From: Verrucomicrobiia bacterium
GTDB lineage: Bacteria > Verrucomicrobiota > Verrucomicrobiia > Verrucomicrobiales > Akkermansiaceae
NCBI GenBank assembly: GCA_030430455.1
Contig: JAUIJB010000001.1
Location: 35,219 to 99,218, forward strand
Length of the DNA stretch: 64,000 nucleotides
Direction: 5' to 3'
Part shown: positions 1 through 64,000 of the stretch, piece after piece
How the letters are laid out: each line of letters opens with the position of its first letter
Numbering within the stretch: the stretch's first letter is position 1
Notes under the pieces: generated by a model
The model's database searches: none
Seen by the model: the letters and a program-made list of their open reading frames with translations, nothing else
What the model was told of the DNA's origin: nothing
Program-made: the position numbers and the translations under genes

Positions 1-11197: not shown

Positions 11198-11992
11198 TCA
11201 AAGGACCGCCCGCCGGATGCGGCCGGGCGGGCGGGCGAGAAAGCGCTGGGCGAGCTGCTCGAACTCCTCGGACAAGTCGGTCAGGTGGATGCGCAGTTCG
11301 CCCTCGCCGGACTCGCGGGCCAGCGAGCGCTCGTCGAGCAGCCTCGCCAGGTGCTCGGCGCAGGTCGTCGCCGAGTCGACCAGCCGGACCTCGCCGGGCA
11401 GGAACGCCTCCAGCGTGGGCACCAGCAGCGGGTAGTGGGTGCAGGCCAGCAGCAGGGCGTCGATGCCCTTGCCGACCATCGGGTCGAGGTAGGTGTGCAG
11501 CGCCGCCTCGGTCGCCGGGTGCTCGAGCCAGTCCTCCTCGATCAAGGGGACCAGCAGGGGGGCGGACCGGGCGTGGATGATCAGCCCGGTGCGGCGCTGG
11601 GCCAGGGCGTGCTGGTAGGCGTGGGAACGGATCGTGCCGCGGGTGGCGATGATGCCGATCCGCTCGGTCTCGGGGTCCGCCAGGGTGGCCTCGACGCCGG
11701 GCTGGATCACCCCGATGATCGGCAGGTTGAAGCTTTCGCGCAGCGCGGGCAGGGCGTGGGCAGTCGCCGTGTTGCAGGCGATCACGATCGCCTTCACCCC
11801 GTGGGACAACAGGAAGCGCACGTCCTCCGCGGCGAACTGGCGGATCGTCTCCGGGCTCTTCGAGCCGTAGGGGACACGGGCGGTGTCGCCGAGGTAGACG
11901 ATGTCCTCGGCCGGCAGCAGGCGCTGGACGGCCCGGACGACGGTCAGCCCGCCGACGCCGGAGTCGAAGATGCCGAGGGGCGCGTCGCGCAT
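11198..11992 (-). CDS. murI: glutamate racemase
   Basis: MRDAPLGIFDSGVGGLTV, YLGDTARVPYGSKS, IACNTA and ACTHYPLL motifs. Start chosen at the internal Met (ORF opens at 12028). Confidence 0.9.
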   Translation of the reverse strand: MRDAPLGIFDSGVGGLTVVRAVQRLLPAEDIVYLGDTARVPYGSKSPETIRQFAAEDVRFLLSHGVKAIVIACNTATAHALPALRESFNLPIIGVIQPGVEATLADPETERIGIIATRGTIRSHAYQHALAQRRTGLIIHARSAPLLVPLIEEDWLEHPATEAALHTYLDPMVGKGIDALLLACTHYPLLVPTLEAFLPGEVRLVDSATTCAEHLARLLDERSLARESGEGELRIHLTDLSEEFEQLAQRFLARPPGRIRRAVL

Positions 11993-12078
11993 GGGGGGAA
12001 GTAGCGGGTAGCCGGTGGCGGGTAGCAAGGGGAAAGACCCGGTGGCGGGCTTGATCGGGCGGGGACGCGGGTTTAGGG

Positions 12079-13398
12079 ATGGGCGCGATGGGTGACTTCG
12101 ACGTGGCGATCCTCGGTGCCGGGCCCGGTGGCTGCACGCTGGCGGCCTTGCTGGCCCAGCGGGGCATGCGGGTGCTGGTCTTCGACGATGAGAAGCGGCC
12201 CGACCTGCTGGTCGGCGAGTCGCTGCTGCCCCCGGTCATCGACCTGCTGCGCCGCTTCGACCTCGAGGAGCGCACCAAAGGGTTCTCGACCTTCAAGCCG
12301 GGCGTCGCCTTCATGCACCGCGGCGGGCTGCGGCTGGACTTCTTCTTTCCCGAGAATGCCCTCGGCGACACCCCGAGCTACGCCTACAACGTCCCGCGGC
12401 GGGAGTTCGACGCGATGCTGCGCGAGCGCGCCGAGGAGCTGGGCGCGACCTTCGTCAAGCGCCGCGCCGAGGTCGAGGTGGGCGACGAGGAGGCCGAGGT
12501 CCGCCTGACGCGGAGCTGCCTCGACGCGACCCCGGAACTCGGCGGGCGGCACCCGAGGTTGCTGGTCGATGCCACCGGCCGCAGCCGCCTCTTCGCCCGC
12601 ACGCTCGATATCCCCGCCAGGCGCGGCGAGCGCAACGACGTCGCCTACTTCGCGCACTTCGAGGACTTCGATGCCGAGGAGTCCAAGCCCGGCCAGGTGG
12701 TGCTCTCGATCCTCGAGCACGGCTGGTCGTGGCGCATCCCGCTGCCCGGCCGCCTGTCGGTCGGCGTGGTCGTCGATGGCGAGGTGGCCAAGGGCCACGG
12801 CCGCACGCCGGAGGAGCGGCTCGAGTCGCTCATCGATGCCGAGCCGATCCTCGCCAGCGCCGGCAAGGGCCGCAGGCGGGTCACCGAGGTGATGGCCTAC
12901 TCGAACTACCAGCTGATCTCCGACCGCGGCCACGGCCCGGGGTGGTTGTCGATGGGCGACGCCTTCGGCTTCGTCGATCCGATGCTTTCCCCCGGCCTGT
13001 TCATGGCCATGCACATGGCCGACCTGCTCGACCGCGAGGTCTTTGCCAAGGGGGTGATCGAGGACCCCGAACGCTTCGACCGCGCGGCAAGCCGGGTCGA
13101 GGAGGAGGTGCGCGAGTGGCACGCCGCCTGGGGCGACATCATCGAGTTCTTCTACGACGGCCGCATGTACTCGCTCTACGAGGGCGGCTCGAAGTTGCGC
13201 GAGAGCGCGCCGAAGTGGGCGCCGGCGGCGATGATGGAGCGCTACCTGAGCCGCTGGATCACGCGCATCGTCTCCGGGGTCGACACCCGCAGCCGCTACG
13301 GTCGCGGGCTGGTCCGCTTCACCGCCAGGCACCTGATGCACGACGTCGAGCCGCCGGAATTCTACGCCGTGCGGGGTGCGTCGGACGATGCCGCCTGA
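12079..13398 (+). CDS. flavin-dependent halogenase-like FAD monooxygenase
   Basis: GxGxxG (ILGAGPGGC), WxWxIP motif (HGWSWRIPLPG), Lys-containing FSTFKPGVAF segment, and GDAFGFVDPMLSPG. Confidence 0.8.
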   Translation: MGAMGDFDVAILGAGPGGCTLAALLAQRGMRVLVFDDEKRPDLLVGESLLPPVIDLLRRFDLEERTKGFSTFKPGVAFMHRGGLRLDFFFPENALGDTPSYAYNVPRREFDAMLRERAEELGATFVKRRAEVEVGDEEAEVRLTRSCLDATPELGGRHPRLLVDATGRSRLFARTLDIPARRGERNDVAYFAHFEDFDAEESKPGQVVLSILEHGWSWRIPLPGRLSVGVVVDGEVAKGHGRTPEERLESLIDAEPILASAGKGRRRVTEVMAYSNYQLISDRGHGPGWLSMGDAFGFVDPMLSPGLFMAMHMADLLDREVFAKGVIEDPERFDRAASRVEEEVREWHAAWGDIIEFFYDGRMYSLYEGGSKLRESAPKWAPAAMMERYLSRWITRIVSGVDTRSRYGRGLVRFTARHLMHDVEPPEFYAVRGASDDAA

Positions 13399-13487
13399 GC
13401 GGCGGTCATGGCGGGCAAGGCGGGTCGATCGAATCGGATGCGGCCATTTCAGGTCCCCCCGGCGCCTTCGGCAGCGATGCATTGCCC

Positions 13488-13519
13488 GGATCTGCGTTGA
13501 TCGGCTTCATTTGCGGTTC
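13488..13519. repeat. solo half-copy of the REP-like element
   Basis: GGATCTGCGTTGATCGGCTTCATTTGCGGTTC resembles AGATCTGCGTTCATCTGCGGTTC at 9300-9325. Confidence 0.4.
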
Positions 13520-13571
13520 TCCCACTCCGAACCTCATCGATCCCATCCCTCCACTTCGCGGAGCTCCGGGA

Positions 13572-13895
13572 TCACTGGGCGAGCTTGAACTCGACCGCGG
13601 AGCGCCACTCGGCGGACTTGGGGTCGGGCCCGTGGCCCTGGTCGTCGCTGATGCCGAGCTTGCGGTCGATCACCCAGGCCCACTCGTCCGAGCCGACATC
13701 CGGCCCGTGGCCCTGGCCGTCGCCGGTCGGGCAGCGCTCCTCGACCCAGCGGGCCCAGGCGTCCCAGTCGTCGGGCGCCGATGCTGCCGGTGGCCCCACG
13801 GGCGGTGCCGGGGTCGCCGGCGGCGTGGCTTCACAGCCGAACAGGGCGAGGCAGCCGATCAGGAGGACGGAACGCAGGGCGGGAATGGAATCCAT
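13572..13895 (-). CDS. small lipoprotein with duplicated GQGHGPD-x4-EW motif
   Basis: MDSIPALRSVLLIGCLALFGC lipobox. Internal duplication GDGQGHGPDVGSDEWAW / DDQGHGPDPKSAEWRS. Only the 3' third of ORF 13572..14411 is used. Confidence 0.6.
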   Translation of the reverse strand: MDSIPALRSVLLIGCLALFGCEATPPATPAPPVGPPAASAPDDWDAWARWVEERCPTGDGQGHGPDVGSDEWAWVIDRKLGISDDQGHGPDPKSAEWRSAVEFKLAQ

Positions 13896-14049
13896 GCCAG
13901 CCAGCATCGATGGGACGAGGCACGGGGTCGAGGAAATGTCGGGCATCGATTCCAGGGCATCATTTCCAGGGCATCGATTCCAAAACGGCTGCCGGATCCC
14001 ACGGGTGAAACCCTCGACCCGCGGGGTGGCCGGGCTATGCTGCACCCCG

Positions 14050-14607
14050 ATGTGGGACACGATCTGGAACGCCGTCACCGGCTGGCAGTACTGGGACGAA
14101 CTCGGCGCGACCGGCGTCTGGATCGCGACGATCTGCCTGCTGATCGTCGGCCTGGCCGGCTGCGTGGTCCCGGTGATCCCCGGCCACCTGGTGATCGTGA
14201 TGGGCGCGGTCTCGCACTGGTTTTTCTTCGAGCAGGTGCTCGGCAGGGAGTCCGGGATCGAGTGGTGGACCTTCGCGGTGCTGGTCGCGCTGCTGGCCGC
14301 CTCGCAGACCTTCGAGTTCGTCAGCGGAGCGGCGGGGGCGAAGTGGTTCGGCGGCACCAAGTGGGGCTCGGCCGGGGCGCTGGTCGGCGGAATCGTCGGG
14401 ATGTTCTTCATGCCCTTCGGCCTGATCCTCGGCCCCCTGCTCGGCGCCTACGCCTTCGAGGCCTGGTTCGCCAAGCAGGAGACCAAGCCGGCGATGGTCT
14501 CCGGCGTCGGCTCCGCCGTCGGCACGATGGCCGGGATCGTGGTCAAGATCATCGTCGGCGTGCTGATGGCCGGCTGGCTGCTGGCCGACATCTGGTGGAT
14601 CGGCTGA
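14050..14607 (+). CDS. DUF456-family integral membrane protein
   Basis: Start at MWDTIW. Four hydrophobic spans with PVIPGHLV and GAAGAKWFGGTKWG motifs. The upstream part of ORF 13585..14607 is antisense to the lipoprotein gene. Confidence 0.75.
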   Translation: MWDTIWNAVTGWQYWDELGATGVWIATICLLIVGLAGCVVPVIPGHLVIVMGAVSHWFFFEQVLGRESGIEWWTFAVLVALLAASQTFEFVSGAAGAKWFGGTKWGSAGALVGGIVGMFFMPFGLILGPLLGAYAFEAWFAKQETKPAMVSGVGSAVGTMAGIVVKIIVGVLMAGWLLADIWWIG

Positions 14608-14793
14608 ATCCGCGAATCCTCCCCGTCCGTCGTTCCCGTCTCTCGTCCTCGACGCACCTCCCCTTGCCTTCGAGAGACCAGCAGAAACGGATCCCATCCA
14701 TCACATCCATCCTGGTCCCGGAATCCATTCCAGGCGCCCCCAACTCCCCCGAGGATTTGGCTTTCCTCCCCGTGATTCCCGCCTAACTTGCCC

Positions 14794-15222
14794 GTCCGCT
14801 CCCCGGGCGATCGCTGGTCGGCTTTTCGAGGCCGGCCAGAGGAAAGTCCGGACACCGGAGGGCAACGTGCCTTGCGAAAGCGAGGGACGGCGGCTTCAAG
14901 GTCGCCGGACGGAAAGTGCCGCAGAAAACAAACCGCCCGTCTGAACCAGGGCGCGGAGGGCTCGCCCTTCGTAGGCCTGATGAAGATGGGTAAGGGTGAA
15001 AAGGTGGGGTAAGAGCCCACCGCACCGAGGGCAACCGAGGTGGCAGGGCAAACCCCGCGTGGTGCAAGACAGAACAGGGGAAGGGCTGCCCGTCCGTCGA
15101 ATCCCCGGGTATTAGTCGCCGTCCCGGCTTGCCGGGGCTCCCGCTCCGGCGGGAAGAGAAATGATCGTCGAATCCCGCAAAGGGCGGGAGGAACAGAATC
15201 CGGCTTACAGGGGAGCGGCCGC
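14794..15222 (+). ncRNA. rnpB: RNase P RNA, bacterial type A
   Basis: Conserved AGAGGAAAGTCCGGAC, GGTAAGGGTGAAAAGGTGGGGTAAGAGCCCACCG and ACAGAATCCGGCTTAC blocks. P1 pairing CCGCTCCCC (14796-14804) with GGGGAGCGG (15210-15218). Confidence 0.88.
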
Positions 15223-15236
15223 CCTTCTGGGGGGCG

Positions 15237-15270
15237 ACTGATGACGCCCCGAAATCGTCATCAGTTCTTC
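15237..15270 (+). terminator. hairpin downstream of rnpB
   Basis: Perfect 10-bp stem ACTGATGACG/CGTCATCAGT with a 9-nt loop, followed by TCTTCC (weak U tract). Confidence 0.4.
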
Positions 15271-15288
15271 CGTGCCTAAGGCACCTTG

Positions 15289-15493
15289 GAGTGCGGCGGC
15301 TTGACGCCGCTTTCGTGTCGTCCGGGGTCGCTGCCAGTTGGTTGGGTGGCGGACGGGGGAGGGGCTTGCAGCTTCTTGGGAAGAAGCCGCGACCGAGTCG
15401 GAGCTCCGAGCGATCGTCGTGGCGGTGCGTTGCCTGCCCGTTTCAGAGCATTCCCGGAACGACTCGCGAAAGCGGCGTCAAGCCGCTGCACTC
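15289..15493. mobile_element. MITE-like element bounded by 27-nt inverted repeats
   Basis: GAGTGCGGCGGCTTGACGCCGCTTTCG (15289-15315) versus CGAAAGCGGCGTCAAGCCGCTGCACTC (15467-15493), with 26/27 complementary. Each arm is itself a GCGGCG...CGCCGC hairpin. Confidence 0.6.
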
Positions 15494-15519
15494 GAGGGGT
15501 CCTGTCGGACCAGGAGCCA

Positions 15520-16317
15520 TCACTCGCCGGACAACAAGCGCCTTGTCTCTGCCGGCCGGTTGGTGGTGATGAAGTCGACGCCGAGAGCCTTCATGCGGCG
15601 GACGTCGCCGGCCTCGTCGACGGTCCACGCCGCGATCTTGTAGCCCTCGTCCTGGAGCCCGTCGATCCACGCCGGCTTGACCCGCGCGCTGTGCTTGAAC
15701 TGGAGCCCGGCGACGTCGAGCTCGCCGAGCCTCCGCCGCTCGCGCTTGGCGACGCTCGCCCAGTGGATCCGCTTGAGCTTGGAGACCAGGTGGACGTCGA
15801 CTCCGGGCATCGCCTTCCTCGCGGCGGCCACGGTTTGCTGGTTGAAGGAGAGCAGGACGATCCGCTTCGGATCCGCCCCGGCGAGGACCCGCGCCAGGGG
15901 TGGGATGATCTCGGGGCCGCACTTGATCTCGATGAAGAACCACTTGCCGGCGGGCAGCCGTGCGAGCAGGTCGGTTAGCAGCGGGATGCGTTCGCCGGCG
16001 AACTCCGGGCCCTTCCAGGAGCCGACGTCGAGCTGCGCCAACTCGTCCCAGGTGCTGCGGGCGACGACCCGCTTGCGCGACGCCACCCGGCCGGTGTGCT
16101 CGTCATGGATGCAGACGATCCGGCCGTCGGCGGTCAGGCGGAAGTCGCCCTCGATGCCGTCGGCGCCCTGCTTCCAGGCCAGCTCGAAGGCGGCCCGGGT
16201 GTTCTCCGGCGCGGCGTGGGAGGCCCCGCGGTGGGCAATGACCTCGGGGGTTGCCGCAGCCGATCCGACTTGCAGGATGGCCAGTGCCAGGCAGAGGGTG
16301 GGTTGCAGTCCGGACAT
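15520..16317 (-). CDS. glycerophosphodiester phosphodiesterase, secreted
   Basis: Start at MSGLQPTLCLALAIL signal. HRGASHAAPENT and GADGIEGDFRLTADGRIVCIHD motifs. Confidence 0.85.
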   Translation of the reverse strand: MSGLQPTLCLALAILQVGSAAATPEVIAHRGASHAAPENTRAAFELAWKQGADGIEGDFRLTADGRIVCIHDEHTGRVASRKRVVARSTWDELAQLDVGSWKGPEFAGERIPLLTDLLARLPAGKWFFIEIKCGPEIIPPLARVLAGADPKRIVLLSFNQQTVAAARKAMPGVDVHLVSKLKRIHWASVAKRERRRLGELDVAGLQFKHSARVKPAWIDGLQDEGYKIAAWTVDEAGDVRRMKALGVDFITTNRPAETRRLLSGE

Positions 16318-16372
16318 GCTGAATGATTCGAGTCGATCGCACGTATCCTCAGGGCGCGTGAACCCAAGTCCA

Positions 16373-17812
<1,440 letters not shown>

Positions 17813-17885
17813 GCGGGGCGCCGATGGAGGTTGCGGCGAAAAGGCCTGCGCTGGTTCTTCGAGCGGTGGTGGGCAGGCGGGCGCG

Positions 17886-18102
17886 TATGGGCTGGCAGGC
17901 GAGTAAAAAGTAGAAAGTAAAAAGTGGTTCGAGGCGGGGGGTGGAGGGGGTTTGCAGCCGGGTGAGCTGCGGGGGTGGCGATGCGCTTGGTGTCGCCGGA
18001 GGTCATCTCAAGCGCATCCACCATCTGCCATCTACCATCGCCGGCCGGGCGGCCGGGCGGCCGGTGGGTGACGATGGGATCGGAGCGCCGACTTCAGTCG
18101 GC
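17886..18102. repeat. modular hairpin repeat array, locus B (partial M1 ... M2)
   Basis: TATGGGCTGGCAGGCGAGTAAAAAGTAGAAAGTAAAAAGTGG at 17886-17927 and M2 at 18082-18102. Confidence 0.7.
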
Positions 18103-18253
18103 CTTGAGGTGTGGAGGCGGGGTGCTTGGGGGGATTCGGGCGCGACTGGGGTCGCGCGGTCCGCTCGGCACCGCCTCAAGTCTGGCGTCTGTTGTCTTCC
18201 CGTCTGTCGTCTCCGAGGGAGACCGTCGCTCCTTTCCCTGGCTGCGGGTGAAG

Positions 18254-18290
18254 AGAAGAAGCCGGACGGTTTCCCGTCCGGCTTCTTTTG
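18254..18290. terminator. bidirectional rho-independent terminator (after groEL on the minus strand)
   Basis: GAAGAAGCCGGACGG-TTTC-CCGTCCGGCTTCTT stem-loop with T-rich runs on both strands. Confidence 0.75.
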
Positions 18291-18294
18291 ATTG

Positions 18295-18345
18295 GGCTTG
18301 GCGGCTGGAAGCCGCCGCTCCGGGTCATGGCGCTCGCAGAGCGCC
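18295..18345. repeat. hairpin modules M4 (GGCGGCTGGAAGCCGCC) and GGCGCTCGCAGAGCGCC
   Basis: M4 GGCTTGGCGGCTGGAAGCCGCCGC is identical at 36819-36842. Confidence 0.65.
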
Positions 18346-18351
18346 ACTCCG

Positions 18352-20324
<1,973 letters not shown>

Positions 20325-20415
20325 GTTGTGCTTTCTTGGTTTGTTGGTTCGGTTGGTTTCGAAACGTGGCGCGGCGACCCGCATCCGCGGGCCGGGCGCC
20401 ACCGTTTGATCTGTG

Positions 20416-22380
<1,965 letters not shown>

Positions 22381-22722
22381 TCAAATGTGGGATTGGGATC
22401 GGATGGCTCAGGCCGCCGGGCGGCCGCGTTTGGCTGGGAACCATTTCGCATGGGCTGTGCCAACGGGCCTTGAGCGATCCACAAGTAACTGAATATCAGC
22501 GGTAAACAGAATTTGGTCCAATTGGGGATCGCGCTCGGTGGGGGCGATTGAGGGACATCCTGTCGCACCTCGCCGTCCCGCCGGGGACAGCTTGTCCCGC
22601 TGCCGGCGCTCCGTTGGGCGATCGCCGGGGTGGGGGAGGCGCTTGGCGGCTCCCCGCCCGGCCCGGCAAAAACGCATTGCCAAGCCGGGGGGCGGTTCCT
22701 AGGGTCCGCGCTCCCAAGGAAA

Positions 22723-22812
22723 GGGCAGGTGCCAGAGTGGTCGAATGGGCTCGCCTGGAAAGCGTGTGTGCTGGAAACAGTACCGAGGGTTCGAATCCCT
22801 CCCTGTCCGCCA
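22723..22812 (+). tRNA. tRNA-Ser (anticodon GGA), class II with long variable arm, CCA encoded
   Basis: Acceptor GGGCAGG/CCTGTCC (one G-U pair). D stem CCA/TGG. Anticodon loop CTGGAAA. Variable arm CTG-GAAA-CAG. T arm GAGGG-TTCGAAT-CCCTC. One T-T mismatch in the anticodon stem. Confidence 0.82.
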
Positions 22813-23094
22813 TTTTTCGCCCGAGGAGGGCGAAAAATGCCCGCCGGAGCCTTGGCGAAGGAGGGTGGGCCCGCCTTGCCGCTGAAGTCCATCCGGGAAT
22901 GGATGGCGTCGGCCTCAGGCGCGGCCCCCGAGCGAAGCCGGGCAGGGGGGGTGATGGCTATCGGGGGGGGGCCGTCCCTCCCCGGAGCCCGCGGATGCGG
23001 GAGGGGGTTTGAGTGCAGCAAGCCGTCCTTGACGGCGGCGTGGTTCGGCGAGCGTAAGCGAGCGCGACTGGCATGGCCGGAGCGAAGCGGAGGC

Positions 23095-23126
23095 AATCCC
23101 TCCCTGTCCGCTATCTTTCGCCCGAG
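23095..23126 (+). repeat. direct repeat of the tRNA-Ser 3' end plus flank (att-like)
   Basis: AATCCCTCCCTGTCCGCTATCTTTCGCCCGAG versus 22794-22825 AATCCCTCCCTGTCCGCCATTTTTCGCCCGAG; 30/32 identical. Confidence 0.8.
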
Positions 23127-23155
23127 TTGCGCTGCCCCATGGTTTGGAGCAGCGG

Positions 23156-23377
23156 CTAATCTGATGTGATCAAGCTTTGGCTGGGTTTTACCTCATTGCC
23201 GGCGGAGGGAGGCGCAGCCGACCGGAGACGGTAATGAACGGCGAACTGCTCGGGGGTTTGTTTGTTCAGCGATCGGTGGCGATGGATCGTGTTGCCAATG
23301 CAGCGCCACTTCTCGGCATGGCGCCGAAGCTCTTCGAGATCCTCGAAGCAGTGGACGTCAAGTAGGGTTTGACCCAA
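23156..23377 (-). pseudogene. C-terminal fragment of an IS3-type (rve integrase) transposase
   Basis: ...FEDLEELRRHAEKWRCIGNTIHRHRSLNKQTPEQF matches the conserved rve-domain tail (W..YN..RPH.sL...TP..F). No catalytic region lies upstream. Confidence 0.6.
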
Positions 23378-23448
23378 CGCTTTATGCTGCCTGTAGAGGC
23401 CTCACGTTCGGGCAAGCGACTCGCTGCCTCTGGCTCAAGGGGCGCCGT

Positions 23449-24006
23449 TCAGCGGTTCCCGTTCGCGGATCCCGGCGTCGGCTGGCAGCACCGGCAGCGG
23501 CAGAGATTTCCGATGTGGCCGGTGACCAGGAGGAGCCCGCCGAGGGTGGTAAGGATGCTGGCGGCGGGGATTTGGAGATGTCGCTTGCCTTCTTCGTCCA
23601 CCTGCAGCGAGGGGCAGCAGGAGTCCGCGCAAGCGGCAGCCGCCGTGGCGGGTTCAGGGACGAGGGACGGGGCGGCGGCCCCGAGCAGCACGAAGGCGAT
23701 GCCGCCGATACCGGCGGCCACGACCCATTTCCGGCGGTGCCGGGCGAAGCCCCGGGCCAACATCCATGCCGCGAGCGGGACGACGAAGAGGGCCGCGGCC
23801 CAGTGTGCGGCGGGATGGGCCCACACCCTTCCGAAACCCGGCAGCACGAGGAGAAGAACCGGCGTGAGCGCGCAGTGGATGGCGCACAGGACGGAGGCGA
23901 CGATTCCGATCCGGTCGCCCCGCTTCGAGGGGCTGCTGGAGTCGATGCTACGTCCCAGCGCGCCGGTGGCGGGCAGGTTCGAGGAGTCGAAAGAGGGAGA
24001 AATCAT
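23449..24006 (-). CDS. MerC-domain membrane protein with Cys-rich C-terminus
   Basis: Start at MISPSF. IVASVLCAIHCALTPVLLLVLP is a MerC-type first helix. Four TM spans. CADSCCPSLQ and NLCRCRCCQ clusters. Confidence 0.65.
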   Translation of the reverse strand: MISPSFDSSNLPATGALGRSIDSSSPSKRGDRIGIVASVLCAIHCALTPVLLLVLPGFGRVWAHPAAHWAAALFVVPLAAWMLARGFARHRRKWVVAAGIGGIAFVLLGAAAPSLVPEPATAAAACADSCCPSLQVDEEGKRHLQIPAASILTTLGGLLLVTGHIGNLCRCRCCQPTPGSANGNR

Positions 24007-24068
24007 GCCGTCGAAGGGTCGTGCTGATGACGCGGGATGTGGGTTTTCATGGACCGAGGGAAGGCGGA

Positions 24069-24659
24069 TCACGCGCGGAAATGGCGGACACGCGGGGTCG
24101 CCGTCGGATCGCCACGATAGATTCCGAGCCACTTCATGGCATCGACGGGAGGAAGGGCGGAGCGAGACCGGGGGAGGCGACGATAGCTGCGGAAGCAGCG
24201 CTCACGATACGCCCCCCCCTGGGCGCGCTGGACGTCCTCTTCGTAGTGGATCCACCAGTCGAGGAAGGGCCGCGCACGCTTGTGGGCCTGGCCGGGATGG
24301 AGCCGCTTCAGGCGCTCCGATTCCCAGCGACCGGGGACCGGGGGCTGCCCGCCGGACCAGTGGTAGCAGCGGTCGAGCGGGCGGATGAAGACGAAGCCGC
24401 CGGAGTCGGCATACCAGCCCACGCAGGCGCCATGGAGCTCGATCCGCCCGCCTTGCCAGCTCATCGAGTAGCAGCTCGAGCCCTGGAGACCCGCGGAGCG
24501 CCGTTTCTCCAGCCCGTTGGCGATCAGGAGGTTTCCCGACGGATGGCTGACATCCCGTCCCCAGAAATACATCTGCTGACGAAGGACGGCCACCAAGTCC
24601 CGCAGCTGGCCGGTTTGGGGAGAGCCGGGAGTCGAGGGCGAATGCGACGCTCTGGGCAT
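24069..24659 (-). CDS. hypothetical Trp/Arg-rich protein, no recognisable domain
   Basis: 196-aa ORF with GC3-rich codon usage on the same strand as the helicases. An AT-rich tract with TTGACT lies upstream. Confidence 0.5.
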   Translation of the reverse strand: MPRASHSPSTPGSPQTGQLRDLVAVLRQQMYFWGRDVSHPSGNLLIANGLEKRRSAGLQGSSCYSMSWQGGRIELHGACVGWYADSGGFVFIRPLDRCYHWSGGQPPVPGRWESERLKRLHPGQAHKRARPFLDWWIHYEEDVQRAQGGAYRERCFRSYRRLPRSRSALPPVDAMKWLGIYRGDPTATPRVRHFRA

Positions 24660-24886
24660 GAAGCGAACTAGAGCCTCTCGGCAAAAAACGCAAAAAAATT
24701 ACAAAGTCAAATGGAGTGCATGTGCTTCGCCTGCTCCCCGTGCATCACCCCTTGAGAATGCTCGATTCACGCGACGGGATCGCCCTGTTCGCCCTTCATT
24801 CTCCGGCGCGCCGATCCATCAACTCGGGTTCGCCGAAGCACCCGTGGCTGAGCCTTTCTCGGGGGCTGAGGGCCGATGATGGTGCT

Positions 24887-26866
24887 TCAGGCTTCCCAGT
24901 GCTCCGACAGGATCACCAAGCGCCGCCCGGCGCGGGTGCAGCCCATGTAGAGCCGGCGGGTGTGGTCGGCGGCGAGCTCGGCGCGGGCGGGTTCATCGAG
25001 GCGCGGGTCGCCCTCCCGCTCGAGCAGCCCGTCGACGCCGAGCAGGAAGACCACCGCGGCCTCAAGGCCGGTGGCCGAGGTGAGCCGCGACACCGCACAG
25101 AAGCGGTCGACCGGTTGGGCCTGGCGCTCGTCGAGGTCGGCCACGGCCGAGTCGCCGAGTCGATGCCGCAAGGCGCCGACCAAGCCGCGGGTTGCCAGGC
25201 TGTCGGCGTGGAGCAGGAGCACGCTGCCGGCGAGGTGGGGGCTCTGTTCGCGGAGCTTCGCGACTTCGTCGACGGCCCGCCGCAGCGCTTCCTGGCCGCC
25301 GACCGACAGCAGCTCGGGCGGCTCGCCGGCCTCGTCGGTGGCCGCCAGCTCGTCGTCGCTCGGCGGATCGAGGTCGTCGATGCTCCCGGGGTGGAGGGTC
25401 CGGCGGCGTTCGACCAGACCGCGGGCGAACTCGAGGATGGCGCGGGTCGAGCGGTAGGGTCGTCCGAGCCGACTCGAGCGGCCGCGCACCTCGATGCCGG
25501 CGGCCGACCAGCTCTCGCGCCGCTTCAGGAAGCCCTGGGTCGGGTCGGCGGCGAGGAACAGCTGTCCGCCGGGACGCAGCGCCGCCAACACGGGCTCGAA
25601 CCAGACCTTGGCGAAGAACTGGGCCTCGTCGACGAAGATGAAGTCGTAGCTCGGCAGGGACTCGGGATGGCTGCGGGCGTGGTTGCGGAAGCGCAGGGCC
25701 TGCTCGTGCCAGTCGCTCTCGCCGAGACGGGCCATGTCCGCCCGGTGGCGCTCGAGCAGCTCCCAGACCTTCTCCCGCGCGCCCGTGCTCAGCGCCATCA
25801 CCCGGCCGCTGCGTTCCAGCGCCTGGTATTCCTCCAGGCTTTCCACGCCGAGGTCGCGCAGGTAGCCGATCTCCTCGGCGACGAAGCTCGCGCCCAGCCG
25901 GCCCAGGTCGATTTCCCGCATCAGCGCCTCGACGCGCCGCTCGACCGCCCACGCCGAGAGCACCCGCTCCGGCCAGTTCCTCGACTGGCGGCGTGCCCAG
26001 GCGAAGAAGGTGCGCCACTCGATCCTCCTCGTGGCGCCCGCGGTGAGCTGGAAGCGGCGCTCGAGCTCGCTGTTGATCGGTCGGTTGTGGGTCAGCACCA
26101 GCACCCGCGCCGAGCGATTCAGCCGCGCCACCAGCAGGGCACGATGGAGCAGCACCAGCGACTTGCCGCAGCCGGCCGGCCCGGTCACCAGGCGGGTGTC
26201 GAATCGCCGCGCCTCCCGCTCCAGCTCGGCGGGGAGCTCGAGCTCGATCTTGGCCAGCGCCTCCTGACCGAGGTCGAGAAAGGCCGGTGGCAGGGCGCCG
26301 GCGTCGCCGCGCCGGGCCAGGGGAACTCGTGCCGGCGAGTGCGCGATCACCGACTCCGGCGTGAACCGCCGGCGCAGCTGGATGAGCACGGGGTCCGCGA
26401 CGGCGGCGCCCGCGAGGGCCACCAGGCGAGCCTGGAAGTCGGCGGGGTTGCGCTGCTTGAGGCCGAGGAAGACGACCCCGCTATCGGCCGAGCGCAGCTC
26501 CTCGACCTCGTCGATCGTGCCGGCGTCAACATTGGGAAAGGCCACCAGGCAGCGGACCCCGGGGTCGCGCCGGCCGCCCAGCGCGGCGTGGAACCCGGCG
26601 AGGTCGCCGAGCTGCTCCACCGGCACCTGCTCCTCCTCGAGGAAGGACGGCTGCAGGGCGGTCTCGGCCAATTCCTGCGAGGTCCCGGCCACCCGGATCA
26701 GGAAGGCGTGGCGGCGGCGCCAGAGGACCAGGAAGGCCGGTCCCTCGCCGTCCCCGAGCCGGGTCCACACGGTGAAGTCGTCGTCGAGCCGCTTCAACAG
26801 ACGGAACATCACCTGCACCGCCATCGGCGCGGTCGAGAGCGGCCTGTTGGGGATCATCGTGGCCAT
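24887..26866 (-). CDS. SF1A UvrD-like helicase with degenerate NERD-like N-terminal domain
   Basis: N-terminus MIPNRPL...FLVLWRRRHAFLIRVAG has a NERD-like layout, but the EVK position reads IRV. Walker A GPAGCGKS, FIFVDEAQ, DPTQ, YRSTRAILEFA, LYMGCTRAGRRLVI. Confidence 0.85.
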   Translation of the reverse strand: MATMIPNRPLSTAPMAVQVMFRLLKRLDDDFTVWTRLGDGEGPAFLVLWRRRHAFLIRVAGTSQELAETALQPSFLEEEQVPVEQLGDLAGFHAALGGRRDPGVRCLVAFPNVDAGTIDEVEELRSADSGVVFLGLKQRNPADFQARLVALAGAAVADPVLIQLRRRFTPESVIAHSPARVPLARRGDAGALPPAFLDLGQEALAKIELELPAELEREARRFDTRLVTGPAGCGKSLVLLHRALLVARLNRSARVLVLTHNRPINSELERRFQLTAGATRRIEWRTFFAWARRQSRNWPERVLSAWAVERRVEALMREIDLGRLGASFVAEEIGYLRDLGVESLEEYQALERSGRVMALSTGAREKVWELLERHRADMARLGESDWHEQALRFRNHARSHPESLPSYDFIFVDEAQFFAKVWFEPVLAALRPGGQLFLAADPTQGFLKRRESWSAAGIEVRGRSSRLGRPYRSTRAILEFARGLVERRRTLHPGSIDDLDPPSDDELAATDEAGEPPELLSVGGQEALRRAVDEVAKLREQSPHLAGSVLLLHADSLATRGLVGALRHRLGDSAVADLDERQAQPVDRFCAVSRLTSATGLEAAVVFLLGVDGLLEREGDPRLDEPARAELAADHTRRLYMGCTRAGRRLVILSEHWEA

Positions 26867-26869
26867 GGC

Positions 26870-28636
26870 TTATCGGCGTCGGATCACGGCCTCCGGCGCG
26901 ACGCTCCGGCACCAGGATGAGAAGCAGGTCGCGCCCTCGTCGCCCGCGTCGGCCAGCGACTCGGCGGTCGCCAGCAGGCCCTCGGAGGCGACGACCACCA
27001 CCTTGCGCCGCGCGCGGGTGACGGCGACGTTCCAGCGCTCCCGCTGGAACAGGAAACCGGCCATGCGCCGCACCCACTCCGGCTTGGACGAGGCGAGCGA
27101 GACCACGATCACCTCGCGCTCCTGGCCCTGGAAGCGCTCGACCGTGTCCACGGTCACCCGGCCGGCCGTGGTGGTGCCGTCGTACGGGATCCGTAGGAGT
27201 TGGCGGATCCTCGCGGCCTGCGCCCGGAAGGGCGTGATGATGCCGACCTCCTCCGGCGCCAGCCCGCCGCCGACCAGGGCCCGGACGAGGTCCGCCGTTT
27301 CCTGCGCCTCGCCGGCGGACATCACCGAGCTTCCCTTGACCTCCTCGTCGTCCCGAACCACCAGGGCGACCGCGGCCGGGGTGGCGAGGGCCGGGTGGTC
27401 GGAGGGCGGCGCGAGGGTGAGCCTGCGGTCGTGACGGCAGCTCAGCCGGCCGCGGTAGAAGGTCACCGACGGCCACTCGGCCAGCTCGGCGTTGAGGCGC
27501 CAGGTCTCCTCCAGCATGCTGTCGAAGTCGCGGTTCCTGAGGAGGCCGAAGACGGACCGCTCGCGCGCCGGGCGGCCGTCGTCGACCAGCAGCACCGGCG
27601 GAAGCTGGTGGTCGTCGCCGAAGAACAGCCAGCGCTCGCCGTGGAGCATCGCCATCACCGCCACCATCGGGGTGACCTGCGAGGCCTCGTCGACGACGAC
27701 CGTGTCGAAGCGGGCCTCGCACAGCCCGGTGCCCGGCGAGCCAAGGGCGAAGGGGGTCGCGCCGATCACGTGGGGCTCGGCCGACTCCAGCAGGCCGCTC
27801 TCGGCGTAGCTCTCGAAGGACTCGACGGATTCCGGTCCGCGCAGGACCGGCCCGATCTTCGCCACCCGGACCGCCGCGGGCAGGGCCCTGCGGCAGCTCT
27901 CCAGGGCGTGGCCGATCGCCCGGTGGGTCGGCCCGGTCACCAGCACCCGCTCGCCGCGCTCGACCAGCCGGCGCACCACCTCGGCGAGCACGTGGGTCTT
28001 TCCGGTTCCCGGCGGCCCCTGGACGAGCCAGGCGTTGCGGGTGGCCACGCAGGCTTCGATCGCCTCCTTCTGCGAGTCGTGCCAGAGCGGGTCGTTGACC
28101 TCGTCGTCGAGTTCGTCGGCCACGGCGGCGAAGGTCTCGCCATCGATCTCGCCCTGCTCGTCGCCCATCAGCAGCGGCAGGATCCGCTCGCGTCCCAGGG
28201 CGGTCCCGGCGAGCCCCTCCATGGCGGCGGCGTAGCGTTCGGTGAGGTCGACATGGTCGCGGTCCATCACCCGGTCGCGGCTCCCCGGCGGCGGGAGCGA
28301 GCCGCGCCAGCGGTGCAGGTGGATGCCGTCGTCGTCCTCGCCCAGGTGGATGAACTTGCCCTCGGGCGCCCAGGGGGTGTCGCTGCTCAGGCCGACGAAG
28401 TCGCCCTCGCGCAGGCGGCACTCCCCGCTCTCGTCCTCATGAACCGGCCGCAGCACCACGCGGTCCTGGCAAACCCTCACCACCTCCAGGGGGCCGAGCG
28501 CGTGACCCTCACGAATCCGCTCGGCAAGGGGGGTGTTCCAGATTTCCTCGATGCCCCGCCGCCCGGCCGCCAGTTCACGCCGCCAGCCCTGGTCGAGTTC
28601 ATCGAGCCATTCGCGCTGTTCCTCGGCGCTTGCCAT
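26870..28636 (-). CDS. SF1B Upf1/IGHMBP2/DNA2-like helicase (AAA_11/AAA_12 type) with N-terminal barrel-like domain
   Basis: GPPGTGKTH, VVDEASQ, FGDDHQLPPV, ERFQGQEREVIVVS, NVAVTRARRKVVVV. N-terminal LREGDFVGLS segment. Its stop is 3 nt before the downstream helicase ATG. Confidence 0.85.
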   Translation of the reverse strand: MASAEEQREWLDELDQGWRRELAAGRRGIEEIWNTPLAERIREGHALGPLEVVRVCQDRVVLRPVHEDESGECRLREGDFVGLSSDTPWAPEGKFIHLGEDDDGIHLHRWRGSLPPPGSRDRVMDRDHVDLTERYAAAMEGLAGTALGRERILPLLMGDEQGEIDGETFAAVADELDDEVNDPLWHDSQKEAIEACVATRNAWLVQGPPGTGKTHVLAEVVRRLVERGERVLVTGPTHRAIGHALESCRRALPAAVRVAKIGPVLRGPESVESFESYAESGLLESAEPHVIGATPFALGSPGTGLCEARFDTVVVDEASQVTPMVAVMAMLHGERWLFFGDDHQLPPVLLVDDGRPARERSVFGLLRNRDFDSMLEETWRLNAELAEWPSVTFYRGRLSCRHDRRLTLAPPSDHPALATPAAVALVVRDDEEVKGSSVMSAGEAQETADLVRALVGGGLAPEEVGIITPFRAQAARIRQLLRIPYDGTTTAGRVTVDTVERFQGQEREVIVVSLASSKPEWVRRMAGFLFQRERWNVAVTRARRKVVVVASEGLLATAESLADAGDEGATCFSSWCRSVAPEAVIRRR

Positions 28637-28715
28637 CGGTGGCGAAACTAGCGGGCAACTGATACTTTGGAAGCCGGAAGCAATAACTCGCCAAGGTCTC
28701 GGAGTATCCTTGAAA

Positions 28716-28749
28716 TTGACATCAAAACCCCATCATGGCAAATTGCCAT
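28716..28749 (+). promoter_or_regulatory. putative vapB promoter (-35 TTGACA) and 6-3-6 palindromic operator
   Basis: TTGACA at 28716-28721. ATGGCA-AAT-TGCCAT at 28735-28749 overlaps a weak -10 (CAAATT). Confidence 0.3.
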
Positions 28750-29064
28750 CATCCGATGATCAAGACGCAGGTTCAGATTCCGGACGAGCTCTTCGAGCGG
28801 GCCAAGAAGGTGGCGGCGGCGAAAGAGTGGTCGTTTGCCGAGTTGGTGCGTCGGGGGCTGGAGCAGATGACCTCGAGGTATCCGGCGGGGGAGATCCGCG
28901 AGGCGCGTGCGTGGAAGCTGCCCGCCGCGCTCGACCTGGACCTGAGGGAGGATCCCTTCGGCAACGAAGCTTGGCGGGAGGAGATCAACCTCGGCTCGGG
29001 AGCGAGCCGGGCCATTGCCGATCGGCTTCGCGAGGAAGCGGCGCGCTACGAGTCCGGGGAATGA
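28735..29064 (+). CDS. VapB-type antitoxin (ribbon-helix-helix-like N-terminus)
   Basis: IKTQVQIPDELFERAKKVAAAKEWSFAELVRRGLE. 4-nt ATGA overlap with the PIN gene. True start may be the ATG at 28756. Confidence 0.65.
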   Translation: MANCHHPMIKTQVQIPDELFERAKKVAAAKEWSFAELVRRGLEQMTSRYPAGEIREARAWKLPAALDLDLREDPFGNEAWREEINLGSGASRAIADRLREEAARYESGE

Positions 29065-29507
29065 CGAGCTGCGACACCAACATCCTGTTCCTCGCGCTGG
29101 AGGCGAGCCGGCCGGGGCACGCGGAGGCGCGTGCCTTCCTCGAGGGGGTGAGCGAGGACCCCGAGTTCGCCCTCTGCGAGTTGGTTCTTGTCGAGCTCTA
29201 TGTCCTGCTCAGGAACCCGGTCGTGGCGCGGCGGCCCCTGGCTCCGAAGGCGGCGGCCGGGATGATCCGGTCCCTTCGCGCGAACCCCAGATGGGACATC
29301 CTCGACTACCCCGGACCCGCAGCCGGGGTGATGGAGGTAGTCTGGAAGATGGCCGCGACGCGGGACTTTGCGCGGCGTCGCATCTTCGACGCGCGGCTGG
29401 CGCTGACCTTGCGCCACCACGGAGTGACCGAGTTCGCCACGGCGAATGAGAAGGACTTCCGCTCGTTCGGGTTCACGCGGGTGTGGAATCCGCTCGCCGG
29501 GCGCTGA
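29061..29507 (+). CDS. vapC: PIN-domain ribonuclease toxin VapC
   Basis: MTSCDTNILF (Asp in first strand), CELVLVELY, RRRIFDARLALT and FATANEKDF segments typical of PIN. Confidence 0.8.
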   Translation: MTSCDTNILFLALEASRPGHAEARAFLEGVSEDPEFALCELVLVELYVLLRNPVVARRPLAPKAAAGMIRSLRANPRWDILDYPGPAAGVMEVVWKMAATRDFARRRIFDARLALTLRHHGVTEFATANEKDFRSFGFTRVWNPLAGR

Positions 29508-29531
29508 TTCGCGGCCGCAAGGGCGGGTCCC

Positions 29532-30815
29532 TCAGAGGTGCTTGTCCATGAAGTCGAGGAAGACGGGCCAGTCGTCGGGGATCATGCCGTGGCCGCCGTC
29601 GTGCATCAGGTAGCCGAGGCGGTTCATCATCGGCTCGCCGAGCGGCGGCTGCGGGAAGTCCTCGATGCCCTTCCTGCCGAGGAGGTGGAACACGGGGGTC
29701 GCGGCGCGCGCGGCGACGAACTCGCCGTAGGGGTCGGACCATTTGTCGGTCGAGCCGGTCTGCAGGAGCACCGCGCGGGGGGCGATCAGGCTGAGGATGA
29801 AGTGGGAGTCCCACGGAGCCTCCTCCTCGCGGCCGACCCAGCTGGCAAACTTCGCAGCGAACCAATGGGGGAAGCGCTCCACCAGGTGCGCCGGCCGCTC
29901 GCCGTAGCGGCGACGGTTGAGCGAGGCGCCGCCGGAGCCGGAGACGCTGGCCAGCACGCAGGCGACCCGCTCGTCGCGTGCACCCGCCCAGATCACGGTC
30001 TTGCCGAGGCGGGAGACCCCGGTGATGGCGACCCTCGAGGCGTCGATTTCCGCGTCCGTCTCGAAGTAGTCGATCACCCGGCTGATGCCCCAGCCCCACG
30101 CGGCGATCGCGCCCCAGTCTTCCGCGCCCGGCTTGCTCTGGCCCTCCTGGCCCTCCCCGAGGAAGTGGTGGCGAATGCCATGGGCGAAGCCATTGACGTC
30201 GTCGGGCTCGATGTCGGCGTAGTTGAAGTGGGCCACCGCGTAGCCGCGCTCGAGCGCCAGCGGGATCATTCGCAGCTTGCCGAAGGGTCCGCCCTCCGTC
30301 GCCGGCTCGCGGCGTTGCGCCTCCTTGTTCCAGCTTCGCCCGACCTTCACCCCGGGGTCGTCGACCGCCAGGTTGTTGGCGACCCAGCCGATGTTGAGCA
30401 GGACCGGGCAGTCGCCCTCGGACTCCGCCGGGAGGTAGACCACGAGGTCGAGGAACTGCTCCCCGGCCTTGTCGAAGGTGATGGTGACCTGCTTGCGGCG
30501 GGCGCTGCCGTCGAATGCCGGGGTTCCCTCGTCGAAGGCATCGAAGGCCATGGCCTCGGGTCGCGGTGGCACGCGGCCGTACTGGTTGGCCTCGACGATC
30601 CCGAGAATCCGCGGCCGCTGCACCTCGTTCCAGGTCGCCGGGTCCGTGACCGGCTTGCCGTCACTGCCGGTGAGCGGGTCGGGAAGCTCGAACCAACCAG
30701 CCTTGGCCTCGGTGTAGTTGACCGGAATCCCGGCCACCACTTCGTCCGGGGAGTCGATGATCTGGGCGAGGGCCGGGATGGCCAGCAGCGGGAGGACGAA
30801 GAGGGCGGCGTTCAT
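29532..30815 (-). CDS. secreted alpha/beta hydrolase, carbohydrate esterase family 15-like (glucuronoyl esterase)
   Basis: Signal MNAALFVLPLLAIPALAQ. GVSRLGKT matches the CE15 G-C-S-R-x-G nucleophile motif with Val for Cys. Distal DGGHG. Confidence 0.7.
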   Translation of the reverse strand: MNAALFVLPLLAIPALAQIIDSPDEVVAGIPVNYTEAKAGWFELPDPLTGSDGKPVTDPATWNEVQRPRILGIVEANQYGRVPPRPEAMAFDAFDEGTPAFDGSARRKQVTITFDKAGEQFLDLVVYLPAESEGDCPVLLNIGWVANNLAVDDPGVKVGRSWNKEAQRREPATEGGPFGKLRMIPLALERGYAVAHFNYADIEPDDVNGFAHGIRHHFLGEGQEGQSKPGAEDWGAIAAWGWGISRVIDYFETDAEIDASRVAITGVSRLGKTVIWAGARDERVACVLASVSGSGGASLNRRRYGERPAHLVERFPHWFAAKFASWVGREEEAPWDSHFILSLIAPRAVLLQTGSTDKWSDPYGEFVAARAATPVFHLLGRKGIEDFPQPPLGEPMMNRLGYLMHDGGHGMIPDDWPVFLDFMDKHL

Positions 30816-30930
30816 GGTTTCAAAGCAAGCCCCACTTCAGCACGGAGGGGGACGGCCGGGCCAGCCCGCATCTCGGTGGCCGGGGCTGGAAGCCTGGCCA
30901 CTCCCATTGCTCATCGAAGCCTGCCGATCA

Positions 30931-30990
30931 TGAAATGCTCTTCATTAATAAAAATAATAAAAGGACACACCTTCAATTGTGTTTGTCCTT
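30931..30990 (-). terminator. orphan intrinsic terminator in an AT-rich patch
   Basis: Minus strand reads AAGGACAAACAC-AATTGAAG-GTGTGTCCTT followed by TTATTATTTTTATTAATGAAG. No minus-strand gene ends immediately upstream. Confidence 0.5.
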
Positions 30991-31023
30991 GATGAGTGGA
31001 TGCGGGGTGGGTAGGGGTGGGGC

Positions 31024-32059
31024 ATGGCGAGGGCGCGGTGGATTGCTCCGTGGAGCGAGTCGGGGGTCAAACCGGCGGTGTATCACCTGATTTCACGGGT
31101 GGTGGAGCGGCGCTTTGCCTTCGGGGCGGAGGAAAAGGAGAAGTTCCGCACCCTGATGCGCATGACCGAGAACTTCACCGGTTGTCGGGTGCTGAGCTAC
31201 TGCATCATGTCCGCCCAAGGGTGCCCTGGTGCTTTCCGACGAGGACCTGCTGCGCCGCGTCGCGGTGTTTTACCCGAAGTGGAAGGTCGCCGAGCTGAGG
31301 GAACGGCTCGCGGCGGCAGCGGACTCGCCGGCGCTGCACGCGGAACTGGTCGAGGCCTACGCCTACCGAATGCACGACCTCAGCGAGTTCATGAAGATGC
31401 TGCTGCAGCGCTTCAGCTCTTGGTTCAACCGTCGGCACGAGCGTCGCGGACGGCTGTGGGAGCAGCGCTTCAAGAGCGTGCTGGTGGAGGACGGGACGGC
31501 GGCGCGGACGATGGCCGCCTACATCGACCTCAACCCGGTGCGAGGCGGGATCTGCCAGGATCCGGCGGACTACCGCTGGAGCAGCTACGGCGAGGCGGTG
31601 GCGGGGGGACGAAGGGCGCGGGCCGGTTTGGTGCGGGCGTGGCGCGGTCACGAGGGGGTGACGGGCACGGCGCGCGGCTGGGCGCAGGGCGGGCTGTCGC
31701 GACAGTACCGCCAGGTGCTGCTCGGGAAGGTCCTGAAGGAGCGGGAGGATGGCGAGGTCGGTGTCCGAGGAAGCCGGGGAAGCCGGGCAATGGCGGTGGA
31801 GCGGACCGGTCGGGAGCGAGGGGAACTCGATGCCAACGCGGGGGACCTGCGGATCTCGCAGGTGGTCCGGCATCGGGTGCGCTACTTCACCGACGGTGCG
31901 GTGATCGGCGGGCGGGGCTTCGTCGAGGAGGTCTTCGAGAGGTGCCGGGAGTACTTCGGCCCGAAGCGGAGGTTGGGAGCGAGGAAACCCCGAGGTGCCT
32001 TGGGAGCGCTGGCTGGAGAGGTTTGGACAGCGCGGGATCTTCGGCTCGGGGTGGATTGA
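31024..32059 (+). pseudogene. IS200/IS605-like (RAYT-type Y1) transposase, frameshifted, HUH region deleted
   Basis: Frame 1 MARARW...YHLISRVVERRFAF...VLSYCIMS breaks at ~31212. It continues in the +1 frame as PPKGALVLSDEDLL...RGRLWEQRFKSVLVED...YIDLNPVRGG...YRWSSY. The expected NHFH motif after CIMS is missing. Confidence 0.65.
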
Positions 32060-32189
32060 GCGGGCGGTCCCGATGAAGCCGGTGCCATCTGATGGCGCCG
32101 TGGTCCGTGGCGTCGATTGGCCAAGCACTCCCCCTGGAGTTGCCCGCGCTGGGTCGCGCAAGTGTTTGGTCACCGGTGGAAGCACTCTC

Positions 32190-32404
32190 GCCGAATGGCT
32201 GCAGCTTTTTCGCAGGACGCCTGCCAAGTCCTGCGTGACCATGCTGTCGGCATGAAGCAGCAGCAAGCTGCCCGCCAGGTGGCGTGAAACCTTCCTCAGC
32301 TTTGCAATCTCATCGACGGCGCGTCGGAGCGGTTGCTGGCCGCCGCTTCGCAAGACCGCCGGCCGATGGCCCTCCTCCTTGGTGGCGGTGAGCCCGACGA
32401 CCCC
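32190..32404 (-). pseudogene. relic of a second NERD/UvrD-like helicase copy
   Basis: GLTATKEEGHRPAVLRSGGQQPLRRAVDEIAKLRKVSRHLAGSLLLLHADSMVTQDLAGVLRKS aligns by eye with ELAATDEAGEPPELLSVGGQEALRRAVDEVAKLREQSPHLAGSVLLLHADSLATRGLVGALRHR of the 24887..26866 product. Bounded by an in-frame TAG. Confidence 0.6.
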
Positions 32405-32540
32405 CTAGGTATCTGCCGTTTGAGCCTCGTTGGAGGCAACCCTTCGGAAGGAAGAGAGGCAGCATCGGGGGGCAGTCCCGAATGGGTCGGGCCCCACGGG
32501 GGCGCTTGCAATCCGGCGATTCCGGCGCAGGAATCCCCAC

Positions 32541-33977
32541 ATGAAGATCATCGGACGGATCGCGGCCTCGCTGTCGATGGCCGCGGCCGCGCTCGCCGAT
32601 CCGGTCGAGCTGGTGCTTGACTTTCGCGAGCCCCGCCAGCGTTTCGAGGGCTTCGGCGCCTCGGGGGCGTGGTGGCACAGCTGGTTTCACGAGATGAGCC
32701 GGGAGGACCAGGAGCGCGCCCTCGACCTGCTCTACACCGATCGGGGCGCCGACCTGACGATCTTCCGCTACAACCTTCCCTCGGCCTCCGGCGACGATGT
32801 CACCAACCCGAAGCGCCGCACGGCGGAGGTCGAGACCGGGCCGTTCGAGTACGACCTCGACCGCGATCCGAAGCCTCTCGACATCCTCGAGCGGGTGCTC
32901 GAGCGCGGTGTGAAGGACGTCGTTTTCTTCAGCAACAGCCCGCCACGACGGCTGACCCGCAGCGGCATGACGAGCGGCGGGGCGAGTGGTGGAATCAACC
33001 TCGCCGAGGGCGCCGAGGACAGCTTCGCCCGCTACCTGGTCGACCTCACCGACGCCTTGATGCGGCGGACCGGGCTCGAGCACGCCCGGCTGTCTCCGGT
33101 CAACGAGCCGCAGTGGCGCTGGGGCGAGGACAGCCGCCACCAGGACGGCTGTCACTACCGGCCGCAGGGGGTCGCCGCGATGGCGCGCGCGGTGCTCGAT
33201 GAACTCGAGCGCCGCCGTGAGGGGTTGTCCGGCAAGATCGAGGTCGAACTGTTCGATTCGGGATCGTGGGAGGCCACCCCGGAGTATGCACGGGTGGTGT
33301 GGGAGGACCCGCGGATTGCCGCGGCGGTCGACAGCATCGCGATCCACTCCTACTGGAGCGACGCCCGCAAGAAGCGGGAGGCGCGTGGCTGGCTCGACCG
33401 GCACCTGCCCGGGGTGCCGGTGCGGATGACCGAGTACTGCGAGATGCGCGGCGGTCACGACCCCGGGATGCGCTCGGCGCTGAACCTAGCCAGGACGATC
33501 CACGAAGACTTCACCATCGGCGGGGTCATCGAGTGGACCTGGTGGCTCGGCCTGAGCAGCAGCCGCTACTGCGACGGCCTGCTGCACGCCTTTCCGGAGC
33601 GGCGCCGCGGGACGCCGCGGCTGGAGACGACGAAACGCCTGTGGGCAATGGCGAACTGGAGCCGCCACGTGCGTCCGGGTTGGTCGCGCGTTGCCTGTGA
33701 GTCATCCGGCGAGACCGAGCTGCTTGCCACCGCCTTCGTCGCACCGGAGCGGGACCGGGCGGTGTGCGTGATCGTCAATCCGTCGCGCGACGAAGCCCGG
33801 TTCTCAAGCCGGGTCGTTGGCGGCGACTTCGTGACCCACGCCGCCTGGCGCACGGATGACGGTCACGACCTTGCCCGGGTCGAGGCGGCTTCGATCCTGC
33901 CGCCGCGCTCCGTCACCACCTTCGAGCTGCGCTTGAGGGGGGCCTCAGCGGACGAAACCGCGGCGCCGGCGCGCTGA
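32541..33977 (+). CDS. secreted clan GH-A glycoside hydrolase, family 30-like
   Basis: Signal MKIIGRIAASLSMAAAALA. FEGFGASGAWW. Acid/base-type VNEPQW and nucleophile-type MTEYCE motifs. C-terminal beta domain. Confidence 0.7.
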   Translation: MKIIGRIAASLSMAAAALADPVELVLDFREPRQRFEGFGASGAWWHSWFHEMSREDQERALDLLYTDRGADLTIFRYNLPSASGDDVTNPKRRTAEVETGPFEYDLDRDPKPLDILERVLERGVKDVVFFSNSPPRRLTRSGMTSGGASGGINLAEGAEDSFARYLVDLTDALMRRTGLEHARLSPVNEPQWRWGEDSRHQDGCHYRPQGVAAMARAVLDELERRREGLSGKIEVELFDSGSWEATPEYARVVWEDPRIAAAVDSIAIHSYWSDARKKREARGWLDRHLPGVPVRMTEYCEMRGGHDPGMRSALNLARTIHEDFTIGGVIEWTWWLGLSSSRYCDGLLHAFPERRRGTPRLETTKRLWAMANWSRHVRPGWSRVACESSGETELLATAFVAPERDRAVCVIVNPSRDEARFSSRVVGGDFVTHAAWRTDDGHDLARVEAASILPPRSVTTFELRLRGASADETAAPAR

Positions 33978-34117
33978 GCTGAGCCCGAGGTCCTGGCGGG
34001 CGACTGCCACTTTCGCCGACTTGAGTCTCGCGGATTCCCGCAGCAGCGACCGGCCAGGCCATCGACGCGGTGCGAAAGCTGCAACAACCCGGCCTCCGGC
34101 TGCGTTCCATGGGGATC

Positions 34118-35557
34118 ATGAAGCGGATCACCCTCTCCCTGCTCGCACTGGTGGCATTGCCCGGACCGGTCGTCGCCCGCACCTGGACCGAAGCCGAGTC
34201 GGGCCGCACGATCGAGGCCGAGTTGGTCGGGGTCGGCGACGGCACGGCCACCCTCGAGCGCACCGATGGACGCCGGTTCGAGTTGCCGCTGGCGCGCTTG
34301 TCGGACGCCGACCGCGCGTTCATCGAGGAGCAGGGCCCGATGGCCGTGGAGGCCGGCGCGGACTGGCCGAGCTGGCGCGGTCCCAAGCGCGACAACCGCT
34401 CGCCCGACACCGGCCTGCTCAAGACCTGGCCGGAGGGCGGGCCGAAGCTGGTGTGGACCTTCGAGGACGGCGGCAAGGGCTACAGCGCGCCGGCAATCGT
34501 CGGCGGGAAGATCTACATCACGGGAACACGCGGCGACGACGCCGAGATCATCTGCCTCGACGCCGCCACCGCCAAGGAGCAATGGAGCGCGAAGATCGGC
34601 GACGACGAGGGCGAGGGCTACATGACCCGGTGGGGCGGAGGCACCCGCGGTGCCCCGACGGTGAGCGACGGCCTGGTCTACGCCATGACCGCCAACGGCA
34701 CGGTGGCCTGCGTCGGGGCCGAGGACGGCAAGGTCAAGTGGCGCAAGGACCTCGTCGGGGACTTCGGCGGCAGCGTGCCGCGCTGGGGCTACGCCGAGTC
34801 CCCCCTGGTCGACGGCAACCGCCTGATCGTCACCCCGGGCGGGGCGCAGGGCGCGATCGTCGCCTTTGACAAGGTGAGCGGGGACATCCTGTGGCAAAGC
34901 GAGGAGCTGAAGGACGGCGCCCACTACTCGTCGGTGATCGTTGCCGAGCCCGACGGCCGGCGGCAGTACATCCAGCTCTTCGAAAAGAAGCTTGCGGGGG
35001 TCGACGCCGAGAGCGGCAAGCTGCTGTGGACGGTGGGCTGGCCGGACGGCCGCACCGCGGTGATCCCGACCCCGGCGCTCGACGGTGACCGGGTTTACGT
35101 CACCTCCGGCTACGGCGCCGGCAGCATGCTGGTCAAGCTGACCGGCGACGGGGCCGAGGAAGTCTGGCGCAACAAGGTGATGAAGGTGCACCATGGCGGG
35201 GTGGTGCTCGTCGACGGCCACGCCTACGGTCTTTCCGACGGCGGCGGCCTGGTTTGCCAGAACCTCGACAGCGGCGAGCTGGTCTGGAACCAGCGCGGTC
35301 GGGGGACCCAAAAGGGCGCGGTCCATTACGCCGACGGCATGCTCTACGGCCTCGACGAGGAGGAGGGCTCGGTGTTTCTGGCCGAGGCCACCGCGGCAGA
35401 GTTCCGCGAGCGTGGTCGCTTCGAGTTGCCGCAGGAAACCGAGTTGCGTGAAGGGACCATGGGCAAGGTTTGGACCCACCCGGTGGTCATCGGCGGCAAG
35501 CTCTACCTGCGCGACCAAGACCTGCTGTTCTGCTTCGACGTCAGCGGAGGAAGCTGA
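34118..35557 (+). CDS. secreted SHD1-domain plus PQQ-like beta-propeller repeat protein
   Basis: Start MKRITLSLLALVAL. SHD1-like RTWTEAESGRTIEAELVGV. WPSWRGPKRDNRS and repeated G.vY..t..G.v.clda..Gk..W blades. Confidence 0.8.
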   Translation: MKRITLSLLALVALPGPVVARTWTEAESGRTIEAELVGVGDGTATLERTDGRRFELPLARLSDADRAFIEEQGPMAVEAGADWPSWRGPKRDNRSPDTGLLKTWPEGGPKLVWTFEDGGKGYSAPAIVGGKIYITGTRGDDAEIICLDAATAKEQWSAKIGDDEGEGYMTRWGGGTRGAPTVSDGLVYAMTANGTVACVGAEDGKVKWRKDLVGDFGGSVPRWGYAESPLVDGNRLIVTPGGAQGAIVAFDKVSGDILWQSEELKDGAHYSSVIVAEPDGRRQYIQLFEKKLAGVDAESGKLLWTVGWPDGRTAVIPTPALDGDRVYVTSGYGAGSMLVKLTGDGAEEVWRNKVMKVHHGGVVLVDGHAYGLSDGGGLVCQNLDSGELVWNQRGRGTQKGAVHYADGMLYGLDEEEGSVFLAEATAAEFRERGRFELPQETELREGTMGKVWTHPVVIGGKLYLRDQDLLFCFDVSGGS

Positions 35558-35617
35558 ACCGCCACGTCCGCGTTCCGGCTTCACCGCGGCGCGGATCAAC
35601 GAGGGCCGGGTGGAGGA

Positions 35618-36523
35618 TCACGGGATCACCCGGGAGACCCGCCAGAAATGCCGCGGGGCATCCGGGGTGGGGGTGGTCCAGCGGGTGGCGCCGAGCAGCG
35701 GGTCGCCATTGATGGTGGCCACCGGCTGCAGGCTGGCGGGATCCGAGCCGGCCTCGATCCGGTAGCTCCCGCCGGGGCTGCTCGGCCACTCGAGGAAGTA
35801 GTCTTCGCCGTCGAAGCCATGGCGGGTGATGGCGAAGTGGCCATCATTCTGGTTCAGCACGGCGATGGCATCGAGGTCGAAGCCGCCGCTGCCGATGGTC
35901 GGGGTGGGGTCGTAGATCGGGTCGCCGCCGGTGTCGGTGGTGGCGCCGTCACCGATGATGTCGACCAGGCGGACGAAGACGACGTGCTGCTTGTCGAGGG
36001 TCGGTCCGGCCGGGAGGTCGCCAAGGTCGAAGGGGGTGCCGAAGCCGGCGCGGTGCTTGCTCGCCAGACCGGACAGGTTGGTCGGGTCGACCGAGCCGAA
36101 GGCCCCCACCGGGCCCGCCGTCAGTGAGTCGCTGGGAAAGCGGTGGAAGTGGGTGCCGTCGCTGGAGACCTCGACGAAGGCGAGCTCGAGGAAGGTGTTG
36201 CCGATGGCATTCTCGAAGACCGCGAAGTCGGGGCCCTCACCGTCGGCGATGGCTCGAGGGAAGAACAGGGTGATGCGCCCGCCGTTGCCGAGGCAGACGA
36301 TGTCGAGGGGGTCGTCGACGGCGGGGCCGGCGGCCTTTTCCGGGGTGCGCCAGGTGGCGTCGACGTCGCTGCCGTAGAGGACCTCGCTGTGCCCGGCGGC
36401 CCAGGCGACAATGCGCGGGTCGTCCTTCGGGATCGCATCGCTGCCGGTGGTTCCGGCGGCGCCGGGGTAGGGGCCGGCGAGGGCGGTCGTGGCGAGGGCG
36501 AGGAGGGTGGAAGGGAGCTTCAT
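35618..36523 (-). CDS. secreted protein of unknown function
   Basis: Signal [43 protein letters not shown] core. No domain recognised. Confidence 0.7.
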
Positions 36524-36556
36524 GGTGGGTTGGGCGCGCGCCTGCGGCGCAGTGCC

Positions 36557-36842
36557 CCGCCGTCGCTTTTCGAGCTATGGCGGGCAGGCGGGTAAGAAGT
36601 AGAAAGCAAAAAGTGGTTCGGGGCGGGGTGGGCCTGGTGGGTGCGGTGGTGGGCGAGGTGCGGGGGGAGTGGTGGAACGGAGCGCCGACTTCAGTCGGCT
36701 GAGAGGTGCGGATGCGGAGATGGTGGGCGGGTCGGGCAGGCGGAAGCCTGCGGTCCGATGGGAGGCTTGTTGAGAGTGGTGGGTTAAGGGGGCGGCCATG
36801 GCATTCTCGATGATGTCGGGCTTGGCGGCTGGAAGCCGCCGC
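36557..36842. repeat. modular hairpin repeat array, locus C (M1-M2-M3-M4)
   Basis: M1 36557-36616, M2 36679-36699, M3 36735-36762, M4 36819-36842. Same order as locus A. Confidence 0.75.
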
Positions 36843-36848
36843 CACGGT

Positions 36849-38852
36849 CTAGAGTTCCCGGCGGATGCCGAGGAGGAACTGGCGGCCGGCGGCGGGATAC
36901 CAGAGGCCGCTGTACTTCAGGGTGGCGTAGCGCTCGTCGAGGAGGTTGTTGATGCGGCAGTAGAGCGAGAGGCCGGGACTGGGTTCGTAGCGGAGAAGGA
37001 GATTGAGGACATCGTAGGCGGGCAGCTTGGGCCGGGTGTTGAGGAAGTCGTTGCCCTCGTGGGAACTGCCGATCCACTGGTACTCGGCCTGCAGGGTGAG
37101 GCAGTCGTTGGGGCGCCAGGCCAGGGTGGCGCTGAGCTCGTGGTTGGGCACCAGGTAGACGTCCTTGCCGGCGTAGGGGCCGTCCAGGAACTCGGCGTCG
37201 AGCATCGTGTAGCGGAGGTCGGCCTGCCAGGCTTCCGCCCGGTAACCGAGCCAGCCCTCCAGCCCGAGGCGGCGGGTGTCGGCCAGGTTGACGTTGAGGT
37301 TGCGGACGAAGTCGTAGGCGATCTCGCCCTCGAGCCACTGGGCGAAGCCATTGAGGCCGAGGGTCCACCCCCCGGGCGCCCACTCGCCTCCCAGTTCGAA
37401 ATTGTGGCCGGTCTCGGCGCGGAGCCGGTCGTTGAAGGGGACGCTGAGGGGGAATCCCTGGTAGGACGCGATCTCGTCGATCGAGGGCAGCCGGTAGAGC
37501 CGGTCGTAGCGGAACCAAAGCGCCTGCTCTTCGGTTGGCTCCCAGCGGATCCCGGCCTGGAGGGCGTGGTTGGTCTCGCCGCCGCCGCGGGCGAAGTTGA
37601 GGGCGGGGTCGGCGGGGAAGGTGTAGCTGCGCGCGGCGGCATCGACCGACGAGCGTTCCCAGCGCGCCGCGGCGCTGAGGTGCCAGTCCTGCCACGCCTC
37701 CCACTCGCCGCTGGCGAAGACCCCGAGGATGTCGCGATCGAGTGAGGCGTCGGACGTGCGGTTGAGACGTTGGATCTCGGCGTACTGCTGCAGGTCCAAT
37801 GTGTCGCGGCGGAACTGCAGGCCGGCCTCGGCCGACCAGGACTCGCGCCGCAGGGTCAGCCGTGGCGCCAGGTCGAGGGTGTCGAGCAGGTTGTCGCTGT
37901 GGAAGCCGGGGCCGAAGTTCCAGGCGAGGTCGCGCCGGTAGTACGAGACGGGTAGTTCCACGGCGAGGTCTTCGCGGTCGCCGAGCGTGAGGCCACCGCC
38001 GGCGAGCCAGCGCGTTTGCTCGCTGAAATACTGGTCGGCCTGGCCGGCGCGAGCGTAGATCGACTGCCGCGGGTCGGCGAGGTAGGCGGCGGTGCCGAGC
38101 GGGCCGGGGAAGCCGCCGCTCTCGTCGGCCCACGACAGCGACAGGTCGGCGGCGAGGTTCGCGGCGAGTGCCTTGTCCCAGCGCAGCGCCGCCGACTCGA
38201 GCTCGCTGAAGCCGTTCTCGCGCCAGCCGTCGGTGAGGTTTTTCTCGAGGTCGAGGCCGATCCGGTGGCCGCCGATCCCCCCATGGTGCGACGCCCTCGC
38301 GATCAGGCTGCCGTCGCTGCCGCCGGCGGCCTCGACGACGGTGGAGGTCGTACTTTCCGACTTCGTGACCAGGTTGATCACGCCGCCCACGGCGTTGTCG
38401 CCGAAGCGGGCGCTGTGGCTGCCGCGCAGGATCTCGACGCGCTCGAGCCGGGCGAGGGGCACCTCGAGCCACGACACCGGGGCGGTGTCGGCGCGATTGA
38501 TCGGGCGGCCGTCGACGAGGACGAGGACGCGCGAGGCGGCGTTCTCGCCGAAGCCGCGCAGGTGGACCGTGGCGTCGGCGGGGTTGCCGGTGGTGCTGGT
38601 CAGGCGGACGCCGCCCCGACTGGCGAGCAGCCCGGCGACCGAGCGCGCGCCCGAATTGGTGATGGTCTCCTCGTCGATGACGGTGGCGCTGCCGGCGAAG
38701 TGGGCGGGCAGGACCGAGTCCTCCTCCTCCTCCGACTCGACCACCAGGGGGTCGAGCCGGGCGACTTCCGTGTCCTGCGCCCCGGCCCGAAGCAGCGGGC
38801 CGAGGGCGAGGATGAGAAGGTGCCGGAGTTTCACCGAGGTCGGGTGGAACAA
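36849..38852 (-). CDS. TonB-dependent receptor, probable cobalamin (BtuB-like) transporter
   Basis: Signal, TonB-box-like LDPLVVES, plug motifs VHLRGFG, VLVDGRPIN and VEILRGSHSARFG. Lies in the riboswitch-controlled operon. Confidence 0.85.
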   Translation of the reverse strand: MFHPTSVKLRHLLILALGPLLRAGAQDTEVARLDPLVVESEEEEDSVLPAHFAGSATVIDEETITNSGARSVAGLLASRGGVRLTSTTGNPADATVHLRGFGENAASRVLVLVDGRPINRADTAPVSWLEVPLARLERVEILRGSHSARFGDNAVGGVINLVTKSESTTSTVVEAAGGSDGSLIARASHHGGIGGHRIGLDLEKNLTDGWRENGFSELESAALRWDKALAANLAADLSLSWADESGGFPGPLGTAAYLADPRQSIYARAGQADQYFSEQTRWLAGGGLTLGDREDLAVELPVSYYRRDLAWNFGPGFHSDNLLDTLDLAPRLTLRRESWSAEAGLQFRRDTLDLQQYAEIQRLNRTSDASLDRDILGVFASGEWEAWQDWHLSAAARWERSSVDAAARSYTFPADPALNFARGGGETNHALQAGIRWEPTEEQALWFRYDRLYRLPSIDEIASYQGFPLSVPFNDRLRAETGHNFELGGEWAPGGWTLGLNGFAQWLEGEIAYDFVRNLNVNLADTRRLGLEGWLGYRAEAWQADLRYTMLDAEFLDGPYAGKDVYLVPNHELSATLAWRPNDCLTLQAEYQWIGSSHEGNDFLNTRPKLPAYDVLNLLLRYEPSPGLSLYCRINNLLDERYATLKYSGLWYPAAGRQFLLGIRREL

Positions 38853-38906
38853 AGCCGCAGGGAGCGGCCCGCCGTCCTGCGGGACCTGCGAGTCCGTTGC
38901 CGAGAT

Positions 38907-39605
38907 TCAGCGCCGCCGGCGCAGCAGGGTGAGGGGGCCGAGGAGCGAGCCGAGCAGGACGATGGAAGGCTCCGGCACGGCGGCCAGCGGGCTGCCGGAG
39001 GGCGGGGCGATGTGGCTGTAGGAGGCGTCGCTGGGCCCGAAGGACCAGGCGTCCCAGGCGCCGTCGGTGAGGAGCCGGCCGCTCGAGCCGAAGCTCTCGG
39101 CGGAGGCGCCGGCGGGCGAGGAAACCCAGCCGGTGGGCAGGCGGTCGCCGCCGCCGGCCACGGAGTCCGGGCTGCCGATGGCGCCGCCGGCGAAGCCGCC
39201 GCTGAGGTAGTAGCCCCAGCTGTCGTAGTCGTCGGGGAAGTTGGCGAAGCTGCCGCTGGTCGCGTTGTGGACCGCGGATCCGTCGTCGTAGCGGATCTCG
39301 GTCAGGAAAAATCCGGAAGCGCCGCTGCCGAAGGAGACGACCGACAGGGCCGGGTCGGCGGCGGTGACGGCGAGGATCATGTCGGCGCCGGAGGCCTCGC
39401 CGTCGAAGCGGTAGCCCCAGGCAAAGCTCTCGCGGGAAGTGCCGTCGTTGAAGTCGATGACGATGGTGGCGAGATTGGCACCGCTACCGACGACCGAGAG
39501 GAGGTCGTCGGTGGTGATGACGGGTGAAGTGGCGGCGGCGTGGGCGGCGGGCGTGGCGGCCAGCAGGCCCAGGGTGACGATGGTTCGGATGGTCATGTCG
39601 GTCAT
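38907..39605 (-). CDS. PEP-CTERM-anchored secreted protein, first gene behind the cobalamin riboswitch
   Basis: Start MTDMTIRTIVTLGLLAATPAAHA. C-terminal VPEPSIVLLGSLLGPLTLLRRRR. Motifs FAWGYRFDG and YDSWGYYLSGG...LTDGAWDAWSFG. Confidence 0.8.
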   Translation of the reverse strand: MTDMTIRTIVTLGLLAATPAAHAAATSPVITTDDLLSVVGSGANLATIVIDFNDGTSRESFAWGYRFDGEASGADMILAVTAADPALSVVSFGSGASGFFLTEIRYDDGSAVHNATSGSFANFPDDYDSWGYYLSGGFAGGAIGSPDSVAGGGDRLPTGWVSSPAGASAESFGSSGRLLTDGAWDAWSFGPSDASYSHIAPPSGSPLAAVPEPSIVLLGSLLGPLTLLRRRR

Positions 39606-39734
39606 GTTTGGTTCTCGTTGGACCGAGCGAGAACGCGCGGGGCCGAAGTGCCCCGCGTTCATTTCCCGTCACCCCCTGGATCGCGAGGGGGCGTGCCGTC
39701 CCGCGGCTCGGAATTCCACGGGACCGGACGGTGA

Positions 39735-39890
39735 CCAGCGGGATGAAGTATTCGGACTCCTGGCTGTTGACCTTCTTCCCGCCTTCACCCCCGCTCGGGC
39801 GGGGATTGGCATGTTGGGAAGTCGTGACCAGTTACCGCAGCGCGTCTGTTCCGGACTCTCACCGGATTCCATGCATCCCGGCGCCAGCGT
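39735..39890 (-). promoter_or_regulatory. cobalamin (B12) riboswitch aptamer
   Basis: Minus strand reads GGATGCATGGAATCCGGTGAGAGTCCGGAACAGACGCGCTGCGGTAACTGG ... GCCAATCCCC...GGCGGGAAGAAGGTC...CAGCCAGGAGTCCGAATAC. This closely parallels E. coli btuB GGGAATCCAGTGCGAATCTGGAGCTGACGCGCAGCGGTAAGG...AAGCCCGAAGACCTGCC. P1 is CGGGATG/CATCCCG. Downstream hairpins at 39610-39660 form the expression platform. Confidence 0.8.
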
Positions 39891-39980
39891 CGGGGCGAGG
39901 AGACACCGCCGGCCCGGCCCATGGCAAGCGTGATTCCGGGCTCGGGCGGAACGCCTCCGACGGATGCCGGCGAGCCCCCG

Positions 39981-40014
39981 AAAAAAAAACCGCCTCCCCG
40001 GACGCGGGGAAGGC
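39981..40014 (-). terminator. rho-independent terminator of the small Cys-protein gene
   Basis: Minus strand reads CCTTCCCCG-CGTC-CGGGGAGG followed by a T9 run. Confidence 0.8.
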
Positions 40015-40037
40015 CGGTGGAAATGAGGTGGAGGCGC

Positions 40038-40229
40038 CTACTTGGCCTCGAAGTCACCGCACCAGTCGTCCTGGGAGGTGCTCGGGAAGCGCGACTCGAC
40101 CTTCACGTCGTCGTCGACTTCGAAGGAGATGAGTTGAGGTGCGTGGCGGCGGCATTCGCCCTCTCCGGAGGCGGTGGCTTTCCAGTGGACGCAGTCGGCG
40201 CAGGCTTTGGTGGTGGTGGCAGTGGTCAT
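40038..40229 (-). CDS. small cysteine-containing protein (63 aa), unknown function
   Basis: MTTATTTKACADCVHWKATASGEGECRRHAPQ...DDWCGDFEAK. A strong terminator lies 24 nt after the stop. Confidence 0.55.
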   Translation of the reverse strand: MTTATTTKACADCVHWKATASGEGECRRHAPQLISFEVDDDVKVESRFPSTSQDDWCGDFEAK

Positions 40230-40529
40230 GGTTCGTGTGGGGTTGTTGGTCTCAACAAGTTCCCCAGCGTTCACCCGGATCTGCCGATTTTCAAAGACTT
40301 TCTGGCTGAGAGCTAGTCTCAACAAGGGCCGCTCGGGCGATCGCGGCATCGTCGGGCCGGGGGCTCCGGGCCGCGAGTTCTCATCCGCGGGAATCATCCG
40401 GCGGAAGGCTGGGCGGCCCCCTGCGCGATGAATCCCGGTAGCCCGGCTCGACCGGGAAATGGCCCTGAAAGATCGGGCGGAACGGGAGGGTTTCCTTTCA
40501 TTCCCCAAGTCCCCAACCCCGCTTGCCGA

Positions 40530-43097
40530 ATGTTCCAATCCCACCAGTCGCCCAGCCCGGCCCGGTTTGCTGCCCTGATCCTGACCCTTGCGGCGGGCGG
40601 GGCCCTCGCCAACGAGGCGCGGGCAACCGCGCCAATCGTGTCACCGTCGCTGGTCTTCGAGGAACGCGACGGCATCGTCGCCATCGAGGCCGAGCACTAT
40701 TTCAAGCAGCGCCTGAGCGACGAGCGGGCCTGGCACCTGACGACCCGGGAGATGGTGCCGGCGGTCGAGCCCGATGGCGACCCGAGCCACATCGCCGGTG
40801 CCTCCGGCGGGGCCTATCTGGAGATCCTTCCCGACACCCGCCGCGACCACGGCGACGAACTGGTCCACGGGGTGAACTTCTCGAACGAGCCGGGCAGGAT
40901 GGCGATCCTGTCCTACCAGGTGCACTTCAACACGCCGGGGACCTACTGGCTGTGGGCGCGGGCATTCTGCACCACCAGCGAGGACAACGGCCTGCACTTC
41001 GGCATCGACGGCGAGTGGCCCGAATCGGCCCGGCGCTGGCAGACGGTCACCCGCGACCGCTGGCACTGGAAGTCGGCGCAGCGGACCGAGGAGGTGCACA
41101 CCGGCGTCCCCGGCATCCTCACCCTCGAGGTGCCGAAGGCCGGGCGGCACGTGATCGAGGTGTCGATGCGCGAGGACGGCACCGCGCTCGACAAGATCCT
41201 GCTGGTCAACCGCAAGGACTTCGAGCCGGAGGGCCTCGGTCCGCAGCCGGCGGCGAAGTCGGGGGATCTGCCCGCCGCCTTCGACTACGTGCCGACCGCT
41301 GCCGAGGCTGCACGCGCTGCCCCCGAACCCGATGGCGACGGCACGGTCGAGATCAGCGGCGAGCTCCGGCAGTGGCACAAGGTGACGCTCACCCTCGACG
41401 GGCCGTGGGCGGACGAGCGCGACGAGCAGCCGAACCCCTTCACCGACCACTCCTTCCGGGTCCGCTTCGAGCACGAATCGGGCAGCCCGAGCCACACCGT
41501 GCCCGGCTACTTCGCGGCCGACGGCGATGCTGCGGAGTCCTCGGCGAGTGCCGGGCGGAAATGGCGCGCCCACCTGTCCCCGAACAAGTCCGGCGAGTGG
41601 AGCTACCGCATCGAATTCCGCACGGGCGAGCGGGCGGCGCTGGCCGGCGGCACGGCGGGTGAACCCTTTGCGGCGGCCCATGGCAGGGAGGGCCGCTTCA
41701 CCATCGAGCCGAGCGACAAGCAGCTGCCCGACTTCCGCGCCCGCGGCCGCCTCGCCTACGTCGGTCGCCACCACCTGCAGTTCCAGGGCGACCGCAGCTG
41801 GTTCCTCAAGGCCGGCGCCGACGCTCCCGAAACCCTGCTGGCCTACGCCGACTTCGACGACACCCGGGCGCTGAAGGAGGACGTCCCGCTCAAGACCTGG
41901 GAGCCCCACGCCCGCGACTGGAAGCCCGGCGACCCGAGCTGGAAGGACGGCAAGGGCAAGGGCCTGGTCGGCGCGCTCAACTACCTCGCGGGCAAGGGCA
42001 TGAACAGCTTCTCCTTCCTGCCCTACAACGTCGATGGCGACGGCTCCAACGTCTGGCCCTTCGTCGGGCCGCGCGACAAGCTCCACTACGACTGCAGCAA
42101 GCTCGACCAGTGGGGGATCGTCTTCGACCACGCCACCGCGCTCGGCCTGCACCTGCACTTCAAGCTGCAGGAGACCGAGATCGACGACCAGCGGACGGGC
42201 AACGATCGCAAGGCGGGGGAAATTCCCGCGGCGCTCGACGGGGGCTCGCTCGGCGTGGAGCGCAAGCTGTACCTGCACGAGCTCGTCGCCCGCTTCGGCC
42301 ATGCCCTCGCGCTGAACTGGAACCTCGGCGAGGAGAACACCCAGACGACCGCCGAGGTCGCCGCGATGTCCGAATATCTGCGCGGCCTCGACCCCTATGG
42401 GCATCACGTCGTCCTGCACACCTACCCCGACCAGCAGGACGAGGTCTACCGGCCGCTGCTCGGCAAGGAGGTGCTGAGCGGCGTGTCGCTGCAGAACGGC
42501 TGGGACCGGGTCCACCGGCAGACCGCCAAGTGGGTCGCCGAGTCGGCCGCGGCCGGCCGGCCGTGGGTCTGCGCCAACGACGAGCAGAACGGCGCCGGCA
42601 CCGGGGTCCCGCCCGACCCCGACTACCCCGGCAAGACCGATGCCGGCCACAGCATCGACGACATCCGCAAGTACACCCTGTGGGGCAACCTGATGGCCGG
42701 TGGCGCCGGGGTGGAGTACTACTTCGGCTACGGCCTGGCGGAGAACGACCTGCTCGCCGAGGACTGGCGCTCGCGCGACCAGTCGTGGGACTGGGCCCGC
42801 ATCGCGCTCGAGTTCTTCCGGCGCGAAGGGATCCCGTTCCACGAGATGACCTGCCGCAGCGAGCTGGTCGGCAACGCCGAGCGCGACAACTCGCGCTACT
42901 GCCTCGCCAAGGAGGGCGAGCTCTACCTCGTCTACCTTCCCAACGGGGGATCAACCGCGGTCGAGCTGCCCGAGGGGGCCTTCACGATCGCCTGGTTCAA
43001 CCCGCGGACCGGCGAGTCCGGCGAGCCCGCGGCTCTCGACACGCGGGAGCTCACCGCGCCCGACGACGAGGACTGGCTCGCCCTCATCCGCCGCTGA
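40530..43097 (+). CDS. secreted DUF5060-domain putative glycoside hydrolase with N-terminal carbohydrate-binding-like domain
   Basis: Start MFQSHQ with signal. IAIEAEHY...YLEILPD sensor-like module. GELRQWHKVTLTLDGPWADE...GEWSYRIEF (DUF5060-like). TIM-barrel-like LNWNLGEEN. Confidence 0.75.
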   Translation: MFQSHQSPSPARFAALILTLAAGGALANEARATAPIVSPSLVFEERDGIVAIEAEHYFKQRLSDERAWHLTTREMVPAVEPDGDPSHIAGASGGAYLEILPDTRRDHGDELVHGVNFSNEPGRMAILSYQVHFNTPGTYWLWARAFCTTSEDNGLHFGIDGEWPESARRWQTVTRDRWHWKSAQRTEEVHTGVPGILTLEVPKAGRHVIEVSMREDGTALDKILLVNRKDFEPEGLGPQPAAKSGDLPAAFDYVPTAAEAARAAPEPDGDGTVEISGELRQWHKVTLTLDGPWADERDEQPNPFTDHSFRVRFEHESGSPSHTVPGYFAADGDAAESSASAGRKWRAHLSPNKSGEWSYRIEFRTGERAALAGGTAGEPFAAAHGREGRFTIEPSDKQLPDFRARGRLAYVGRHHLQFQGDRSWFLKAGADAPETLLAYADFDDTRALKEDVPLKTWEPHARDWKPGDPSWKDGKGKGLVGALNYLAGKGMNSFSFLPYNVDGDGSNVWPFVGPRDKLHYDCSKLDQWGIVFDHATALGLHLHFKLQETEIDDQRTGNDRKAGEIPAALDGGSLGVERKLYLHELVARFGHALALNWNLGEENTQTTAEVAAMSEYLRGLDPYGHHVVLHTYPDQQDEVYRPLLGKEVLSGVSLQNGWDRVHRQTAKWVAESAAAGRPWVCANDEQNGAGTGVPPDPDYPGKTDAGHSIDDIRKYTLWGNLMAGGAGVEYYFGYGLAENDLLAEDWRSRDQSWDWARIALEFFRREGIPFHEMTCRSELVGNAERDNSRYCLAKEGELYLVYLPNGGSTAVELPEGAFTIAWFNPRTGESGEPAALDTRELTAPDDEDWLALIRR

Positions 43098-43370
43098 GGG
43101 GGCGCCAGGCCGAGCGTGCGCCCCCGTTCGCGCCCTCCCGGCAAAACCCCCCGTTCGATTCCGGGAATACGCTGCGCAAGATGCGTCTCACAGCAGGCGT
43201 ATCGGAACTTGAGGCCGCGAACCCGCGGTCTCACCGCCCGCCGGGGCTGCCCTGTTTCCCGTCGTGTCTCGCTGGAGGCCCGCACAGGCAGAGGGTGTCC
43301 CGGGCGTGTGGTTCCATCACCAGCCGGTGGGGCGGGTTCCTCGCCACCGCCGGCCCAACCAAGCATCGAC

Positions 43371-43667
43371 ATGAACTACCAGATCACACGCTTCCTCGGG
43401 AAGAGGGGCTTCATCAAGCGGAGCCTCATGTTCACGATCCCGGAAAAGTCCGAGGGCGGGCCCGCAGAGCGCATCGTCCGCGCCTTCCTCAAGGAGATCC
43501 GGATGGGCTCGCTGCGGCCCGGCGGGGGCTTCCCGAGCGCGCCGCGCCTGAGCCGGATGACCGGCGAGTCGCCGGCGGACTGCCTCGATGCCACCACCCG
43601 GCTGATCGACGAGGGCTGGCTGCGCCAGCGCCCCGACGGCGAGTTGGTCGTCGCCGAGAGGCGCTGA
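43371..43667 (+). CDS. small GntR-type winged-helix protein without effector domain
   Basis: ERIVRAFLKEIRMGSLRPGGGFPSAPRLSRMTGESPADCLDATTRLIDEGWL follows the GntR HTH pattern. Start is uncertain (alternative Met 20 codons in). Confidence 0.5.
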   Translation: MNYQITRFLGKRGFIKRSLMFTIPEKSEGGPAERIVRAFLKEIRMGSLRPGGGFPSAPRLSRMTGESPADCLDATTRLIDEGWLRQRPDGELVVAERR

Positions 43668-43715
43668 GCGAAGCGCTGAGGCAAGCGCCGACCGAGCTCG
43701 CCCTGCCGCCCGTCA

Positions 43716-44999
43716 TCAGGCGACCTTGTCGCCCTTGCTTCCCTCGTCGCCTCCGCCGTTGCCGTTGACCTGGTGCATGTGCACGTCCTGCTGCGGGTAG
43801 GGGATGCTGATGTCGTTGGCGTCGAACTCGGCCTTCACCTTGCGGGTGACGTCCCAGTAGACGCTCCAGTAGTCGCCGGTCTTGGCCCACGGGCGGCAGA
43901 CGAAGTTGACCGAGGAGTCGGCGAGCTCGTGCATCTTGACCACCGGGGCCGGGTCCTCGAGGACCAACTCGTGCTCCTTGACGATCTTCTCGAGGATGCC
44001 CTGGGCCTTCTCGATGTCGTCGTCGTAGCCGATGCCGAAGGTCATGTCGACGCGGCGCGTCTCGTTGCCGGTGATGTTGGTGATGACCTGGCCCCAGACC
44101 GACTTGTTGGGGACGATGATCAGCTTGTTGTCCCAGCTGCGGATGGTGGTGTTGACGAGGCTCACCGAGTCGACGCTGCCGGAGACGCCCGCGACCTCGA
44201 CCGCGTCGCCGACGTCGAAGGGCTGGAACAGCATCAGCATGATGCCGTTGGCGAAGTTGCTCAGGGTGTCCTGCAGGGCGAAGCCGAGGATGAAGGCGCC
44301 GCCGCCGATCAGGGCGAGCAGCGCGCCGACCTTCACGCCGAGGGTCGAGATGGCGATGATCACGCCGATGGCGAAGATCAACCGGCGGACCAGCTTGGTG
44401 ACGAAGCGGTCGAGCAGCTGCGAGCTCGTCTTGTGCCGGGCCATCGCCTTGCCGACGAGGTTGCCGAAGAGGGAAGCGAGGATGGAGGCGACGATCACGA
44501 TGACGGCGAAGATCGCGATCTTGATGACCCACTTGCGGGCGCCGTCCTCGGACTTGAACCAGCGCCGCACCACGCCGACCGTGGCTTCCGGGTTGGAGGC
44601 GTCGAAGTCGGCGCCACGCAGGCCGACCACGTAGGCCTTCACCGCGCCCGGGTCGCCACCCTTGGCTTCCCACGAGTCGAGCACGATTCCGAGCCGCTCG
44701 ATCAGCTTGCTCTGCTCCTCCTTCAGCGCGTCGAGGGTCTCGGTGGCCGCGGTCTTCGCCTCGCCCTCGGCCTCGCGCAGGGCGATCTCGGCCTCGACGA
44801 TCTCGCTGGTCTGGGCCTTGAGAAGATCCTGCCAGCTGGAGGCCTCGACGGCGAGGTCGTCGGCCGTCAGCGGCGTCAGCTTCAACTTGAGGAGATCGGC
44901 CTCGATCGCCGGGTCCGAGGTGGTTTGCGGTTCCGGACTTTCTTCGGCGGCAAAGCAGAAGGGCGAGAGTAGGACCAGGAGGAGGGCGAGGAATTTCAT
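43716..44999 (-). CDS. mechanosensitive ion channel (MscS family) with periplasmic coiled-coil N-terminus
   Basis: Start MKFLALLLVLLSPFCFA. LQDTLSNFANGIMLMLFQPFDVGDAVEVAGVSGSVDSVSLVNTTIR. Confidence 0.85.
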   Translation of the reverse strand: MKFLALLLVLLSPFCFAAEESPEPQTTSDPAIEADLLKLKLTPLTADDLAVEASSWQDLLKAQTSEIVEAEIALREAEGEAKTAATETLDALKEEQSKLIERLGIVLDSWEAKGGDPGAVKAYVVGLRGADFDASNPEATVGVVRRWFKSEDGARKWVIKIAIFAVIVIVASILASLFGNLVGKAMARHKTSSQLLDRFVTKLVRRLIFAIGVIIAISTLGVKVGALLALIGGGAFILGFALQDTLSNFANGIMLMLFQPFDVGDAVEVAGVSGSVDSVSLVNTTIRSWDNKLIIVPNKSVWGQVITNITGNETRRVDMTFGIGYDDDIEKAQGILEKIVKEHELVLEDPAPVVKMHELADSSVNFVCRPWAKTGDYWSVYWDVTRKVKAEFDANDISIPYPQQDVHMHQVNGNGGGDEGSKGDKVA

Positions 45000-45123
45000 G
45001 GCGATTGAGGGATTGGAGGGTCCGATCAAAGACGGTGGGGAGGAGGGATCAATGGAATTCTGGTGAAGAAAGCGGTTTCCGCGCCAGTTGGCAGGGAAGC
45101 CGCGGGTCGCTGGGACCGGCAAC

Positions 45124-46464
45124 TCACTCGATCATGTACTTCAGGTCCGAGGTCAGCGTCGGATAGGCCCACGGGACCTCGCGCAACTCGCGGGCTGTCA
45201 GGCCGCTGCGGATCGCCAGCGCGAACCAGTTGATCGCCTCGCCGGCGTGGTGGCGGACCAGGTGGGCGCCGAGGATGCGGTCGCTGTGGCGGTCGATGAT
45301 CACCTTGTAGAAGCCGTGCTGCTCGCCGATGCGCTTCGACGACGGCCAGCCGGTGGTGCTGCCGCGGTTGATGCGGACTTCGTGGCCGGACTCGCGGGCC
45401 TGCTCCTCGCCGAGGCCGACCGCGGCGAGCGAGGGGATGGTGAAAACCGCGCTCGGGACCAGTTGGTGGTCGACGAGCTTGTGGTTCCCGTGAAGCAGGT
45501 TGCCGGCGACCGCGGCACCCTCGAGGTCGGCCACCGGGGCGAGCAGGTGGCCGGTCGCGGCGCAGTCGCCGATCGCATAGACCCGCGGATTCGAGGGGCT
45601 CTGGAGGAATTCGTTGACCTCGACCCCGTGGCGGCCGGCATCGACGTCGCCCTTGCCGTCCTCGAGCACGCTGAGGTTCGGCACGCGGCCGGTGGCGTGG
45701 ACCACGAAGTCGGCGGGGTAGGTCTCGCCCGACGAGGCATGGACGTGGAGCTCGGATCCCTGCCGCTCGATCGAGCTGGGCTCCTCGTTGGTGATCACCC
45801 GGATCCCGTCCTCGCGGCTGGCCTCGACGAGAACATCGACGGCATCGGGATCGAAGCCCTTCAGCGGCTGCTCCGAGCGATGCAGGATGGTCACCTCGCG
45901 GGCGCCGGCACGGCGCGCGACGTGGGCGAACTCGAAGGAGATGTAGCCGCCGCCGATGAAGACAATGCGGTCGGGGAGCTCCTCGAGTTCGAGGAAGTCG
46001 TCGCTGACGTGGGAATGTTCCGCACCGGGGATGTCGAGCGGCCGCGGGGTCGCGCCGGTGGCGAGGACGATGTGGTCGGCCTCGATCACCTCGTCGCCGA
46101 CGGCCAGCGCCGACTCGGAGACGAAGCGGGCACGCTCGTGGTAGGTGGTCGCGCCGCGCTTGCGCCAGTTCTCGACCGACTTCTCCGGCTTGCCGTCGAG
46201 GAACTCGTTCTTGAGTGCCTGGAGCTGCTGCCAGTCGGTGCGCGGCGCCTCGGCAATGCCCTTGCCGACGAGGTCGCCCGCGCCGGCGACCACCTCGGCG
46301 TTGGCGACGAGGTACTTCTTCGGCTGGCAGCCGCGCAGCGCGCAGGTGCCGCCGAAGGGCCGCTCGTCGATGATGGCGAGTGATTTGCCGGCGTCCAGCA
46401 GCGCATCGGCGACGAAATAGGCGGAGGTGCCGGAGCCGACGAGGATGGTGTGGTAGTTTTTCAT
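45124..46464 (-). CDS. pyridine nucleotide-disulfide oxidoreductase (glutathione/dihydrolipoamide reductase family)
   Basis: ILVGSGTSAY, redox-active GGTCALRGCQPKK, second Rossmann FIGGGYISFEFA, and a dimerisation-domain tail. Confidence 0.85.
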   Translation of the reverse strand: MKNYHTILVGSGTSAYFVADALLDAGKSLAIIDERPFGGTCALRGCQPKKYLVANAEVVAGAGDLVGKGIAEAPRTDWQQLQALKNEFLDGKPEKSVENWRKRGATTYHERARFVSESALAVGDEVIEADHIVLATGATPRPLDIPGAEHSHVSDDFLELEELPDRIVFIGGGYISFEFAHVARRAGAREVTILHRSEQPLKGFDPDAVDVLVEASREDGIRVITNEEPSSIERQGSELHVHASSGETYPADFVVHATGRVPNLSVLEDGKGDVDAGRHGVEVNEFLQSPSNPRVYAIGDCAATGHLLAPVADLEGAAVAGNLLHGNHKLVDHQLVPSAVFTIPSLAAVGLGEEQARESGHEVRINRGSTTGWPSSKRIGEQHGFYKVIIDRHSDRILGAHLVRHHAGEAINWFALAIRSGLTARELREVPWAYPTLTSDLKYMIE

Positions 46465-46596
46465 GGGCTGAGAAATTCGACCTGGTCCTTCCCTCTCGAC
46501 CTCACCCCTGCCGTTCGAGAACGAGCACGAGAACGAAGGACGACGACCAAAGCTTGAGGGACACCCCTCCGCCCGGCTGCGCCCGATGGCCAGTGA

Positions 46597-48303
46597 TTAT
46601 TCCGCCTTCGGGGCCTGCGGCGACGCCAGCGGGGGGAACCAGCGGTCGCGCGGGATCACCATCGGCTCCGGCTTGTCGTCGTAGTAGTGCGGCGACATGA
46701 TCTGGATGCCGGCGTCGTTGAAGCCGTCCTGGATCTGGCCGTTGAGCTCGGAGAGCACGGCGTTCTTCTTCTCGGCGTGCTCGGTGTAGCAGGTCAGCAC
46801 GTACTCGGCGTACCAGTCGGACAGCGCCTTCTGGATGACCCGCGGCTCGGGGCTCTCGCTGACGCCGCCGGTGGCCTTGGCGGCATCGATCAGGATCTGG
46901 TGGACCTGGCGCCAGGGGGCGTCGTAGCCGATGGTGACCGGCACGCTGATCGGCACCCCGGTGTCCTCGGCGAGGCGGCTGAAGTTGGTGCTCGGGTTGC
47001 TGATCATCACCGCGTTGGGGATGGTCAGGTACTCCTTCTGCGGCGTGAGCACCTTCACCGCCAGCATGCCCATCTCGGTGACGGTGCCCTCGATTTCGCC
47101 GACCTTGACGTACTCGCCGGTGCGGACCGAGCCGGAGTAGAGCAGCACGAAGCCGCTCATCACCTGGTTGATCATGCCGGTCGACCCGAGCGAGACCATC
47201 AGGCCGAGCAGCACGCTGATGCCCTTGAAGGCCTCGCTGCCGGAGCCGGGCAGGTAGGGGTAGGCGAGCACGACGGCGAACATCCAGATGGCGACCACGG
47301 CGATGCGGCGGGTCGCCTTGGCGGTGTCGGCGGCCAGCATGCCGGTGTCGTCGCTGCGGCCCATGCCGCGGATCACCCGGTCGACGATGCGCGCCAGCCA
47401 GCGGGCGATGAGCAGGATGAGCGCCGCCGTCAGCAGGCCGGGGATCGATGCCATCGCCCCGCGCAGGAGGTTCATGCCGAACTCCTTGAGCCGGCCGGTG
47501 AAGGCGGCGCCGTAGGGCTCGGTCAGCGGGAACTGGTGGAGGACGAAGGCGACCCAGTAGCAGAACAGGTAGAGCCCGCAGAGGAAGGCGGCGGCCTTGA
47601 CCAGGCCCTCGGCGACGGTGCCGAGGTGCGGCCGCAGGTCGGCGCCGCTGAACTTGAGGCGCTTCCAGTGGCTGATGCGAACCAGCACGAAGCCGGCGAT
47701 CTTGCGGGTGAGGAAGCGCAGCACGACCAGCGCGGCGACGAGGATCGCGGTGGCGACGAGCGCGGTGGTGGCGCTCTTCGCGATGGCCCCGGCCGAGCGC
47801 TGCTCGAGCCGCGCCTGGCGGATCTCGCCGAGGGCGGCGAGGACCCCCTGGCGGGCCTCGTCGAGCGTCTGGCCGGCGAGCTCGTCGAGGTCGGACTCGA
47901 GCAGGGTGAAGAGGTAGGCGTCGCCGACGAGGAAGCGATGGCCGGTGTCGCCCTCGATCTCGGCCGGTTCGGTGGTGATCTCGGCCCCGAGCAGGTCATC
48001 GGAGACGCCCTCGATCCGCTCGAGCGCGTCGGCGACGCGGGCGTCGGGCCCGAGCTGGGCCGTCTGCGAGCGGAACACGACGACCGGCCGGTTCCACCAC
48101 ACCAGGGTGGCCTCGGCCGGGCGTGCCGCCGGTTCCTCGGCTGGCGGCTGGGCGGCCTCGGGCACGCCGGTGGCGGGCTGGTCGAGGACCACCTCGGGCG
48201 GTGCCACCGGGGGGTCCTGGGCAGGCGACACGTTCGGGGCGAGGGCGAAGCAAAGCGAGAGGACGCCAAGCAGCAGTCCGGCGGGCCGTCGGATCTTTTT
48301 CAT
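46597..48303 (-). CDS. mechanosensitive ion channel family protein (large N-terminal domain)
   Basis: Start MKKIRRPAGLLLGVLSLCFALA. MSGFVLLYSGSVRTGEYVKVGEIEGTVTEMGMLAVKVLT. Confidence 0.8.
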   Translation of the reverse strand: MKKIRRPAGLLLGVLSLCFALAPNVSPAQDPPVAPPEVVLDQPATGVPEAAQPPAEEPAARPAEATLVWWNRPVVVFRSQTAQLGPDARVADALERIEGVSDDLLGAEITTEPAEIEGDTGHRFLVGDAYLFTLLESDLDELAGQTLDEARQGVLAALGEIRQARLEQRSAGAIAKSATTALVATAILVAALVVLRFLTRKIAGFVLVRISHWKRLKFSGADLRPHLGTVAEGLVKAAAFLCGLYLFCYWVAFVLHQFPLTEPYGAAFTGRLKEFGMNLLRGAMASIPGLLTAALILLIARWLARIVDRVIRGMGRSDDTGMLAADTAKATRRIAVVAIWMFAVVLAYPYLPGSGSEAFKGISVLLGLMVSLGSTGMINQVMSGFVLLYSGSVRTGEYVKVGEIEGTVTEMGMLAVKVLTPQKEYLTIPNAVMISNPSTNFSRLAEDTGVPISVPVTIGYDAPWRQVHQILIDAAKATGGVSESPEPRVIQKALSDWYAEYVLTCYTEHAEKKNAVLSELNGQIQDGFNDAGIQIMSPHYYDDKPEPMVIPRDRWFPPLASPQAPKAE

Positions 48304-48397
48304 TGAGTGCTCGCAGGCTTCCAGTTTCCCGCGGCGCTGTCGAGGCGGCGGTGGGTCCGCGTCCGGCCGGAGCGGCGGACAAGGACACCCAGAGCGA

Positions 48398-51300
48398 TCA
48401 GGGTCCGGCGGCATCCTTCTCGCGGCCCTTGGCGGTCTCGCTGAGCCGCTGGACGACGTAGTAGAGCATCGGCACCACGGCGAGGCTGAAGACGGTGGCG
48501 GTGCACATGCCGCCGAACACGGCGGTGCCGAGGATCTTGCGCGACTCGGCGCCGGCGCCGGAGGCGATCAGCAGCGGGATCACGCCGAGCACGAAGGACA
48601 GCGCGGTCATCATCACCGCGCGGAAGCGCAGCCGCACCGCCTCGACCGCGGCGTCGAAGATGCTCAGGCCCTCCTCGCGCTTCACCTTGGCGAACTCGGT
48701 GAGCAGGATCGCCGTCTTGGTCGACAGGCCGATCAGGAGCACGATCCCGATCTGGGTGTAGACGTTGTTGTCCATGCCGCGCAGCATCAGCGCGCCGACC
48801 AGACCGAGCAGCGCGGTCGGCACCGACAGGCAGACCGAGATCGGCAGGGTCCAGCTCTCATACTGCGCCGCCAGCACCAGGTAGACCATCAGGATGGCGA
48901 AGAGGAAGATCGGTCCCATGCCGCCGCCGGCCTGCTTCTCCTGGTAGGAAAGCTCGGTCCACTCGTAGCCCATCGACGGCGGCAGCATGCCGCCGCCCTG
49001 CGGGTCGGCCATGTCCTCCATCAGCTCGATCGCCTGCCCCGAGCTGAAGCCGGGCGCGGCGTTGCCCATGATCTTGACGGAGGGGTAGAGGTTGAAGCGG
49101 GTGATCGTCTGCGGGCCGAGGATCTCCTCGACGCTGACCACCGAGCCGAGCGGGATCATCTTCCCGTTGGCGGCGCGGAGCTGGAGGCGGCGGATGTCCT
49201 CGGGCTGGGCGCGGAACTCGGCGTCGGCCTGGGCGGTCACCTTGAAGACCCGGCCGAACAGGGTGAAGTCGTTGACGTAGGCCGAGCCGAGGTAGGTCTG
49301 CAGGGTCTCGAAGACGGCATTGAGGGTGGTTCCGGTGCGCTTGACCGCCTCGCGATCGATGTCGAGGTAGAGCTGGGGAACCGAGGCCCGGAAGGTCGAG
49401 CGGACGTTCTCCAGCCCGGCCTGGGCATTGCCGGCCCGGGAGACCTCCGCGGCGACCGTCTGCAGCTGCTCGAGCCCGGCGCCGCCGCGGTCCTGGAGCA
49501 TGAAGGCGAAGCCGCCGGAGACCCCGACCCCGGGCAGCGAGGGCATCGGGAAGGCGAACACGGCGGCCTCCTGGATCGCGGCCAGGCGCTGGTTCATCTG
49601 CGCGATGATCGCGCTCTGGTGCTGCCCGGGATCGGGCCGCTCCGACCAGTCGTCGAAGGTGATCACGCAGAACCCGGTGTTCGAGCTCGCGGCGCCGTCG
49701 AGGATCGAGAAGCCGGAGATCTGGAGGCAGTTCTCGACGCCGTCGATGCCGGAGACGATCTCCTCGACCCGGTCGACGACCGCCCGGGTGCGCGCCGCCG
49801 AGGCGCCGTCCGGCAGCTGCACGCCGACCATGCAGTAGCCCTCGTCCTCCTGCGGGACGAAGCCGGTCGGCAGACGGCCGAGGCCGCTGACCGAAAGCGC
49901 GGTGATGCCGGCGAAGAGCATCACGCCGACGACGGCCAATCGGATCGCGACCCGGACGACCTTGACGTAGCCCTCGGTCGAGCGGTTGAGCGAGCGGTTG
50001 AAGAGCTTGAACAGGCCGCGCGGCTCCCGGGTGTTCTTCCTTAGGATCAGGCCGCACAGCGCGGGACTCAGGGTGAGCGCGTTGATCGAGCTGAACACGG
50101 TGGCCACCGCGATGGTGGTGGCGAACTGCTTGAACATCGTGCCGGTGATGCCGCCCATCATCGTCGTCGGCACGAAGACCGACAGCAGCACCAGGGTGGT
50201 GGCGACCACCGGGCCGGAGACCTCGCGCATCGCGGCGGCCGCGGCCTCCTGCGGCTTGAGGCCCTTCTCGAGGTGGACGAAGGTGTTCTCGACCACGACG
50301 ATGGCGTCGTCGACGACGATCCCGATCACCAGCACCAGCCCGAAGAGGGTGAGCTGGTTGAGCGAGAAGCCCATCAGCTGAAGCACGAAGAAGGTGCCGA
50401 TCAGCGAGACCGGAATGGTCACCGCCGGGATCAGGGTGGCGCGGAAGTTCTGCAGGAACAGATAGACCGTCAGGACCACCAGGACAAGGGTCGCGAAGAG
50501 GGTGACGATGACCTCCTTGATCGAGGCCTTCACCACGTCGGTGGCGTCGTAGACGACCGAGTACTCGACGTCCTCGGGAAAGGCGGCCTCGAGCTCCCCG
50601 AGCTTTTCGCGGACTCCCTTGGCGACCTCGATGAGGTTGGAGCCGGGGACCTGGTAGATGGCGAGCGACGCGCAGGCGGCTCCGTTGAGCTTGGCGGAGA
50701 AGGTGTAGGCGTCGGAGCCGAGCTCGACGCGGGCGACGTCGCGCAGGCGGATGCTGCGGCCGTCCTCGCCGGTGCGGATGATGACGTTCTCGAACTCACC
50801 GGCCTCGCTGAGCCGCCCGGCGGTGCTGAGGATGTACTCGTAGGCGGTGCCCTGCGGGGCCGGCGCGGCGCCGACGCGGCCGGCGGCGACCTGGATGTTC
50901 TGCTCGCGGATCGCGGCGGTGACGTCGGAGGCTGCGAGGTTGCGGGCGCGCATCTTGTCGGGATCGAGCCAGATGCGCATGCTGAACTCGCCGACGCCGT
51001 AGAGGAACACGTCGCCGACGCCGTCGACCCGGGCGAGCTCGTCGCGGATCCGAAGGTTGGCGTAGTTGCTGAGGAAGGCGTCGTCGTAGGTGCCTCCCGG
51101 CGAGGTGATGCCGACGAACATCACCGTGTCGGTCGACTTCTTGCGCACCGTCACGCCGGTCCGCTTGACCTCCTCGGGCAGTCGCGCCTCGGCCTTGGCG
51201 ACGCGGTTCTGGACCAGCACGTTGGCGATGTCGAGGTCGGTGCCCGGCTCGAACGAGACGGTCAGGCTGTAGCTGCCGTCGTTGCCGCTGACGCTCGACA

Positions 51301-51535
51301 TGTAGATCGACTGCTCGACCCCGTTGACCTCCTTCTCGATGGTCGCGCCGACGGTGTCGGCGACGGTTTTCGCGTCGGCCCCCGGGTAGGCGCAGGAGAC
51401 CTGGACGGTCGGCGGGGCCAGCTCCGGGTAGCGGGCGATCGGCAGGGAGATCAGGGCGACCAGGCCGAGGACGATCGTGACGATCGACACGACCATCGCG
51501 AAGACCGGCCGCTTGATGAAGAACAGGCTGAACAT
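48398..51535 (-). CDS. RND efflux permease, HAE1 (AcrB/MexB-like)
   Basis: MFSLFFIKRPVFAMV. VLVIGIVVDDAIVVVEN. 1045 aa with 12-TM architecture. Confidence 0.95.
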   Translation of the reverse strand: MFSLFFIKRPVFAMVVSIVTIVLGLVALISLPIARYPELAPPTVQVSCAYPGADAKTVADTVGATIEKEVNGVEQSIYMSSVSGNDGSYSLTVSFEPGTDLDIANVLVQNRVAKAEARLPEEVKRTGVTVRKKSTDTVMFVGITSPGGTYDDAFLSNYANLRIRDELARVDGVGDVFLYGVGEFSMRIWLDPDKMRARNLAASDVTAAIREQNIQVAAGRVGAAPAPQGTAYEYILSTAGRLSEAGEFENVIIRTGEDGRSIRLRDVARVELGSDAYTFSAKLNGAACASLAIYQVPGSNLIEVAKGVREKLGELEAAFPEDVEYSVVYDATDVVKASIKEVIVTLFATLVLVVLTVYLFLQNFRATLIPAVTIPVSLIGTFFVLQLMGFSLNQLTLFGLVLVIGIVVDDAIVVVENTFVHLEKGLKPQEAAAAAMREVSGPVVATTLVLLSVFVPTTMMGGITGTMFKQFATTIAVATVFSSINALTLSPALCGLILRKNTREPRGLFKLFNRSLNRSTEGYVKVVRVAIRLAVVGVMLFAGITALSVSGLGRLPTGFVPQEDEGYCMVGVQLPDGASAARTRAVVDRVEEIVSGIDGVENCLQISGFSILDGAASSNTGFCVITFDDWSERPDPGQHQSAIIAQMNQRLAAIQEAAVFAFPMPSLPGVGVSGGFAFMLQDRGGAGLEQLQTVAAEVSRAGNAQAGLENVRSTFRASVPQLYLDIDREAVKRTGTTLNAVFETLQTYLGSAYVNDFTLFGRVFKVTAQADAEFRAQPEDIRRLQLRAANGKMIPLGSVVSVEEILGPQTITRFNLYPSVKIMGNAAPGFSSGQAIELMEDMADPQGGGMLPPSMGYEWTELSYQEKQAGGGMGPIFLFAILMVYLVLAAQYESWTLPISVCLSVPTALLGLVGALMLRGMDNNVYTQIGIVLLIGLSTKTAILLTEFAKVKREEGLSIFDAAVEAVRLRFRAVMMTALSFVLGVIPLLIASGAGAESRKILGTAVFGGMCTATVFSLAVVPMLYYVVQRLSETAKGREKDAAGP

Positions 51536-51561
51536 GACTGAAGTTTGCTAGGATTCAGTGT

Positions 51562-52773
51562 TCAGTTTTCAGGGTCTTGCTGCGGGGCGTTGGGGGGGAC
51601 TTCGGGCTTGGCGGGGGCCTCGCCCTGCATCTGCGGGGCGACGGTGGCACCCTCGCGGGCCCGCTGCAGGCCGGCGACGACCACGCGGTCCTGCGGGGAC
51701 AGGCCCTTGGTGACGATGATGTCGCGGCTCGGCACGGCATCGGCGTCCTCGCCGGAGTGCTTTACGGTTGCGCCGGTGACCACGCCCTGGCGGCGGACGA
51801 CGTTGTCGCCGTCGACGACCCAGACGTATTCGCCGGCGATGTCCCGCAACACGGCGACGGCCGGGATCACCACCGAGTCCGGGGCTTCCGGGTTGGGGAA
51901 GGTGTCGGGGTAGCCGACCAGGCCGTAGAGGCCCGAGGCGAGCTTGCCGTCGGGGTTGGGAAAGACCGCCCGGATCCTCGCGGTCCGGGTCGAGGGGTCG
52001 ACCCGGCTGTCGACGAAGTCGATCGTGCCCTCGTGCTCGTAGACCGTGCCGTCGGCGAGGGTCAGGCGGACCTTCTCGAGCTCATCGATCACCACGCCGC
52101 CGCCGTCGGAGCGGCGCTCGAGGAAGCGGATCATGCCGCGCTCCGGGGCCTCGAAGTAGACGCGGATCCGGGAGTCGTCGGTGATGTGGCCGAGCAGGGT
52201 CGCCTGGGAGGCGTCGACCAGGTTGCCGACGTCGACGAGCGCCTCGGACATCCGCCCGTCGGTCGGCGCGACGATCGTGGTGTAGGAGAGGTTGATGGCG
52301 GCGTCCTTGAGCTGGGCCTCCATCTGGCTGACCAGGGCGGCGGCCTTGTCGACCTCGGCCCGGGCGATGTCGACATCGAGTTCCGAGACCGCCCCGCTGC
52401 TGCGCTGGTTGGCGCTCTCGAGCCGGGCGAGGCGGGTCTCCTCGAGCTTGAGGGCGGCCTTGGCCTGGTCGAGGTTGGCCTGGGCGACGGCCACCGCCGC
52501 CTGGAAGGGCTCCTGCTCGATGAGGAACAGCTTGTCGCCCTGTTCGACCTTCTCGCCCTCCTCGAAGAAGCGCTGCTGGAGGAAGCCGCGGACCCGGGCG
52601 CGGATGTCGACCTCGGTGACGCCGGCAACGGTCGCCGGGTACTCGCGGTAGGTGACGACCTCGCGCGGGTCGGGGTGGGCCACCGTCACCGGTGGCGGCG
52701 GCGGCTGGACGAATTCGTTCTTCTTGCCGCAGGCGGCAAGGAGGAAGGGCAGGAGAAGGATCGCTTTGTTCAT
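51562..52773 (-). CDS. RND efflux periplasmic adaptor (MFP) lipoprotein
   Basis: MNKAILLLPFLLAACG lipobox. Coiled-coil hairpin and barrel-sandwich motifs. Confidence 0.9.
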   Translation of the reverse strand: MNKAILLLPFLLAACGKKNEFVQPPPPPVTVAHPDPREVVTYREYPATVAGVTEVDIRARVRGFLQQRFFEEGEKVEQGDKLFLIEQEPFQAAVAVAQANLDQAKAALKLEETRLARLESANQRSSGAVSELDVDIARAEVDKAAALVSQMEAQLKDAAINLSYTTIVAPTDGRMSEALVDVGNLVDASQATLLGHITDDSRIRVYFEAPERGMIRFLERRSDGGGVVIDELEKVRLTLADGTVYEHEGTIDFVDSRVDPSTRTARIRAVFPNPDGKLASGLYGLVGYPDTFPNPEAPDSVVIPAVAVLRDIAGEYVWVVDGDNVVRRQGVVTGATVKHSGEDADAVPSRDIIVTKGLSPQDRVVVAGLQRAREGATVAPQMQGEAPAKPEVPPNAPQQDPEN

Positions 52774-52834
52774 GGCGAGGGGAAAGTGGAGCGCCGCCTG
52801 CCGAGGTGTTGAGGGACGGAACAGGGACGTGATT

Positions 52835-52970
52835 GAAAACCGCGAATGGACGCGAATGAACGCGAATTCAGAGGGTCATGAGTATGGGGAGATGGAGCCT
52901 GGGACGAGACCTTCGCTTGCTGGAAAACGCCCCGACTCTGAAGTCTTGATTGGCGTCCATTCGCGGTTTC
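52835..52970. mobile_element. MITE-like REP element with 18-nt inverted termini
   Basis: GAAAACCGCGAATGGACGC (52835-52853) versus GCGTCCATTCGCGGTTTC (52953-52970). Internal GAATGGACGCGAATGAACGCGAAT reiteration. Confidence 0.6.
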
Positions 52971-53030
52971 GGATGGTTCGGGAGGAGGATTGGCTGGAGC
53001 CGCCGCGGCCGACCGCACTCCATGGAGGAA

Positions 53031-54494
53031 TCAGGACTTGTCGTCCTTGGCGACCTTGCCCGGCTTCATCGGGGTGCCGCCGCCGAGGGCCTTGAAAAGC
53101 GTGGCGTAGCCGGCCGCGATCTGGCCCTCGCTGATGGTGCGCTCGTCCTCGTTGGCGAAGACGGTGCGCTGGGCGTCGAGGACGTTCTGGAAGTCGATCA
53201 GGCCCTCGGTGTAGTTCGAGGTGACCAGCTCCTCGGTCTTCTTGGCGGCCGTCACCGCCTTGGTCAGCTCGCTGAGGCGGTCGCGCTCGTTGCGCACGGT
53301 CGAGAGGCTGTTCTCGACCTCCTCGACCGCCTTGAGGACGCTGTTCTGGTAGTTGTAGTAGGCCTGCTTGGTGCGCGACTCCTCGATGGCGACCTGGCTC
53401 CAGGTGCGCCCGGCGTCGAAGATGTTCCAGCGGAAGGAGGGGCCGAAGCCGTAGTTGCGCGAGGCCGACTGCAGCAGGTCCTCGGCGCCGAGCGACTGCA
53501 GCTCGAAGGTGCCGGTGAGGCTGAAGCGCGGCAGCAGGTCGGCCTCGGCCACCCCGATGAGGGCGGTCTGGGCGGCGAGCTGGCGCTCGGCGGCGCGGAT
53601 GTCGGGGCGCGCGCGGACCAGGTCGGCGGGCAGGCCGACGCCGGCGCCCGAGCTCGGGACCGGGATGCCGCGCGACTTGCCGAGGAGGCTCTCGGTGGCC
53701 GAGGGGTAGCGGCCGATCAGGGTGGCGAGGCGGTTGAGCGCGATGTCGCGCTGGTTGCGCAGCAGGGGAATCACCGCCTTGGTGGTCGCCAGGTTGGTCT
53801 CGGCCTGCGAGACGTCGAGCTCCGGCGAAAGGCCGGCATCGAGGCGGTCGGTGGTGAGCTCGACCGACTTCTGCTGGTTCGAGATGTTTCCCTGGGCCAC
53901 GGCGATCCGCTCCTCGAGGGTGCGGACCTGGATGTAGTTCAGGGCGACCTCGGCGAAGAGGCTGACCATGGTGTCGCGGTAGAGCTCCTCGGTCCCCTCG
54001 ACGGTGGCGTCGGCGGACTCGATCGAGCGCCGCACGCCGCCGAAGAAGTCGATTTCCCAGCCGGCATCCACGCCGGTGGACCAGAAGTCGGTCGTCTTGC
54101 CGGCCGGCGGCGAGGGCGTGCCGACGTTCTCGCTGGTGCGGCCCTGCGAGACGCCGCCGCCGAAGTCGACGCTCGGGAACAGGCCGCTGCGGGCGACGCC
54201 GCGGGCGGCGCGGGCCTCGCTGACCCGCTCGTAGGCGATCGCGAGGTCGCGGTTCGACTCGCGGGCCTTGTCGATCAGGTTGTTGAGCGTCGGATCATTG
54301 AAGCGCGTCCACCAGGTCTCCAGGCTCGACGAGCCGGAGTTCAGGTCGGCACTCAGGCTCTGGTTCCAGAAGTCCGGAGTGATGGTGTCGGGCGAGGTGT
54401 AGTCCGTGCCCACGACCATGCAGCCCGGCAGGGCGAGGGCAGCCGAAACCGCCAGAACCCCGGCCTTCGTGGTGGAATGAAGGAGTGTGCGCAT
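53031..54494 (-). CDS. efflux outer-membrane factor lipoprotein (NodT family)
   Basis: Start MRTLLHSTTKAGVLAVSAALALPGC. Two OEP repeat halves. Confidence 0.9.
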   Translation of the reverse strand: MRTLLHSTTKAGVLAVSAALALPGCMVVGTDYTSPDTITPDFWNQSLSADLNSGSSSLETWWTRFNDPTLNNLIDKARESNRDLAIAYERVSEARAARGVARSGLFPSVDFGGGVSQGRTSENVGTPSPPAGKTTDFWSTGVDAGWEIDFFGGVRRSIESADATVEGTEELYRDTMVSLFAEVALNYIQVRTLEERIAVAQGNISNQQKSVELTTDRLDAGLSPELDVSQAETNLATTKAVIPLLRNQRDIALNRLATLIGRYPSATESLLGKSRGIPVPSSGAGVGLPADLVRARPDIRAAERQLAAQTALIGVAEADLLPRFSLTGTFELQSLGAEDLLQSASRNYGFGPSFRWNIFDAGRTWSQVAIEESRTKQAYYNYQNSVLKAVEEVENSLSTVRNERDRLSELTKAVTAAKKTEELVTSNYTEGLIDFQNVLDAQRTVFANEDERTISEGQIAAGYATLFKALGGGTPMKPGKVAKDDKS

Positions 54495-54632
54495 GATCAA
54501 AAAGGCCGAGGCAGCTTTGGAGAATCCGCAGGCATTGTCCACCTTCATCCCGGTCAGAGGAGGCGGTGATCCGTGTTTGCTGGGAATCCTTGTTTCGGAA
54601 TGGATGACGCGGTGGCCGGCGCTGCCCGCCAC

Positions 54633-56213
54633 CTATCCTGCGGTCTCCGCCTCCAGCGCGTTCCAGCTTTCCGCAGCGAAGGCGAGGCCGGCTTCGCGGT
54701 AGACGTCGCGGACGGTGGCGACGCCGAGTTCACGCAGCTCCTCGGCCTCGTCGGGGTACTCGACGACCGCGGTGATGCGGATGGCCTGGCTGAGCTCGAG
54801 GATGCGCCGGGCGATGCGGCGGGTGGCGCGGAAGTTGCGGGTCGCGATGAACACCATCTTCGGCGGCTCCTCGAGGTCGAGCCGCTCCCAGAAGCCGGGG
54901 TCGGTGGCGTCGGCGAGCGCGACATTGCGGCCCGCCGCCTGGTGCTTCTCGACGGTCGAGGGGCAGGAGTCGATGCCCAGCAGCGGCAGCTGGCGGTGCT
55001 CGGTGAGCCAGTCGTAGGTGCCGGTCCCGACCCGCCCCATGCCGAAGATCAGGGCGTCGACCTCGCGGGTCCGGATCGGCATGTCCTCGGGCAGCATGCC
55101 GCGGCGCTCGAAGCGGCGCAGCGGTCTGGCAAGCAGGCCGTAGAGTTGGTTGGGCAGAGCGTTGAGCGGCGAGGCGACGACGAAGCTGAAGCCGACCAGC
55201 AGGGCGATGGCGACCAGCCACTCGCCGCTGAGCCAGCCCATGGTGACCGCGACGCTGCCGACGATCAGGCCGAACTCGCTGAAGTTGGCGAGCCCGAGGC
55301 TGGCGAGGAAGGCCGGCCGCATGCGCAGGCGGAAGCCGGAGAGGACGAGGAAGTAGCCCAGCGCCTTGGGGACCGCGAGGGGCAGGAGGATCAGCGCGGC
55401 GACCACCGACTCCATGCCGATGTCGTGGCTCAGGCCGATGCTGAGGAAGAAGGCGACCAGGAACAGGTCCTTGAAGTGGAACAGGGTCTTGGCGAGTTCC
55501 CCGGCCTTGGGCGAGGAGGCCAGCAGCATGCCGAAGGCGATCGCGCCGAGGTCGCCCTTCAGCTTGAGGAACTCGAACAGGCCGTAGCCGGCGAAGGTCA
55601 TCACGAAGCCGAACAGCAGCAGCAGCTCGCCGTGGCCGACCCGCTCGAGCAGGGCGGTCAGCGGCTTGCGGGCGAGGGGGAGCAGCAGCAGGGCGAGCGC
55701 CCAGGGCGAGGGAGGCACCCCCTTCGAGGCCGACAGGAAGACCACCGCGATGACGTCCTGCATGATCAGGATGCCGATCGCCGCGGTGGCGTGGCGGGTC
55801 GCCAGCTCGGCGCGCTCCTCGAAGGCCTTGGCCGCGAAGACCGTGCTGGAAAAACTGAGCGCGAAGCCGAGCACCAGCGCGGTGGTCAGGTTGAGCTGGT
55901 CGAACAACGGGACGCCGGCGGCGGAGAGGGCCAGTGCGACCAGCGCCACCACCGCGGTGGTCGCCAGCATGTGGATGGTCGTCCCGGCCCAGACCTCGGG
56001 GCGGGTCAGCGCGCTGACCTTGAGCTTCAGCCCGATCGTGAACAGCAGCAGGGTGACCCCGAAGTCGGCGAAGGTCTGGATCTCATCGGAGGACTCGAGC
56101 CCGAAGCCGCGCAGGACGAAGCCGGCGATCAGGAAGCCGACCATCGGCGGCAGGCCGATCTTGCGCACCACCATCCCGGCGAGGAAGGCGGCGGTGATCA
56201 GGATGGCATCCAT
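54633..56213 (-). CDS. Kef-type cation/proton antiporter with C-terminal TrkA-N (RCK) domain
   Basis: N-terminal Na/H-exchanger TM domain (GLPPMVGFLIAGFVLRG). C-terminal IFGMGRVGTGTYDWL Rossmann. Confidence 0.85.
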   Translation of the reverse strand: MDAILITAAFLAGMVVRKIGLPPMVGFLIAGFVLRGFGLESSDEIQTFADFGVTLLLFTIGLKLKVSALTRPEVWAGTTIHMLATTAVVALVALALSAAGVPLFDQLNLTTALVLGFALSFSSTVFAAKAFEERAELATRHATAAIGILIMQDVIAVVFLSASKGVPPSPWALALLLLPLARKPLTALLERVGHGELLLLFGFVMTFAGYGLFEFLKLKGDLGAIAFGMLLASSPKAGELAKTLFHFKDLFLVAFFLSIGLSHDIGMESVVAALILLPLAVPKALGYFLVLSGFRLRMRPAFLASLGLANFSEFGLIVGSVAVTMGWLSGEWLVAIALLVGFSFVVASPLNALPNQLYGLLARPLRRFERRGMLPEDMPIRTREVDALIFGMGRVGTGTYDWLTEHRQLPLLGIDSCPSTVEKHQAAGRNVALADATDPGFWERLDLEEPPKMVFIATRNFRATRRIARRILELSQAIRITAVVEYPDEAEELRELGVATVRDVYREAGLAFAAESWNALEAETAG

Positions 56214-56335
56214 GACGGCAGACTTGGTTCGCCGCCGGACAGGCTCAAGCGAATACGGCCACGGGTCCGGCCCCCCTGTTCATCCACCTCTGCCCCGGCC
56301 ATGAGGGGGGCCGAAGCAGGGGCTGCGCCATCCGC

Positions 56336-58432
56336 TCAGAAGAACCAAGTCAGGGTCGCGCGCAGCGTGCGCGGCTCGGTCGGATGGAGGTGGATGTCGT
56401 CGATGCCCGCGGCGGCCTCGCCGGGAAGGCGGGAGGTGTAGTAGTACTCGATGTCGTTGTCGTTGCGGTCGAGCAGGTTGAGGCAGTCCAGCGCGAGCTC
56501 GCAGTTTTCCCAGCGGTAGCCGAGGCGGGCGTTGACCTGGAACGAGTCCTCGGACTCGATGACCTGGTCGGCGGTCAGCGGGCGGGCCGAGAAGTAGCGT
56601 GCGCGCAGGGCGCCGAACCAGCCGGTGTCGTGGCCGAAGGTCAGGCCGGTGGACAGGACGACGGGGACCTGGTTCTCGATCCACGGCCCGCCGGTCGGGT
56701 AGACATTGTCGTAGCGGCCTTCCGAGAGGGCCAGTTCGGCGTCGAAGCCGAACCAGTCGCTCGGCCGCCAGTAGGCGGCGAACTCGACGCCGTAGCGGGT
56801 GGTGGAAGGGCCGGCGTCGACGTTGCCGGCGTCGCCGACGTAGAGCAGCTCGGAGTCGTTGTAGAGCCACCACAGGGCGACGGTGGTGGTGAAGCAGTCG
56901 GTCCACTGCGAGCGCGAGCCGAGCTCGGCGCCCCAGGTGCGCACCAGCGGGTCGACCGGGGCCACCGGGGTGACGCCGTCGTTCGGGTCGATGCGGGTGA
57001 AGATCCCGCGGGCGTCGTTCGAGTGGAAGCCGCCGCCGAGGTTGAGGTAGTACTCGGTGTTCGCCCAGGGGCCGAAGATCAGGTTGAGCTTGGGCACCAC
57101 GATGCCGTCCCACTCGTCGCCGCTGTTGACCGGGCGGTCGCTGTCGACGTCGAAGTAGAACAGGTCGCCGCGCAGGCCGGCCTCGGTGCGGAACCAGTCG
57201 TTCCACACGGTGGTGGCGCCGGCGAACAGCGAGTAGTTGCCGGTGAACACGTCATCCTCGCGCACCGGGTTGACGTCGAGGCGGTTGCGGGTGCGGGCCA
57301 GCTCGAGGTCCCAGATGTAGTCGTTGCGGCTCTGGAATCCGACCGTGTAGTCGGTCTCCGCGCCGAACAACGAGCGGTCCTCGAGGGTGGCGGCGATCTC
57401 GCCGCCGAAGAACACCCGCTGGTCGGACTGGCGGAACTGGTCGCCGTTGACCGGGTCGTCGAGGAAGTAGGTGAAGTTCGAGTAGAGGTCGAGGTCGTAG
57501 TAGCCGGCGTAGGCGTTGGCGCGCCACACCACGTCCTCGCAGCGGCGGCCCCAGTTCATCGACAGCGAGTAGCGCTGGGAGTCGCCGCCGACGGTCGGGT
57601 CGATGAAGCCGAGGCGGTCGATCAGGCCGCCGGTGATCGCGCGCTCGGGGACCTGGTCGGTCGAGTCCCACTCGCCCTGCGAGCCGAGCAGGGTGACGTT
57701 GAAGAAGTTCTCCTCGTCACCGGTGTGCCAGCGGAGGATGCCGTTGAAGCGGTGCGAGTTGCCGTCGAGCACCCAGGAGCCGTCGTAGGAGTTGGCCTCG
57801 CCGCCGTAGGTCAGGATCCCCGACCCCGCCTCGACCGAGTGGCCGAAGACGCCGCGGAAGTAGGCGTCCTCGCCGAGGGTGAGCATGGCGAAGCCGCGCT
57901 CGAGCGAGTCGACCAGCGAGAACTCGGCGGCGCCGGCGGTGGTGAGGTCGCCGAGGCGCGGGTCGAAGGGGCCCTTCTGGTAGTCGAGCCGTTCGACGAA
58001 CTCGGGGATCAGGAAGTTGATGTCGGCGTAGCCCTGGCCGTGGCCGTGGGCGCGGTAGTTGGCCGGCATGCCGTCGACGAACAGGCCGAAGTCGGTGCCG
58101 TGGTCGAGGTTGTAGCCGCGGACGAAGTACTGGTTCGCCTTGCCGTCGCCGGAGTGCTGGGTCGCGATCAGCCCGGGCACCACCTCGAGCAGTTCGCCGC
58201 GGCGCAGGTAGGGGCGCTCGAGGAGCTCCTTGCGGTCGGACTGGCCCTTCGAGGCGCTCAGCGCCACGCCGAGGAGGTTCTCGGCCTTGCCGGTGATCAC
58301 CAGCGGGTCGAGCATTTCCGAGGTCACCGTCACCGGTTCGGACGGCAGGTCCTCGACGAGGTCCTGGGCCTCGCCGAGGAAGGGGAGGGAGAACACCAGG
58401 GCGACCAGGGGGGGGGGAAGATTCAGCTTCAC
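56336..58432 (-). CDS. TonB-dependent receptor
   Basis: Signal MKLNLPPPLVALVFSLPFLGEA. Plug motifs QYFVRGYNLDHGTDF and VDGMPAN. C-terminal ...RATLTWFF. Confidence 0.9.
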   Translation of the reverse strand: MKLNLPPPLVALVFSLPFLGEAQDLVEDLPSEPVTVTSEMLDPLVITGKAENLLGVALSASKGQSDRKELLERPYLRRGELLEVVPGLIATQHSGDGKANQYFVRGYNLDHGTDFGLFVDGMPANYRAHGHGQGYADINFLIPEFVERLDYQKGPFDPRLGDLTTAGAAEFSLVDSLERGFAMLTLGEDAYFRGVFGHSVEAGSGILTYGGEANSYDGSWVLDGNSHRFNGILRWHTGDEENFFNVTLLGSQGEWDSTDQVPERAITGGLIDRLGFIDPTVGGDSQRYSLSMNWGRRCEDVVWRANAYAGYYDLDLYSNFTYFLDDPVNGDQFRQSDQRVFFGGEIAATLEDRSLFGAETDYTVGFQSRNDYIWDLELARTRNRLDVNPVREDDVFTGNYSLFAGATTVWNDWFRTEAGLRGDLFYFDVDSDRPVNSGDEWDGIVVPKLNLIFGPWANTEYYLNLGGGFHSNDARGIFTRIDPNDGVTPVAPVDPLVRTWGAELGSRSQWTDCFTTTVALWWLYNDSELLYVGDAGNVDAGPSTTRYGVEFAAYWRPSDWFGFDAELALSEGRYDNVYPTGGPWIENQVPVVLSTGLTFGHDTGWFGALRARYFSARPLTADQVIESEDSFQVNARLGYRWENCELALDCLNLLDRNDNDIEYYYTSRLPGEAAAGIDDIHLHPTEPRTLRATLTWFF

Positions 58433-58501
58433 GCAGGTTCCAACGCGGCGGGCCGCGTGATCCCACGAAAAATCTCCGGCATCTTTCCCGCGCCGGCGGA
58501 A

Positions 58502-59095
58502 TCAGGCCGGATCGGCCCGCCACCACTCGGACAGCCGCCGGCGGGCGCGGTAGAGGCGGCCCTCGATCGCGCGCTCCGAGCACTTCAGGATCTCGGCGCA
58601 CTCGGCGTGGCTGAGACCGTCGAGGCAGCTCAACACGACCACCGCCCTCAGCGGGTCGGGCAGCGCGTTGAGCCCGCGGTCGAGCTTGGCGAGGTCGGCA
58701 TCGCGCATCGCGGCCTCGTCCGGCTGCGCCGAGTGGCAGGCCCACTCCCGGTTCTCGATCCCGACGCAGGCCTTGCGGCGGGCCCGGGCGCGGTCGCGGC
58801 AGAGGTTGAGGGCGATGCGGAACAGCCAGGTGGCGAGGCGGGCACGCGGGCGGAAGCGGGGCAGCGCACCATGGGCGCGGACGAAGGTGTCCTGGCTGGC
58901 TTCCAGCGCGTCCTCGGCATCGCGCAGGTAGAGCAGGCAGAAGCGGTAGACCGGCTGCTGGTGGCGCTCGACCAGCGCGCGGAAGGCCTCCGGGCAGCCG
59001 GCCTGGGCGCGGCGCAGGAGATCGGCTTCGGCGGCCTCGTCGGGGGTGATGGCGACGGGCGCGCCGAGGGCGCTATTGATGGACGATGCTGTCAT
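58502..59095 (-). CDS. ECF sigma factor (CnrH-like position in a cnrYXH-type operon)
   Basis: Region 2: FRALVERHQQPVYRFCLLYLRDAEDALEASQDTFVRA...WLFRIALNLCRD. Region 4: LSHAECAEILKCSERAIEGRLYRARRRL. Confidence 0.9.
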   Translation of the reverse strand: MTASSINSALGAPVAITPDEAAEADLLRRAQAGCPEAFRALVERHQQPVYRFCLLYLRDAEDALEASQDTFVRAHGALPRFRPRARLATWLFRIALNLCRDRARARRKACVGIENREWACHSAQPDEAAMRDADLAKLDRGLNALPDPLRAVVVLSCLDGLSHAECAEILKCSERAIEGRLYRARRRLSEWWRADPA

Positions 59096-59516
59096 GGGTC
59101 CACTGGAGGAGCTTGTCGGCCTGTTCGGGATCGAGGTGATCCTTCATGGTGAAGAAGTGGTCGAGGGTCGCCCGCTGGAGCTCGGCCTGGCGTCGGTTGA
59201 GGGACTGCAGCGCGCGTGAGATCTCCGCCGACTGCGGGTCGCCCCGGCGGACGGCGGCGGCGAGCTCCCGGCCGGCCTCGTCGATCGCCCCCTGCAGGCG
59301 CGCGCGGTTCGCCTCGAACTCGGCCTCGATCGGCTCCAGCGCGGCGTGCTGGTCGTCCTTCAGCTCGAGCTGCTCGTGCATCCAGTGGTGGAGGTCCTGC
59401 GCCTGGCTGCCGTGGGAGTGGCCGGGGTGGGTCGCGCGGGCGACGACGAAGGCGGTTCCTGCGGCGAGCAGCACGGTGCCAAGGACCCACAGGCTGCGCT
59501 GCAGGCGGGGGCTCAT
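59073..59516 (-). CDS. cnrX: CnrX-like membrane-anchored periplasmic Ni/Co sensor
   Basis: One N-terminal TM. H43-x3-H47, E64, H120-x3-M124 reproduce the spacing of the published CnrX ligands H42, H46, E63, H119 and M123, offset by +1. LQRATLDHFFTM. Confidence 0.75.
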   Translation of the reverse strand: MSPRLQRSLWVLGTVLLAAGTAFVVARATHPGHSHGSQAQDLHHWMHEQLELKDDQHAALEPIEAEFEANRARLQGAIDEAGRELAAAVRRGDPQSAEISRALQSLNRRQAELQRATLDHFFTMKDHLDPEQADKLLQWTHDSIVHQ

Positions 59517-59782
59517 GGCTGGCGGAATCCCGGGTCGCCGAAAAGGCCCATCGCGGGCGGTGCCGCCTGGTTGCCTTCCGGGGAGGCCATCGCCCCGACC
59601 CATGCCGCCACGGCAATGGTTGCGCCGGCGAGCCCGGCCAGCGTGCCCGGCCTGAGGAGTGCCGCCAGCGGATCCTGGCGGGCGATTCTGTGCATCACCC
59701 GGTCGGCGAATCCGCCGGGCAGCGGGGCTGGAAACTCGCTCCGGGCCCGTGCGAGGGCGCGCTGTGCGGGATCCGAAATCAT
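59513..59782 (-). CDS. small single-TM protein, CnrY-like anti-sigma candidate
   Basis: 89 aa from MISDPAQ with one TM (GTLAGLAGATIAVAAWVGAMA). ATGA overlap with the cnrX-like gene. Assignment is by position only. Confidence 0.5.
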   Translation of the reverse strand: MISDPAQRALARARSEFPAPLPGGFADRVMHRIARQDPLAALLRPGTLAGLAGATIAVAAWVGAMASPEGNQAAPPAMGLFGDPGFRQP

Positions 59783-59862
59783 GCCCCGCAGGGTAGCCGC
59801 CGAGGGGCCGAGGGCGAGGCAAAAACCGCGCCGGCGGGGCCCGCCGCGGGCCGGACTGACCC

Positions 59863-60405
59863 TCACCCGGCGCGGAACAACCAGCCGATCATCAGCAGCG
59901 ACGCCGCGGCGATCCAGCTGCCGCCGACGCGGACCGCGACGCGGGCAGCCGGTTTCTTCAGGCCGACGAGCAGGGCGGGGATCAGCGAGACGGCGATGAA
60001 CACCGCGAGGGTGGCGCCGACCAGGCCGAGCCAGCCGGGGCCGGTGGTGGCCATCGTCGAGCCGTTGGCGACGCCATGCAGCCCGGCGGCGGCCAGGATG
60101 AGGGCGAAGAAGGCCGCGGCGGGCAGGCGCCGGTCGAGGGCGACCAACAGGCCGACCAGGCCGAAGCTGAGGGTGGTCGCCAGCTCCGGCGGCATCAGGC
60201 TGGGCACCAGCAGGCCGAGCAGGCCACCCAGCAGCCAGGCGGACGGCAGGGCCAGGACCAGCTGCCGCGCGCGCTGTTTTCCGGCCAATCCCGCGAGCAG
60301 CGCGAAGGCGACGACCAGCAACACGTCCTGCGGGGTCAGCGCCCAGTGGGCGAGGCCGTCGTAGAATCCCCCGAAGCCGGTCTGGACGAGGTGGGCGAGG
60401 GGCAT
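59863..60405 (-). CDS. HupE/UreJ-like membrane protein (divergent paralog)
   Basis: Start MPLAHL. GFYDGLAHWALTPQDVLLVVAFALL replaces the HPxxGxDH-type motif. Six hydrophobic spans. LHGVANG. Confidence 0.6.
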   Translation of the reverse strand: MPLAHLVQTGFGGFYDGLAHWALTPQDVLLVVAFALLAGLAGKQRARQLVLALPSAWLLGGLLGLLVPSLMPPELATTLSFGLVGLLVALDRRLPAAAFFALILAAAGLHGVANGSTMATTGPGWLGLVGATLAVFIAVSLIPALLVGLKKPAARVAVRVGGSWIAAASLLMIGWLFRAG

Positions 60406-60424
60406 GGCGGCAGCTGGAACGGGA

Positions 60425-60964
60425 TCAGGCCAGCGCCTGCCACAGGAAGAAGACGCCGCCGGCGGCGACCAGAGCGCCCGCACCGCGCAGCGTCGGCCGG
60501 CCCCAGTCGTAGCGGTGGATCAGGCCGATGGCGATGCCGACGGCATGCAGCAGGCCGGTGGCGATGACGAAGCCGATGCTGTAGAGCGTGCCATTGGCGC
60601 CCGCCGGCAGCTCGGTGCCGTGGGCGTGGCCGTGGAACAGGGCGAAGAGCCCGACGATCACCGCGGCGACCCACAGCGGCGGGCGGGCGGCGGCGACGAC
60701 CATCACGCCGAGAACCATGGCGGAAGCGGCGATGCCGACCTCGACGCCGGGAAGCGGGATGCCCATCAGGCCCATCATTCCGCCAAGGGCCATGGCGATG
60801 GGGAAGGCGACCGGGAGAACCCACACGGCGGGCTTGCCGAGCTGGGCGCCCCACAGGCCGACGGCGACCATGGCGATGACGTGGTCGAGGCCGGAGACCG
60901 GGTGGCTGAGGCCGGAAAGGAAGCCGGAAGCGGCACCGGCTTCGACGTGGGCGAGGAAGGTCAT
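60425..60964 (-). CDS. hupE: HupE/UreJ family Ni/Co permease
   Basis: GFLSGLSHPVSGLDHVIAMVAVGLW and FHGHAHGTE signature motifs. Confidence 0.85.
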   Translation of the reverse strand: MTFLAHVEAGAASGFLSGLSHPVSGLDHVIAMVAVGLWGAQLGKPAVWVLPVAFPIAMALGGMMGLMGIPLPGVEVGIAASAMVLGVMVVAAARPPLWVAAVIVGLFALFHGHAHGTELPAGANGTLYSIGFVIATGLLHAVGIAIGLIHRYDWGRPTLRGAGALVAAGGVFFLWQALA

Positions 60965-60986
60965 GGGGAGTCGGGGTGGTGGGTCG

Positions 60987-64000: not shown

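Follow-up and report, generated by a model that had tools for sequence, protein, structure and literature searches.

Two adjacent SF1 helicase genes of Verrucomicrobiota form a conserved, uncharacterised dual-motor cassette with a plausible role in defence

A window of 64,000 nucleotides from a Verrucomicrobiia bacterium, the whole stretch of DNA that was analysed, contains two SF1 helicase genes arranged back to back, which raises the question of whether the two genes are a functional unit and, if so, whether that unit acts against foreign DNA or in the upkeep of the genome. An earlier note on the same DNA had described a two-motor module resembling a stripped-down bipolar machine of the RecBCD/AddAB type, with a NERD-like domain, in a tRNA-linked island that also included a Trp-rich orphan ORF (orf196) and a MerC-like gene. 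The linked two-motor unit and its lack of a counterpart among named systems stood up to analysis, but the tRNA island, the NERD assignment and the membership of orf196 and MerC did not, and the RecBCD/AddAB analogy was weakened.

The ORF list and translations showed that both genes, designated helB and helA, are complete and lie on the minus strand. The first gene of the pair, helB (26870..28636, minus strand), encodes a 588-aa SF1B helicase of the Dna2/IGHMBP2/Upf1-like type, while the second, helA (24887..26866, minus strand), encodes a 659-aa protein with a UvrD-like SF1A core at residues ~200-659; the helicase motifs are intact in both. The junction, TAA-gcc-ATG (26864..26872, minus strand), was read directly from the sequence. 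The letters cgaTAAgccATGgcc place the helB stop codon at 26872-26870 and the helA start codon at 26866-26864, leaving a spacer of just 3 nt that implies translational coupling. A promoter and terminator scan around helB-helA found none.

One explanation of this arrangement is that two unrelated helicase genes lie side by side here by chance, the sole argument for which is that such genes are frequent a priori. However, a survey of homologues, as the earlier note had suggested, found that the adjacency is conserved, with helB directly upstream of helA in ~73 of the 77 loci of Verrucomicrobiota and Chloroflexota that had upstream DNA. The median gap was 3 nt, and the genes were separated by ≤10 nt or overlapped in 59 of 73 loci (overlapping in 17). 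The distance matrices of the two proteins were correlated (r=0.93), a value that none of 999 permutations reached. The two genes were shown to be inherited as one unit, in the order helB then helA, and to co-evolve. Chance adjacency was refuted by the upstream order, the gap lengths and the matrix correlation; since order, spacing and co-evolution are kept across Verrucomicrobiota, Chloroflexota and Gammaproteobacteria, it is extremely improbable.

The helB-helA pair is thus a real, uncharacterised dual-motor cassette, in which a ~575-610-aa Upf1-like helicase precedes, by a few nucleotides at most, a ~640-700-aa protein with an N-domain and a UvrD-like helicase. It was found in the window, in 73 further loci and in Vibrio, Hahella and Xenorhabdus, and 74 pairs with conserved catalytic motifs were drawn from three phyla. 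No third conserved gene emerged from all-vs-all ORF clustering of 80 loci, which returned helB, helA, alternative-frame shadows of the two and nothing else. The helA-type family comprises ~1000 clusters at 50% identity, and a distant version of the pair is found in Vibrio and Hahella, where plasmids and defence islands carry it. A match on a Fulvitalea plasmid was discarded as a solo helB-like gene. A phage origin was also rejected, because no relatives of the pair were found in IMG/VR contigs or GenBank phages, a result that is otherwise neutral, and E. coli has no homologue of the pair at the nucleotide level.

All of the motifs quoted for the two proteins were found in their translations. 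Those of helB were GPPGTGKT, VVDEASQ, GDDHQLPPV, FQGQEREVIVVS and NVAVTRAR, and across the 74 pairs the Walker A, DEAxQ, QLPPV, QGQERE and TRAR elements were invariant or near-invariant. The description of helB as a Upf1/IGHMBP2/DNA2-type helicase with a barrel-like N-domain was backed by Pfam (AAA_11, 1e-25; AAA_12, 5e-34), a PDB profile match, an AF2 model (pLDDT 88, pTM 0.88) and Foldseek (5ean Dna2, E 1e-35; 4b3g IGHMBP2, TMq 0.78). The PDB profile match to DNA2 spanned profile positions 21-547 and Dna2 residues 454-1021 only, so the Dna2 nuclease falls outside it. The closest folds were Dna2, IGHMBP2 and Upf1 (TMq 0.75-0.78), and the resemblance included the N-terminal helices and the six-strand barrel. 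In the AF2 model, the N-terminal region (aa 1-185; 28082..28636, minus strand) is formed by a long helix, a six-strand, 1B-like β-barrel and stalk helices that precede RecA domain 1A (helix 4-33; strands 46-56, 59-64, 80-84, 93-101, 104-112 and 122-126; helical 132-178). Two motifs in this region, W33-x2-P36 and R76-E77-G-D79, are kept in relatives, including those of Vibrio.

The helA translation contained GPAGCGKS, FVDEAQ, DPTQ, YRSTR and YMGCTRA, as well as FLIRVAG in the N-domain, and the GxAGxGKS, DEAQFF, ADPTQGF, YRxT, GLE and TRA elements were invariant in 74 of 74 pairs. Helicase motif VI ends both proteins. The Pfam AAA_19 and UvrD matches were weak, the PDB profile matches were to UvrD (7.6e-15) and also PcrA, and the best Foldseek matches were UvrD, PcrA and Rep with a fold TM of only ~0.4; AddAB/AdnAB were distant fold matches. 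The UvrD-type core was therefore upheld, with a resemblance to UvrD/PcrA that is weak in sequence as in fold.

The N-terminal domain of helA (aa 1-190; 26297..26866, minus strand) is a family-specific α/β domain that had been called NERD-like, with its EVK-type catalytic position reading IRV. The latter observation was correct in that FLIRVAG is present and the PD-(D/E)xK catalytic residues are absent from the domain. P43 is followed by Asp in only 26 of 74 pairs and by Ala in the window, and the 'ExK' positions read R-V-A in the window and K/Q/A-V-A/S in other pairs. The NERD assignment could not be supported, as five helA N-domains gave zero Pfam matches to NERD (PF08378) at E≤10 and a 45-sequence profile of the domain matched nothing significant in the PDB. 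The α-β-β-β-α-β order of the AF2 model is PD-(D/E)xK-like but only suggestive, and the domain is possibly a degenerate version of that fold. Neither Pfam nor NCBIfam identified a nuclease domain in helB or helA. The pair has neither an effector nor a nuclease, which was counted against a protective role for a pure helicase pair.

The immediate surroundings did not support the proposal of a tRNA-linked defence island. A tRNA-Ser(gga) gene (22723-22812) and an att-like 32-nt repeat of its 3' end (23095-23126) both exist, but the repeat occurs in two copies only, 301 nt apart, and the helicase genes lie outside the ~270 bp that they bracket. The GC content of the window has no sharp boundary, and the repeat was rejected as the border of a helicase-carrying island. 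Moreover, the codon usage of helB and helA is host-like (GC3 0.93-0.94), while that of orf196, merC and vapB is not. The mobile and toxin-antitoxin elements reported nearby were located: an rve_3 fragment of an IS3-type transposase, a PIN/VapC gene with a weak RHH match for VapB, and a Y1_Tnp fragment, also a weak match, for the decayed Y1 transposase. VapBC is the only defence-type neighbour of the window pair. A relic of a second helicase copy was also found, by tblastn of helA against the window, at 32189-32392 (minus strand; helA aa 507-574, 60% identity) within unrelated flanking sequence; it is a diverged, non-functional second copy of helA, outside the active module. The gene orf196, with 8 Trp among its 196 residues, had no family match in Pfam, PADLOC or NCBIfam, and a MerC gene was present near the pair by family match. 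Both are there as described, but they accompany the pair in 0 of 80 related loci and were rejected as members of the module.

The neighbours of most Verrucomicrobial loci, the window locus included, are ordinary. In an approximate survey of Verrucomicrobiota and Chloroflexota, in which genes were called by a home-made GC3 method and unrelated neighbours were scanned as pseudo-alignments, strong PADLOC matches were obtained for ~7 of the 131 first neighbours and ~4 of the 114 second ones; the remainder were genes such as those for ribosomal proteins, SecA and glutamate synthase. Four 'MkoA' neighbours in this survey were rejected, since they were helB itself, mis-masked. Several loci have neighbours concerned with repair or RNA-DNA hybrids: an RNase H gene adjoins the pair in three (L054, L055, L065), four (L024, L039, L042, L044) carry an RMMBL-ATP-ligase fusion that diverges from helB, UDG and RecQ are near the pair in Haloferula, and SSB is present in 2 loci. 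Sen1/Upf1-like and UvrD/PcrA-like helicases elsewhere resolve R-loops, transcription-replication conflicts or DNA ends. These observations favour a genome-maintenance module, housekeeping or accessory, that would act on such substrates together with cellular nucleases and ligases and whose presence in defence islands would be incidental. The helA clades, which mostly track taxonomy, point the same way; combined with the host-like GC3 of helBA they indicate that the pair has long been inherited vertically, as defence genes seldom are.

Several observations nevertheless make a maintenance module rather unlikely, 1) the distribution of the pair is patchy, its patterns being matched in 354 of 185,579 species from few phyla, 2) synteny is not conserved, the flanks differing even among relatives that are 73-78% identical, 3) the pair is carried on plasmids and beside integrases, 4) degenerate and truncated copies and relics exist, indicating turnover, 5) 5 of the 6 gammaproteobacterial contexts sampled are defence or TA islands and 6) in some Chloroflexota and Verrucomicrobiota loci, DISARM DrmD or Hhe is operonic with the pair. 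Vibrio plasmids carry the pair alongside integrase, VapE, HNH, Abi, RelE and HipA genes. In the V. lentus group, DUF2726 comes first, then the pair and then type I RM and McrBC, and one locus also has Dnd upstream. In V. vulnificus the pair is accompanied by a PLD-SNF2 gene, HipBA and Wadjet. In Hahella, the genes for SNF2, an Eco57I-type MTase and GmrSD precede the pair, which is followed by the SymE and YafO toxins. The association of homologues with defence genes thus held for Vibrio, Hahella and some DISARM-, Hhe- or Gabija-adjacent loci, but first and second neighbours within the pair's own clades are overwhelmingly ordinary.

The contexts shared with restriction-type systems suggest a further explanation, that the pair is an add-on motor for the system next to it (DISARM class 1, Hhe, type I RM/McrBC), loading at ends or unwinding DNA for its nucleases. 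On a metagenomic contig (L088), the start of DrmD overlaps the helA stop codon and is followed by Gabija and DrmMI, and in two Chloroflexota loci (L057, L049) DrmD comes directly after helA, with DrmMI also present in L057 (E=0 each). In two other loci (L083, L068), Hhe/PDC-S37 ends 4-13 nt before helB. Such tight spacing suggests a shared operon, the gene order in Hahella is compatible with the same idea, and the pair has no effector domain of its own. However, the partners vary from locus to locus, most loci have no such partner, and the window locus has only VapBC nearby. As the pair survives alone in most genomes, it presumably has a function of its own, and a role purely as an add-on motor is improbable.

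A defence role for helB-helA is plausible from the sequence and its contexts. The reading that we prefer, although we consider the balance for and against it to be even, is that helB and helA are two subunits of one dual-motor SF1 machine that most likely acts against invading DNA. Family knowledge predicts that the Dna2/Upf1-type subunit would move 5'->3' and the UvrD-type subunit 3'->5'. Given these opposite polarities, the inferred heterodimer could travel on both duplex strands, starting from an end or a fork, much as RecB and RecD do in RecBCD. The N-domain of helA would have a nuclease-like fold that has lost its active site, and its more likely role is that of a sensor that binds nucleic acid or a partner. 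The genomic association suggests that the cassette is most likely directed against phage or plasmid DNA. It might 1) unwind or strip the DNA ends or replication intermediates of the invader, 2) supply nucleases of the cell or of adjacent systems (DISARM, Hhe, RM, McrBC) with the resulting single-stranded DNA or 3) burn NTP. In Verrucomicrobia the cassette may now be a long-term resident of the chromosome. A more specific version, to which we give only tentative credence, is that helB-helA is a stand-alone, nuclease-free immune system, a bipolar heterodimer that would use the helA N-domain to sense the ends or replication intermediates of foreign DNA and respond by unwinding, stripping or NTP exhaustion; DISARM and Hhe would then have recruited the pair repeatedly as a motor.

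If the preferred defence reading is correct, helB-helA represents a new, helicase-centred form of immunity, in which two SF1 motors of opposite class act with no effector nuclease in at least three phyla, and it could serve as a minimal model of bipolar translocation in the manner of RecBCD. As a maintenance module it would instead be a machine for repair or R-loops that has gone unrecognised in Verrucomicrobia and Chloroflexi. On either reading, the strict pairing leads to a clear hypothesis that cloning could test, and the hosts of the Vibrio orthologues are tractable.

As the earlier note had supposed, the pair corresponds to no named system: comparison with PADLOC 2.0, NCBIfam 20 and Pfam gave only partial matches to the helicase cores, and no description was found in the literature searched, which included Shah 2018, the YprA/ARMADA preprint and the NAR 2026 domain-centric screen. 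The pair is missing from PADLOC 2.0 and NCBIfam 20. The top PADLOC match of helA was C3a187 (4e-23), type III CRISPR accessory cluster 187, which comprises 'NERD+UvrD' proteins (Shah et al. 2018, PMC6546367), but the match was confined to the helicase region, its best stretch being 319-540 of 559. The Nhi HMM matched helA at 5e-5 over positions 259-343 of 470 only. Like C3a187 and Nhi, helA places a compact SF1 core of the UvrD type behind a small, nuclease-like N-terminal domain; however, Nhi is a single protein with an active N-terminal nuclease, whereas helA always comes together with helB and has no D...ExK residues.

Mokosh and Hhe have Upf1-like (AAA_11/AAA_12) helicases, as does helB, whose top PADLOC match was MkoA (8e-57), in the core only (positions 787-1081 of 1112). 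MkoC matched over positions 772-949 of 1136, and the Vibrio pair gave the same MkoA/MkoC outcome. Mokosh differs in having a PLD nuclease, either as the MkoB partner or as the MkoC fusion, while PLDc is absent from helB, helA and conserved neighbours. In addition, helB has neither DUF4011 nor MTES_1575 and is 588 aa long, compared with >1100 aa for the Mokosh and Hhe proteins. Hhe combines DUF4011, a Upf1-like helicase and a C-terminal Vsr/MTES_1575 nuclease in one ~1800-aa protein, unlike helB, which its profile matched at positions 1380-1424 of 1911 only; the Hhe/PDC-S37 genes beside the pair (L083, L068) are separate genes. Gabija is likewise a two-gene system with a UvrD-like helicase, GajB, that senses DNA ends, but GajA is an ABC ATPase with an OLD-TOPRIM nuclease, whereas the partner of helA is an AAA_11/AAA_12 helicase. 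The GajB HMMs matched helA at 4.6e-7 or weaker, and the Gabija next to the pair in L088 is a bona fide, separate system. The window contains no Drm genes of the DISARM class 1 set (drmA, drmB, drmC, drmD, drmMI), and DrmD/DrmMI adjoin the pair only in a minority of relatives.

Among cellular helicases, the eukaryotic and archaeal Dna2/IGHMBP2/Upf1/Sen1 group provided the best structural matches of helB, β-barrel and stalk included, but helB has neither the Dna2 N-terminal Fe-S nuclease domain nor the Upf1 CH domain, identity is ~20%, and the IGHMBP2-family model TIGR00376 scored 183 bits against a cut-off of 349. The helA core, at ~450 aa, is much shorter than UvrD, differing in this from UvrD/PcrA/Rep, and the uvrD and pcrA models scored 20-30 bits against cut-offs >900.

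RecBCD, AddAB and AdnAB are end-processing helicase-nucleases encoded by adjacent genes, and RecBCD also restricts phage. The analogy with RecBCD/AddAB was weakened because the pair is without any nuclease; it has no RecB-family nuclease domain, RecC-like subunit or Chi-scanning element, and helB (588 aa) and helA (659 aa) are far smaller than the subunits of these enzymes. Furthermore, helB is of the Upf1/Dna2 type rather than the RecD type, the RecD/RecD2 NCBIfam models scoring 36-50 bits against cut-offs of 310-500. The pair shares with all three an SF1A (UvrD-like) motor, adjacent genes and a predicted bipolar action on DNA ends, and with RecBCD also the SF1B motor class.

Two long open reading frames on the minus strand of the window encoded the helicase pair, helB (26870..28636, 588 aa) and, as the second gene after it, helA (24887..26866, 659 aa). 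The 3-nt spacer read from the sequence at their junction (TAA-gcc-ATG, minus strand) agreed exactly with the earlier note, and all of the helicase motifs that it quoted were found in the translations.

The helB product matched the Pfam families AAA_11 and AAA_12, and a helB profile of 16 homologues matched mouse DNA2 across profile positions 21-547, as well as IGHMBP2, Upf1 and Sen1. The AF2 model was confident (pLDDT 88, pTM 0.88) and comprised a long helix at the N terminus, a barrel of six strands, stalk helices and a pair of RecA domains, with Dna2 (E 1e-35, TMq 0.75), IGHMBP2 (TMq 0.78) and Upf1 as the top Foldseek matches. On the basis of these Pfam, DNA2 profile, model and Foldseek matches, helB is an SF1B helicase of the Upf1/Dna2 type in which the nuclease of Dna2 and the CH domain of Upf1 are both absent. 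A solo helB-like helicase gene (31% identity) without a helA-like neighbour was found on the Fulvitalea axinellae plasmid pFA5 (locus L101, 7929-9743), so the helB type also exists outside the pair.

The helA product was far more divergent, with only weak Pfam matches to AAA_19 and UvrD. Profile matches were obtained to UvrD (7.6e-15) and also to PcrA; the structural model was mediocre (pLDDT 72), and its best fold matches were UvrD, PcrA and Rep. An exhaustive profile search counted 986 clusters at 50% identity (E<=1e-30), so helA represents a family of considerable size that has no name. The first ~190 residues constitute a family-specific domain, modeled by AF2 with the order α-β-β-β-α-β, which is reminiscent of PD-(D/E)xK nucleases. 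The description of this domain as NERD-like is unproven; none of five helA N-domains matched NERD in Pfam, even at E<=10, and a 45-sequence profile had no match in the PDB. P43 is an invariant proline, but only 26 of the 74 sequences have Asp as the next residue, and the expected E-x-K positions read R-V-A in the window and K/Q/A-V-A/S in the others. If the domain has a nuclease fold, that fold is catalytically dead in the family as a whole.

A genome scan found helA relatives in 354 species, and the best 80 loci among them, from Verrucomicrobiales, Opitutales, Chthoniobacterales and many Chloroflexota, were compared. The co-conservation of the two genes was borne out: upstream DNA was present for 77 loci, and in ~73 of these helB lay immediately upstream of helA on the same strand. 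The exceptions were a locus where helB had shrunk to a 40-aa remnant (L063), a locus that was cut short (L043), L028, where a 276-aa Uma2/DUF4058-like ORF sits between the two genes, and L074, which was left unscored because its computed junction was an artefact. The distance from the helB stop to the helA start had a median of 3 nt, and the genes were separated by <=10 nt or overlapped in 59 of 73 loci. When every ORF in the 80 loci was clustered all-vs-all, helB and helA were the only conserved genes, and their pairwise distances were correlated (r=0.93), with none of 999 permutations as high. The gene pair in the window is real, and chance falls far short of explaining the pairing. In 74 pairs, both proteins had invariant Walker A, motif II, motif III and arginine-finger motifs; neither motor is a dead scaffold, in contrast to AddB. 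The two motors, both intact and of different SF1 classes, are always encoded together, are coupled and co-evolve.

The ORF inserted in L028 (7127-7957) is a putative endonuclease with the motif VIEVLSPANK, and this was the sole locus with a large helB-helA gap (913 nt). Two cassette copies on separate contigs occurred in the Anaerolineales MAG SJ819 (L059 and L061) and in the Anaerolineae MAG fen_1063 (L049 and L074); the former are ~94% identical in both proteins, reflecting either strain heterogeneity or a recent duplication. In Haloferula chungangensis (L001/L012), the last ~288 bp of helA were duplicated 2.5 kb downstream with 90% nucleotide identity (11600-11977 and 14445-14733 in L001). 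The copies flank a 153-aa ORF and a 624-aa DUF7309/PRiA4_ORF3 gene, an arrangement that looks like an insertion into the helA 3' end by which the end of the gene was either carried in or restored.

The context items listed in the earlier note were all present in the window: tRNA-Ser(gga) (22723-22812), a direct repeat copying the 3' end of this tRNA gene, a fragment of an rve_3 integrase core, a PIN (VapC) gene after a weak RHH gene, a weak Y1_Tnp fragment, MerC and a helA relic. However, the argument for a tRNA-linked island carrying the helicases is weak at this locus and does not hold. The 32-nt repeat (22794-22825 and 23095-23126; 94% identical, copies 301 nt apart, no third copy in the window) brackets a ~270 bp non-coding remnant with no gene, not the helicases, and the GC3 of helB (0.94) and helA (0.93) was host-like (esterase, 0.93; dnaK, 0.97). 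The repeat itself resembles a scar left when an integrative element was excised or decayed. GC3 was lower in orf196 (0.81), merC (0.80) and vapB (0.81), which look foreign by this measure. The 196-aa orf196 (24069-24659, minus; 8 Trp) had no family match, is separated from helA by 227 nt that include an AT-rich stretch, and overlaps the annotated GTG start of the MerC-like gene (23449-24132, minus) by 64 nt. Because their GC3 is ~0.80, as compared with 0.93-0.97 for the pair, dnaK and the esterase, orf196 and the MerC-like gene look like separately acquired DNA; they recurred in none of the 80 loci and can be discarded as parts of the module. The relic, a second diverged copy of helA (residues 507-574, 60% identity; 32189-32392, minus), has as its neighbour a frameshifted Y1/IS200-like (RAYT-type) transposase (31024-32076, plus). 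It shows that the cassette has turned over here in the past and suggests that an older cassette was destroyed.

Defence-linked loci were a minority in the clades nearer the window. Strong PADLOC matches accounted for ~7 of 131 immediate neighbours of the pair, excluding four further 'MkoA' matches that were helB itself, mis-masked, and for ~4 of 114 second neighbours. The remaining neighbours were ordinary (glutamate synthase, ribosomal proteins, SecA, Hsp90, tRNA synthetases), and some were nucleic-acid enzymes (RNase H, an RMMBL-ATP-ligase fusion, SSB, RecQ, UDG). The helA clades broadly track taxonomy, and flanking genes differed even among relatives that share 73-78% identity with the window pair. 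Several features favour the main rival explanation, a genome-maintenance or R-loop module: the contexts are mostly ordinary, the clades follow taxonomy, codon usage resembles that of the host, and RNase H and ligase genes occur as neighbours. We give this explanation an appreciable probability, lower than that of the preferred reading. RNase H-domain genes adjoin the pair in three Chloroflexota loci (L054, 2399-3256; L055, 411-683; L065, 10456-11937) and are the main hint of a connection to RNA-DNA hybrids or R-loops. In four related Luteolibacter/Akkermansiaceae genomes (L024, L039, L042 and L044, about 3200-6450, minus), a ~900-aa metallo-β-lactamase/β-CASP (RMMBL)-ATP-dependent DNA ligase fusion is divergent from helB.

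A tblastn search of plasmids revealed a distant version of the cassette in Vibrio, with a 575-aa helB-like protein (33% identity over the full length, barrel motifs included) and, 2-8 nt after its gene, a helA-like gene of ~650 aa (29% identity). The Vibrio helA query reached many Vibrio species, Photobacterium, Moritella, Xenorhabdus, Plesiomonas, Thiolinea, Hahella and others. The neighbours were an integrase, VapE, HNH, IS5 and an Abi-like gene on V. parahaemolyticus plasmid pVPTW011; RelE/ParE and HipA on a V. nigripulchritudo plasmid; DUF2726, type I RM and McrBC in the V. lentus group, one strain having Dnd upstream; and a PLD-SNF2-S24 gene with a methyltransferase, HipBA and Wadjet in V. 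vulnificus. In Hahella (L103, 1-8115), SNF2, an Eco57I-type MTase and GmrSD precede the pair, and SymE and YafO toxins are also present. These contexts are typical mobile defence regions, whereas the surroundings in Xenorhabdus were ordinary, with only RHS and a SymE toxin nearby. Searches of IMG/VR viral contigs and of GenBank phages recovered no relatives, and a nucleotide-level search of E. coli was likewise negative.

In the clades nearer the window, DrmD lies directly 3' of helA in L057 and L049, and L057 also carries DrmMI (E=0 each; region 10049-15738). In L088 (13849-17001), a DrmD-like gene overlaps the helA stop and is followed by Gabija and DrmMI. Hhe/PDC-S37 ends 4-13 nt ahead of helB in L083 (4744-9996) and L068 (842-6202), and an LmuB/mad3-like ATPase is a neighbour in L041. 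The pair recurs operon-like beside large defence helicases (L083, L068, L088, L057 and Hahella). The cassette is defence-associated in several lineages, and the proposal of a defence or end-processing module is partly supported, stripped of its local island, orf196/MerC and NERD components. The pair could instead be an add-on motor for restriction-type systems, an explanation that overlaps with action on foreign DNA and that we regard as less likely still than genome maintenance.

A bipolar two-motor pair acting on foreign DNA is the reading we prefer, at roughly even chances. Upf1/Dna2-type motors run 5'->3' and UvrD-type motors 3'->5', so a helB-helA heterodimer could advance along the two strands of a duplex, starting at an end or a fork, much as RecB and RecD do within RecBCD. 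In such a machine, the helA N-domain, nuclease-like but dead, would act in binding or sensing, and the genomic associations point to foreign DNA as the probable target. Without a nuclease of its own, the pair would have to protect in one of three ways: by unwinding or stripping, by feeding ssDNA to cellular or neighbouring nucleases, or by NTP consumption; the operonic DrmD and Hhe links agree with the second route.

The pair is an unnamed cassette, as the earlier note had supposed. No paper describing it was found in the open-access literature, an absence of evidence rather than proof, and the curated NCBIfam cut-offs for IGHMBP2, RecD, RecD2, UvrD and PcrA were missed by wide margins. The best PADLOC model for helA was C3a187 'NERD+UvrD', with an alignment limited to the helicase half, and the Vibrio pair gave the same partial pattern; C3a187 is cluster 187 among the accessory-gene candidates for type III CRISPR in Shah et al. 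2018 (PMC6546367). Membership in known systems failed in each case: the pair has no PLD partner and matches MkoA of Mokosh at the core level only, it lacks the GajA of Gabija and the DUF4011/MTES domain of Hhe, it matches Nhi weakly and has no active nuclease, and the RecB-type nuclease of RecBCD, AddAB and AdnAB is absent. The pair nonetheless resembles helicase-centred defence systems and would work most like a stripped-down RecBCD, as a helicase-centred, possibly bipolar SF1A and SF1B machine without a nuclease.
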